Assembly: GCA_043228905.1 (NCBI GenBank)
Contig: JBHGNT010000013.1
Span: forward strand, 13,392,001-13,456,000
DNA from: Azolla caroliniana
Taxonomy: Eukaryota; Plantae; Polypodiophyta
Length of the DNA: 64,000 nucleotides
Reading direction: 5' to 3'
Numbering within the stretch: the stretch's first letter is position 1; each line of letters begins with the position of its first letter. A program made the translations under genes and the position numbers. This document shows positions 1-64,000 of this stretch, piece by piece. Under the pieces are notes generated by a model. That model saw nothing but the letters and a program-made list of their open reading frames with translations, did not search any database and had not been told where the DNA came from.

Positions 1-88
<88 letters not shown>
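1..88. repeat. Compound (CA)n(CT)n microsatellite in the 14-3-3 promoter/5' leader
   Basis: Dinucleotide runs directly visible; another (CT)n run lies in intron 1 at about 244-290. Confidence 0.95.
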
Positions 89-92
<4 letters not shown>

Positions 93-152
93 CGGCTTCA
101 TTCTCTGACAGAGAGCCACTACAGCTTCTTGCCTCTTCTTCCCCCCATCGCG

Positions 153-240
153 ATGACGGCCGAGAAGGACAGAGAAACTCAGGTCTATCTAGCAAAGCTC
201 GCCGAACAGGCAGAACGCTATGAAGGTATAAGTAAAAGCT

Positions 241-287
<47 letters not shown>

Positions 288-2783
288 CCTCCCCCTCTCC
301 TTGTTCTTCTTTCGATTTCGTAGATCTTGTCATGTCCCCGTCTCGTTTTTTCCGCATCCCTTTCCGTAATCCTCCATTCCTGCATCTTTCTCCGCAGAGA
401 TGGTGGATTTCATGAAGAATGTGGCCAAGCTTGAAGTGGAGCTTACTGTTGAAGAAAGAAACTTGCTCTCTGTTGGCTACAAGAATGTTATCGGTGCTCG
501 CCGTGCTTCTTGGAGGATATTGTCTTCCATCGAACAGAAAGAAGAGAGCAAAGGAAACGAACAACACGTGAAACAGATCAGGGAGTACAGAAAGAAAGTC
601 GAGGGGGAACTTACTGATATCTGTAATGATATTCTGGCTGTGATAGATCAACATCTTTTACCTTCTTCAAGCTCTGGAGAATTTGCTGTCTTCTATCATA
701 AGATGTATGCTCCATTTTATTCATTTATTGCATTTCTGTGCATGGTTTTTCGCCTTCATCCGAAGATATATGCTCAGATTTGTTTTATCAGAGGATAAAT
801 GTTCGTTTTTACTCATATATATTGTTCAGATTTTCCTGCATTGTAAGTTGTATGTTCCGTTTTTATAGAAATACCATCCTTTTATATTACAAGATGTATG
901 TTGCAGTTGACTTTTAGCATAAGATATATGTTCATTTTTTTGTCGTGTCATAAGATGCAAGGTGATTTTTATAACGTTTGTGCTCATTTTATTGTTGTTA
1001 TAAAGTGCATATTCAATTTCTGTTATCATAAAATGTATGTTTACGTTTTGTTTTAGCTTCGTCTTCTTTACCATAAGATCTGTTCACAAAGTTTTGATAT
1101 TTAGTTGATGGACATTTGGGCAATGATTTTGTATGCCCGATTTGTTTTTGTTACATTGTGACATTCATCCGTACTTTGTTTAGTTTCCGTATTTGGTTCT
1201 TCTTCTTCTTTAACGTGAATGAGATCTGCTCACGAATTTTTGGTATTTACTTCATAGACATATAGACAATGATTTCGTTGCCCAGTTTTTTAGTTATGAT
1301 TGTCTGTGAGGAATGTATACATACCATCGTGGTTGTTTAAGCATAGGTAGTTTCAATGATTTGTTATCCAAGTATACATATTGTAATATCATACAATACA
1401 TACTATACACTTTTATTTTCTCCTTATGTTTCAGTTTCCAAGGTTTGATATCCACATTATAGAGATAATTGCTAATAATGACGGTCCATCCAGACAACTT
1501 ATTTGCTCAAACAGGGATAATGTCAAGGATATGTTATCTGAGTTTTAATATCTTGTGCAATATGAAATAGCCATCTTAATACAGAAAGTTGTCAATGATT
1601 TGTTATCCAAGTTTTGTAATTTCCAGTGATGTTTATTTGTTCTTGATGTGCCTTTCTATTCTTTAATGTTCCAGGAAAGGGGATTATTCCCGATATCTAG
1701 CAGAGTTCAAAACAGGAGATGAAAGGAAAGTGGTTGCAGATCAATCTTTGGCTTCTTACCAGGTAAGCTTCTGATAGTTCACAGTAGTACTACTATCGAG
1801 TATAACGACGTGCTCACAGCATTTGGATGATTAGTCAAGCTAGGGATATCCATTTAAGGTTTCCATATTATTATCACAAGTATTGATGTATCTTCTGAAT
1901 CACTTTTTTTAATTATTTCTGTTTATAGCAATTTGGAGTCCTAGATATACAAGGGTTGAGATATTGGTGCCCCTCCAGAGATTAAAACTAAATAATACTT
2001 TTGATCGTATGTTAAAAAATTGTGAACTTACAATTTATTAAGGTATAGTGCAATGGAGTCTAATATGATCTATGTGAGGATTCTTCAAACATGTAGGAAT
2101 GGATTTTGAGCCTGAAATCTACTAAAACTCTTTTACAGTTTTAGAAAAACTTTAAAAGCATCCATGTTCAAAATTTTTAAGAGAATTTAGATATTGACTA
2201 GCTTTGCATAATTCATATATTTGAGAGAGGGGTTTATGTTTGTATGGATACACTAACCTTGACCCTATTATTGAGTTTGCAGGCTGCATCTAACACAGCA
2301 TCAACGGAATTATCGCCAACACATCCAATCAGGCTTGGCTTAGCATTAAACTTTTCAGTGTTCTATTATGAAATTATCAACTCTCCAGAAAAGTAAGTCT
2401 TAATGTTGTACTGTGAACTTCAAAGAAAGTTAAATATTATTATTTTCCCTTATTGAAGTGAGAGCATTAATTTTTTCTTTTTTTGTAATGTCAGGGCTTG
2501 CCATCTTGCGAAACAAGCTTTTGATGAAGCTATTGCCGAACTTGATTCACTTAGTGAGGAGTCTTATAAAGATAGCACTCTGATTATGCAACTCTTAAGA
2601 GACAATCTCACTCTTTGGACATCAGATTTGCAAGATGATGGAGGTTTGTCAGCTGAAGCACATGCATTTTAACTACTGTATTGTAAGAAGAAAATGCCTG
2701 TGCTTGTGGGGGGGAAATTGATTACTTTCTTTGTTAACATGAATTCAGGTGATGATCAGATCAAAGGTGAAGAAAAGGAGTAA
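153..2783 (+). CDS. GRF: 14-3-3 protein (epsilon-group exon structure)
   Basis: Exons 153-225, 398-704, 1675-1762, 2283-2392, 2495-2643, 2749-2783, all GT-AG and in phase. Motifs [37 protein letters not shown], KGDYxRYLAEF, [41 protein letters not shown]. Confidence 0.97.
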
Positions 2784-5317
2784 TGTTACCTTTTCAGATC
2801 TCTATATCAAGGCAAGATAATACAATTGAGCTACTTGAGTTATGGTAGGACTATAATAAATGCCTTTTTGTTTTTGATTTACCTACTTCATACATCAGCG
2901 ACATCCTTTGATTTTCGGCATTTGTTTTGTGTGCTCTAAGATTGTTAGCATCTAATCATGCGTTTTACATTAATGTAATTAGGAGGGTCATACTATTGAT
3001 TCAGCAAAGTTGTATTGCTGTTTTGAGGTCACATGATTATGTAGTTGCTTCAGTTAGTCTGTTGCCGCCTTCTTTAATTCAGGCTGTTGCTAAGAATGTC
3101 GTAATACATTTCCATTTTCCTTCCATACTTTGTATTGCCTCAATTATGTGTTAAGTTCAAAGCCAATATTTTAATTTCGTTTATTGAGTGTTTTGAAATA
3201 ATTTGATTGAAATGATGAATGTCCGAGCTCATGCATGGTAGAGCAAAAAACTTTCTCAAGCTCATACATGGTAGAGCAATTTTTTATTACAAAAACCATA
3301 GTATGAACCATACGTGCATTCGAAACATTCGCGAATGTTTTAATCAATTGAGTATGGGAAACACCCTCGAAGAATGGTAAATACTATACTTTTGGATTAA
3401 CTATTTATTATGAGGTAAATAAACCTAAAAAAAGGAAAAAAAACACAAGAATGTGTAAATAACATTTGCATTCATTTTCGAACGTAGGAAAACAAATGTT
3501 ATGCTAGACGAACACGAATTTTATGTACTATGATAAAAACATTGCATGTTGTCTTTAATTGAGTTCGAACTACTAGTTCAACTCATTGCCTGTAGCAATG
3601 AATGCAATGAATGTAAATAAATGTCAGGGTGCTTCCTGTGTTTAGGACTCTGTTACTCCCCTTTTCTGAGTTTCATAAAAATAAAATAGGATGATTGCTC
3701 ATCTCTTCTGTTAATTAGTGGTTTCCAATTTTTTTAATGACATATATTAGGTATTGGTGACAAAGAAAACGCTCATTGTTATTCACTGGTTTTGTTGAAA
3801 TGGAATGTATTCTCTTTGTATTCTTATTGTAGTTTCATTTTTTAAAGATGTTTAAATTAGCTATGTATGCGTTGGCTTGCACTAACTAATACATCCCAAG
3901 TATTAATGTTTATGAAAAACATCAATGCATGCTTTATCAACTGAGCTTACTGAGGCAATTACAGTTGGTCAATTTCTCTTTCAGCATGATCAGTCAGCTA
4001 AACTGGATATTTGCACCTATTTTAACACCTGCAATTGGTATCAGGATAGGGATTTGTTTTTACCATCAATGTCTAATGAGATAATAGGCACAATAAAAAT
4101 TTGCTTTTATCAATTTAGGTTCTGCTATACAGTTTACTAGTGATTCTAGTTTGTAGGGAAGAAAATCTGGGATTTGAATTGCCCATCAGTTTTAATACCC
4201 TGTGTGTTTGTTAAATGTGTCCAAATTAATTTGGTTAAGGTTAAGTATTAGTAGATATTCTCAATGTGTCCTCATATTGGATGTCTATATGTTGTAACTT
4301 ACAGAAGCTGAATATTTGGTTTCACTGCTCTAAATATATCTTTGATAGATCTAAGATGAGTTAAAGTTGGAAAATAGGTGATCAGAAAGCAACCTCTAAT
4401 GTTAACACCTTAGTTATCTGATTCTTATGTGTTTATTATAGAAAGCATCTCGGTAGTAGAATTATGCAATGCTGTTACTAATTGGAAATTTACTTCTAAA
4501 TTCTTGGTAACTGCAGAATTATTGCTTATGAGATATTAGAAGTTTAGAAATTCCAATTTCAATAATATTATAGGAAGCTCCTATAGTGTAGGTTCACAAT
4601 GGATGCATTGATTGTGTGTGCTTGCAAATTTGACTACATTTCAATATTTAGGACTTCTATGGACTATATTCATATTGGTTTGATTGCTTCAGTTTCAACG
4701 TTTGATTCCAAATTTTAAGCTAGGTTCCTAGGAGCTTGGTTCTGATTGAGTGCTGAGAAATTTGCATTTGCATTTTGTGATGTGAAAATGGAATCTATAT
4801 ATGGATACTTTTTATGATATTCCTATGCTTATATATTGAAAAGCGAAAAGCGAAAATTTATAAATATGCAATGATTTGAAATATCCTTGTGACTACCAAA
4901 TGGGATAATATGAATCAAGAGGATAATATTAATGAGTGAACTACTGAGCAATACACTGAATGCATGGCACAAATATTTTCGAAAATGCCCCTAGAGTTTC
5001 AAATTTAGTTTAGTACTAGAGCTAAAAGTAGGGCACATGATTGAGAGAAGATTGTGGGAAATTTGGAGGATATTCTCAGAAGTCTTTTTAAAAGGGTAGG
5101 GGCATCATGTTGGCTTGCTTATGTTCTTTATTTGTTGCGTGCCCACGAATTGATTTCGGCCATGTTTGTATGTGAATATGTAAAAATGCTGAAGACTTGA
5201 CTAGGTGGTGGGGAAGTGTAAATAAAAAACCTACACTTTCTTCGTTTGAATGTGAGCAGGCCACCCACCCATAAAAAAAAGCTCCTCATAGCAATAGTGT
5301 GGAGGAAACATAACATC

Positions 5318-5325
5318 TATATAAG
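5318..5325 (+). promoter_or_regulatory. Putative TATA box of the 8-cysteine protein gene
   Basis: TATATAAG about 75 bp upstream of ATG 5395. Confidence 0.5.
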
Positions 5326-5394
5326 TAGAGAGAAAAAGAAGAACAAAGGGGTGCCCCTACAAAAAAAGAATTGCATTTCATAAAGCATCTAAGC

Positions 5395-5925
5395 ATGGCA
5401 TTGCCCTTAACCACAACGCTTCTCTTTGCCTTGTTCATCATTGTGGGCCTGAGCCTAATGAGTGGTGCCTGGGGCTCGCATGCCATGTCACGCGAGTACT
5501 ACGGCCTGTCCACATTAGATAGGCCGCGTGACGAGGTTGCCTCCCAGCCCACAGCTCCTTTTAGCTCCATCCATTCAGCTGGCCCCATGGTAGTGGGGCC
5601 CCCCACCAACCTTATCCCGGTCATCGGAGGAGGCCTCGTGAATAACGGGAACGGAGGAAATTGCAACCCGGCCGCGCTCGTGCAACGTATCCGTCCCTTT
5701 TGCGGGACATACCTCGCGCCGTCCCCTGTCCCCGTCGTCCGCCCGTCCCTTGCTTGTTGCCGTACCCTCTCCACCGTCAACCTCACATGCTTTTGTGATG
5801 ATGTCGTGTTCGGCAATGGCTTGCCGAATGTTGACCAGTCCAAGGCTTCGGACGTATACCAGGCTTGCACCTTCGCGAACCCTAATTTTCCCGTGTGCGT
5901 AAACTCCATTCTTCGTAAGCCCTAG
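5395..5925 (+). CDS. Secreted prolamin-superfamily (nsLTP/8-cysteine-motif) protein with long N-terminal spacer
   Basis: Single-exon GC-rich ORF with a hydrophobic signal peptide (MALPLTTTLLFALFIIVGLSLMSGAWG) and a C-terminal C..C..CC..CxC..C..C pattern. Confidence 0.85.
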   Translation: MALPLTTTLLFALFIIVGLSLMSGAWGSHAMSREYYGLSTLDRPRDEVASQPTAPFSSIHSAGPMVVGPPTNLIPVIGGGLVNNGNGGNCNPAALVQRIRPFCGTYLAPSPVPVVRPSLACCRTLSTVNLTCFCDDVVFGNGLPNVDQSKASDVYQACTFANPNFPVCVNSILRKP

Positions 5926-6089
5926 GGGGAAAAAAATGTGACACTCTTATGTCTCCCTTATCCTTGGTTGCTATTTTATATAGGTTTTCACTTTACTACT
6001 TGTACCTTTTTCGCACTTTTATACCCAATGTCAATAAGTATATTGTATTACAATGATGATTTGGGCCCGTAGAAACAATATATCTACCC

Positions 6090-6222
6090 GTGATGGGTTC
6101 CATAAGTCAATTGATTTGGATGGATATCATAGTGGACAACTTGGTCTCATGGGTTCCTTAAGTCAATTGATTTGGGAGGATGTTATAGTGGACAATTGCT
6201 CTCATAAGTCAATCAATTTGGC
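6090..6222. repeat. Short tandem repeat, ~56-bp unit, ~2.5 copies
   Basis: Repeated gggttcc..aagtcaattgatttgg..atagtggacaa. Confidence 0.7.
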
Positions 6223-6638
6223 CTCACATTGACGTTAATAGAATTGTCTTTTTTGCTTCATTGTGAAAACACATAATTATTATTTATATCAATAAATGTG
6301 TTTGACAACACTACAATGGTACCACACCACAAATATGAGTGGTATTACTACTACTTGGGTAGTGGGACATGTCGAATCACCAATAGGCAAGTCGAGCACT
6401 CCATATACCGAGTCAAGAATTTTGACTCTACTCCAACTTTCCAAACTTTCTTTGTTTCCATATCTCTCTCTCTCTCCATAAAAATTGAGAGAACCTAAGT
6501 TCAATCCACGCCATGGGCTAAGCCCCATCTCATAGATCATTGATCTGCCATAGACGTTAAACAAATGTTTATTAAATCTATCGTGCACTCAAAATGATCC
6601 TCTCAAAACTCAAATGTTCTCCATTATTCATACCTTCA

Positions 6639-7305
6639 TATCAAATTCTTTATTATCTATGTAGGGTGGTGTTGCATTGTCTTCCTAATTTGGCCACTTT
6701 GAAATTAATGCAACCCAAATGCATGAATTTTGGCCATGGATCAAGTTCATGGAACGTCAACCCACCTGCACTAATCATGAACAAGGCTTTTCTAGCAACA
6801 TACTCCCACACAATGTTCTCATCCATTTTCAAATAAGTAAATGAGATAATATTCATAGTATATCTTAATATTGTGGTGTGCATGTGTGTGCCTTTGTGCC
6901 ACCCTTTTAGCACAACCTTTTTAGGATGCATGTACCTAAGCCGACCCACCCTTTTAGCATTGGAACGGATAATCAAACCGATTACATGATTTGAAGGGTG
7001 TGCTAAAAGGGTGGCACAAAGGCACACATGCACACCACAATATTAAGACATTTTTCTATCAAATTCTTTATTATCTATGTAGGGTGGTGTTGCATTGTCT
7101 TCCTAATTTGGCCACTTTGAAATTAATGCAACCCAAATGCATGAATTTTGGCCATGGATCAAGTTCGTGGAATGTCAACCCATCTACACTTATCATGAAC
7201 AAGGCTTTTCTAGCAACATACACCACACAATGTTCTCATCCATTTTCAAATAAGTAAATAAGATATTATTCATAGCATACCTTAATATCAAGACATTTTT
7301 CTATT
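6639..7305. repeat. Tandem duplication, ~246-bp unit, first copy interrupted by a small TIR element
   Basis: tatcaaattctttattatctatgtagggtggtg... starts at ~6639 and ~7057 with few substitutions. Confidence 0.85.
6872..7039. mobile_element. 168-bp non-autonomous TIR element (MITE-like)
   Basis: ~45-bp TIRs TGTGGTGTGCATGTGTG...CACACATGCACACCACA flanked by ATAT; the sister repeat copy at ~7281 shows the empty site cttaatatcaagac. Confidence 0.8.
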
Positions 7306-7642
7306 CATATATGATCAAGGAGTGCTATTTCTATTCTATCTCTAGTAGCATGGAAACTTCATCATGCAAGTTACAAACTTGTGCATGTGCACGTGCATGC
7401 GTGTGTTTGCATCATGCATGTGTATGTGGATAGGAACAAATAACCAATGACAAGTTCTACTTCCCAAAAAGTGATTAGTGGTGTAAATTTCTTACTAGGT
7501 GCGAGTACTAGTATTATCATGTGTGGTTTTTTGTATATGTCCAATTATATGGCATTGACATTTAAAAGTTTTCTTGTACCGTAAGAAATAGGGAAGATAT
7601 ATGATTTCCTAGCATCAAACATACTAGGTGACAAAGCCATCA

Positions 7643-8945
7643 ATATCATCCTTGAAACACCATGGCAAAAATCTTGGACTAGATCCATACTTAGCATTAG
7701 GCCTCCACGAAAGGATTGTTATAAAAATATTTAAAAAAAGACACAAATGAGATATTTCTCTTTGAATTCATAGTTTGGAAAAAAGGAAACTTTTAATATT
7801 GTCTTCTTATTGAAATCTTAGTTTCCTTGGTAATATGAGGAGAAACACCTAACCATAAAATGAGAAACATGAAAAATTCTTTTTGCTAACAATTGGACAT
7901 CATCTTTTTAACTTTATCTAACTTTAATGTTCATTGAACCAAAACAAAACGTATAAACATATGTACTCATATCATCCTTGAAACACCATGGCAAAAGTCT
8001 TGGACTAGATCCATACTTAGCATTAGGCCTCCACGAAAGGATTGTTATAAAAATATAAAAAAAAAGACACAAATGAGATACTTCTCTTTGAATTCATAGT
8101 TGGAAAAAAGGAAACTTTTAATATTGTCTTCTAATTGAAATCTTAGTTTCCTTGGTAATATGAGGAGAAACACCTAACCATAAAATGAGAAAGATTAGAA
8201 ATTCTTTTTGCCAACCATGGGACATCATCTTTCTAACTTTATCTAACTTTAATGTTCATTGAACCAAAACAAAACGTGTAAACATATGTACTCATATCAT
8301 CCTTGAAACACCATGGCAAAAGTCTTGGACTAGATCCATACTTAGCATTAGGCCTCCACGAAAGGATTGTTATAAAAATATAAAAAAAGAGACACAAATG
8401 AGATATTTCTCTTTGAATTCATAGTTGGAAAAAAGGAAACTTTTAATATTGTCTTCTAGTTGAAATCTTAGTTTCCTTGGTAATATGAGGAGAAACACCT
8501 AACCATAAAATGAGAAATATGAAAAATTCTTTTTGCTAACCATGGGACATCATCTTTTTAACTTTATCTAACTTTAATGTTAATTGAACCAAAACAAAAC
8601 GTGTAAACATATGTACTCATATCATCCTTGAAACACCATGGCAAAAGTCTTGGGCTAGATCCATACTTAGCATTAGGCCTCCACGAAAGGATTGTTATAA
8701 AAATATAAAAAAAAAGACACAAATGAGATATTTCTCTTTGAATTCATAGTTGGAAAAAAGGAAACTTTTAATATTGTCTTCTAGTTGAAATCTTAGTTTC
8801 CTTGGTAATATGAGGAGAAACACCTAACCATAAAATGAGAAATATGAAAAATTCTTTTTGCTAACCATGGGACATCATCTTTTTAACTTTATCTAACTTT
8901 AATGTTCATTGAACCAAAACAAAACGTGTAAACATATGTACTCAT
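7643..8945. repeat. Tandem repeat, ~325-bp unit, 4 near-identical copies
   Basis: atatcatccttgaaacaccatggcaaaa recurs at 7643, 7969, 8294 and 8619. Confidence 0.95.
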
Positions 8946-9099
8946 AAAAAACACATGGTTATGTAAGGTCAGTTGGAACCCTTTGCAATGGATGTGGCAC
9001 GATCCTTATGTGGGCCAAGGAAGCAAAACCATCCCCTTCTACCAAGTTACAACCAGATTGGGTTGACACAATCCTAGCTGCTCAAACCAACATATCATG

Positions 9100-9856
9100 T
9101 TCCCCATACAATTATTATCCAGTTTTGGCATCAATTATGGAAACAACAAAACACTAAGCGAATTACCACATTCCAATGGCTATTAATACATAGGTTGCTA
9201 CTGGTTGGAGTATGGCAACGTGAGATCCTTCATTCTCCTAATTGTGTAGCGTACCCCAATGCAACAAAATCAATCCGACACGCTCTATGGGACTGCCTAG
9301 AGACCCATTGAATATGGTGGGGGTTAGCCACCTATTACAATTATTCTAGGTACAAGGCACAATCAAGTGGGGGAATGTATGATGGTTATCATAGCATGAT
9401 GAACATCAAAAGGACGAGATGATGTTGGTAATAAAGGTACAAGATATCTTGTTTTCCACCACCGATAATATCCACTCAACTCTTATCAATCCCTAAGCTC
9501 AAGTCATGTTAGAATTGGTCAACCCAACAACGCTATGGATTCTATAGAAACAATGTTGTACTAAGGCGGGTCTTCACCAATCAAACCATGCATCAATTGA
9601 GAATGGAGTGAAGTTGATATAGAGTGAACTTGTAGCCATGCCAAAGAGCCAATACAATGGGATCACAGGCGGACTAATAGAGCCAAATGACAACGATTGG
9701 CCTTCATCCAACAATGTTCATCCTCTCCTTTTCTTGAGTCAATGGACCTCCACATAAGATGAAACTATTGCGTCCCTACAGGGATTCGTATATAACATTC
9801 TTAGCTGTAAAATTTTATAACTAATGGAAGGAGTTTTGGTTTTGGAAAAAAAAAAC
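9100..9856 (+). mobile_element. Decayed L1-type LINE 3' fragment (zf-RVT region)
   Basis: Translates to CVAYPNATKSIRHALWDCLETH*IW (zf-RVT-like) and ELVNPTTLWIL*KQCC, similar to the LINE C-terminus at 31.4 kb; stops present and boundaries approximate. Confidence 0.5.
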
Positions 9857-10667
9857 GTGTGAAGAGCCAAGGCTCCTTATTGTTTATATTGTATGTTCAC
9901 TAGGAACATTCAATAATATTGAAAAATGGCAATGGTCTCTTTAAACATTGTTTGTTGATGTGTGACTAAATATAACTCTTGCTAGCCAATGTCCTTATTG
10001 TTTATATTGTATGTTCACTAGCAATAGTTTGAACTTTGCTGATATGCAACTAAATGTAGCTCTTTCTACACAGAAATATGTTTGTCAAAGAATGGAATTA
10101 TTCTTCAAGTCACTAACTTGATGGTGTGTACAATACTAAAATAATGGTGTAATTTCAAACATGTTTTATGTCCTTTTATGTCATTACATGTGCATTTACT
10201 ATTAGAATTGTGGTATGGCTAGTTGGCTTGGTTAGTACTAGTGTGGTTGCAATCAATATCTCATTTTTAAACAAAAAGTGAAGCCCATTTTACTCAAATA
10301 TCCTAACTACAATAATATGTTTGAAAAACAAGAATATGAGGGTTGGAAAGGAAATCACTAGGGCAATATAAATAGCTGCCTCATAAAAGAGATATATTAC
10401 CAACCTACCCTTGGTAGTTCTAGAAATATTAATATTAATGAACCCCGAATTTGTTTGGAATTGTTGGGGTTCATAACCAAGAGTGTAGAATTGTGATCCT
10501 TGTTGAAACAAAAGCTCACTAAATAGACATAAAATTAGTTATCAGAAGCTTTAGGTTCCTAGGAGTTCAAAATGTTTTAACGCATGATTATAGAACTCAT
10601 AAACTAAAATTTAAAATAATTATAGTTAGATTATCACAGCAAGAACCCGTTTCAACTTTACAAGTTT

Positions 10668-13600
10668 TGTTGAGAATCAAGCTTAACATAGTGCAACGTG
10701 TGAACACACCTTTTGAGAATCTATGATTACTCAAAGGTCAAGAGTCACACCACTACTCTCTACACATTAACTATATGTCATAGAATCATATTCTATGACA
10801 CATAACTAATGAGTTACATATTCCCCATGCCTATGAGTCTTCACATTCCCCAAGAGAGAGAGTGGTTGTTGTAAGTTAATGAAGAGAGAGGGTGACTCTA
10901 TATAAAGCACCCTACTCATACTTTATACTAAGTCGGTTGCGACTCCTTATTATGTTACATTTTGTAACTCTTATTCTACTTGTAAAATATACACCTTCTT
11001 GAGTATTCCTTTTTCTATCTATATTGTGTTCTCTCATCTCTCCTCTAATTCCTCTCACACATACACATAACACACATCTCTTCCGCTACACAAGAATCAT
11101 ACCCGATTCTTTACATGGTATCAGAGCGATTTGGTAGCTCGATCTAGCCCACTTGTCTCATCGTGATTGTGTGTTGTGCTCTATGCAGACGTTCAAGAAG
11201 AACCGGCTCATCGCTATCGTAGTACCACTACATAGTTCATGTTCGAGAGAGAAGGAAAAGAAGAAATGAAGCTTAATCAACAATGAATACTCAAATGGGG
11301 AGCGCTCTCCTTAGCGAGAAGTTGGATCGCAACAACTTTGCATCTTGGGAGTACAAGTTGCACGAATACCTTGTTGGCCAAGGTTATTGGAGTTACATCA
11401 AGGGAGCACAAGAAAACCAACCCGACCCGAAAAACGTCGACTATGGAACTTGGGAGTAAGCGGCAAGCCGAGTGATGTATTGCTTGGTGACATGTGTTCA
11501 CGACCACATGGTCGGCTACATTCGAGAAGCCGGGATGCCGAGACGCCGAGACGCCGAAGGAAGTGTGGGAGAATCTACGAAAAAATTTCGTTGTCGACAC
11601 GGCCGCGAGAAAGCTTCAACTCCGCCAACAGTTGAACAACATCCAACAACGGGATAATATGTCCATTACAAGCTACACCTTGAAGATCAAGGAGCTTTGT
11701 GATGCACTCGGCTCGATAAGCGTTAATGTGGAGATGATGAAATGGTGCAAATATGCCTCAACGGCCTTGCACCACGGTTCGATGCGATGCGGACTGCCGT
11801 ACTAGCACGGGAGAATCCACCCTCCTTCTTCAATCTTCAATCCATGTTGTTGGTCGAAGAGAATCATGTTCGAACAAGGAGCAACGCCTCGTAATGCCAC
11901 ATGCTCTACACGCATTCAGATAGAGGAAGAGGACGCGGTCATGCAAGAAGAGGCCGATTTGGCCAAGGACGAGGCGGACGAGGTCCGATTTACGAAACAA
12001 CTCTCAATTACGGCAACAAGATGGAGGCCATCGAGGAACCTTCGGAAGAACGGGGAGCCACAATTCCGGTTCAAGCCGACAAACCTCAATCGGATGCGGA
12101 TATTGCGGCAAAGTCAGCCACCGTGAAGAAGAGTGCCGAAAGAAGATGCGTGGATCGGCTTCCACTAGTCGACAACGCACCAATTACGCCGCCGACTCCA
12201 AGTACGACGACTACGGTGGATTATTCGTAATGAGACATAGAGCGAATTCTATGTCGGCCTTTACTTCTACTAGTGCCTCCGGTCCAGAAGACGTACGGTT
12301 CGTCGATTCCGGTGCCTCGAACCATATGACGTCGCATCAAGAATGGTTCCGAGAACTTCGAGAGCTAGACCGACCCGGCTATGTCGAAACCGGAGACGAC
12401 ACTATGCACCTGATTCGGCACATCGGCAATGTTTCGTTCGGAAAAGAAGGTAAGCAAACTTACACTAAAAATGTCTTCCATGTACCAACTATCACGAAGA
12501 ATTTGTTCTCCGTCGGCCAAATTGTAGAGCAAGGAATGCAAGTTCAATTTAATCAAGGTCGTTACTTCATCAAAAAAGAGGGCCGACTCATCGCATGCAG
12601 ACGAAGAGAGGGCCAAATGTTCATTCTTGACTCGCACGAGATGAAATCGGCCATGTTCACAAAAGGCATGAAAGCCAAGTCTGACATAGAGTTATGGCAC
12701 AAACAGATTGGCCATATCAACCTTCAAAATCTCAAGGCGATGCAATCGAAAGGAGTCGTCGTCGGACTCCCAACCTTCAAAGAGAGAGAGATTGAAGGCG
12801 AATGTGCGGCTTGCCAATTCGGCAAGCAACATCGGCATCCATTTCCGAGAGAGAGGAATGTAAGCAAAGGCGTACTCGACGTAATTCATTCTGATGTATG
12901 GGGACCGGCTCAAACGACGACATTCGACGGATGCCGATACTACGTGCCCTTTATCGACGACTTCTCTAGGCACACTTGGATCTACCTGATGCGACAAAAG
13001 AGAGAAGTGTTTGAACACTTCCAAAAATTCATGAGTGGAGTCAAAAAAACTACAAGTTGACACGTACGGTGCCTTCGATCGGATGGAGGCAAAGAATATT
13101 TCTTGGATGAGTTTACGACGTATCTTCGAAAAGAAGGGATTCGACGAGAATTTCCGTGTCGATATACGCCACAATAGAACGGAGTAGTCGAACGCAAGAA
13201 TCCACACATCCTCGAACTAGCACGGGCTATGCTTAACAAAAAGCACATGCCGAAATCATATTGGGCGGAAGCAGCTAACACGGCCATCTATCTCATGAAT
13301 CGGTGTACGACATCCGACGTGCATGAACTCACGCCGCACAAGAAGTTTTTCAAAAACAAGCCGAATCTATCACATGTTCGGATATTCGGCTCCATTGTGG
13401 ATGTGTACATCCCTGACGAAAAGCGGCAAAAGCTCGACCCGAGGTCGGAGAAATGTATCCTTATAGGATACTCATTGGAGCAAAAGAGGTACAAGTGCTA
13501 TAACCCCTCAACTCGAAAATCTTGAGTAAGTTGAGACGTCATTTTCGACGAGTCCACATCTTGGTACGCACCAGGGACAACTTCGACTTCGATTCCGCTC

Positions 13601-14062
13601 GACCTGGATTCCGCTTAAATAGAGATAGAAGCCGAAGATCGGCTCACGCGCATGTTGGAAAAAAGCCCAATTACGACAAGGCTTAGTGGACCACAAGAGC
13701 CCCCGAGCGATCAAAGCACATCTCGGCCGAGTTCGAAGCTGGACAAAGGCAAGGCAAAAATGCCAGAGTATGAAGACGATCACTTCGACGACAACGAATC
13801 AACTCACTCCCTTGAGATCCGGAGAAATGGAGCGGAGAAAGCCGTATTCGCAAACAAGAAGCTCCGCTGATCCACCCATGAAAAGAACCCCGTAAGCCGA
13901 TTCGGCTACAACAATTATATGGCGTACCATTACGCCTTTATAATGAAGGTAGCGACAGTATGGGAGCTGGAAACGTTTTCCGAAGCCGCGACGGACCCCG
14001 GATGGGTTGAAGCGATGAATGAGGAGATACAAGCACTCTCCAAGAACGAGACATGGGATCTT
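10668..14062 (+). mobile_element. Degenerate, 3'-truncated Ty1/copia retrotransposon
   Basis: 5' LTR about 10668-11115 (TGTTGAGA...TTTACA); PBS TGGTATCAGAGC at 11116; frameshifted gag, protease (FVDSGASNHM), GAG-pre-integrase (LWHKQIGH), rve (IHSDVWGPA..FIDDFSRHTW), SH3 (KLDPRSEKCILIGY); breaks off at the RT start (ALSKNETWDL). Confidence 0.92.
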
Positions 14063-14229
14063 AGACATATCATTTATCATATAACAAACAAGACATAGAT
14101 AATAAAAAGGGGATTTGTTTTTTTACCCAAAAAAACACTACTTCACATTAGTTAGCAAACGAAGTACATCAAAGTTCAACCATATTAGGAAGAACTCACA
14201 CTTCTCCACACAAAACTAATCATAATCCT

Positions 14230-14301
14230 TGTCAAGAATAGTACTGAGATAGAGGAGAAATTAGTACTAAGAGGAATAGAGGCGGTAGAACACTCGAGAC
14301 A

Positions 14302-14344
<43 letters not shown>

Positions 14345-16849
14345 AGGGAGAGAAAATGATGATGACAACGATATATTGTGTGAGAAGAATATACAAGGAA
14401 GGCCAGGAGGCTTAAGACTGGCGTTGAACCGATTTGGTTCGAAATAATGCCTTGTGCCTCCTTTTGTAGGAGTAGTCCTGAAGTTTCTAGAATGTTCAAG
14501 AGAAATCTGGAATATACATTAATTTTATATAGTAAAACTTAAATAAAAATAATATCTTATATATTACAATAGATAGTGTAATGGTCAAGAGTTTGACCCA
14601 TGTAACATAAGGTCATGGGTTCGAGTCTTGCCATATCATGACACTATCCCCCCTTTAAAATGACGAGTGTAACGAGTCGTTTTGGATTGAGGACCCGGTT
14701 TATCTGGATATTGATGATGGAAGTCTTCAAAAAGAGCACGAGCATTGGTCACATTCTCTATTGGTTCCCAAGTACGCTCGTTGGGACTATATCCTAGCCA
14801 ATCGATTAAATAGTAGAGCTTGTTGCGAACAATCTTGTAATCGAGGATGGCGGCAACCTCGTAATCAGGTCCATCTTCAAGTTCGATCGGGGGTGGAGGT
14901 TGTGGAATACGTCCTAGGATGGTGCTGTCTTGATAGGGTTCGAGGAGAGAACTATGAAACACCGGATGTATGCGAAGTTGTGGGGGTAGATCGAGACGAA
15001 AAGCGACATCATTAATCTTTCCGATAATACGGAAAGGATCTAATCGTCGATAATCCAACTTCTCACATGGGCGAGTAGTCTTGATGTGTCGTCGTAGTAG
15101 CCATACCCGATCTCCAATGTTAAAACTCTATGGAAACCGATGACGATCCACGTAAACCTTGTGTGTTTGTTGAGCTTGTTGTAGATGAGTAGATAAATCT
15201 GGTTGTATCTTACGTAACCGCTCCCAACGATCCTCTGCGCAAGAATTTGTGTGTAACTTTGGGGTTTCAAATACACACCACCGGGGGTGACAACCCGTAT
15301 AAGCATAAAATGACGTAACTTTAGTCAATAAGTGGATAGAGTTATTATAGGCAAATTCGGCGAAGTCGAGAATATCTGCCTAGTCATCCTGATGATAGCT
15401 TAGAAAGCACCGAAGATACTGCTCCAGCGTTTGATTTGTTCGTTCTGCTTGGCCATCGGTTTGCGGGTGGTAATCGGAGGAGAGGTTACAAGTGACCTTG
15501 AGCATTTTTAAAAGGTGCTTCTAGAATTTTGAGACGAACTGGGGTCCACGGTCACTGATGATATTATCAGGAAGGCCATGATGCCGACATACTTCACACA
15601 TGACAATTTCGGCGGTTTCTTCACTGGAGATTTCCTTAGTACATGGCAGGAAATGAGTCATCTTCGTATATCAATCTACTACTGTTAAAATCACATTGAA
15701 TCCCTTAGAGACTGGAAGATTTGTGATGAAATCTAGAGCAATGGATTGTCACAGCTTGCTTGGAATTGGTAATGGTTCTAATAAACCATATGGATGATGC
15801 CTTGGCATTTTTACTTTGCAACATGTATCACAAGTGCGAACAAAGTCTTCGACAAATTGTCGCATACAGGGCCACCATTATGATCGTTGTACTAAATCTA
15901 ATGTCTTAGTACTACCAAAATGCCCAGTTGTATATGTGTCATGATAGTTTTGGACTACTTGAAGGCGGCAAGAACCATTAGGAACATACAAGAGTGTCTT
16001 AAAGAATAGTAATCCATCGTGACATTCGAATTGTCGATAGTCTGTACCTGGTTGTTACGACTGTGAACAAGATGCGATAGAGGGATCAATTTGTTCTAGA
16101 ATGGCTTGGGCGAAAGCATCTGTCTTCAAGTCCTCACGTATGGTATCGATAACGTGGGAATCTAAGGGCATGCCGAAGACCTATGTTGCTTGCAGTCGTG
16201 CCGGTCCTAAGATTACTTACTTTTGGTTATCGAAATCTAGCTCGCCGAGAAGCGGAGCTAGATACGAATGCCGTGATAATGCATCTGCCTTCCCTTGGTG
16301 CTTCCTTGGACGATATGTAATTTTGAAGTCGAAACGCGTAAGGAATTGGGCCCACCAAGCTTGACGTCGATTTAACACACGAGCACTCTGAAAGTAGACA
16401 AGGTTTTTGTGATCACTGAATACGATGACTTTATGAGAGGATCCCTCCAGAAAATGCCTCCATTGCGTAAAAGAGTCCACTATTGCTAATAGCTCCTTAT
16501 CATGAATTTCATACTTGCATGAGTGGAAAGCCACAAGATGTAGCTTTTCATCATTACCTCGTTGTGATAGAATGCTACCCAATGCGAAATCCGACATGTT
16601 CGCTTCCATGATGAATGGTTTTTCTAGATCAACGTGAGCTAGAATAGGAGCCGATGTAAATGCCTTCTTAAGTTTCTCAAAAGCCATGTCTGCTTCTTCA
16701 GACCAAACGAATGATTGTCCCTTCTTAGTAAGTTGTGTGAGAGGCAGAACAAGCTTTGAGTAATCTTGTATAAACTTGCGGTAGAAATTGGCAAAGCCTA
16801 AAAAGCATTGCACATCTCGCAACGAATGCGGATACTGCCACTCTACCAC
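14230..16849 (-). mobile_element. Degenerate Ty3/gypsy chromovirus fragment with 3' LTR
   Basis: RT-connection/RNase H (FLGFANFYRKFI, YEIHDKELLAIV), integrase remnants, SH3 plus chromodomain (IHPVFHSSLLEPY, YEVAAILD..YLIDWLGY..TWEP); PPT GGGGGGATAG followed by LTR 14643-14230 (TGTCATGA...TCTTGACA). Confidence 0.92.
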
Positions 16850-16949
16850 CGTTGTCGTAGTGTATTTCGTACACTACGTGAAAAACTTATAAAGTACCGA
16901 TTTAATAAATATGAACAAATAGTAGAAAACATTAAAATATATATAACAT

Positions 16950-17015
16950 GCATAGGGCAAGATTCAAACCTTGCACCTCCATGTTAATAATGTAATGTCT
17001 TACTATTACACTAAC
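16950..17015 (-). other. tRNA-like A/B-box sequence (SINE head or degenerate tRNA)
   Basis: Minus strand reads TAGTGTAATAGTAAG...GGTTTGAATCTTGCC; no convincing full cloverleaf. Confidence 0.4.
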
Positions 17016-17734
17016 ATTTCATTCATGTTAAAAAATAGATGTTCTACATAGAAATGTTAGTTCACCTAGGATAAACTTTAGTTAAAAGAAAACGCATGCT
17101 AAAAGAAAAAGCTACACATGCACATCTAGCGTGCATGAACGCTATAGTTAATAATAATAATAATAAAACGCACAAGTTAGAAAAAGCATGATCACTTTAG
17201 ATAAAGCATACAGTCTATCTATAGATAAAGCATGGAGTCTATAGTTAGAAAAAAAAAGCATGGATTGTGAAGACTCTCTCATCACCATATAAGGATGGGG
17301 AGCACAATGTAATAGGGGTGTGAAAAATATTTGGGAAATTGGATATATTTCCTAAAACACCAATTAATATAATCGTGGGATTCACGAAGTTTTATATAAT
17401 CTATCTCTTTCAATCTAAATTCATATTCTTACATAAATATTGATTAATGTAATACTTGTAGGATTCACAAGGTTTGATCTAAACTATTTTAATTTATTAC
17501 TATGATTAAGACAAACTAAAACAACTCTACTTGTGGGATTCACAAGCTTCTAATAATCTATACATAATTAAAATCGCCTCAAATTTTTCCTCTTCCAAGT
17601 CCATAACCCCAGTGGTTCCCACCCAACTCACGCAAACGATCTGGCGCCGAAAGGCACGACACAAGTGGTGAACCCGACGTGAAGGCGGGTGGCAAGGAGA
17701 TGGAGAATCAACAAGAGGCGGGTGTCGTTATTGT

Positions 17735-18026
17735 TGTTGTAACTTTAACGTAGAGAGAGCGACAAAGAGAGAAGGAGAGAGATACAGAGTGATACTCTGT
17801 TGTAACCGCCGCATGGCAAAGAAACCGAGCTAGAGGTCGTTGCCACGAGTCTTTGATTGTACCCCTTCTCTTCATAGTGATAGTTCGGAGTCTGTGGTTT
17901 TTCCCATTTAGGGTTTTCCACATAAACATCCTGTGTACTCTCTTTTGTGTGTACGTGTATTCCCATTCCTGTGTTGCACTCTTATCGAAGTGATTCAAAG
18001 ACTCGGTTGTGGCCGAGCAGTATTCC
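17735..18026 (+). mobile_element. Partial copia LTR (R/U5) related to the LTRs of the intact element
   Basis: Shares ttcatagtgatagtt, gtggtttttcccatttagggttttccac and ctcggttgtggccgagca with 20121-20775; termini not resolved. Confidence 0.7.
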
Positions 18027-18427
18027 ATGCTATTCCTCTCAGCTCCACCATGCCGCTGAACTCCTGAATAACATCCCATTTCTAAACAAAATCAATTGTT
18101 GTAGTGTTTCTCTAGCAGTCTCAAGACCTGCTCTAGACAAGTGACATGTGGGATCTTTCTGAAGCATTCTTTGGCAACTGATAGATGTACAAACAACTCC
18201 ATTTCTACCATGCTCACCCTGAGTTGGGGACCAAAAAGTATTTCAATCCCTCTCACGAGGATTGCCAATACTCAAGATTCTGTTCGCACTCAAACGATGC
18301 TCTTGCAAGATCAAAATGTTCGGGATCCCCTTAAATCACGGGGATTTGACTCCTGACGAAAGTTCTTCCTTTCCATCATGTATTTGCTGCCACCAAGACC
18401 TTGTATGTTCCACATGATTAATTTCAT
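18027..18427 (-). mobile_element. LINE ORF2 endonuclease N-terminal fragment (pseudogenised)
   Basis: Minus strand reads MKLIMWNIQGLGG... then, after a frameshift, NILILQEHRL; these are APE-type endonuclease motifs. Confidence 0.7.
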
Positions 18428-18554
18428 GAAATCAAGTGTGAAGTCTCCTAAGAAGGACATTGTCCCTCCCCTTGAGTCCATGCCCAACCTCCCTCATTGA
18501 TCCTCTCCCATCCTAAGACCACATTCTGCCTTGTATCTTCTTCCAGTTCCTCCT

Positions 18555-19010
18555 TGTTAAGAATTAGGTAAATAATTACGCAAGGGTTAATAAGTACCTA
18601 AATATGTGATTAAGTTAAGCGCAAAAGATTATGTGATATGTGTGTGTGTGTGTGTGTGTGTATTGGAGAGAGAGAGAGAGAGGAAGGTAACACTTATGAA
18701 CAACACAAGATGGGGGATGATTAACTCTATATTAAATTAGCATTATCATCATCAAATACAAAAATACCTACAATGAGGTATATATAGATTTCATGTGCAA
18801 GGGTGCACATGTGTGAGGATAATATAGGTACAAAAGTGTAAGTCCTATATTAAATGTACTTAGGAGTGGAGGATCTACAATATCCCACTTAAGTACAAGG
18901 TCCTATTTAAGGCATTATAGTCAACACTTCTAACTAGATTCTATCTAGGTAACTACGAAGTTACATGGTTGACTAAATAACTAACTCTAGTTGAGCTTTA
19001 TCTCTCAACA
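18555..19010 (-). mobile_element. Solo LTR (456 bp) with 5-bp TSD CTCCT
   Basis: TG...CA termini (minus strand TGTTGAGAGA...TCTTAACA), CTCCT on both sides, termini resemble the LTR at 10668. Confidence 0.85.
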
Positions 19011-19200
19011 CTCCTCATGGAAGTGTAACATCTCATCGAGGAAGTCTACCCACTCCTCTAGGCATAGTTACAGTAGTTGCTTTCAAAACATGAACAAAAG
19101 GCAGAGTGATGTCGAGTAGGTTTAGGGTTGCAAAGAGTGCCCTGAACACACCAGATAGTTGACAAGGAGGTGTTTCCAAAGACTTCAACCGAGACAACGT

Positions 19201-19672
19201 TGTCGTGAAGAAAACCGTCCCTAGGCGGAAACCAAGTTTAGCGTGTGTAAACCGGCCCTTACACACGAGCACACTTTTCGTTGTATGGTAAGTAGGTAGG
19301 TACAAGTCGGCTGAGGTGAAATCCTAGGTAGCACGCATTCAATAGGGAGAGAATCGAGGTGTATCTCTGTCCGAAAGGACAGAGAATTAATGTGATGTAA
19401 CGGATGATAACGGCCTCCCTCCTTGGGCTATAAAAGAGAGGGAGAGGAATGGAAAAGGTATCGCACGTTAGAGAGGACGAAGTGCAGCCGGACTGGGACC
19501 GAGCCCTTCTCCTCTGCCACTCTCCATAGCCATTTTTGCGCAGGTTTTCGGGAGGCTGACTCTGCTCCGTGGAACGCCCGTGTGCTTCCGGTAGAGTCTC
19601 CATCTCGCTCTTCTGTGTGTGAGTGAACAGGCGGCGGTGTTCTCCTTGCCAGCCTGTTAGTTGTAACCGTCT

Positions 19673-19707
<35 letters not shown>

Positions 19708-19899
19708 CGTGTTCATATACTCGGACTTCTAGTCGTCTCATTTTGCTGTGTTGTTGGACTGTGATTCCTGTGTGCTCCCGTGTCTGTGCGTGTGAAGTGC
19801 GTCCGTTGCCTTTCCATTCTCCTCCTTCTCAGTTATTTCTCGGTCCAAGACCCCGGTGCTCCCGCCTCGTTCTCCACACACGCGCATAACAACGCGACA
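19201..19899 (+). mobile_element. Solo LTR (699 bp) with ACGT target duplication
   Basis: TGTCGTG...CGCGACA termini, internal CTATAAAA and (TA)n; interrupts a repeat unit whose sister copy is uninterrupted at this point (~25615). Confidence 0.7.
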
Positions 19900-20120
19900 A
19901 CGTCACATGCAGCAATGACGGGGTTTATGGTTGCAGAAAGTGCCCTGAACGCAGCAAAACGCTACCGAGTTTCCCTACTGCTCATGTGTCAGGTATGTCT
20001 CTTTGGTTAGAGTGTATGGTTAGTAATGGGGCTACACAAGGAATCTACCCTGTCCTCTAGGCATAATAGTAGTTGCTTTCAAAACATGAACAAAAAGCAC
20101 AACAATGTCGAGCAAGTTTA

Positions 20121-23100
20121 TGTTGGGATTTCGGTCCCTCCGGATGGGATGTCCGGAGATGAATGACGGCAAGCCCGGTTACGGTCACGGAACCGGATGA
20201 AGATACAGGCCCGGTGCGAGTGCTCACCGGATGTGAAGAGTACCCGGTATGAAGCCGGATGAAGAGTACCCGGATACGGATCCGGATGATGAAGACCCCG
20301 GCTACGGAGCCGGATGACGGAAGTACCCGGAGAGAGATCCGGATGCGGGGACATATTTGTGAATATGTTTTGCCAAGAGCCCCTGAGGCTATATTTGTAA
20401 ATAGCCCGAAAGTCATATGTGTATAAATATGACTTAGGGCAAACTGTGTTGTTGTTGCTCATTTTTTTTATGCGAAGAGAGAGCAGCCGAGAGTGAGAGA
20501 GAGAGAGAGACGAAGAGGTCGTTGCCTCTGTGTATTGCCGCCGCCTGTGGCGAAGACAGTGAGCCCAAGGTTGTTGCCTTGCAGCTTCACCAGTGTACAT
20601 CCTTGTTCATAGTGATAGTTGGAGTTTGAGGACTCCCGTGGTTTTTCCCATTTAGGGTTTTCCACGTAAAACATCTAGTGTACCTTTCTCTCTATTGTCT
20701 TCGTGCATTTTGTATTTCCTGTTTTCTGTGAGTTGATCATATTGCTCGGTTGTGGCCGAGCACTGGTCTCCAACAAAGTGGTATCAGAGCGACGGTAACA
20801 CAGAAAATGGAAGGCGGCAGCAGCGGGCAGCCGGGGATGATGGTGCTGAATGCGCAGAACTACGCCGACTGGAAGATAAAGATGGAGGATCTGCTCATTG
20901 TTCGGGACCTGTATGAACCGATCGACAGGTCGGAAATACCCAAGGGGGTACTTGAGACGGAGTGGAGGCTTCTGAACCGGAAAGCCGTTGCAACCATTCG
21001 GCAATACGTCGACGTGAGCGTTCTACAACACGTGGCGAACGACACCAACGCATATGAGATGTGGCGGAAGCTGTCGGGCCTCTACGAGAGGAAGAATGCG
21101 TTGAACCGGACCTCCCTGATGAGAAAGATAGTGAACCTCAAGTACCGGGACGGCGAGAGCATGGTGGAACACGTAAGCACATTCATGGGATTCGTGAACC
21201 AGCTTGCGGCGATCAAGTTCCCGTTGGAGGATGCAATGCAAGCCATCATCCTGATGTGTACATTGCCGGACAGCTGGGAGAACTTGGTGGTGACTCTCAG
21301 CACCTCCTGCACCGAAGATAACTTGTCCTTACAAACGGTAAAGACAAGTATTTTGAACGAAGAAGCGCGTCGGAGAGATAAAGAACCGGCCTCCGACTCG
21401 AAGGCGCTGCTTACCGAATCGGATCGGGGAAGACAATGGAACCGGAGTCCGCAAAGACGGGAGAAGTCGGGGACCCGGTCGCAGTCAAGAGGAAGGCCCA
21501 CATGCTTCCACTGTGGGAAGCCGGGGCACTTCCGGAAGAATTGTCGGCATTACCGAAAGGACAACGGAGCCGACGACACCGATTCGAAGAAGTCACCGGA
21601 GAGAAACGGTGCATACCGGGGAGCCACGGACCGGAGAGGTCCGGATCGGCGAGGGCAGGACCGGAAAGGAACGACGGCACTCGCGGCAAGTGAGGAAGAA
21701 ATCATGCTCATCACCGAAGAAGGTGAGCTAAACATTGCCGGCGATGAGACGACCTGGGTGGTCGATTCCGGAGCATCGTTCCACCTGACCCCGGAGAGAA
21801 GATACTTCTCATCCTACACAGCCGGTGAGCATGGCTGTGTTCGGATGGGAAATGAAGGTACGTGCCGGATTGCCGGCATAGGAGACGTGTGGGTGACAAC
21901 CTCGACCGGATGCAAAATGCTGCTGAAGGATGTCAGACACGTTCCGGAGGTTCGATTGAACCTGATTTCGGCCGGGAGGCTAGACGATGAAGGCTACACA
22001 GGTAGCATCCGGAACGGCGTAATGAAGTTCAGCAAGGGGAGCCTGATAGTGGCTCGGGCCCGGAAAGACAACACACTGTACCTGATGAATGCCCGGTTAT
22101 GTCCGGAAGAGTTGAATGTGGCAGCCGACACTGCCGGTGAGCTGTGGCACAAGAGACTGTGCCACATGAGTGAGAAGGGGATGAAGAGGCTTGCAGAAGA
22201 CAACCTTATTCCAGTGAAGCATGTGCACCTGGAGAAGTGCACCGACTGTCTGGCCGGTAAGCAAAACCGAACCTCCTTCCACTCAAGGCCACCGACGAGA
22301 CGTAGCGCACCATTGGAGCTGGTGCATACTGATGTGTGTCAGGTAGAAACGAAGTCACATGGCGGAGCCCAGTACTTCGTAACATTCATTGACGACCATA
22401 GCCGGAAGCTGTGGACGGCACCGTTAAAGACAAAGGACCAAGTATTGTCCATCTTCAAAGAACTTCACGCGAGAGTGGAAAGGGAATCCGGCAAGAAGCT
22501 GAAAGCGATACGAGCGGATAACGGAGGGGAATACCGGGGGCAGTTCCAGGAGTACTGTCGCTCGAAGGGAATCCGGCTTGAGTTTACTGTGCCGAAGACG
22601 CCGGAACTGAACGGGCTGGCCGAGAGGATGAACCGGACCATAATGGAGAGGGTCCGGAGTATGCTGGCGCATGCAAAATTACCCAAGGGGTTTTGGGCTG
22701 AGGCAATGTCGACGGCGACATACGTGATAAACAGATCACCCTCAGTACCTTTGGACGGAGACACGCCGCAGAAAGTGTGGACCGGTAAGGAAGTGTCCTA
22801 CCGGCATCTGAAGGTGTTCGGGTGTCTCGCATACGTGCATGTGGCAAAGGACCGGAGAGGAAAGCTAGATCCAAAGACCCGGCCATGCATATTCCTCGGT
22901 TACGGCAACGATGAGTTCGGCTACCGAGTATGGGACCCGGTCGACAAGAAGATATTCAGGAGTCGAGACATCATCTTCATGGAGGACAAGACACTCGCCG
23001 ACTGGGAGTCGGAGAAGAAGATGAAGAGCTCCAAGTCGACCGGTGAGGATCAACTCTACGAGGAGCAGTCCCGACCGGCAAGGGACCGGTTAACACTCGA

Positions 23101-25545
23101 GGATCCGGCCGAAGACGGTGAAGAAACAGAACCGGCCGAAGAAGATGAAAATGATACCGGAACCGGTCCCGATCCCGAAATGGATTCGGATGAAGAAGAA
23201 TCGGAAGAACCGGTTACCGAAGCTCCCGAACGGAGATATCCTCTAAGAGAGAGAAGGGCCCCCCGGAGATTTCCGGAACCAGAGCACGTGCTGCTAACCG
23301 ACGAAGGGGAGCCGGAGAGCTTTGAAGAAGCAAAGCATGACACCCAGAGCCGCAGGTGGTTGAGTGCCATGCAGGACGAGATGGATTCCCTGCATGAGAA
23401 CCACACATATGAACTTGTGGAGTTGCCGAAAGGAAAGCGGGCACTTCGAAACAAGTGGGTGTTCAAGCTGAAACCGGGAGATGCCGAAAACCCCCCAAGA
23501 TATAAAGCCAGGATCGTGGTGAAGGGGTTTCAGCAGAAGAAGGGCGTCGACTTCGACGAGATATTCGCCCCGGTAGTGAAGATGACCTCCATCCGGACGG
23601 TGCTGAGCATAGCGGCAAGCATGGACCTCGAGGTAGAACAGATGGACGTGAAGACGGCATTCCTTCACGGTGACCTCGAAGAAGAGATCTACATGCAGCA
23701 ACCGGAAGGATTCGAGAAGAAAGGGAAGGAGCACCTGGTATGCCGGTTGAAGAAGAGCCTTTACGGACTGAAGCAGGCTCCCCGGCAATGGTACCGGAAG
23801 TTCGACTCCTTCATGACCGACGAAGGGTACCACAAAACGCAGTCTGATCACTGCGTGTTTGTGAAGAAGTTCGAAGGAGGAGACTCTCTAATACTCCTCC
23901 TGTACGTGGACGACATGTTGATCGTCGGACGGGACCAGGTCAAGATACGGATGCTGAAGAAGGCTCTTCACCGAACCTTCTCAATGAAGGACTTGGGTCC
24001 GGCGAGACAAATACTAGGGATGCACATCATCCGGGACCGGAGCAAGAAGCAGTTGTGGCTGTCACAAGAGAAGTACGTGACAAAGGTGCTTCAACGGTTC
24101 AACATGTCGGAAGCAAGACCGGTCGGATCAACCCTCCCGGCAAACTGCAAACTGTCCAGCAAGCAAAGCCCCAGGACAAAGGCTGAGAAAGAGGACATGA
24201 TGAAAGTACCATATGCCTCTGCCGTCGGAAGCTTGATGTACGCAATGGTGTGTACAAGACCGGACATAGGATATGCAGTTGGAGTGGTGAGCCGGTACAT
24301 GAGTAATCCCGGCAAAGAGCATTGGAACGCGGTCAAGTGGATACTCCGATACCTGAAGGGCACGGAAAACGTATGCCTCCGATTCGGCTCCGGTAAGCCC
24401 GAACTCGACGGCTTCACCGATTCGGATATGTCGGCTGATGCAGATACCAGCCGGTCCACATCAGGGTATGTGATGACCTATGCAGGGGGAGCCGTTTCGT
24501 GGCAGTCGAGGCTGCAGAAGACGGTTGCGCTGTCAACCACGGAGGCGGAGTACATGGCGGCTGTTGAAGCCGGCAAGGAAATAATATGGATGAAGGACTT
24601 CATTAGAGAGCTCGGTATCCAGCAGGAGGAGTACCGACTCTACTGCGACAGTCAGAGTGCCATCCACCTTGCGAAGAACGCAGCTTATCACTCCCGGACG
24701 AAGCACATCCAGCGAAGATATCACTGGATCCGGGAAAGGATAGAAGACCAGGAGTTCGTGCTGACAAAGATCCACACGGACGAGAACGGCTCAGATATGC
24801 TGACCAAAGTGCTCACACCCGACAAGCTGGAAGCATGCCGGAAGAGGATCGGATTGGAGAGACATCCCATGCCGAAGTGAAGGGGGAGTTTGTTGGGATT
24901 TCGGTCCCTCCGGATGGGATGTCCGGAGATGAATGACGGCAAGCCCGGTTACGGTCACGGAACCGGATGAAGATACAGGCCCGGTGCGAGTGCTCACCGG
25001 ATGTGAAGAGTACCCGGTATGAAGCCGGATGAAGAGTACCCGGATACGGATCCGGATGATGAAGACCCCGGCTACGGAGCCGGATGACGGAAGTACCCGG
25101 AGAGAGATCCGGATGCGGGGACATATTTGTGAATATGTTTTGCCAAGAGCCCCTGAGGCTATATTTGTAAATAGCCCGAAAGTCATATGTGTATAAATAT
25201 GACTTAGGGCAAACTGTGTTGTTGTTGCTCATTTTTTTTATGCGAAGAGAGAGCAGCCGAGAGTGAGAGAGAGAGAGAGACGAAGAGGTCGTTGCCTCTG
25301 TGTATTGCCGCCGCCTGTGGCGAAGACAGTGAGCCCAAGGTTGTTGCCTTGCAGCTTCACCAGTGTACATCCCTGTTCATAGTGATAGTTGGAGTTTGAG
25401 GACTCCCGTGGTTTTTCCCATTTAGGGTTTTCCACGTAAAACATCTAGTGTACCTTTCTCTCTATTGTCTTCGTGCATTTTGTATTTCCTGTTTTCTGTG
25501 AGTTGATCATATTGCTCGGTTGTGGCCGAGCACTGGTCTCCAACA
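20121..25545 (+). mobile_element. Intact, very young Ty1/copia LTR retrotransposon (Tnt1/Tork-like)
   Basis: LTRs 20121-20775 and 24891-25545 (655 bp, one mismatch seen: 20603 T vs 25373 C); TSD GTTTA; PBS TGGTATCAGAGC 20779-20790; PPT AAGGGGGAG just before the 3' LTR. Confidence 0.98.
20807..24880 (+). CDS. Copia gag-pol polyprotein, uninterrupted (1357 aa from MEGGSSG)
   Basis: Zn-knuckle CFHCGKPGHFRKNC, protease WVVDSGASFH, integrase LVHTDVC/IRADNGGEY/AERMNRT, RT LLLYVDDMLI, RNase H DSQSAIHLAKN/SDMLTKVL. Confidence 0.97.
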   Translation: MEGGSSGQPGMMVLNAQNYADWKIKMEDLLIVRDLYEPIDRSEIPKGVLETEWRLLNRKAVATIRQYVDVSVLQHVANDTNAYEMWRKLSGLYERKNALNRTSLMRKIVNLKYRDGESMVEHVSTFMGFVNQLAAIKFPLEDAMQAIILMCTLPDSWENLVVTLSTSCTEDNLSLQTVKTSILNEEARRRDKEPASDSKALLTESDRGRQWNRSPQRREKSGTRSQSRGRPTCFHCGKPGHFRKNCRHYRKDNGADDTDSKKSPERNGAYRGATDRRGPDRRGQDRKGTTALAASEEEIMLITEEGELNIAGDETTWVVDSGASFHLTPERRYFSSYTAGEHGCVRMGNEGTCRIAGIGDVWVTTSTGCKMLLKDVRHVPEVRLNLISAGRLDDEGYTGSIRNGVMKFSKGSLIVARARKDNTLYLMNARLCPEELNVAADTAGELWHKRLCHMSEKGMKRLAEDNLIPVKHVHLEKCTDCLAGKQNRTSFHSRPPTRRSAPLELVHTDVCQVETKSHGGAQYFVTFIDDHSRKLWTAPLKTKDQVLSIFKELHARVERESGKKLKAIRADNGGEYRGQFQEYCRSKGIRLEFTVPKTPELNGLAERMNRTIMERVRSMLAHAKLPKGFWAEAMSTATYVINRSPSVPLDGDTPQKVWTGKEVSYRHLKVFGCLAYVHVAKDRRGKLDPKTRPCIFLGYGNDEFGYRVWDPVDKKIFRSRDIIFMEDKTLADWESEKKMKSSKSTGEDQLYEEQSRPARDRLTLEDPAEDGEETEPAEEDENDTGTGPDPEMDSDEEESEEPVTEAPERRYPLRERRAPRRFPEPEHVLLTDEGEPESFEEAKHDTQSRRWLSAMQDEMDSLHENHTYELVELPKGKRALRNKWVFKLKPGDAENPPRYKARIVVKGFQQKKGVDFDEIFAPVVKMTSIRTVLSIAASMDLEVEQMDVKTAFLHGDLEEEIYMQQPEGFEKKGKEHLVCRLKKSLYGLKQAPRQWYRKFDSFMTDEGYHKTQSDHCVFVKKFEGGDSLILLLYVDDMLIVGRDQVKIRMLKKALHRTFSMKDLGPARQILGMHIIRDRSKKQLWLSQEKYVTKVLQRFNMSEARPVGSTLPANCKLSSKQSPRTKAEKEDMMKVPYASAVGSLMYAMVCTRPDIGYAVGVVSRYMSNPGKEHWNAVKWILRYLKGTENVCLRFGSGKPELDGFTDSDMSADADTSRSTSGYVMTYAGGAVSWQSRLQKTVALSTTEAEYMAAVEAGKEIIWMKDFIRELGIQQEEYRLYCDSQSAIHLAKNAAYHSRTKHIQRRYHWIRERIEDQEFVLTKIHTDENGSDMLTKVLTPDKLEACRKRIGLERHPMPK

Positions 25546-26945
25546 GTTTAGGGTTGCAAAGAGTGCCATGAACACAGCAAATAGTTGACAAGGAGGTGTT
25601 TCCAAATACTTCAAGTGTGACGTCACATGTAGCGATGGCGGGGTTTATGGTTGTAGAGAGTGGCCTGAACGCAGCAAATCGCTACCGAGTTTCCCTACTC
25701 CTCATGTGTCAGGTATGTCTCTTCGATTAGGTTGTAAGGTTAGTAGTAGGGCTACACAGGGACAATGGAACATGGTGGCGAATGAGCCATCAATGGGCAA
25801 TAAAGCATCATTAGTGGCAGCTAAAGTATCGACGGCAAGGGGGCCGGTTGGACGGTGGGTGGAGTCGAGGTATGCATTGCAAGGAATGAGTAAGAATTGG
25901 GAGAAGCATGCAGAGATTTTGGGACAAAGGAAAGCAAGCAACATGTGGAAAGACATAGGTAAACACATTAATGGAGGAATTGGCAAGAGGAGGAATTGGC
26001 AAGATATGCAAGGAAGTGGTGAATCAGACTGATAATGGAGGATTGATGGAAGAGGTTAGGGCCCCCGCCAGCAGTATGCGGCGGTCGTCTTCACAATTGA
26101 CTCACGAGTGTGGGGAGAGTTAGAGGCTTGGAATAAAGAGGTCGGAAGCAGGGGGGGGGGGAGGGGATCTCCCCAACCTTGCATTATGGCATATGGAGGG
26201 GGTGGGAGTAGAAGAGAGGCAACAGGGACTGCAAGGAGGGTCATCTAAGGGGCTAGATGTTGACATGGAAATGGAGGCCACGGAGGACATGTTGCAGGTA
26301 ACACGTTCACGTTCACAAGTGGAAGGATCGTGCATAAATGGAAGGATAAGGAATATTTTGGTTGATTTTAGTACTTTTTCAATGATTTTACAAAACACAT
26401 TGATACCAGTATCATACATGTTCAAATATACTATGAAAAAGGTTAAAATCCACTATTTTCGTGATTTAGAAATAAATGAAAAAAGAGGAATTTCAAAAAG
26501 TTACATTCTCAATTTATATCACAAACTTTACAACCAATGTTATTTTATAAGAAACGATTTTTTAGAAATCATAAGAATTCAAAACACATCCGTGATCCTT
26601 CCACTTGTGAACGTGAATGTGTTAGGTGGAAAATCTTTTGCAAAAGTGTAGTCATGCACAAAATGCATGCCAGAGAGGAGATTATGATAAGCAATTGGAA
26701 ATGAAGGAGAGCTCTGAGATACTTGATGTTTTTCTGTCCGAGGAAGAAAATGAAATCGTAAATGCAGAGATTAAAAGGTTAAAGAAATGTTCATTAATTT
26801 GCAAACTACTTTGTGGTAGGCCAAGTAGAGGTATGGTTTGTGACATGTTACAGGTAGCTCTAATGGATAGGGTCCCACAGATAAAGAATACGGAAAATAT
26901 GGGACAAAATTTTACATTGAAGTGGCTAAGGGGAGTAAGGGATAG

Positions 26946-27430
26946 TGTCATGATAACAGTCACATCATGCATCGAAAGGATCATGACACTCACATTATGA
27001 CTCGAAAGGATTTGAACCCACGACCTTGTTATACACATGTCAAATCCTTAACCATTGTATTAATATTCTTATATGTATAGTCTCTAGAATATGAAATCTA
27101 ATATCATAGGAATATTCTATATTACTCTACATTCTAGAATGACCTAGAATATTCTAGAGTGTTCTATACCACTAGAACCTTCTAGAATACTCTAGAGATC
27201 TTCTAGATTACTCTACATTCTAGGATAACCTAGAATATTCTAGAGAGTTCTCTATTACTTATAAATAGGGATCTACCACCCATCCCAAACCTAAATTGGT
27301 TCAACGCCATTTTGTAGCCTACTCTTTGTAATCCATTTTACGCTTCAATATAATAATTCTCTTTCAATTATCTCTCTATCTCTTTTTCTCTCTCTTTCTC
27401 TCTCTCTTTCTCTCTCTCTCAGTCTTGACA
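26946..27430 (+). mobile_element. Isolated chromovirus-type LTR (same family as 14230-14643)
   Basis: TGTCATGA...TCTTGACA termini, shared ggttcaacgcca block, TCTAGA-rich repeats and (CT)n; preceded by GGGATAG PPT remnant; no clean TSD. Confidence 0.8.
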
Positions 27431-27494
27431 GTATCACAAATTATTGATATAAAATTTGGAGAGCTCAAATATGGAAGAGCTCTCTTGTTGGAAT

Positions 27495-28069
27495 TGTTAG
27501 AATCGACCGACCACAACCGGTTGGACGTTTACGTTCAAGTGCAAAGAAACAAGTGAGATAGATACACACATAGATAAACGAGGAAGCAGAATAACGAAGA
27601 AAAACAGAGACATTGAGTTTAATGTGGAAAACCCGAAAGGGAAAAACCACAGGGGTCTACAAACCCCGAGAAACAGAATCACTATGATAGAGGAGAAGTA
27701 CAATAAGATACTCAGAGGCAACGACCTCGATATCTTCTTTGTCTGACAGACGGCTATTGAGTTATTACTCTCACTGTCTCTCTTTGTCACAGTTAGAGAG
27801 GCAACTACCTTCAGTGTAACTTTACAACAATGATCTTCACTATGCAAATAAAGTGTTCCCTAGTTGTTTATATACTAAAACAACTTTCAAGTTATTTACA
27901 AGTATAGCCCACAAGAGGCACTATTAACTATTTACAATTATAGTCCCTCAAATCGGTCCTAAAATCAATTCTCGATTTCAGTTTCAGTTTTCGATCTCGG
28001 CCTCAACCGAATTCCACCCGATTCGGCTTGTACTCTTCTTCCCATCCGCAAGGACCTAGTTTCCCAACA
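27495..28069 (-). mobile_element. Copia-type solo LTR (575 bp) with 5-bp TSD GGAAT
   Basis: Minus strand TGTTGGGAAA...TTCTAACA; GGAAT at 27490-27494 and 28070-28074; contains the gtggtttttccc..gggttttccac motif. Confidence 0.9.
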
Positions 28070-29269
28070 GGAATGGCATGCTAATTTCAACGTTATGGAA
28101 GAAGCCAAGAAAATTGGTAATCCCATAGTGATATCTGTGGTATTTCCTAATCTTCCGCGATAATTATATCCCTTGATGCCAAAGATTGGGGAGAAGATTG
28201 GCACAGTCTGTCTTTTAAAGGCAACCATGGTAGACAAAATCAGAGACTCCTCTAAGATTAGGGTGCTTGTGCAAAGTTTGTCCACACTCCCCGCTATAAT
28301 CAGGGTGCATGATGTGGAGGCAAGACTGATAGATGTGGAGGTGGAATATGAGGGACTACCTGGTCAATGTTTCTATTGTAAAAAAACGGGTCACATTGCT
28401 AAGGAATGCCCTAGGAAGATCAATAGTAATGTAAGGGGGGGAGAAGGTTAAGGGGTCGATAGCTAAGCAAGAGAAGACAGGGGTGGCAAGACAAAGTACT
28501 CTTAATGGGCTGAGAATGTGACATCTGGACTCTTGTTTTGGGACACAAAAATGGATTGCAACATGAAGGAAACACATCTACACCTCATGTAGATTTGAGA
28601 AATCGGTTTGAAGTGTTGCAAGAAGAGGACATATTACAAAATGAAGGACAACTAATGTGGAAGAGGTGGTAGCGTGCACACCCGATGTCTTACTAAACAG
28701 TGCACAGCTCAGACAATAAAATGTCATGAGCTCCCCCTCCTCCGCTGATAAAAGTGGAAGTATTGGATTGAGAGCAATGAAAGAATGGTTACGCAATGGG
28801 AGGTGTCAAGAAAGCTCATCCACCACTTCTGAATTTCAGAAGCTGCAAGAGTTGAAACAAGTAAGTATGGCAACAAATGTCGGAGTTTCAATCAAATTTG
28901 TTAGGTCCAAAAGATCGGAAAGGGACACGCTTGGCAAGGGGTGCAAGTTTAGCCAGCAATCTCTCACGAGATTGACTGATTTGTGTCATGAGGAAGCCCT
29001 AGGGCTGAGGGTTTACATGATTATTGCTGAACGAAACAAGTTGTCGAAGGTAGGCTTCTCATTTGACCTAACTAAATTGGAGGTTTCGGCTAGCAACATG
29101 GCATGGATCTCCAGCTCCATAGAAGTCAAGGCACACAAATACTTTAATTGCCTGCCAATCACCTCGAGTGGGGATAAGTGGATGTCAATGTGGATGAATG
29201 TTGTAATGATATGTGGGAGTTTCAACGATGCTTGCATTAAAAAGGGGATATTTTACTTCACATTAAAAA

Positions 29270-29770
29270 GTAGACTTAGACTAATAATATTTTTATAATG
29301 GATGTAAAACTGAAAAGTATTTGTTTTATTTTTATTAAACAAATAAAAAATTTAAAAAGGTTCATTAATTCCCCACTTTTTACTTTCCCACAAAATTTGA
29401 TATTTTTATTTGTAATTAAAAAGGGGACCTCACACTAATAATATTTTTATAATAGATATAAAACTTAAAAGTATTTGCTTTATGTTTTCATAAAACAATA
29501 AATAAATATAAATAAATAAAAGGTTCATTAATTTCCCACTTTTTATTCTCCCACAAAATTTGGTATTTTTATCTGACATTAAAAATGGGACCTCACACTA
29601 ATAATATTTTTATAATTGATATAAAACTTAAAAGTATTTGTTTTATTTTTAATAGAAAAAATAATAAATAAAAGGCAAATTTTGATATTTTTATCTCGCA
29701 TTAAAAAAGGGATATCTCACTAATAATAGTTTAATAATAGATGTAAAAATATTTGTTTTTTTAAATAATA
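29270..29770. repeat. AT-rich degenerate tandem repeat (~125-165-bp units, 3-4 copies)
   Basis: ctaataatatttttataat..aaaagtatttg recurs at ~29281, 29436, 29598 and 29720. Confidence 0.7.
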
Positions 29771-30149
29771 AATAAACGAATGGTTCTATAATATTCTTGG
29801 GGTCATTTTGTATTCTCGAATATTACGGATAAAGAATACCATGAATATCACGCATGGGTCAATTTATCGCTCCAACCCTTGCCTTTTATTAACAAGTAAA
29901 ACTATGAACGTGCCTTTGATTTGGACACTAACCCTAGGTATAATAAGTCGTGTTGCTAACGTATTTATTTAAGCCAAAAATTGAATTTAACCTTGGTTAA
30001 AAATGGAGGTGATTACCTATATGTAATAATGTAGGTATGTCATGTAAAACCTTAGGGTGTTCTTTATACTAATATAATATAGTATATTTTTCTGAAAAAT
30101 AAATATTAGCGTTCATTAGGTATGTGGGTTATAGGTATAATCGTACAAT

Positions 30150-30420
30150 ATGTTAAGGGTAGGATAGGTGGGAAATTAGGAATCATGAAAACCCATAAGG
30201 ACCTATCACAAATGGGAACACTTGGTGGTTTGGGAGCCTTAGGTGTTGAGCTATATAAAAGAGACTAGCCACATCTTTCATTATGACATCTTGGGACGCT
30301 ACCAGTTGGTAGTATTTCGTATTAGAATCGTCCTAACTTCTAATTATTTTTTCTCTCTCTCTATTAGTTTGTTTTGGACTGATGGACGAGATTACTGGGC
30401 GATCCATACATAGAGGACGT
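30150..30420 (+). mobile_element. Degenerate LTR-like fragment related to the LTR at ~33.5 kb
   Basis: gacctat..atgggaaca..tggtggt..agcctta.gtgttgagctatataaaag shared with 33555-33650. Confidence 0.5.
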
Positions 30421-31371
30421 GAAAAGTTGTTATTATTCATTAACACTTCTTTAATGATTTCACAATACTATAATATTTGATATCTTATGATGATATCAAT
30501 GAAGGGTTTGTCATCTTGAGATTTTATCAATATCTCGATATAAATGTTATTACTAAATGGTATCTTGTTTATTTATTATTACAATTTACATATCTTTAAT
30601 CGATTTTATTATTTAACCTTTACTGTTTTAATATGCAAATTTTATAATAATATTTTATTTAATAAATTGTTTGCTCATGAACTATGGTTTCATTAAATTG
30701 TCAATTTATGGTTTTCATAACTATATTGGGTTAAGCGATTTTTTATCCCAAGATTTTGTCAACCACTAGGCTGTTTCACATTTGTTATATTTTCATACAC
30801 AATTGAAAAAGTAATTTAAAAAATAAAAACATATTTTAATACCATATTATAAGACTTTAGACAAATAATATACTTCAATGAATGTGTTATCTACTTGTCA
30901 CAAATGTTGATTTTAGGCCATATATATATATATATATCATTATATGTATGTATAGACTATAGTTGTATTGTTATTGTAGAATGTGGGATACGACATTACA
31001 ATATGATTTGAAGAACACTATTCATTTGGGCACAACATGGGCAATTTTCTTTTATTTTCGCCGATGAATACACATGGTTGAGTCCATGGGACCCAACATG
31101 AATCAATAAGATAGTGTTCTAGGAAAGACATTGAATGTTATGTCACCCCATGGTCTTTAAAACACAATGGTTTTCTTACCATTTTAACATGTTCATGAAC
31201 AGCCATCTCAACATATAGAAAGTGTATATCACATGAGATGCTTTCTTATTTATTTTTTCATTAATGATCACAAACACTTTTAAATTTCTTTTACTAAATT
31301 TACTACCTGGAATAAATTATTTATGGTTGCCAAACACATTTCTTAGTCGTTAACTCATTGCCCAAAAATTA

Positions 31372-31900
31372 TGGTATGAACATGATAAACCGATGGAATA
31401 TGAACATGAGGAGGTTGCGGATGCTATTATGGTGAGGCATGGTATGATGGAAAAAATTTTGATCCCTCCGAATCCACAAATACAAACTGATAAACCTCAA
31501 ATATGGCAATTGGTAAGCAGTATTACAATTTGGTATATTTGGAAGGCTCGATGTTTGAAGGTATTTCAAAATATGACTGAAAGACCTGCTCAAATAATCT
31601 CCGGAATTTGGATAGAGATTGTACATAATCTTAGAGGGATTTTGGATGGTATAAAAGGTAATACGCATCAAGCGGAGCTTAGGCGGGTGGAGTTTCATGC
31701 CATTTGGGACATAGGTATATTTTATAGACGGTATTTTGGTAAGGTGGAGTGGTTCTACTCAACACCAAAGTGCTTATTCAAGCCAATGGTTAGACTTTAG
31801 AAAAATATAGGGGATCGGTATAGCTTGTATGTTTAGCCTTATGGCGGTTTTCTAATACTAATGTAGTATCTTTTTTTTGAAAAAAAAAAAAAAAAAAAAA
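31372..31900 (+). mobile_element. 5'-truncated L1-type LINE insertion with poly(A) tail and 18-20-bp TSD
   Basis: aactcattgcccaaaaatta at 31352-31371 and 31901-31920; A-run 31880-31902; open frame with IWQLVSSITIWYIWKARCLKVF. Confidence 0.9.
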
Positions 31901-32699
31901 AACTCATTGCCCAAAAATTAGGACTTGAACCTTTGCAAAAAAAAAAGTTAACCTCAAATCCTACTTCATCCATCTCATTGCCACAAGACTCGATGACTAT
32001 TATTACTTTATAGGAGCTTTTGAAGCTCTGAAAAATCTCATGATATTCTTGAATCACTAAGCAAATGGATGTCAAGATAAAGGATGAACAACATGGTGAA
32101 CTTTCATTTGTCGTAAGGCCATTTCAAAACGAAAAGAAAGAAAGAAAGTTGCACATGGCTAGGTCGTTGGGAGTCTCATTTCAAGCTTCACCCTAAGCAT
32201 GATGGTACAAAAATAGCTTATGTATTTTGTGGGTAAGGTGGGCAATATGTTGCTTGGTGTACGAACTTTGTACTTCAAGGAAATTGCCCAATACATGGGA
32301 TGAATTCGTTATCTTTAAATGACAGTTTTTACAGCCACTATCTAAAACTAAAGCAACATAAAGCTGAATGACTCTATCTAGTAAGTCATTTTGCTCTCTT
32401 GAAGATTGCCTTATTCATACACACACAAATTCAAAATTTGAGACTTGAGGTAGGAAATGATTTATCACTTGTTTTCTTCTTCTTCTTCTTTCTTCTTTTT
32501 TCCCCTAAAGAGATATGCCTTGGTATTATAAAATCATAAGAAATACAAAATTTGTGTTGGATAAAGGAGTATACCAACCGACTCCATTGTGCTCACATCA
32601 TAGCCGATTTGATGTGTATATACATACAAGAACTACACATATTTGTACACCATTATCGCTTGTTTTCTTATAGATGACATTCCAAAATCAAACTATTAT

Positions 32700-33760
32700 T
32701 GGGTAGTGCATGATAAGGAATATACTAAGAACTTTGATGACAATGTCGACATTGTACTTTGATATACGTGCACTTAAAGGACCACAATCAACCCACATAA
32801 ACTAGAATAAAGCTTGGATCATTCAATGGGAATGGAAACCCAATTACTAATGTTGGTCAAAACACTAATTCTATTCTCCTTTCTTCTATTAAATTTCATC
32901 AAGTTGAATTCGAGATCAGAAAATATATTCTAAGGTTGGATATGCAAGAAATGTTACAAATAATTGCACGAGATAACATCATGGACCATAGTTGTTGAAG
33001 ATAGAGCACGATTTTATGTTGATCATAATAGGCATCCTCATGTTCTTCCATGTCCCTTTTAATTGTCAAAGTTATATCTACAAGTAAGTGGGCTAAATTA
33101 GCCCCGTGCTACTTTGGATCTTTTACATCCCTAACGTGTATTGATTCATTTGCATATTGTCTTGATCTTCCTGATGGCATTGACATCATCATGTTTTCCA
33201 TGTGAGTTGCCGCGAAGAACTTATGGGTTCCAATGACAACCATGAAATATATGGTAATTCATGAGGATTTATCTTCTAAGCCTCGTTTGCCAAGAAACAT
33301 TCTTGATGCGCGTGGAACTAAACATTTGAGATCTAAACAAATCCAAGAATTCAAAATGAAATGGTTAGATTGGATTGGTTGTGATGCCACATATTCTTAA
33401 ATCTAATTTCCTTGATTTTGATTTGTCACTGCAATGTTTTGAAAATGGGGAATATGTTGTACGGATGATTTTACGAACCAATTCTATATCTAATTTTAAT
33501 GGGTTTAGGATACAATTGTTAGGAAACGATTATCCCAAGAATTGGACAACATCATAAGACCTATGACACATGGGAACATGTGGTGGTCTCAAAGCCTTAT
33601 GTGTTGAGCTATATAAAAGGAACCAATGACCTCCTTCATTACAACATCTTTGTTGGTTATATTTGAATAGAAAGGTTATAATATAGATAGAGAAAGAGAA
33701 GATAGAGGAGTATCCTAATGTCAAATAGTTATAACATACTTCATATGAATTGTCAACAAT
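32700..33760 (+). mobile_element. Highly decayed gypsy integrase C-terminus/chromodomain plus LTR remnant
   Basis: AKLAPCYFGSF..AYCLDLPDG..HVFHVS..EFKMKWLD, then purine tract aaaatggggaata and TGTTG. Confidence 0.6.
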
Positions 33761-33949
33761 CTCATTATGATATCTCTTAGAAGGTGGTATTTTTTTTATA
33801 TATTATCGTTTCTTCAATGCAATTTATAAATTATATTGTTGTATTGTGTATCTTAGCAGTATAATCAAACTCTTAGATTTAAGAGATCTATAATCAAACA
33901 TCCTTGAAATTATATTTTATATTTACTTTCAAATATGTGCTCGAACGTT

Positions 33950-34330
33950 TTATTCAACATCCCCCTCCCCCAAGCACAAATGTATATCATGGATTCTTAG
34001 CTTTTTCCGAAATTTAAAGATTATATCTCTTAGAAAACCTTTAGTGAGAACATCTACAAATTGGTTTATGGTTTTGATATACTCTAGATCTACAAGTTAC
34101 AACCCCTTCAATTAACATTATAAAACTTATGTTATCATAAAATATTTGAATCTGCCTTCGTATAGTAAATCCAAGATATTTGAGCAATATCTTCATCCAT
34201 AGAGCCTCACAAGTTGCTTGTGTAGCAACTCTATACTCAAATTTGGTATTGCTTAAAGCAATTGTTGGTTATTTCTTCAACATCCATGACGTTGTTGCAC
34301 TACCAAACAAACTCAACATTCCACTTATTC
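33950..34330 (-). mobile_element. Decayed copia RNase H fragment with PPT
   Basis: Minus strand TIALSNTKFEYRVATQATCEALWMK and NQFVDVLTKGF, then GGGGGAGGGGGA TGTTGAA. Confidence 0.7.
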
Positions 34331-37300
34331 TCTTTCAAATATTTTCTCGTACATTGCATGTCGTGACTCGTAGCCAAAAGGGCGGGGAAAGATAAGTGTG
34401 AGGGAGAAGTATTGGTTGGGATGCTACAAATTACAATGCGTTGTATCCCCGACATGATGTAAGAAATACATACAATGAATGATATTTGTGCTAAATATTT
34501 ATTACTCTTTGATATCTTGATATATCATTCTTCAATTTTGCCATATTTTTAACCCACGCTAAAATATCTTCAACTAATTAAAACAAACATACATTTCCAC
34601 ATTGAATATAAGGGGTTGTTTACTAATGGGGCAAGGTAATGCCCATTGCCTATACATTTCAATGCCTTTCCATGTCATATATCAAGGGGGTTTGAAAAAT
34701 GATTATGCATTCAAATAACGTCTAATTTTCACTAAGTATGAGCTCCACCTCGTTGCCCAAATAACTAATGTAGCCAATATGGTTATAATGCTTATAATGG
34801 ACAAAACAAAACCTTAAAGTTTGTTATGAAGATATTCCAATGTGTGGAGTGGGCATAGGCCTAAACATTGTGATGTTATGAACTAGTGAGCAAACAATGA
34901 GAGGACCACCCAGAGGCCTAGGTCAAGAAATAACATATGGTCATAACTATTGCAAGGTCCTCGAGTAATTGTTGTGCATGGCAACACAAATGTGCACATC
35001 AAATCAGCCATGATGAGAGTACAAGAGAATCGGTTGGTATATCCAACACAACTTTTGTATTTCTTATGATTTTATGATTTTATGTCAAAAAAAATGTGCA
35101 CACATGAGACTAACCAACCCAATTGGCATGAGTAACCATACTTCCATATAATTGCATTTCACTTACAACACTTTGTCCCCATGTTGCAAAATGACATGTA
35201 AGAAGTTTTGAAGTAAGAATTATTACTGCAGATGAAGATCTTCCCTAAGTGCGTGAAAAAAAGCATAAAATATAAATGAACAATGCATGAGTTAGCCTTA
35301 TGAGTTCATCAAACTTGGCCTTCAAAAGCAATAAAAGAATCTCTTTCTAAAGCATGAAGGGGAACCAATCAAACCTTAATCAAGAAGTTACATTTTATTC
35401 TCTCTCTCTCTCTCTAACTAAAATAAGGAGAATACATAAAATAACGATAAATATACAGTATGTGCAATAATTAGCCAATTGAAACAATAGAAAGCTTCAA
35501 ATATCTTGGGTTAGAGGTTCTCTCAAACTATAGATAGAATGAATGTGCTAACCACCACTTAGAAGCATGAAAGAGTTATCGAGTACATGGAAAGGCTTAT
35601 CGAGTACATGGTTAAGGTTTTCTTTTTAACCTCACTTCAACTTTCTAGGATCACATGGAAAGCAAGTACAAATATTTGACTTACACATAAAATCATTTTG
35701 GGTTCCAGATGGATGGAACATGGCATATTCTTCCTAATTCCAAAATTTTAACCATGAATGGCACATCCATTGATGCAAATCATCTCTCAATTATCCACCA
35801 CTTTATTCGATTATATGCTTCTACTTACCTTCATAATATATGGTATATCAAAAGCATCATGTAAATTGCCATCGCTACACCTAATCAACATGTATTCACT
35901 TTCCGCTTACACTATGCAACAATGCATGCCCATAATAACACACCTCCCCACTTTTTTAAAGTTATAACTAGAAGAATATATATATATATATATATATGAA
36001 TTAGTCCACCATTTGATTTGATTGGGTCAAAACACTCAAATAATTTATAGGTTCACGAAATTTGATGTGGATGCTAACATATCGCTCACATTAGCTAACT
36101 TGAATTTCAGACTATACCAAAGTTGTAGAAGTCAAAATGATAGAGAACAAGGAGGAAAACAAAGTAAAAGCTATGACAACAGAGTTTAAGTTCTGCTTCT
36201 CATTAAACTCTGTCATGTCAGTCGAATTAGCTAACTTACTTGTCAAACTATACCTAAGTTGTTGAAGTCAAAATGATAGAGAACAAAGGAATGAAGTGAC
36301 AACAAAGTTTAACTTTTGTCACTTTCCCTCTTTTACAACTAACTAGCGTGCAATGGCGTTAAGTGGTGGTGTTAGTTTCTAACAAAAAAATTAGGAAGGT
36401 CTAATATATTGTTCGAATATCCACACCACAATTTCGATTATTTCATGGCATGTGCCATGTAACATTCTCTCTGCTCGTCTACCTTGTAATAATTTTTATA
36501 TTCTATAACTTGCTAGATGAGTGTGAATCTAACTTAAACCATCGAATGTGAACTCAACTTAACATGAACCTTTAAAGCGTGCTTTTAATTTCTATGAACC
36601 AATTGAATATTTAGAATTTTGGGTACATAAAATCATATGCAATATATGCAAATGGAAATCAACACATCCACGTGTCCATTGTCAACGATGCCTGTGGTAA
36701 AGTGCGTGAAACCACATGTTTGGCCTAAACACAAGTGCTAGAGAGAAGAAAGATTAGAAAGAGATAAATTAATCAAGAAATGATTGCAATGCGCAAGTTA
36801 TAATTTCTTAGCCAAACTTGTCCTAACGAACCGTGACTACGAATAGAACAAAACATTGCTGAAATCTTTATATCGAGTATATATACATATCATATATCCA
36901 TACGGATACTGTTTTCTTGACATGACTTGAAGAACCTCATCTACCATATAAATTGTATTGACTTTATCCACACAATCAAAAAGCGAGGAAGGAAATCCTT
37001 TTGGTTTAAATACGATGTATTTATCAAGAAAAATCCTACTCGTCTTTTATAGTGCATCCAAATGCAATATGCTTTTTTCATGGAAACTATAGTCTATGTA
37101 CATATGTTTATTAGTATTTGCCTTTTTCTATTTATCTTCTTGTGTCTCCCTCATGGAATACATTTGTTCATCTATGACTATTTATATACATGGTCTCTTT
37201 CTCTTTCCACTCTCATTTTTATTTTCATAACAATACTTTACCATAGTGGTAAGTTGTTAGCCTACCATTTGTTCGTCTTTGACTATTTATATACAACCCT

Positions 37301-39699
37301 TTTTCTCTTTCCCCTCCCTTTTCTATTTTCATAAAATACTTTAACCTACCGGTAAAGTTGTTAGCCTACCAACTCTAAAGCAATGGTCCTTTTCCTCCTC
37401 TTAACTTTACTAGATGACTCTATGGAATGTTAGGGTTGACCGTTGAACAAATGACCTTCTCATCTTTACACCCTCTCCAACTCTAAGGTCGTGGATTCAA
37501 TGCCATCTCTTGTTTTCTAGGTGCCACTATGGAATGTAGGGATTGAACTCATGAGTCATGACTTTTTGCTCTCTCTGGTTCACTCTTTTCCTTCTTTAAT
37601 GTTCATGTGTAAGTTGCATGTTTCTTTTGATGACTACTTTTGTTATTGCTTAAACTCAAAATATGTGGAAGTTCAAGTCACATTGAAGTACAATTTTGCC
37701 GCACATTCAATTACTTTTATTGTCCTTTAATTCATTAGCAAATGGCACTGTTTAAACATACACCAATAGAATTATTTATCTCCATTCAATTTTATGGGGG
37801 TATTTGATTGCTCAAGTATCTTCATTTCCTAACTTGTGACGGTTTATAAGAAGCGAACTTCTTCTCATCAAACCTCAAACACCATGTGGGTCATCACATA
37901 TGATAAATGGCTCAAGTAAGAGCTTATGTATGCATCTAGAACCTTGGAATCTTTGTAAAAGAAAGACTCAAATAAGTAAAACACTTCTTGTTGATTTCAA
38001 GGGGAGAATTCAACATCATTTAGCATGTACAAATATACACGAGTTGGCAGAATATTACAATACCAAAATATTAATCAAATCTAAGAGAAAAACGCAAGAT
38101 AGAAACAAAGTGTTTTGACAAATTAAGTTCGACATTTGGAATCCGAAACTAACGAATCTATGACATGATGATGAATCCATGGTACAACTTGGAAGCATAA
38201 ATCAACGAAATCTAACAAAAGCGTTAAGTAGGGAACAAGTTAAAAGTTTTAAGAGTGTGTTGGAGAGTAAAGAGCATATGATACAAAGTTGAATATATGG
38301 TATAAGTTGGAATTCAAGATCAAGTTCAATGAACTACATGAAAATAGTTACATGTAGCAAGAACATATACTCATGGTGAGTTATTTATGGAAAACTTAAT
38401 ATACACACACATGCAGGATATGTAACTATGTGATTGGATAAGTCACATTTGGAAAAAGATGATGATTGCTCGTGAAACAAGGAAGGTTTTATAAAGTATC
38501 AAATTGACGATACCAATTGCATAATTAGCAATGCCTAGCTAGAGAGATGATGCTAGGCTTTGGAAAGATGGTGTAAAGGTAAAGAGGCTTTTAGTTGTCG
38601 ATTAATAAACATTATCATCGCATGCACATGATAGGTTTCTAAAGAATATTTCATCTTGTCATTGAAATGGCAACCTGCGGACACAATACACCACATAGTG
38701 CAATTGTGAGCAATGTGTTGTTAGGAAGTGTACAAATATGATGGGAACGTGGCATAATGAGTAATATCGAGTGTCTAATTGTTTATTATATTCTCGACAT
38801 GTACATGTTTATTTATTGCATATTTCCATTGTCCGATTAATGTCGACATGAATCTCTTTGTGTGGTTATGGCGTGATACATTAGAAAAGTATTACATTTT
38901 ATAAGAGTGCCATCATATTGAAAAAGGAAGAAGATGTTCGTGTAAATATAACCATGTAGGTTGGTGGACCTGCAATAGTGCATGAATATGTATGAATAAG
39001 GCGATTAGCATAAACATGCAAAATATTCGATCGAATTGAAAACGGAATCATAAATCAAATCCTATAAAACAATTAGTGCATTGCATACGATTTTTAATCG
39101 AGCCGACCATATACGAGCATGAAAATGTGCAAAATAAGTCTTGAACAAACAAAGTAGTGGTTGTTATGGGATACACATATGATCAATTTTAGGGAATAGA
39201 GACTACAAAATCGAGTCAAAACATGCTTGCTCCCTTGCCCCGTTCTTATAATATAGACAAAGTTGTTCTAGACTTGAGCATTGATCTAGGGTGGGGTCAT
39301 GATCAAACTTAGGGGAAAATCGAGTCAAAACATGCTTGCCCTCTTATCATGTAGGCAAAGGCCGTCTAGACTCGAGCACATTGATCTACGGTGGGGTAAA
39401 AGAAAAGAAGAAGAAGGGTAGAGAGGATCCGAAAAGGCGATGCTCGGATTCAATCGAGTTATGAATTCGAACCAGTGACAAGTAGTTGAGCCACCCATGG
39501 TCTTGTGATGGCAAACATACACGTGGAGAGTCATTTCACACTGGAGTGGGCTTCGTTCCTAGGAAGACAGACAAGGCAGCCATCGTTAGAATGGCAAGGC
39601 AAGGCATGGGACCGTAATCGATCAATCGATCGGTCGGTGCGAGATGTGAAGATGAAAGAGGGATGGACAAAAATGCGGCGGGCGGGCGCGTGGTTCATG

Positions 39700-40233
39700 G
39701 AGTCTCTCTCTCTCTCTCTCTCTCTTGTCTTCTCTTGTCTCAGTGACTCTATCTATGTAAGTAAAAATGGTGGCATGGGGGGCTAAATTTGGAGAGAAAA
39801 AAGAGCAGAGAGAGAGAGAGAGGCAATATTGATTCTCTCTTTTTCTTCTTTTCTCTCTCTTCTTTCTCTCCCTCTCTCTCTCTCTATCTCTTCCCTTCCT
39901 TTTTTGTGTCCACAAATCTTTTGATTCTTTATTTTCTCTCTCTCTCTCTCTCTCTCTTCATCTTCTTCCTTTTTTGTGGAGATTCTCTCTCTTTCTCTCT
40001 CTCTCAATTGCCTGTTTTGTCTCTCTACCATACAAAAGTCTCCCCTGTTTCTTTTAATTTCCTCTGTTTCTTTTCTTTTTGTGTGCTGTGTGTGGTTTCT
40101 TTCTCTCCCATGAGATTATAATATAAAGCAGAGGAGGAAGAAGGAAGAAGAAGAAACACAAAAAGAACAGAACAGAACAGAGACATCACTATCCCAAAAC
40201 CTTTGGATCCGTATATATCTGTAAGTAAATTTG

Positions 40234-40269
<36 letters not shown>

Positions 40270-40480
40270 ATTTCCATGTCTTTTTCTGGTTTTTTGTTTT
40301 GTTATGATAAAGGCCGCATAACACTGTTGATGTCTTTTGTTCTGTAGATGCCCTCTCTCTCTCTCTCTCTCTTCCATTCCTTTTTTCCTTTTCTTTTTTT
40401 CTTCGTGATGTGATTGATGTTTACCCTAATCATCAACAAACCGCCTTTCCTCTCTCTTTCTCTCTCTCTCCCCCCCCCCC
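39700..40480. promoter_or_regulatory. GA/CT-repeat-rich promoter region of the GGP gene
   Basis: Many (CT)n/(GA)n tracts, with TATA-like motifs at ~40117 and just downstream at ~40521; the functional role is inferred. Confidence 0.45.
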
Positions 40481-41568
40481 CCCCCCCCTTATTATATCCC
40501 TCTCTTACACAGGCCCTCTGTATAAATCATTCTTCTTCCTCTTCAACACACTTTAACAATATCTTGCCAAAGACTTCTAGCTTTCTCTTGGACTCCCCCC
40601 CCAGATAGATAGATCTTGTTTGTATATTTCTCGTACAAGTCTCCTGGCATTGCTCCTTTTGTCTCCACACGCTAGGTAAGTCCTTTCGGGTTTGATTATC
40701 ATTCTGTGTTTTCGTTTGTCTGATGTACTTGCATATATTTTGATGCTTCCGCGATTAACAAACTTTTACTTGAATTGATTTCTTCGTTAATCAGGGCCAA
40801 TTTCATTTTTTTGATTCACTTATGAATTGATTTCTTCATTAATCAGGGACAGTTTCATCTTTTTATTCACTTATGAATTGATTTCTTCATTAATCGGGAC
40901 AGTTTCATTTTTTTATTCATTTATTATTGGAATTTCTGTCTAATTTATGCACATACATGTATTATGCTATAACCAATTCGGGTGTTTTTAAAGGTTCATC
41001 GTTTCCTACTCTAGGGTTTGATGTCTGATGCATGCATATTTTTTTAAGTGTTCCATAACTAAAGGATTGACTTACATGCCTTTCAAAATTTATTTTCCTT
41101 CATCATGCAAACGTTAATCCATAGTCTTCTTTATGTGCTCTGTAAAACTGTGGTCTTTTCTTAATAGTGATGGTCTTACCAGAGATGATTTGTGAATTGG
41201 TTTCGTTAACTAAATATGCATGCAATAAGCTAATATCCCTATCTATTGTTAATGGTCCCATAACCCATATACTGAAGGTCAAGTGTTAATTGCTTGTCCG
41301 TACACGTGCGAAAGACCTTAATACCTAATCCATCATGATGGAAATGCAGCACTTTTGAATTTGGTTTGTTTTTCCTTTGGACATGCAATAACTTATCATC
41401 GATTGGACACTTTGAATGTACTAATTGAGGCATTGCATGTGGGATGCAGGAATTTTTTTTTTGCTGAAGTTTCGGAGGGTGGTTCGAGTGCATTCCTGAG
41501 AGATTCATCACCAGTTTGGAAGTTGCGGACGTGGGGGATCAACTGGAGGATAGTCAAAGTGGGGCATC

Positions 41569-42298
41569 ACGGCTTTGAAAATTAAGCCCCTCGCAGATCT
41601 TCGACAGTGTACATATGCGAGGAAGATCCACGACGCTTTCTTGCTTGTGAGCCATCCTTCAATACACGGAGGCCGGGGCGCCACCCCTGCTGAGGGCGGG
41701 CAACCTTCAGATCTCCAATACTTAGCAGGGGGAGGTTCCTTCCCTTCCTTTTCAACTTTCCGTTTCTTCCCTCTCGAGGAGAAACCGAAAGTTGTTACTG
41801 CCACCCCTGAAAAGGTTGAGAAACATGCTTACCATCAAGAGGATTCCGACACTTCTCTCCATCTATCAGGATGGTGGGGTGGAACGCCCCGGCTGTGGAA
41901 GAAACTGTCTGGGTTCTTGTTGTATTCCTGGCAAGTTAAAAACTCTTCAATTTACTTGTTGTACGCCTTTGTTTCTTATTATGGTAGATAACTTGCTGTA
42001 TGTTTGTGCTCTATAATTATATATTTTCTAACATAGCATAACATAACATAGGCTACTAGCATTGAACTTTAGTTTCATATGTGTTATGCATAGTTTATAT
42101 GAGATAATTATACATATCCCATGACATGATATTTTGGTTTATTTATATATGGTACAAATTTATTACAAAGGGAAACCTTGTACGGGGATAATCTTTATGT
42201 CATGCTGTTTTAATGTTGATATACGATAGAGATCGATATGAAGGGGAAACATAGGCAGTTGCAAATCTGAATATCGTAAATAATCTTGCAGGAGCTAA
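41569..42298 (+). promoter_or_regulatory. Conserved non-AUG (ACG) uORF of GGP, here overlapping the main CDS
   Basis: ATCACGGCT start context at 41566-41574; in-frame HGGRGATPAEGGQPSDLQYLAGGG matches the known GGP uORF core; first stop on the spliced transcript is TAA 42296-42298. Confidence 0.85.
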
Positions 42299-44334
42299 GC
42301 TACCTGTATATACTTTCTCTGGAAGCAAAACAAAAGGTCATTGCCATGATATGCTCGATTCTTCAGATAGTGACTCTGAAAACTGTGATGCTCAGTTCCT
42401 CGATTCTCTTATCCTTGGACAGGTTCTTAATAATAAAATCATGTATTCTGGATAGAATTTTTCTTTACACTGATGTGACGAAAACATAACCTTTGTAACT
42501 GTGCTTTTTCAGTGGGAGGAACGATCAGCCCGTGGGCTCTTCCGCTATGATGTGACAGCTTGCGAGACCAAGGTGTGTATATGCATTAAAAAGATTGAAT
42601 GGATTGGGTTTGTGAATTTTTTTTTGAAGTGGAATGCCACTTTTGCTGTGTGAAAGGTTCTTCCTGGGGAATTTGGATTTGTTGCACAACTGAATGAGGG
42701 GAGGCATTCGAAGAAACGCCCTACAGAGTTTCGCGTTGACCAAGTTCTTCAAGCTTATGATCCCAAAAAGTTCAACTTCTCTAAAGTAGGTCAAGAGGAG
42801 GTCTTATTTTGCTTTGAGGAGAGCAAGGATGAGCATTATGGTTATTGTGATGAGATGGTGGTTGGCAAAAGTCCGAATATTGTTGCAATAAACGTGAGGA
42901 AGAATCTCTACGTTGGCTCTAGTGGGGTAATCAATCAAGATGGCATCATTTCTTGTATTAAATTTTTTATTCATTTTCAGGTAAGTCCAATTGAATATGG
43001 TCATGTTCTACTTGTGCCGAAACTACATGACTGCAAGCCACAACAAATTGATGAAGAAAGTTTCCGCCTTGCCTTGCACTTTGCTGCTGAAGCCAATAAT
43101 ACAAGTTTTCGTGTGGGTTTTAACAGTCTCGGAGCATATGCGACTATCAATCATCTTCACTTTCAGGTAATTCTTTTGGTCTTTCAAAGTCACAGAAGAT
43201 TTCTATTCATAGTCCCACAAAGTGATAACTTACGTGACACAATTTAAAATGTATCAAAATCTGAATGTTGTATTTTTTCTAATTTGAAATATTTCAATCC
43301 ATGGTCAATGAAAGTGCTATAATTCCATTACACACCCACATGCACTAAGATTTAGATATGACATGTTCTCTGACATGGATAATTCCAATTTATGGTTTGT
43401 GAAGTGGTAACACCATCACATGCACAAGTGCCAAGGTCATGAATATGAAATTCACGTCAATTGTTCATAGAGTGAGCTCAAATGTACCAAAAGATTGATA
43501 TATTATATGTGCTACTATTCGTGTTTCTTCAGGCTTATTACCTTGTGGCTCCATTTCCTGTGGAGAGAGCTGAGGTGAAGAGGATTGGAAGTCTGAAGAA
43601 GAATAAGTCATGTGTGAAAGTATTTGAATTGGCCAATTATGCGGTAAATGGATTGGTATACGAGTGCACCGGAAGCTTGAATGATTTGGCCAATTGTGTG
43701 GCTAGGGCTTGTATGGTTCTCCAAGAACGCAATATTCCATTCAATGTCCTCATTGCAGATTGTGGGCTTCGAGTCTTTCTTTTCCCACAGGTAAATATTT
43801 TTTCCTTTTTTATTATAATGAAAATGCTAAACAAAACTAAAACTTGGCACCCAATATTGGCTTCAAATAAATGAAGACCTTACCGTTGTTTTTGGCATAA
43901 AATAATGAATACTATTTTGCTTGAATAAAATGCTCTAACCAAATTTGTTTTTCGTGTGCCAGTGTTTTGCTGAAAAGCAAGCCTTAGGCCAAGTAGATCA
44001 AAGCATTCTGGATACACAAGTGAATCCAGCCGTATGGGAGATAAGTGGGCATATCGTTCTGAAACGAAGGGAGGATTACGAGGCTGCAACTGAAGAATAT
44101 GCATGGAAACTACTCGCTGAAGTCTCTCTCTCGGAAGAGAGATTTAACGAAGTTAAACACTTTTGCCTTGAGGCTTCATGGAAAGAAGACGAACATACCT
44201 TGAATGATCAAATGTTCTCTTTCATCCCATTGAATAATAATGAAGGACTGAAGCTTCCAGAACAGAGCATCAGTGGGAAGAAAAGTAAGGCGAAAAACTT
44301 CACATCCATGTCCTTGCAAGAAACCGTCGTGTAG
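41825..44334 (+). CDS. VTC2: GDP-L-galactose phosphorylase (ascorbate biosynthesis)
   Basis: Exons 41825-41930 (GC donor), 42292-42422, 42513-42572, 42657-42893, 42981-43166, 43533-43790, 43963-44334. Motifs MLTIKRIPT, GCGRNCLGSCC, GLFRYDVTACETK, AQLNEGRHSKKRPTEF, INVSPIEYGHVLL, HIT-like ATINHLHFQAYY, QVNPAVWEISGH. Confidence 0.96.
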
Positions 44335-47248
44335 ACCATGTAAAAAGCCATTTTGTGTCATTGCATTTCATAAGGACGCCGTTATATGGTGATTTGATTT
44401 GATATGAAAAGACTATGGTAGAGAATAAAGGCAATGTTGGCAACACAGCTATTAGACAACGTGTAGAATGAGCCATGGTTTCTATTTTTAATTAACTGTA
44501 AGAGTTTGGTGGAAATGATATTGGCTCAGTGTATCATTGGTCAGTTGCCGCATTGCCTGCAATGATAAAGTAAGATATGCACAATCTGAGAAGACATTTA
44601 CCTGACATGAAGTAAATATCTACTACTTGCTTCATCTTGGGGTGACTTTCCTGTAGTTTTATTTCATATTATTGTGTTTAATGTCGAAAGTCCTATGAAC
44701 TTTATTTCTTCCATGCTAATTCATGGATTCTCTATATGTTTCGTACTTGAGGTAATAATCTGTTCTTTGAGAAGTTTTGCGACTGAGAAACTTTGGCATT
44801 GAATTCTTGGAGAGCAAGCAGAAACAAATGAATGTTGCGAAAATGATCGCGGTCCTTTTTGTGTATGCATATGTTCTGCTATTATCAGAAGGGTGTTGAT
44901 TTTTTGGTTGAAATTACTAGCTTTTGTGCTAATGACAAAGAAAAACATTGGATTCAATATTGTTGCAGTGGAAAATTTATTTCTAGCCAAAATGCGAAAT
45001 TTTGCATTATTGTTATTTTAATTGCATTGTCGATTGATTTAATAAAATGATTTAAGAAGGCTCAAATAGTTGGAATTGTTGAAAAGCCTTGAAAAAGGCA
45101 TCAAAGATGATGACAAATTGGTATGTAATAAAAGAAAATGGTATCAAAAGATATCCTATGCACACTAAATCTAATTGATGTGATTTCTACAAGCCATTAC
45201 CTCAAGGGTCGCAACATTACACTTAATAAAAGTAAATGGAAATTCGCAGATTGAAGAGATTCACTGCATCCTTGACAAGCAACTTGCATGAAGTATCCTA
45301 CGATAGTAATATATATTAGCAACTAATAATACAACATATACATGGAACCATACACCACCAACATCAGTCACTTCCATGTAAAATCATAGATCATGATAAT
45401 TAAGATCTTCCAATTTATTCCATCCAAGATTCCAAAACCTAGAGGTTTCATTTTGGAACAATCATGGTGGAAGGCTAACGATGATGGGTTAGCCCTTTTG
45501 AGTGACTGTATTCTATCAATACGTATCTTTACATTGATTTGGTGGGGAAAGGGAAAGCTCGGGTTAAGAACAATAGGGGCTACCATTGCAACATACATTG
45601 AATTGTAGTAAAGTTGGAAGTACGGAAGAAAGAACTAAAGTTTGGGCTATAAATATCACACGATACATAGAATTTGGTCCAAGAGTTCAAACTAGCTAGA
45701 CAAAAAACTTTTTGATGCATACCTCTTATATAAATCCCATTTTAACATTATTTCTCAAAAAGTGACCATAACATGCCAACGCCCAAAATGGATTTGTGTT
45801 TTCTTATTACAAATGTAAAATGGTGTACACAAAAATCAAACACAAGCATTCAGAATTACAATCAATTCACATTTCTATTGTCCAAAATATTTAGGAATAT
45901 TTTATTTTTTCATGATGAATATAGATGGTTGATACAAAATTGAGGATGGAAGTATTGAGCTTTGTATATTGGTGGAAACATTAACATGTAATTTTAAGGA
46001 CAAAAGTAGATATGATTTTGTTGTAGTCGTTCATATGAAGAGCAAAGACAACACATTATATCTTTACAAATATCTTTAACCATGTGCAATCTAGGGAACA
46101 TAACGCATCTCTTAAAAATTTGCAAAAGCGAAGAAATCTCATGTAGATGATAGAGAATTGCAAGGGACACAACATGACTATTTTCAAGGTGGGGGGAGTG
46201 TACATTGAAAAGTCATGAACTTCTAATAATGAAAACAATTTAGAGAAAATCAAAGAATGCACTGATGATATTATGTTTTGGGATGGAAAAAACAAACCAA
46301 GCAAGCAAACCATTATGTTAAGCGAGATCTATATCTAGAGTTCATGTCATCTGAGAGTCGTGGGGTCATAGAATGAAGATATTATCTTGGTCTAGTCTGT
46401 ATATCCTACTGAATTTGTGACTTTTGAGTTCTTTCTTGAAAATTGTGTATTTTCCTTGCGAGAAAATTTTGGATTAATAAAATTGTCAAATTTGAATCCA
46501 AGGTATATGGGTTAATAAACAAGAGTGGCATTAGTGGCTTTAATGCTACAATTCAAAGGCATCAAGCACATGGAGAGGCCACTTCATAATTTGGAAGGAT
46601 TGGCATGGTTCTTAATCTATTTCTATTTTTTGAAGATTCTCTATGTAGCATTTGAAATTGTGTTATTTAACATGTATCCATGGATATTATTGAATCACAA
46701 TATTAATGGTGATGTTTGTTTTGTGTGGCCAAGTGTTGTTTGTCTACTTCGAATAATACATAAGAATATGTGCAAATGAAAATCTAGACATAAATACCAA
46801 AATTCACAATTATACTTGTGGTGAAAGTAGTAAATGAGAACTTCATTCATATTCTAGATATATGTATGAGTAAGAAACATAACCCAATAAATATTAGGAT
46901 GTGAATGTCAAAATGTGATGAGAGTATCAAGAAAGCATGAGGACCAAATTAGGAAGGGGGATTGTTATCAACACTAATAGAAAACTAAAATTGTATGTCA
47001 TTTCAAAAATTGCCCATCTTAACCGTGTGACATTACCAACTTCCAAATGTACCATGCTTAGTGGTGGTAGTGGGATATGGATAACCAACATGAGAGAATG
47101 TTTACCTATAACATTAGACCTTAGAAATATTGACGAACAAATTGGATGGGTCATAGTTTCTGAATGAGGTTTATTATATATCTTGTCTATATAAAGGTGT
47201 GTTGGAGGATTTTGAAGTGGAGGAGAAATCTCAAGGTTAAAGCTCGAG

Positions 47249-47596
47249 ATGAAGAAGAACTACAAAAAAGAGGCACTTATTATGGGCTTGATGATAACCT
47301 TGATGATGGTCATGTGGGCAAGGGGACAAAGTGACACGAAAGCACCCACGATGCCATCATGCAATATTATTTCGACAGTGAGGCAACTTACCTCATGTGT
47401 ACGTTATGTGTCTCTGACGAAACCATCTGAAGATTGTTGTAATGCAATGCAAGGTATGGAACTAGCATGTGTTTGTATGTTCCTTAACATGCCCCCGATC
47501 AATTATTTCGATCATAGTAAGGTGCTTGCTATCCCCAAAGCTTGCAATCTAGCTAACACGACTTGCCCTACCAATGAAAGTTGGGGCACTCGCTAA
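47249..47596 (+). CDS. Non-specific lipid transfer protein (8-cysteine motif)
   Basis: Signal peptide, C..C..PSEDCC..CVC..C..C pattern, TATATAAA at ~47188. Confidence 0.88.
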   Translation: MKKNYKKEALIMGLMITLMMVMWARGQSDTKAPTMPSCNIISTVRQLTSCVRYVSLTKPSEDCCNAMQGMELACVCMFLNMPPINYFDHSKVLAIPKACNLANTTCPTNESWGTR

Positions 47597-49212
47597 GAAC
47601 ACTTAACCTTACCATTCGGAAAGTTTACCTTATTTACTTACATTTAAAAAATCCACAGGTTAAGGATGATCCCATTAGGATTATGTGATCTAAAGCATCT
47701 TGTTTGAGGTCTTGTTGATTAAAACCTTAGATTTCAAATTTTCAATCACATATAGTTTTTTTGGTTCAATTGTAGTAGTTTTCATCCCATTTATTTGTAG
47801 TGTATTTGTTGTTTTAGTGTTTAGTATTTTGGTGTTCCATATGTTGTAATTATGGTCTAATTTTAAGTCCCCAACTACTTTCTTTGTAGTTTATTGATTG
47901 GTTTACTTTTCCGTGTTCTATGTATTGTAATCCAATTGTATTTGACTTTCATCTTATTTATTTTTGTAGTCTAACTGATTATTTTACTTTGCAACCCAAA
48001 GTTGTTATGATGGAAGAGTCATGGTATGGTGTCTTCAATGTCTTCATTTCTCTCTAGATTGAATAAGACGATAAATGTCTTTACAAATAATGTCACCCTC
48101 TTTCTATATATCTCATTGAAGATATCATATTTGTGTGCTGTGAAGCACAATTCATCCTTATTGTGGCTCTTGTTGGCAAATATCCTAAGGAATTTGGGTC
48201 GCAAAAATGATCCAATCATGTAGAACTATTAAGAGGAGCTATAAATTATCAGCATTTGCAAACATAAAAGTGCCATCCTAAATTACGATGATCTTCTAAC
48301 GAGAAACCGCAAATTAGCTGATGTTAAAATTTGTTTCAACTCTTTTACGGGTTTGAATTTTAATCCAAGAATTAGTACTCTCTTCTAGATGCTCTCTCGA
48401 TGAACATTTGTGACTCAAAATTATTAAGGTTAAGATACAATCATTAAATTAAAAGTGGTCAGCGCATCTTTTTAAGTTCTCCCTAAAAACAGGGGGCCTC
48501 TATTTAATGTACTTTTCTCTTCTATGAAGTAACAATTTGCATATTTCATTCTATTATCTTCTGAGTAGATATGAGATCTCCTATTTTCAAACAAATTCAA
48601 TGGTGATTTGCAAATACGTTTATAAACAATCAAGCATGTAATATTGAATCTAAGTCTTTCTTACTGATGGGAAATAGGTATGGAAAGGATCTGAAACTTG
48701 AACTTCACAATATTTTAGTGCCGATAATGTTATATTAACATTGACAAAGAGCAACACAACCCAAGAATGAGAAAATATGTTAGCATCTACTTGAGGCTGA
48801 ACCGAACCTAGAGAGAAATCATGATTACAAATATAAAAGAGAGGAATCGCCATATGGCATTTTGGTTGAGCTACGTACTTAGCCCTCATCAAAGTCCTTT
48901 CTCAACTAATATTGTTACAACTGTTTATGTATCACAAAGCTTGAATTACAAATGCCAACAATGCATTGTTGTTTTATATTACATAGAAAAGTCTCTTAGA
49001 AGACCTTTCTTTCCCTTTTCCCATAGGCATTCATGATAAAGATAACTCTTATGCACTTCTGTATCTTTATTTGCAAGCATTACATCTCTCATATTTTACT
49101 CGCAAGGATAAAGGCATATACAATATACCACATACTTATGAAACCTCAAAGATTTCGAAGTGTCAACACTTCACCGGTGATTTGTTACATGAGTCCATTT
49201 CGCTCCTTTCAG

Positions 49213-52200
49213 TCACTTTATTGCATCTTTTAACATGACATTATCTGCATAGATATTATGCATGCACACATAAGTTCCAACATCTTTTTCATCCAATAAC
49301 AATGCATATTCAAAAGCATGTCTTCCGAGCTCAACTTCGCCCCATTTGGAGCAGCCACCTAAGATAGAATGCCAAACAACAAGATCAGGTGAGAATGGGA
49401 TATCCTTGATCATTGTAATTGCTGAATATACTTGTCCTGCTCGACAAAGAGCATCAACAATGCACGTGTAATGCTCAAGATCTGCTTTAATCCCATACTC
49501 TTTGCTCATCGATTTCATGTACAATTGCGCCTTATCCACCAAACCAGCATGGCTGCATACATTCAGAAGATTCTGGAATGTAATCAGATTTGGCTTCTCA
49601 CCTTCTTCTTTCATCTTTTCAAAGGTTTTGAAAACATTCTCACATTCACCTAGTTGAGTATATCCTCCAATAAGTGCATTCCATGTAACAACTGTTCGAA
49701 CTTCCAGCTTTTCAAATAATCGGCATGCTGTTTTCAAGAAGCCATTTTTACAATATAATTCAACTAATGCAGTTCCCAGGGCAACATCCCTCTCTAGCCC
49801 CTTCTTGGTGATCTCCATATGCATATCTTGGCCTTTTTCCATAGCCCCTATATTGCCATAGGCTTTTAATATATAAACAAAGGTAATAGCATCTGGAGGA
49901 ATGCCATCTGTTAGCATTTGGTTGAAACACTCAAAAACAGCTTCAGAAGATCCGTGTTCAGCATATCCACCAATTAATGCATTCCAAGAGATTATATTTC
50001 TCTTAGTAAGCTTATCAAACACATATTGTGCCTCTTCAAGCAAACCACATTTTGCATACATATCAACCAAGCTGCTACTGACCAACATATCTCTATCAAA
50101 GCACATGTTGCAGATTTCTCCATGTAGTTGACGGGCCTTTCCTGCATTTCCTAAGGCACCACAAGCTTTCAAGATATAAACAAAGGCCAACGGATCTGGA
50201 GAAATGCCTTCAAGCTTCATTTTCTCAAAAGAATCCAATGCATTTAAACTATAGCCATGCTCGGCATACCCTGCAATTAAGGCTGTCCACAACATTACAT
50301 TACGATCCTGAAAATTCTCGAACACATGTTGTGCTTTTGCGAGCAATCCATTTTGCACATACATATCCACTAACGCTGTGGCTACTGCAATACTTTCTAT
50401 TTTCCCACTTTTGTCGATCTGTGCATGTATTTCTTTAGCTTTTTCCATGGCTCCTATCTTGCTATAAGCTTTCAATATGCCCACAAAAGTGATACTATCC
50501 GGAGAAACACCTTCCAATTGCATTTGTTCAAATGCTTGGCATGCTTCAACACCACGTTCATTTTCAATAAATCCTGTAATTAGCGTATTCCATGCGACTC
50601 TGTCTCTAACAGGCAATTTGTGAAACACTTCTTGTGCTTTCTCAATAAAACCACATTGAGCATACATGTGAAGCAATGAACTACCTATAAACACGTTGGT
50701 TTCCAACAAGCTCTTACTGGCTATTTCGGAATGTATTTCGCACCCTCTTTTTGAGTCTTTAAGGTTAGCACATGCTTTAAGCAATGCCACATAAGTATAC
50801 ATACTAGGCTTTAAGGAATCATCCTTCTTCATTTCATGATACAATAAGAGAGCTCGATGTGGCTCTCCATGTTTGGCATAACCTGAAATAAGAGAATTCC
50901 ATGAACATTCATTCCTATAGAATAACTTGTCGAATAATTGTTGGGCTTCTTGAATTCGTCCGACTTCAACAAGAAGTGATACAAGTAGGTTTCCAAGTGA
51001 TATATGATTTTCAAGACCCATATTGTGCATATGAGCATGTAACCACAGCGAGGGAAGCAAAAGTCTTTGATTTGTACATTTGTTCAAGAGGGACGCCATA
51101 ATATCAATTGATGGCACTCTTTCTCCAAAAGAACTAAGTGTCTCCTCCACTGAGGCTTGTGTTTCCTCATCACTATAACTGCTAGCTATTTCCCTTTTAT
51201 GTCCCTGATTGGTACATTCTAAACTATAATCCAATCAGAGTACATTGAAATTCTAAAACAAGTGAAAATGAAAATATACCAAAGCATCAAATTCATTGGT
51301 CAGCTAATCCCGAAACTCTCTATTGGTACATTGTAAACTATAATCCAATAAGAGTTCATGGAAATTCTAAAACAAGTAAAAATGAGAACGAAAGTATTAC
51401 CAAATCATCAAACTTGTTAGCAAGCTAATCTCAAAACCATCTATTTGTACATTCTAGATTCTAACGGAGCACATTGCAATTCTAAACAAGTAAAAGTGAG
51501 CGTTTGAGTACCAATCACCAAATTCTATAGCGAGCTAATCCCAAAAACCCCTTGATTCTAAAGTTTCTATTAGAGGATATATGAATTCCAAAAACAAAGT
51601 AAAATGAAAACTAGAGCACCAATCGAGTTTATTAGTGATGCAACACTGATTGGTACATTCTAAACTCTAATCTTACCAGCGCTCATAGGAACTCCAAAAA
51701 CAGAGTAAAGTTAGTAGTAGGATACCGATTGAGTTCATTGCTGGGATAGCCCTAAAGAAACCCTGATTTGTACATTGTAAACAATAATCCAGCCAGAGAA
51801 ATAGAAATTCTACAACAAGTACTAAATCGTCAGGTTCACAAATGATGATGGAAGCTGGATCCATCATTTACCGTTCAGAAATGAAAAGGTAAAACCCAAA
51901 ACCCTCAGTATAAATAGATTAAAACAACGTATTGAGAGCTTACCTCAAGAAGCCTATCTTGAAGCCAGATTGGGTTGAAACGATTATCTATCCACAGCCT
52001 TTCTTTGCGAATTTTATGTCTGAAATCTGGGGCTTTAGGGTTTGTCTGTTTAAATAAGAAACAGAGGAATTAACTCAAACATTTCCAAATAATAAGTAAT
52101 AATAGATAAATGACTATTATCTTCTTCATCTACTACTATTGCTACAACTACAAAGGAATGAAACGGATATAAGAAATCATGACGACATGGACAGATGAAA

Positions 52201-52322
52201 GGAGACGAATAGGAATCAATGAAGGAACTTACTTTCCTCTTCCTGATATCCCACCATTGGGAAGGATGAGAGAAGTAATCGAGCCAGAGATCAGCAACAT
52301 GCTCTGCAGATTGAGAGGGCAT
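49213..52322 (-). CDS. PLS-class PPR protein (ends within the E region, no DYW) with predicted N-terminal OSB-type PDF motif, ~727 aa
   Basis: Main exon 51204-49213 has repeated P/L/S motifs (SWNSLISGYAKHG, SLVDMYAKCGLLEEA) and E motif PDLVVWHSILGGC. Upstream exons 52322-52233 and 52045-51944 have GT-AG borders and are all phase 0. The PPR part is certain; the exon linkage is predicted. Confidence 0.85.
51205..51830. repeat. Degenerate ~95-120-bp tandem repeat (~6 copies) in the PPR gene intron
   Basis: ctgattggtacattctaaactataatcc..aaattctaaaacaagt recurs at 51205, 51320, 51441, ~51551, 51646 and 51763. Confidence 0.75.
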
Positions 52323-52363
52323 TCCTCCAAAAGACCTCAGAAAATTACGAGTGATAATCCCCC

Positions 52364-52443
<80 letters not shown>

Positions 52444-52454
52444 TTAAAGAATGA

Positions 52455-52878
52455 TCAATTGATGGAATGAATGGATATCTTAGGTTAATGGAATGGATAT
52501 CTAGTACAAGTTAAGGGATAAAGTTTATGTATGTATTGTAATTCACGATTTGGCCATTTCTGTATAATGAATATATTATGATTAATTGATGGAATGAATG
52601 GATATCTTAAGTTAATGGAATGAATGGATATCTAGTAAGTAAATTAAGGGATAAAGTTTATGTATTGTAATTCGCAATTTGGCCATTTCTGTATAATGAA
52701 TGTATTATGGAACCCTTGAGTCATGCGTAACATACTATGTAATCTTGAATGTATTATGAATGGATATCTTGAGTTAATGGAATGAATGGATATCTAGTAA
52801 GTAAGTTAAGGGATAAAGTTTATATATTGTAATTCGCAATTTGGCCATTTCTGTATAATGAATGTATTATGGAACCCA
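52455..52878. repeat. Tandem repeat, ~125-165-bp unit, 3 copies, upstream of the PPR gene
   Basis: gaatggatatct..ttaagggataaagttta..ttggccatttctgtataatgaat occurs three times. Confidence 0.85.
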
Positions 52879-52899
52879 TGATATTATATTACTTGCGAT

Positions 52900-53765
52900 T
52901 GTTGTCAGGGACAAAGAAGGCTTTGCATTCTGTCTTGCAATGTCTTCGATATTTTGTTGCGGATGAGGGATAAGAAGAGTAATCACATGAGTTGCGTGGA
53001 ATCATCTAGCAACCCCTCAGCACTTTCGTAGATTTTCATTAATGCAGGAGATGTGTTCAAGCTCACAACCATGTATATCTATTGTTCAATATTTCGTCGG
53101 GAAAAAAGATCTAATAAAGGGGAGGGTAACGATTATGGCTTCGTGGTGGCAATTACTAAACGAATGTATTTCACGTAGGATTCCTTGCTCTTCAACACTT
53201 AGTTGTCTCATGGCAAGACGCGCTCTCCTTATTTGTTTGGAAACCATCATCTAGTACGTAGCATTGTAATTCTTTGCAAAATGAGTTACTTGGCATGTCT
53301 TGTCTGTTATTATGTTGGCCTCTCGAAAGGATAGAAGGAATAATAGGGGCATGCACTATCATGAGTCATGACCTTGACAACCAATGAATGGAGAGTCTTT
53401 TAAGAAGGCACATCCATTCAAGGGGCCTAGGAAGAAGTATAAATATGAGGCATAACTACCCTCACAAGACATATTATGTTGGAAGATTGTCATCTTAAGA
53501 CATCGGTGGTGTAGGCTAGCCTTTCGTCGTGACGATCTTGTTATTACTCATCCTAATATCCGTCAGTATGGGATGTTCGTGGTAGGTTGTTATGTCTTGA
53601 TCATAGTTCGGGGGTGGTCAGGTGGAACAAGTTCTTCTATCCAATCTATTTACCTTTATTTTTGTCTATTGATTAGTAATATACTCTTAACACTTGTCTA
53701 TTTGCAATTCAACATATTGCACTACCTGTGTAGTTAGTGGGTGACCATACTCCATCGTGACACCA
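52900..53765 (+). mobile_element. Possible old solo LTR
   Basis: TGTTGTCA...TGACACCA imperfect inverted ends and internal TATAAATA; no clean TSD. Confidence 0.35.
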
Positions 53766-54954
53766 TTGTAAATTTAGTGTTTTTCACATACATGTATTAA
53801 TAATATTATTGTGTGTTTTCACCAGAGAGAGAGAGAGAGACAGAGAGGAACATTTGAAAATTTAGGTTCTACCCCTCTGTGAAGAATTGGGGTTTCTACC
53901 CTTTGCGACCTCGGAAATACCTCTCGTTGGTCGGGTTCATCGTTCACATGTGCTTTGCCGCATGGATGCTACAATCGCATCCTGGCGGCTCTCGAGGGTG
54001 TAAATGGTTGTCTTCATAGTCAATATGGACCAAGATGTCTAGGGGAGAGAGCTCGGTTCTAGACTAACGCCATGTGACACCTTTAGAAATACTCAAATCT
54101 TATCTCCCACACAATCATGAAGACCTCATCGGGTTTATCATTCACCTATGTTGTCCACATGGATCGTGTGTTACTCCCTCCTGGAGAACAACTTCAATTA
54201 CTCCTCCTGAGTAATCGGGTCAAGGAATGTGGTGCGTAGAGACATAAATCCCGAGTCTAATCAGAGTGTTTCGATGGCGAGCAGTTCACTCTACAAAATC
54301 AGCTACAACAGATTCATACACTTAATTGCACAGACCGAAACGTAATTAGATAAATAGTTGATTGGGGTAGACACAATGCTTGCCCACAAAAGTATAATTC
54401 TTCGATTATAAGAGCATACAATACAATACATTACAGTACCGAGTAAAATTGGTATAACTCTCACTCACTCGTTTCTAATCTGAGCTTAGTGCTCTAAGTG
54501 ATCTAATCTCTCTAGGCTATGATCTGTCTAGTTCCTCCTTTGATCCCCTTATGTGTTCGCCACTTCTTGATTATATAGCTTTCCCTTTTGCTCGACGCTT
54601 TCCCAACTACTCCTCCTTGATATTCGGCTTCTACCTTCGGCTATTTGTATTCGGCTTCCTTTGGTCCTTCCACATTTGTCCTCGCGTCCTTTTCATACTT
54701 GTCCTTCGCGATCCTTTCACACTTTGGCCCTTCTATCCCACCGGGTAACATCGTGGCAACATTGTTGCATCCTAAGGCTCTCTTGGTGTAAATGGTCATC
54801 ATTATAGCATGTAGATCACAATGTCCATCATTGGGAGCTCGATGCTACACTATCGACAACTCGAGTAATTTGCATGCAAATATGCACATATATTGCTCAA
54901 GTTACTATGTGCCCCAACCTTCCACACATGTGCACACTAGACACAATCTACACA

Positions 54955-55003
<49 letters not shown>

Positions 55004-56270
55004 TTCTCTATGGACTCCATTCCAACAAGACATTGCCCTTTGTTCAAAACATAATTGAAACACATCAAAAAAATTGCATTGGAATTGGCTTGTTGAATCC
55101 AACATTGAAATCTTTCTCATGTTGTATATTCAACGATAATTGATCCTTTCATGTATACCCTTTCTCATATTCCCCCAATATCTAGATAAATGCATCCCTA
55201 AAGGTGTATTTCATTCATGAATCAAAACCAAAGTATGATCCATAACTCCATGCTTATTGATTATTTATGTGTTTGAAAATAACTCTAGTTTCTACTTATA
55301 TTCATAAAATTCACTATTCTCATTATCCCATTCCTCTCGTTTGATCATCTACAAATAAAATCCATATATAATTTCCTCTTCAAGACTTGCTTCAGCTCAA
55401 CCACTTGATTTTAGCAACACCTTGACATCCCACTCCATTGTTGCACATCAAGAAAAATCATGTCAACAATTTATGTGACGTATGTTCATCAACACGTCAA
55501 ATGTAATGAATTTCCCCATTTTTTCAAGAGTCGACCCAAGGGCCAACATAATCATACAATGCTCGTAAAAGCAAAATGAAACCATAATCTAAAACATGTA
55601 GAGCAACATTGTGCACAAAGTGGATATGATTGTGTCGGACATGCAATTATTAAACGTTCAACCATGGGGAATAGGGGTGTCCTAAAACCTAAACCTTAAT
55701 CTATTGTAAAAGAAAGTTGTGATAGTTCTTTATTGATGAGCTTGTATGGTTGTTGTTGTTGTCTTGGAACCACCTCTCCCTATGTCTCTTCAGTTCTAGC
55801 AAGAAAAGCCCCAAGCATTGTTGGTCCTCATTTTCCATTACCTTACAAAGTGGGCCAAGACCTTGCTTAAAGAGACAATGATATCTCCCTCTTATTTCAT
55901 AGAAAAATACAACGACCAACATAGTGTTCTTCACATTCCACCCCCTGATGATACTATAGGCAAATTCTTTCTTCTAGAGATATTCGTGGATATATGCCTA
56001 CCTCAATCTCTAACTAATGGGAAGAAGTTCGCACCTACCTTATCATACTACCCAACACATGGGATAGACGTACATATGTCCATATTAGAGGGCTTGATGT
56101 GAATCGATTATCCGTCGTTTGTTAAAAGTGTCTTATAGTAGGGCATCTTCCTACCAACAAATTTTATGGGGCTGATCCATGCTATTTTGTTTTCCAAGCT
56201 GATAATAACAATTCGGGAGGGCTCTATTGTTTTCCACTTTGGTCATATTCAGATGGGGAGCCAATCCAAG

Positions 56271-56306
<36 letters not shown>

Positions 56307-56817
56307 ATATATATATATATATATCTATATATATATCTTGGAGCGAGGGCAACACATTTATGTTGATGCCATGTTGGGTCATCACTCAAACCATTGTTGG
56401 GTTTTCAGCAATACCGATAACGAACATCTCCATATTCTTCTTCAGCAAGCTATTATGATGACGTGACGTAAACACGCGAACCTTGAGCACCTTCGATTGG
56501 GGAGCTCGCAGAGCCATTGGACACTTGGACACCTGATCTCTCACATATGCGCATAGATTAATTATATATCATGGCGCGGATTAATTATATCATGGGGAAA
56601 AAAAAAGAACCATTGAGACATAACATATATGTACTCTCTCTAAAATCTTTCAAAGTAAATAATTGCCTTGTCCTTAACATATATACATATACTAAAGATC
56701 TCTCTAAAGTAGTTCAACTAATAATAAAACAGACCTTCTCTTCTTCTTCTTCTGCTTCTTACTCCTCTTCGTCTGTTTCTATTTGTTTTGTACCTCTGTG
56801 TATTGTTTCATCTTCCA

Positions 56818-59800
56818 ATGGCTTCTTCTTCTTCTTCTTCTTCTTCCTCCTCCTCCTCTCCTTTCAAGGAATCTTTGCTCCAAGGACAGGTAGCTCTGAT
56901 CACTGGCGGAGCCACAGGTATCGGATTCGAGATGGCCACGCAGTTTTGTAAGCACGGTGCCTCCGTCGCTCTCATGGGACGCCGCCAACACGTCCTGCAT
57001 GAAGCCGTCGCTTCCCTCCGAGACTCAGGATTCAAGGTTCTTATCTCTCATTTCCAATGCTCTCATTTTGTGCTCTATATATCTCATGGCTTTCTTCTCT
57101 CCATTGTTGAAATGGTTGAAAAGATCTTTGCTTTTCGTATGGACATGTATTTGCATGCATATGTTTGTATGTATAGTCTGATGCATCTTCACTGTAAATA
57201 TGGTGGATGGATTTTTCCTTAAAAAGGATATTATTTATGTATCATTTATGGGTTCTTAGTTTTAGGTTCATAGTGAATGAGACTTGGTATTATGGATGAT
57301 GATGATTTCCTTTTGTTTTCATGTTTTTGACTTCCCATTTCCTCTATATAAAACATAATGATTGTTGTCAGTTCTCATATTCTTAACTAAACACCTCTGG
57401 ATCCTGCTACGTTACTGGCCCATTTAACACAAAAGATTTGGACTTGTCAATCTACATAAGCAACAAAATAAGTAAGTAGAAAACATAACGAATGGTTTGC
57501 AGAGTTTAATTATATAAAGCCATTTATCATATGTGATATGCTCAACCCATGAAAGCAAATTTAGATCACAACTGCTGAAGTTGGGAACGATAAGCCAAAG
57601 ACCAGTTTGAATGGTACATTTGGATTTTTTATCACAAACTACAATGAAAACACAATCATTGGCAGACACATTACTGCTATCATTTTCATCAATGATTTTC
57701 ATGGTTGAATGGAATGAATCTAAATCATGAGGAATAAAAATTGGTCTGACCATTCAGCGTTATCATTTTTATCCATGATTATAAGGAACCAGAATAGAAC
57801 AATAATTGGTGTGGCCAATCCAGCTCACCTCTATATGTGTTCTCTATATTCATTTATTTCATTTCCATCTCTTTCGTGGTGTTAATATGTTTACTGCAGT
57901 TTCTAAGAGTTCTCTCTAAATTTGTAAGCACTTTATCAAGATTCTTTTATGATTTGACATTGATGGTTATTTCATGCAAGACTTTTTACATCAAGCCATT
58001 AAACTTATGAATTTAAACTTTAAATAGACACATTTTCTTGCACTCAGATACTAGTTTTCAGTTTTTTGGAGTTTTAAACTAGCGATTCCAGTCACAATCT
58101 TGAACTTATCTCTGAACTTTATGCATATACAGGCAGTTGGATTTCAAGGAGATGTGAGAAGCAAAGAAGATGCACAACGGGTAGTTGAATTGACTGTTCA
58201 AGAATTTGGGAGGTTAGATATTCTTGTAAATAATGCTGCTGGGAACTTTCTCGTGCCTGCGGAAGATCTTTCACCGAATGGTTTCCGTACTGGTAGATAT
58301 GTTTATACATGCTCATTAATATGTGTATACATCCATGCATAGAACATAATATTTGTGTTTGTGCAAGCATTCAAACGTTTGGAAATGAACACGTTTGAAA
58401 TGGGAAAAATATGTGCTCCTTTTTATCATTTATTGTCATTACAATTCAGCTCACCCTAGTGGTAAGGAGTCATGCTATTGCTGTCTATGTCTTGGGTTCA
58501 ATTCCCAATTTTCTCATCTCTCTCTCTCTCTCATTAGTACCATTTTTATAGCAAAATTTTATGTTAGTGTTATAATACTTTTTTTCTTTTCTTTTTTTAT
58601 TATTAGAACTAAGCACAACCTAGTGGTAAGTTATGGTTGTTGTGCTACTATTACTTGTGTCTTGGGTTAAATTCCCAACTTTCTCATATCCTCTTGTTAG
58701 TGTGTTAGTGTCATGTTCCTTTTTCTTCTTTTTCTTTCTTTCTTTCTTATTAGAAATTAGGTCACCCTAGTGGTAAGTTGTTATGCTACTACTGCCTATG
58801 TCATGTTTTCTTCATATTCTCAAATATAAGTTTTATGAGTTTTTGATCGTTTCTTTTTTCTTTCTTTGTTATTAGAAATTAGCTCACCCTAGTGGTAAGT
58901 TGTTATGCTACTACTGCCTATGTCATGTTTTCTTCATATTCTCGAATATATGTTTTATGAGTTTTTGAACGTTTGATTATAATTTATAATGACATATTTT
59001 GATTCAATCTCTATAGTTCATACTCATTTTTTTGTAAAGTTCTAAAGTGAGGATGATAGAGATGTCTTGATTCTTAAGAAGCATCCCAAAAGTATGCATG
59101 TGATACAATGCAAATATTGCAACCATACTTATGTTTAGCAATGGGCGCAGTTCGGTTTCGGTTTCTTGGCCTTGAAACCAAACCAAACCATTTATTTATA
59201 TTAAAAACCAAACCAAATTGTTTAAATTTTATGAAGCCATTTAAACCGAACCGTTTAGATCCGAACGGTTTAAACCAAGCCGTTTATGAAAAATTTAGAA
59301 CCAAACCAAATCAGTTTACCATAAATCAAAACCAAACCAAACCTATAAACCTATAAACCTTTAAACCAAACCACATAAGCCGAAATCGTTAAACTACTAA
59401 ACCGTGAAATTCAAACCGAACCAATAAACTGCTAAACCATGAAATTCAAAACCGAACCGAACCGAAACCAAACCGGATCATAATATTTGAAACCAAACCA
59501 AACGGTTTACTTATCTTTGAATCAATAAACCGTTAAGCCATGGCTTAACGGTTCGGTTCGGTTTGAGCCGAAACCATGCCCATTGCTACTTATGTTGGTG
59601 GTTCACAATAGATTAGAGTCCACTTATTGGGATTGAGAGTGAATCAATATATAATATAGACCATAGTCAATCCAACCCAACTTGCCAATCCAATCCAACT
59701 TTGAGATGATTTACCATACACATTTGATTGAATCATTCTCGAATGCGAATGCACGTATGGTTCATTCTATGCATCCATGTATGTATGTGTGTATGTATGC

Positions 59801-61310
59801 ATGCATGGTGTATTTATGTGTATGTATGCATGTATCTATCTATCTATATATATGTTTGCCTTTGTGACTTTTCTTTTGTACGTATTCATATGTGTAAAGT
59901 ATTCATCTATTTCCTGCTTTTCAGTTTTAGACATTGATTCAGTGGGCACATTCACAATGTGCCATGCTGCCCTGCATCATCTGAAAGTTGGAGGCACTGG
60001 AAAAACCAGGAAACATACTGGTCTCATCATTAATATCAGCGCAACACTGCATTATTCTGCGCAATGGTATCAGATCCATGTTTCAGCCGCAAAGGTAATT
60101 TTCTGCGATTCCCTTTGCATAGTTTCCATGATGCATATGCCACATTCAGCGAATCACGAAGCCTTATTAAAACTGAGGTGTTATTTTTTGCCAATCTTAT
60201 GAAATGGAGGGGTTATACTGTCAATATGGAAACCAAGTAGCATCCTGGTAATTATGGAAAAAGGGCAGAATGGTTTTCCTTGGAGAAGAGTAGGACAGAT
60301 GTATCATAAATCATGAAAATGCAGTAAAGAGTGTCATTTGTATGAGTATGTAGAAGGCATAAAACCACATATTGTCATAAATGACTCATGAATTTTCACG
60401 AATGCGCTTCCTAAATTGTAACCCTCATCTCTGTTACAATTTTCCTTTTGATCAATATCAGAAAAAGAATCATGTCCAAAAGCATGACTTTCATACAATG
60501 AATGCATTGATGTGGTTCATTCATATCACATATAAATAGTGATTTAATCAAATACAATCTAGCAAAATCACAATACAATATAAATGAATATTTGTTCAGG
60601 TAGTATGATCATGATGATGTTGTGTAATTTATAGAACAGGCGGCTATTGACAGTATAACAAGATCGCTTGCACTTGAATGGGGAGTTGACTATGGTATTC
60701 GTGTGAATGGCATTGCACCGGGTCCAATCAAAGAGACACCCGGGATGGAAAAACTTGCTCCCAATGAAGCTGATGTGTTTGGTCGCTATGCTGAAGCCAA
60801 GAACAATTGGGGTGAAAAGTGGGATATTGCAATGGCTGCAGTTTTCTTGGCCTCAGATGCTGGTAATCAATTATGCTTCCCAGCATAACCTTGTTCTTTC
60901 TTCCTTCTTATTTTTTATCAAATTATCGACTACACAATCATAGGTAATCATAAGATATTGAGGCCATCCCACAATTGAAGTAACAAAGATAGTATATTTT
61001 TGTTCAATATAGTTGAGTACATATAAAAATATAAATGGTTATATCACTCATGTATTTGAACCCAAGATCTCAGCAACTAAAGGTTAACATTTAACCATTT
61101 AACCATGTTGATTTTTTCTTCATTTAGCTCAGCGTTATGGAACTTCTAACAAATTTTTTATTCTCTATTTTAGCTAGGCATATCAACGGGGTCGTAGTTC
61201 CAGTCGATGGTGGAAGCTGGCTCCACAAGCCTCCTATTGTTCCTAAAGAGACAATAAGAGCGATTTCACGAGCTGTGGAGGCTAGATCAAGAACTAAAAG
61301 CAAACTGTAG
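56818..61310 (+). CDS. SDRB: Peroxisomal 2,4-dienoyl-CoA reductase (SDR family)
   Basis: Exons 56818-57036, 58133-58292, 59925-60094, 60640-60862, 61174-61310. Motifs ALITGGATGIG, LDILVNNAAGNF, IINISATLHY, QIHVSAAKAAID, RVNGIAPGPI; C-terminal PTS1 SKL*. Confidence 0.95.
59136..59588. mobile_element. hAT-type MITE (453 bp) in intron 2 of the reductase gene
   Basis: 11-bp TIR TAGCAATGGGC/GCCCATTGCTA, 8-bp TSD CTTATGTT (59128-59135, 59589-59596), dense AAACC(G/A) subterminal repeats. Confidence 0.92.
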
Positions 61311-63662
61311 AAATGCGAGCATGTAACCACTGATTTATTTTCCAAATCAATATTCCATTACCTGCCTGCAGTACCAATATTATTGTCTAAACTTTACAAA
61401 CTTGTAACTACGAATCAATAAGTCTTCCTAATAATTTAAAATTTAAACCAACGTTCTTAAAGCTCAAATATAATCATGTCGCAGGAGAGGAGAGACTCCT
61501 AATTGATGTATTGCTGTAATGTGATATAAGTTTGGCATGATGTGGTGTAGAAAAATACTGAAATTTGAATTCAGTGTGGCTTATTCATTATTATTATTAG
61601 CAACGAAAATGGTTTCCTTGATTGAAAATTAATGTTATAGAATTTTATCATGGAGTGTAACAGCACCTACTCCTACCTATTCTACCCCAGCCAACTGATG
61701 CATAGCTGTCTGCACTGCGAGTCCTAGGTTGAACTCCAATCAATGTAATGATTCATTGTCCTAGTTTGAATTTATTAACAGATAAGGTGATGAGATTCTA
61801 TAAAGCCAAAGTAATCTCTTCCTCTATCCAACAATAGGTGGTAATAACTGTGATTAAACCAATATTGATTTTGGAAGAATTGACAAATCACCAAATGAAG
61901 GAAAAATATGCATTGTCCGACGAAAAATGAGCTGACATTAGGAAAATTCTGCATTTTTTAATGAAAAACAACCAAAAGGTCTCAAATATAATCATGTTGC
62001 AGCGAACAGTTGTGGTTCACCATAAATTAAACTGCTCACCCATCCAGAAAGCAACAAGGCAAATGCAAATGAGAGATATACGATATTTTTTTAAGAGATT
62101 CTTGAATTACATCAAGCGAAAAACTATACTAGTGTTATTTATTGAAGAAATATCCTACTGTAGATGACTTAGGCAATGGCAGGGGAGAGCGTGAAGAAAG
62201 CGAACGCTTCAAAAAATTATGTGCTACAACTATATCAAATATACTCCCACATCAATCAACTGAAATTGGGAAAGTTTTGACAGTTCTAGTGAAATAATCT
62301 GGCATTTGCAGCTGATTCATTGTTATTTTGCACTTCTCTACATGAAATGCAACTTGAAGATATCAGTAATCCTTGAAATTTTATAATGATAATAAAACTA
62401 TGGCTAAAAGTCCTATTAGTCTGGATATTCCATTAAAGAGAATGAGAATTGAGTATTTACTAATCTTACCTAAGTTAAACTGCAGTATTTTGTAATGCAA
62501 ATGAGAATTACGCATTGCTGGAATAAGAGATTCTGCCAAAAAGCCAGAGAAAGGTGCAAACCCTTATGAACATGGGTGCATGACGTGAAAACTTGTGGAT
62601 ACCTTGTCAAAGAGGCAAGAGCCGAGGCCTTGAGGTTCTGAGGGTAAACCTTGGCATCATTTGTTGATCTTCCATCACTTACTCCTCTCAATCCATGAAA
62701 ACCTAGAACTCTTTGAAGTTTTTTTAGCAATTAGAAAATTAAATTTACTCCATAGCAATCAATGATTATATATATAATATTAACATAATAATTCCCATAA
62801 CTCTCAATCCATAAAATCCTAGAACTCTTTAAAGTTACTTTAGCAATTAGAAAATTAAATTTACTCCATAGTAATCAATAACTATATATAAACATACTAA
62901 TTGCCGACAACTTTGTGTATAACAAAACAGTAGGTTTCCAGCTATCTAGAGAGATGGTCAAAAACGTCATAGTAAATAAGCAGAGCCCATGCATAAGCTG
63001 CAGAGGTGGGGCAAATCATATTGTATATATTGTGCATGAAATATTCTTTAAGCAAAAACGTTCAGAAGAGTCATTGGACAGCATACTAGGAATATATGCA
63101 AAAGCTTTTTCCTCAATAATGGTACTACTAGTGAAGAGGCCTCATGAGGACATGATTATTCAAGGTTCGGAGACAGGTCCTATGAAGCATTGAATAAAAG
63201 AGCATGCACATTAGTTTACATTTACTATTTGGCATTTCATCACAATCAGTGATTTTGGGCAGCTATTCCTGCATCCACTCTACAGATTTCACCACCACAT
63301 CATTAGTTTCAAATCCAATCACTCCTTCCAAATCATTATACACAATTGACTCCATTGACAAATCATTTTCCAGGTTAAATGAACAAGTTATCTAATAGGT
63401 ACATTCCTATTTCATAGAAAATCAAGACCTATTATGCATCATTGTGGAATTCCAGTAATTAGAAAAAACAGAAGGGATTTGGTGAAGAATACATCTTAGA
63501 CATTTATGAATATTGGTAACCTCCGCATTTGAGAGATCTATAGACATCAAAAGATGCCTAACCCATTTTAAGAGCTCCATTATTAGGCTTCACAACATTT
63601 AAAGGCAGATGAATGTTCAGGCACATCAAGATCTATGCCTTGTGAATTCTCTTTAAAATCTT

Positions 63663-64000
63663 TCAATTGTCTCCCATTACTGATGCTTTACATACAGGGC
63701 ACTGATTCTTTTGTACTAGCCATTGCTTGATGCATGCTAAGTGATGACTATGTCCACATTGCAGCACCCCAAGTTCAACAGTCTCCTCAAATTCTTCCTA
63801 AACAAAGTTTTACTAACAGGGTTAAAAAAGTTGCAGATTGAATAACAAATCATTTAAAACCACGGTTAATTATCTGGTAGTGTATACTTTTTGCCAATAA
63901 CCTAGGTTAGCTATTGATCAAGGATACATTCAACAATCCGTTTGCCAATAGTCAACTGCACAATGGAAGTTGATCAGTTTTATCTACCTGGCATATGGTG
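63663..64000 (-). CDS. RING-H2 E3 ubiquitin ligase, last two exons (gene runs off the window)
   Basis: Exon ending at 63988 gives ..TICQ|GT; exon 63797-63663 gives EEFEETVELGVLQCGHSHHLACIKQWLVQKNQCPVCKASVMGDN*. Confidence 0.9.

What the first reader, a model, noticed from the sequence alone, without database searches (positions are those of the whole stretch)
49213..52322. PLS-PPR protein with a spliced-on N-terminal OSB 'PDF' ssDNA-binding motif: candidate DNA/RNA dual-binding organellar factor
Seen: two small minus-strand exons that the ORF track does not join, 52322-52233 (MPSQSAEHVADLWLDYFSHPSQWWDIRKRK, donor GTAAGT) and 52045-51944 (TNPKAPDFRHKIRKERLWIDNRFNPIWLQDRLLE, AAACAG acceptor, GTAAGC donor). 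Both are phase 0, and a CAG acceptor at 51205 joins them in frame to the 663-codon PPR exon. Known: LW..F..P..WWDxR..K.NPKAPDF+HK..E.LW matches the PDF motif of plant OSB (organellar single-stranded DNA-binding) proteins, where it follows an SSB-like fold. PLS-E PPR proteins are sequence-specific organellar RNA-editing factors. Inference: this is a chimeric architecture linking an ssDNA-binding module to an RNA-recognition array with no DYW deaminase. It could couple editing to nucleoids, transcription bubbles or R-loops. I do not know of a characterised protein with this layout, but I cannot check the literature here.
Basis: partly seen in the sequence, partly recalled or inferred. Interest (0 to 1): 0.85.

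Follow-up and report, generated by a model that had tools for sequence, protein, structure and literature searches.

The report
PPR gene with OSB-type PDF motif
This fern gene really does begin with a small motif otherwise known from plant organelle DNA-binding (OSB) proteins and continues into an RNA-recognising PPR repeat array, but the layout is an old, widespread and apparently undescribed gene family rather than a one-off, and this copy has lost its editing-enzyme end.

Summary
Two small minus-strand exons (52322-52233, 52045-51944) together encode one OSB-type PDF motif. RNA-derived contigs from two studies splice them exactly as predicted. Both exons score against a PDF profile built only from non-PPR, OSB-type proteins (28 and 38 bits).

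The join to the 663-codon PPR exon (51944>51204) is not directly shown. It is supported by frame, by contig ends and by the coverage edge. It is also supported by homologues in which the second PDF half and the PPR array share a single exon.

The architecture is not unique. PDF+PPR proteins occur in Sphagnum, Diphasiastrum, Adiantum and transcript assemblies. They made up 14 of the best 150 hits, and three ESM Atlas clusters carry the same N-terminal fold. Many of them have E and DYW domains.

A phase-0 intron at the same motif position is shared with both PDF copies of a fern OSB gene. This argues for DNA-level common descent of the module.

This copy has three peculiarities. It has an extra repeat-filled intron. 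It stops inside E2, with a decayed remnant after the stop. It has no room for an N-terminal transit peptide.

I found no paper describing the fusion. The scan has already noted it many times on other DNA of this genome, with two follow-ups. Dual DNA/RNA binding remains untested.

The parts
52323..52435 (-). 5' UTR, at least this far, running through a (CT)n tract
   Evidence: Contigs of X1 and X3 lie on 52233-52353 and carry 82 and 54 further letters upstream; the tool masks the repeat 52354-52450. There is no in-frame start codon upstream of 52322. I also saw no ATG in any frame in the sequence.
52233..52322 (-). Exon 1 coding part, 30 codons: start Met plus the first half of the PDF motif, ending ...WWDIRKRK; donor gtaagt
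   Evidence: Sequence. 28.1 bits to OSB-only PDF HMM positions 3-23. Spliced to exon 2 in RNA contigs. 95.6% identical in a relative's DNA.
52046..52232 (-). Intron 1, 187 nt, phase 0, GT..AG, inside the PDF motif
   Evidence: Joint 52045>52233 in X1 and X3. Same position and phase in the Adiantum, Sphagnum and Diphasiastrum PDF-PPR genes and in both PDF copies of a Ceratopteris OSB gene.
51944..52045 (-). Exon 2, 34 codons: second half of the PDF motif (NPKAPDFRHK...LWI...NPIW); donor gtaagc
   Evidence: Sequence. 38.0 bits to OSB-only PDF HMM positions 27-57. Both RNA contigs end exactly at 51944. 98% identical in a relative.
51205..51943 (-). Intron 2, 739 nt, phase 0, inferred. It is largely a ~114-nt tandem repeat, and I read acceptor-like ...accaatcag copies in several units of the sequence. 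It is absent from the three homologous genes examined.
   Evidence: Tandem repeat at 51208-51453. Only the acceptor before 51204 keeps the PPR frame open in phase 0. Coverage in X1 and X2 falls to zero upstream of about 51212. The junction itself is not shown. X14 has a contig reaching 51227, and X1 and X3 have pieces inside the intron.
51109..51204 (-). Exon 3 start: 32-codon acidic linker between the PDF motif and the first PPR-like motif
   Evidence: The frame is open for 35 codons before the first Met of exon 3 (P about 0.09 by the intron's stop frequency). Linkers of similar length and acidity occur in P0095 and P0112.
49384..51108 (-). PLS-class PPR array: L-S, then four P-L-S triplets, then P2-L2-S2
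   Evidence: Pfam PPR, PPR_1, PPR_2 and PPR_3 at E 1e-47 to 1e-78. Motif boundaries were read by hand from the translation.
49282..49383 (-). E1 motif, complete, 34 codons
   Evidence: Pfam E_motif on exon-3 residues 623-659 at 26.5 bits, just under the 27.3 cut-off. Aligns with E1 of P0095 and P0112 by eye.
49213..49281 (-). E2 motif cut short after 22 codons by TGA (49215-49213)
49150..49212 (-). Same-frame remnant after the stop that resembles the KxPGxSW start of a DYW domain, followed by further stops: a decayed former C-terminus
   Evidence: Translation compared by eye with P0095 and P0112. This is an inference.
48800..49212 (-). 3' UTR, at least to the edge of the stretch laid
   Evidence: Contigs of all four runs cover 48800-49297.

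Best explanation
This is a transcribed three-exon nuclear gene of a fern. It encodes a protein of about 727 residues. The parts, in order, are:
- a start Met;
- one OSB-type PDF motif, split by a conserved phase-0 intron;
- a short acidic linker;
- a PLS-class PPR array;
- E1 and a truncated E2.

It belongs to an old land-plant family (moss to fern) in which a PDF module was joined at the DNA level to the N-terminus of PLS/DYW-type PPR RNA-editing factors. The module shares its internal intron with OSB genes.

Likely mechanism (inferred): the PPR tract reads a specific organellar RNA sequence. The basic, aromatic-rich PDF module adds a non-specific single-stranded nucleic-acid contact. That contact could be RNA 5' of the PPR footprint, or ssDNA at nucleoids.

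This copy has lost E2 and DYW. It could therefore only act as a specificity or binding factor with a deaminase supplied in trans, or it may be on its way to becoming a pseudogene.
For: Shown:
- Exon, intron and frame anatomy.
- Intron 1 is spliced in RNA-derived contigs of two runs from two studies.
- Both contigs end exactly at the exon 2 donor. Exon 3 coverage ends at about 51212 in X1 and X2.
- The exon peptides tile the N-terminal motif of P0112, P0055 and P0095.
- They score 28 and 38 bits on an OSB-only PDF profile.
- The PPR-derived profile finds SSB+PDF proteins at E 1e-32 to 1e-63.
- The AlphaFold model (pLDDT 85.5) matches plant SSB-family and PPR clusters at TM 0.73-0.78.
- PDF+PPR proteins are found in Sphagnum, Diphasiastrum, Adiantum and transcript contigs.
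- The phase-0 intron after WWDxRxxK is shared by four PDF-PPR genes and by a fern OSB gene.
- In the other three PDF-PPR genes, the second PDF half and the PPR array are one exon.
- The orthologous DNA of a relative keeps the ORF and splice sites. Exons are 96.9% identical and introns 90.7% (Fisher p 0.0055), with indels only in introns.

From reviews:
- The PDF motif of OSB1 suffices for ssDNA binding (PMC6963530).
Against: - No contig shown bridges 51944>51204.
- X14 has a contig running 23 nt past the acceptor and no depth on exons 1-2.
- X1 and X3 have pieces inside intron 2, which could mean retention or repeat copies from elsewhere.
- If intron 2 is retained, the frame stops after 13 codons.
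- The C-terminus is truncated within E2.
- The N-terminus has only 9-10 residues before the motif and four acidic residues in the first 25. This is unlike an organellar presequence.
- OSB1 and OSB2 prefer ssDNA over RNA, so an RNA role for the motif is conjecture.
- All runs are labelled RNA only by guess.
Confidence: 0.72

Rival explanations
1. The two PDF exons and the PPR exon are not one protein in practice. Intron 2 is mostly retained or spliced to one of its repeated acceptor copies. That gives a PDF-only peptide of about 77-100 residues. The PPR ORF is then untranslated or starts at its own internal Met.
For: - No bridging contig is shown.
- A contig in X14 extends past the acceptor without exons 1-2.
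- Intronic pieces appear in X1 and X3.
- Read-through stops after 13 codons, and the alternative acceptors give 26-43 open codons.
- Intron 2 is absent from the homologous genes.
Against: - X1 has no depth on either flank of intron 2, yet it has the spliced exons 1-2 and exon 3.
- Both exon 1-2 contigs stop exactly at the donor.
- Only 51204 keeps the long frame open.
- The frame is open for 35 codons before the first Met of exon 3, and that Met lies inside the first PPR-like motif.
- The fused layout is the rule in relatives.
Confidence: 0.15
2. It is a decaying copy: transcribed but functionless. It would be one of many PDF-PPR paralogues in this genome, with its C-terminus lost and a tandem-repeat expansion splitting the coding region.
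For: - A stop inside E2 followed by a same-frame remnant and further stops.
- An extra intron full of repeats.
- No DYW.
- Four of the six exon 1-2 differences from the relative change the amino acid (my reading of the alignment).
Against: - About 727 codons are open across three exons.
- Splice sites and the start are conserved in a relative.
- Exons are more conserved than introns.
- Contigs lie on it in several runs and in related species.
- E-class PPR proteins without DYW are functional editing factors in other plants (general knowledge of the family).
Confidence: 0.12
3. The N-terminal motif only resembles the PDF motif by chance or convergence.
For: No Pfam model exists for it. The motif is short.
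Against: - Profile scores.
- Fold match.
- Identical intron position and phase in a fern OSB gene.
Confidence: 0.01

Closest known systems
[quoted passage not shown] 2006, as summarised in PMC6963530, PMC4166229 and PMC13393729)
   Same: The PDF motif is the same by sequence profile, by predicted alpha-beta-beta-alpha fold, and by the phase-0 intron after WWDxRxxK seen in a fern OSB gene.
   Different: - There is no SSB-like OB fold.
- The motif is single and N-terminal rather than one to many copies at the C-terminus.
- It is followed by a PPR array.
- No presequence precedes it.
PLS-class PPR RNA-editing factors (E and DYW subgroups)
   Same: P-L-S triplets, P2-L2-S2, and E1. The relatives P0095 and P0112 carry full E and DYW domains.
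   Different: - An N-terminal PDF module.
- This copy stops 22 residues into E2.
- It has no DYW.
- It has no evident transit peptide.
Uncharacterised PDF-PPR proteins in public databases (Sphagnum fallax KAH8950714.1; Diphasiastrum complanatum KAJ7558667.1 and others; Adiantum capillus-veneris GOP47_0019224 and KAI5061374.1)
   Same: Same order of modules and same intron inside the motif.
   Different: - Those genes have the second PDF half and the PPR array in one exon.
- Some have two or three PDF copies (P0135, P0167, P0214, P0154).
- The Sphagnum long isoform has a presequence-like N-terminus.
- Several keep DYW.
Other PPR domain fusions (RRM-PPR, MORF-PPR; PMC13386178) and Whirly proteins that bind both DNA and RNA (PMC2532728)
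   Same: The general idea of an accessory nucleic-acid-binding module on, or beside, organellar RNA factors.
   Different: These are different domains. The kingdom-wide survey of fusions that I read does not mention PDF or OSB.

Membership tests
OSB family | One or more PDF motifs | tested here: met
   OSB-only HMM gives 28.1 and 38.0 bits for the two exons, tiling positions 3-57. Fold match to a plant SSB-family cluster.
OSB family | SSB-like OB-fold domain N-terminal to the PDF motifs | tested here: not met
   No PF00436 hit in any exon product. The motif starts about 10 residues after the Met. True OSB-type hits do carry PF00436.
OSB family | N-terminal organellar transit peptide | tested here: inconclusive
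   Only 9-10 residues precede the motif, with four acidic residues in the first 25. No targeting predictor was available.
OSB family | Preferential ssDNA binding | not testable with these tools
   Needs EMSA with the recombinant motif.
PLS-class PPR, E subgroup | Alternating P, L and S motifs | tested here: met
   Pfam PPR families at E 1e-47 to 1e-78. Motif lengths of 35/36/31 were read from the translation.
PLS-class PPR, E subgroup | E1 and E2 motifs | tested here: inconclusive
   E_motif scores 26.5 bits against a cut-off of 27.3 and covers profile positions 3-39 of 63. E1 is complete. E2 is cut after 22 residues.
PPR-DYW editing factors | C-terminal DYW deaminase domain | tested here: not met
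   No PF14432 hit. There is a stop in E2 and only a short remnant after it. The relatives P0095 and P0112 do have it.
PDF-PPR family (uncharacterised, moss to fern) | PDF motif and PLS array in one polypeptide | tested here: inconclusive
   The exon 1-2 splice is shown. The exon 2-3 splice is inferred from frame, contig ends, the coverage edge and homologues.
PDF-PPR family (uncharacterised, moss to fern) | Phase-0 intron after WWDxRxxK inside the motif | tested here: met
   Present in the window gene and in the Adiantum, Sphagnum and Diphasiastrum genes.

The most novel reading that the evidence does not exclude
PDF-PPR proteins are an ancient, functionally distinct class of factors found in non-seed land plants in my sample. 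In them, an OSB-derived single-strand-binding module works together with a sequence-specific PPR tract. It might tether RNA editing or processing to nucleoids, transcription bubbles or R-loops, or extend the RNA footprint. The fern members that start directly at the motif, without a presequence, may even act outside the organelles.
Probability: 0.25. Interest if true: 0.7.

Novelty: new variant of a known kind. Interest (0 to 1): 0.55.

Why it matters
PPR editing factors are usually pictured as a transit peptide, a PPR tract and E/DYW domains. The PDF motif is usually described as a signature of OSB proteins that guard organelle genomes.

A conserved family that joins the two, with an intron shared with OSB genes, has three consequences:
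- The PDF motif is a mobile module and not an OSB-only feature.
- It gives a concrete handle for testing whether RNA editing is physically linked to organellar DNA, or whether the motif also binds RNA.
- It warns annotators that these short 5' exons are easily missed.

For this particular copy, the interest lies in its derived state: an extra intron, a lost DYW and no presequence.

Tried and rejected
- Region-restricted word search with the N-terminus of P0095 found only itself. This says nothing about absence.
- The last word search, with the exon 1 ORF, found only an 81-residue read-through ORF from low-coverage DNA contigs of a relative. It found no spliced peptide, so junction 2 stayed open.
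- Sequence search of the PDB with the PDF profile gave 0 hits.
- Foldseek against the PDB gave nothing at E <= 0.001. VIA-align against 48,161 chains gave a best Z of 2.9. The fold has no clear solved relative.
- Phage lead: ESM Atlas clusters of phage hypothetical proteins match at TM 0.53-0.60. BFVD Foldseek gave nothing significant. I do not build on this.
- A tree of 85 PDF motifs clusters the PPR-linked ones (7 label changes against 19.5 when shuffled). With 60 columns it cannot decide between one origin and several.
- The Zaegel et al. 2006 paper is not held, so its statements are cited only through reviews.
Exons were searched one by one by reference, and the fold was made on the homologue P0095:10-85.
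Full report
**Observation**

- An ATG at 52322 opens 30 codons that end in AAA, followed by gtaagt.
- After aaacag, 34 codons run from 52045 to 51944 and are followed by gtaagc.
- After aatcag, a frame opens at 51204 and runs for 663 codons to the TGA at 49215-49213.
- All three boundaries are phase 0.
- Among all AG sites of the 739-nt interval, only the one before 51204 keeps the frame open into the PPR array.
- The upstream frame has no other start codon between an in-frame stop and the ATG. I saw no ATG in any frame of the known 5' UTR.

**Is it a PDF motif?**

Pfam has no model for it, and the two exon peptides give no Pfam hit.

The two peptides tile a contiguous N-terminal motif in three PPR proteins returned by the PPR search: P0112, P0055 and P0095.

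A profile of those sequences was run against 1.84 billion representatives. It found 1151 proteins at E <= 1e-3 and 486 at <= 1e-10. The top hits are proteins with a Pfam SSB domain followed by C-terminal copies of the motif, which is the OSB layout.

I then built a profile from the non-PPR motifs only. It scores exon 1 at 28.1 bits (positions 3-23) and exon 2 at 38.0 bits (positions 27-57).

An AlphaFold model of the homologous motif (P0095:10-85, 85-row alignment, pLDDT 85.5) is helix, strand, strand, helix, with a possible short third strand. It matches ESM Atlas clusters as follows:
- plant SSB-family proteins at TM 0.75, rmsd 1.7 A over 63 residues;
- three PPR clusters at TM 0.73-0.78.

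No solved structure resembles it.

**Transcription and splicing**

Public runs hold up to 58% of the sampled words of the stretch. That is about the exonic share.

Contigs of four runs were laid on 48800-52600.
- They cover the PPR exon and at least 400 nt of 3' UTR.
- In X1 and X3, which come from different studies and organisms, one contig each joins 52233 to 52045. It skips 187 nt with GT..AG ends on the minus strand.
- Both of those contigs end exactly at 51944, the predicted donor. This is what an assembly graph does at a branch point.
- In X1 and X2, depth on the PPR exon falls to zero just upstream of 51204.

No contig shown bridges 51944 to 51204. Three further observations complicate the picture:
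- X14 has a 130-nt contig reaching 51227 and no depth on exons 1-2.
- X1 has an exact 158-nt piece inside intron 2.
- X3 has two diverged pieces inside intron 2.

Intron 2 is largely a ~114-nt tandem repeat. In the sequence I read acceptor-like copies in several of its units. Retention, alternative acceptors or repeat copies expressed elsewhere could all explain those pieces.

If intron 2 stays in, the frame ends after 13 codons.

All runs are RNA only by the tool's guess. However, the absence of intron 1 and of most of intron 2 argues against DNA.

**Homologues and gene structure**

PDF+PPR is not singular.
- Fourteen of the best 150 representatives combine the motif with a PPR array.
- They come from several loci of Diphasiastrum complanatum, from Sphagnum species, from Adiantum capillus-veneris and from transcript assemblies.
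- Some carry two or three N-terminal copies of the motif.
- P0112 is one uninterrupted ORF on a 3.9-kb run-assembly (Logan) contig. It has PDF, PLS, E and DYW.
- P0095 has PDF, PLS, E and DYW. P0055 and the Sphagnum protein end in E.

I mapped five proteins back onto their genomic loci. A phase-0 intron directly after the Lys of WWDxRxxK is present in:
- the window gene;
- the Adiantum PDF-PPR gene;
- the Sphagnum PDF-PPR gene;
- the Diphasiastrum PDF-PPR gene;
- both PDF copies of a Ceratopteris OSB gene.

A Sinapis OSB gene has lost this intron.

A shared intron position and phase argue that the module moved between OSB and PPR genes as genomic DNA, and that it did so before mosses and vascular plants diverged. 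A tree of the short motifs clusters the PPR-linked copies but cannot resolve the number of origins.

In the three other PDF-PPR genes, the second half of the motif and the whole PPR array are one exon. This supports the fused reading here. It also shows that intron 2 of the window gene is a later addition.

**A relative's DNA**

Three low-coverage ENA contigs carry the orthologous exon 1 - intron 1 - exon 2 - partial intron 2.
- Start codon, both donors and the acceptor are kept.
- Exons are 96.9% identical and introns 90.7% (Fisher p 0.0055).
- All indels lie in introns.
- There are too few changes for a dN/dS estimate.

**The PPR part**

Pfam finds PPR families at E 1e-47 to 1e-78. It also finds an E motif just under its cut-off, covering profile positions 3-39 of 63.

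By hand the array reads L-S, four P-L-S triplets, P2-L2-S2, a complete E1 and 22 residues of E2 before the TGA.

Read on in the same frame, the next 13 codons resemble the KxPGxSW start of a DYW domain. Further stops follow. I therefore take this copy for a truncated former DYW type.

**N-terminus**

The motif begins about 10 residues after the Met, and the first 25 residues hold four acidic ones. That is unlike a mitochondrial or plastid presequence.

The long Sphagnum isoform has a presequence-like N-terminus before its motif. Adiantum P0095, like this gene, starts almost at the motif.

Where the protein goes is open. The basic stretch around the exon junction fits the classical bipartite nuclear-signal pattern by eye. 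The same residues are conserved in OSB motifs, so I give that little weight.

**Mechanism**

Shown:
- a real, expressed gene;
- a genuine PDF module;
- a PLS array;
- membership of an old family.

Inferred:
- The PPR tract gives sequence-specific RNA binding.
- The PDF module adds a sequence-independent single-strand contact.
- Without E2 and DYW, this copy would need a deaminase in trans, or it acts as a binding factor only.

Reviews state that the OSB1 PDF motif suffices for ssDNA binding (PMC6963530). They also state that OSB1 and OSB2 prefer ssDNA to dsDNA or RNA (PMC4166229). The nucleoid or R-loop idea is therefore reasonable but untested.

**Literature and earlier scan notes**

Full-text searches for the PDF motif or domain together with PPR found no description of the fusion. 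These included the motif string itself and OSB combined with pentatricopeptide.
- A 2026 OSB family survey does not mention PPR.
- A 2026 kingdom-wide survey of editing-factor fusions does not mention PDF or OSB.
- The original 2006 OSB paper is not held.

The scan has found this before on other DNA of the same genome. Fifty notes fit 'pdf ppr', and two follow-ups (s1-497268, s1-503990) reached the same reading and likewise found no paper. What I add:
- the shared intron with a fern OSB gene;
- the fold comparison;
- the particular state of this copy.

**Limits**

Exons were handled one by one by reference.

**Verdict**

This is a new variant of a known kind: a PPR factor with an OSB-derived module. 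It is a further, derived member of a family that seems undescribed in print. Interest is moderate.

Noticed in passing
window 51205-51943: Intron 2 is built of about five or six diverged ~114-nt tandem units. I read an acceptor-like ...accaatcag in several of them, and the real acceptor is the last copy. Alternative use of the copies would give short PDF-only products.
   Followed up: partly
window 52364-52440 and 52451-52709: A (CT)n microsatellite lies in the 5' UTR. The relative's contigs have a much shorter version. Directly upstream is a 129-nt tandem duplication.
   Followed up: no
window 49150-49212: After the TGA, the same frame still spells a remnant resembling the start of a DYW domain. 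This suggests a recent truncation.
   Followed up: partly
P0121-P0127: Some angiosperm proteins carry 9 to 13 tandem PDF motifs, for example a 1160-residue Kingdonia uniflora model with 13. This is far more than the one to five copies described in the 2026 OSB survey.
   Followed up: no
P0161 (Striga) and P0166 (Coptis): PDF motifs appear inside models named after ICR2 and kinesin. These are probably merged gene models rather than real fusions.
   Followed up: no
ESM Atlas clusters: The PDF fold matches two clusters of phage (Uroviricota) hypothetical proteins at TM 0.53-0.60, and more weakly Rad52-family clusters. BFVD gave nothing significant. A phage origin of the motif is an open lead.
   Followed up: partly
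L004 (Ceratopteris OSB gene): The 347-residue OSB protein is spread over 44 kb, with one intron of about 34.5 kb before the last exon.
   Followed up: no
These assignments were made by eye only.
   Followed up: no
L008-L010 (ENA contigs): Three assemblies of about 1.7x coverage from one ENA series carry the orthologous locus of a relative. Their 81-residue 'protein' is only exon 1 read into intron 1.
   Followed up: yes
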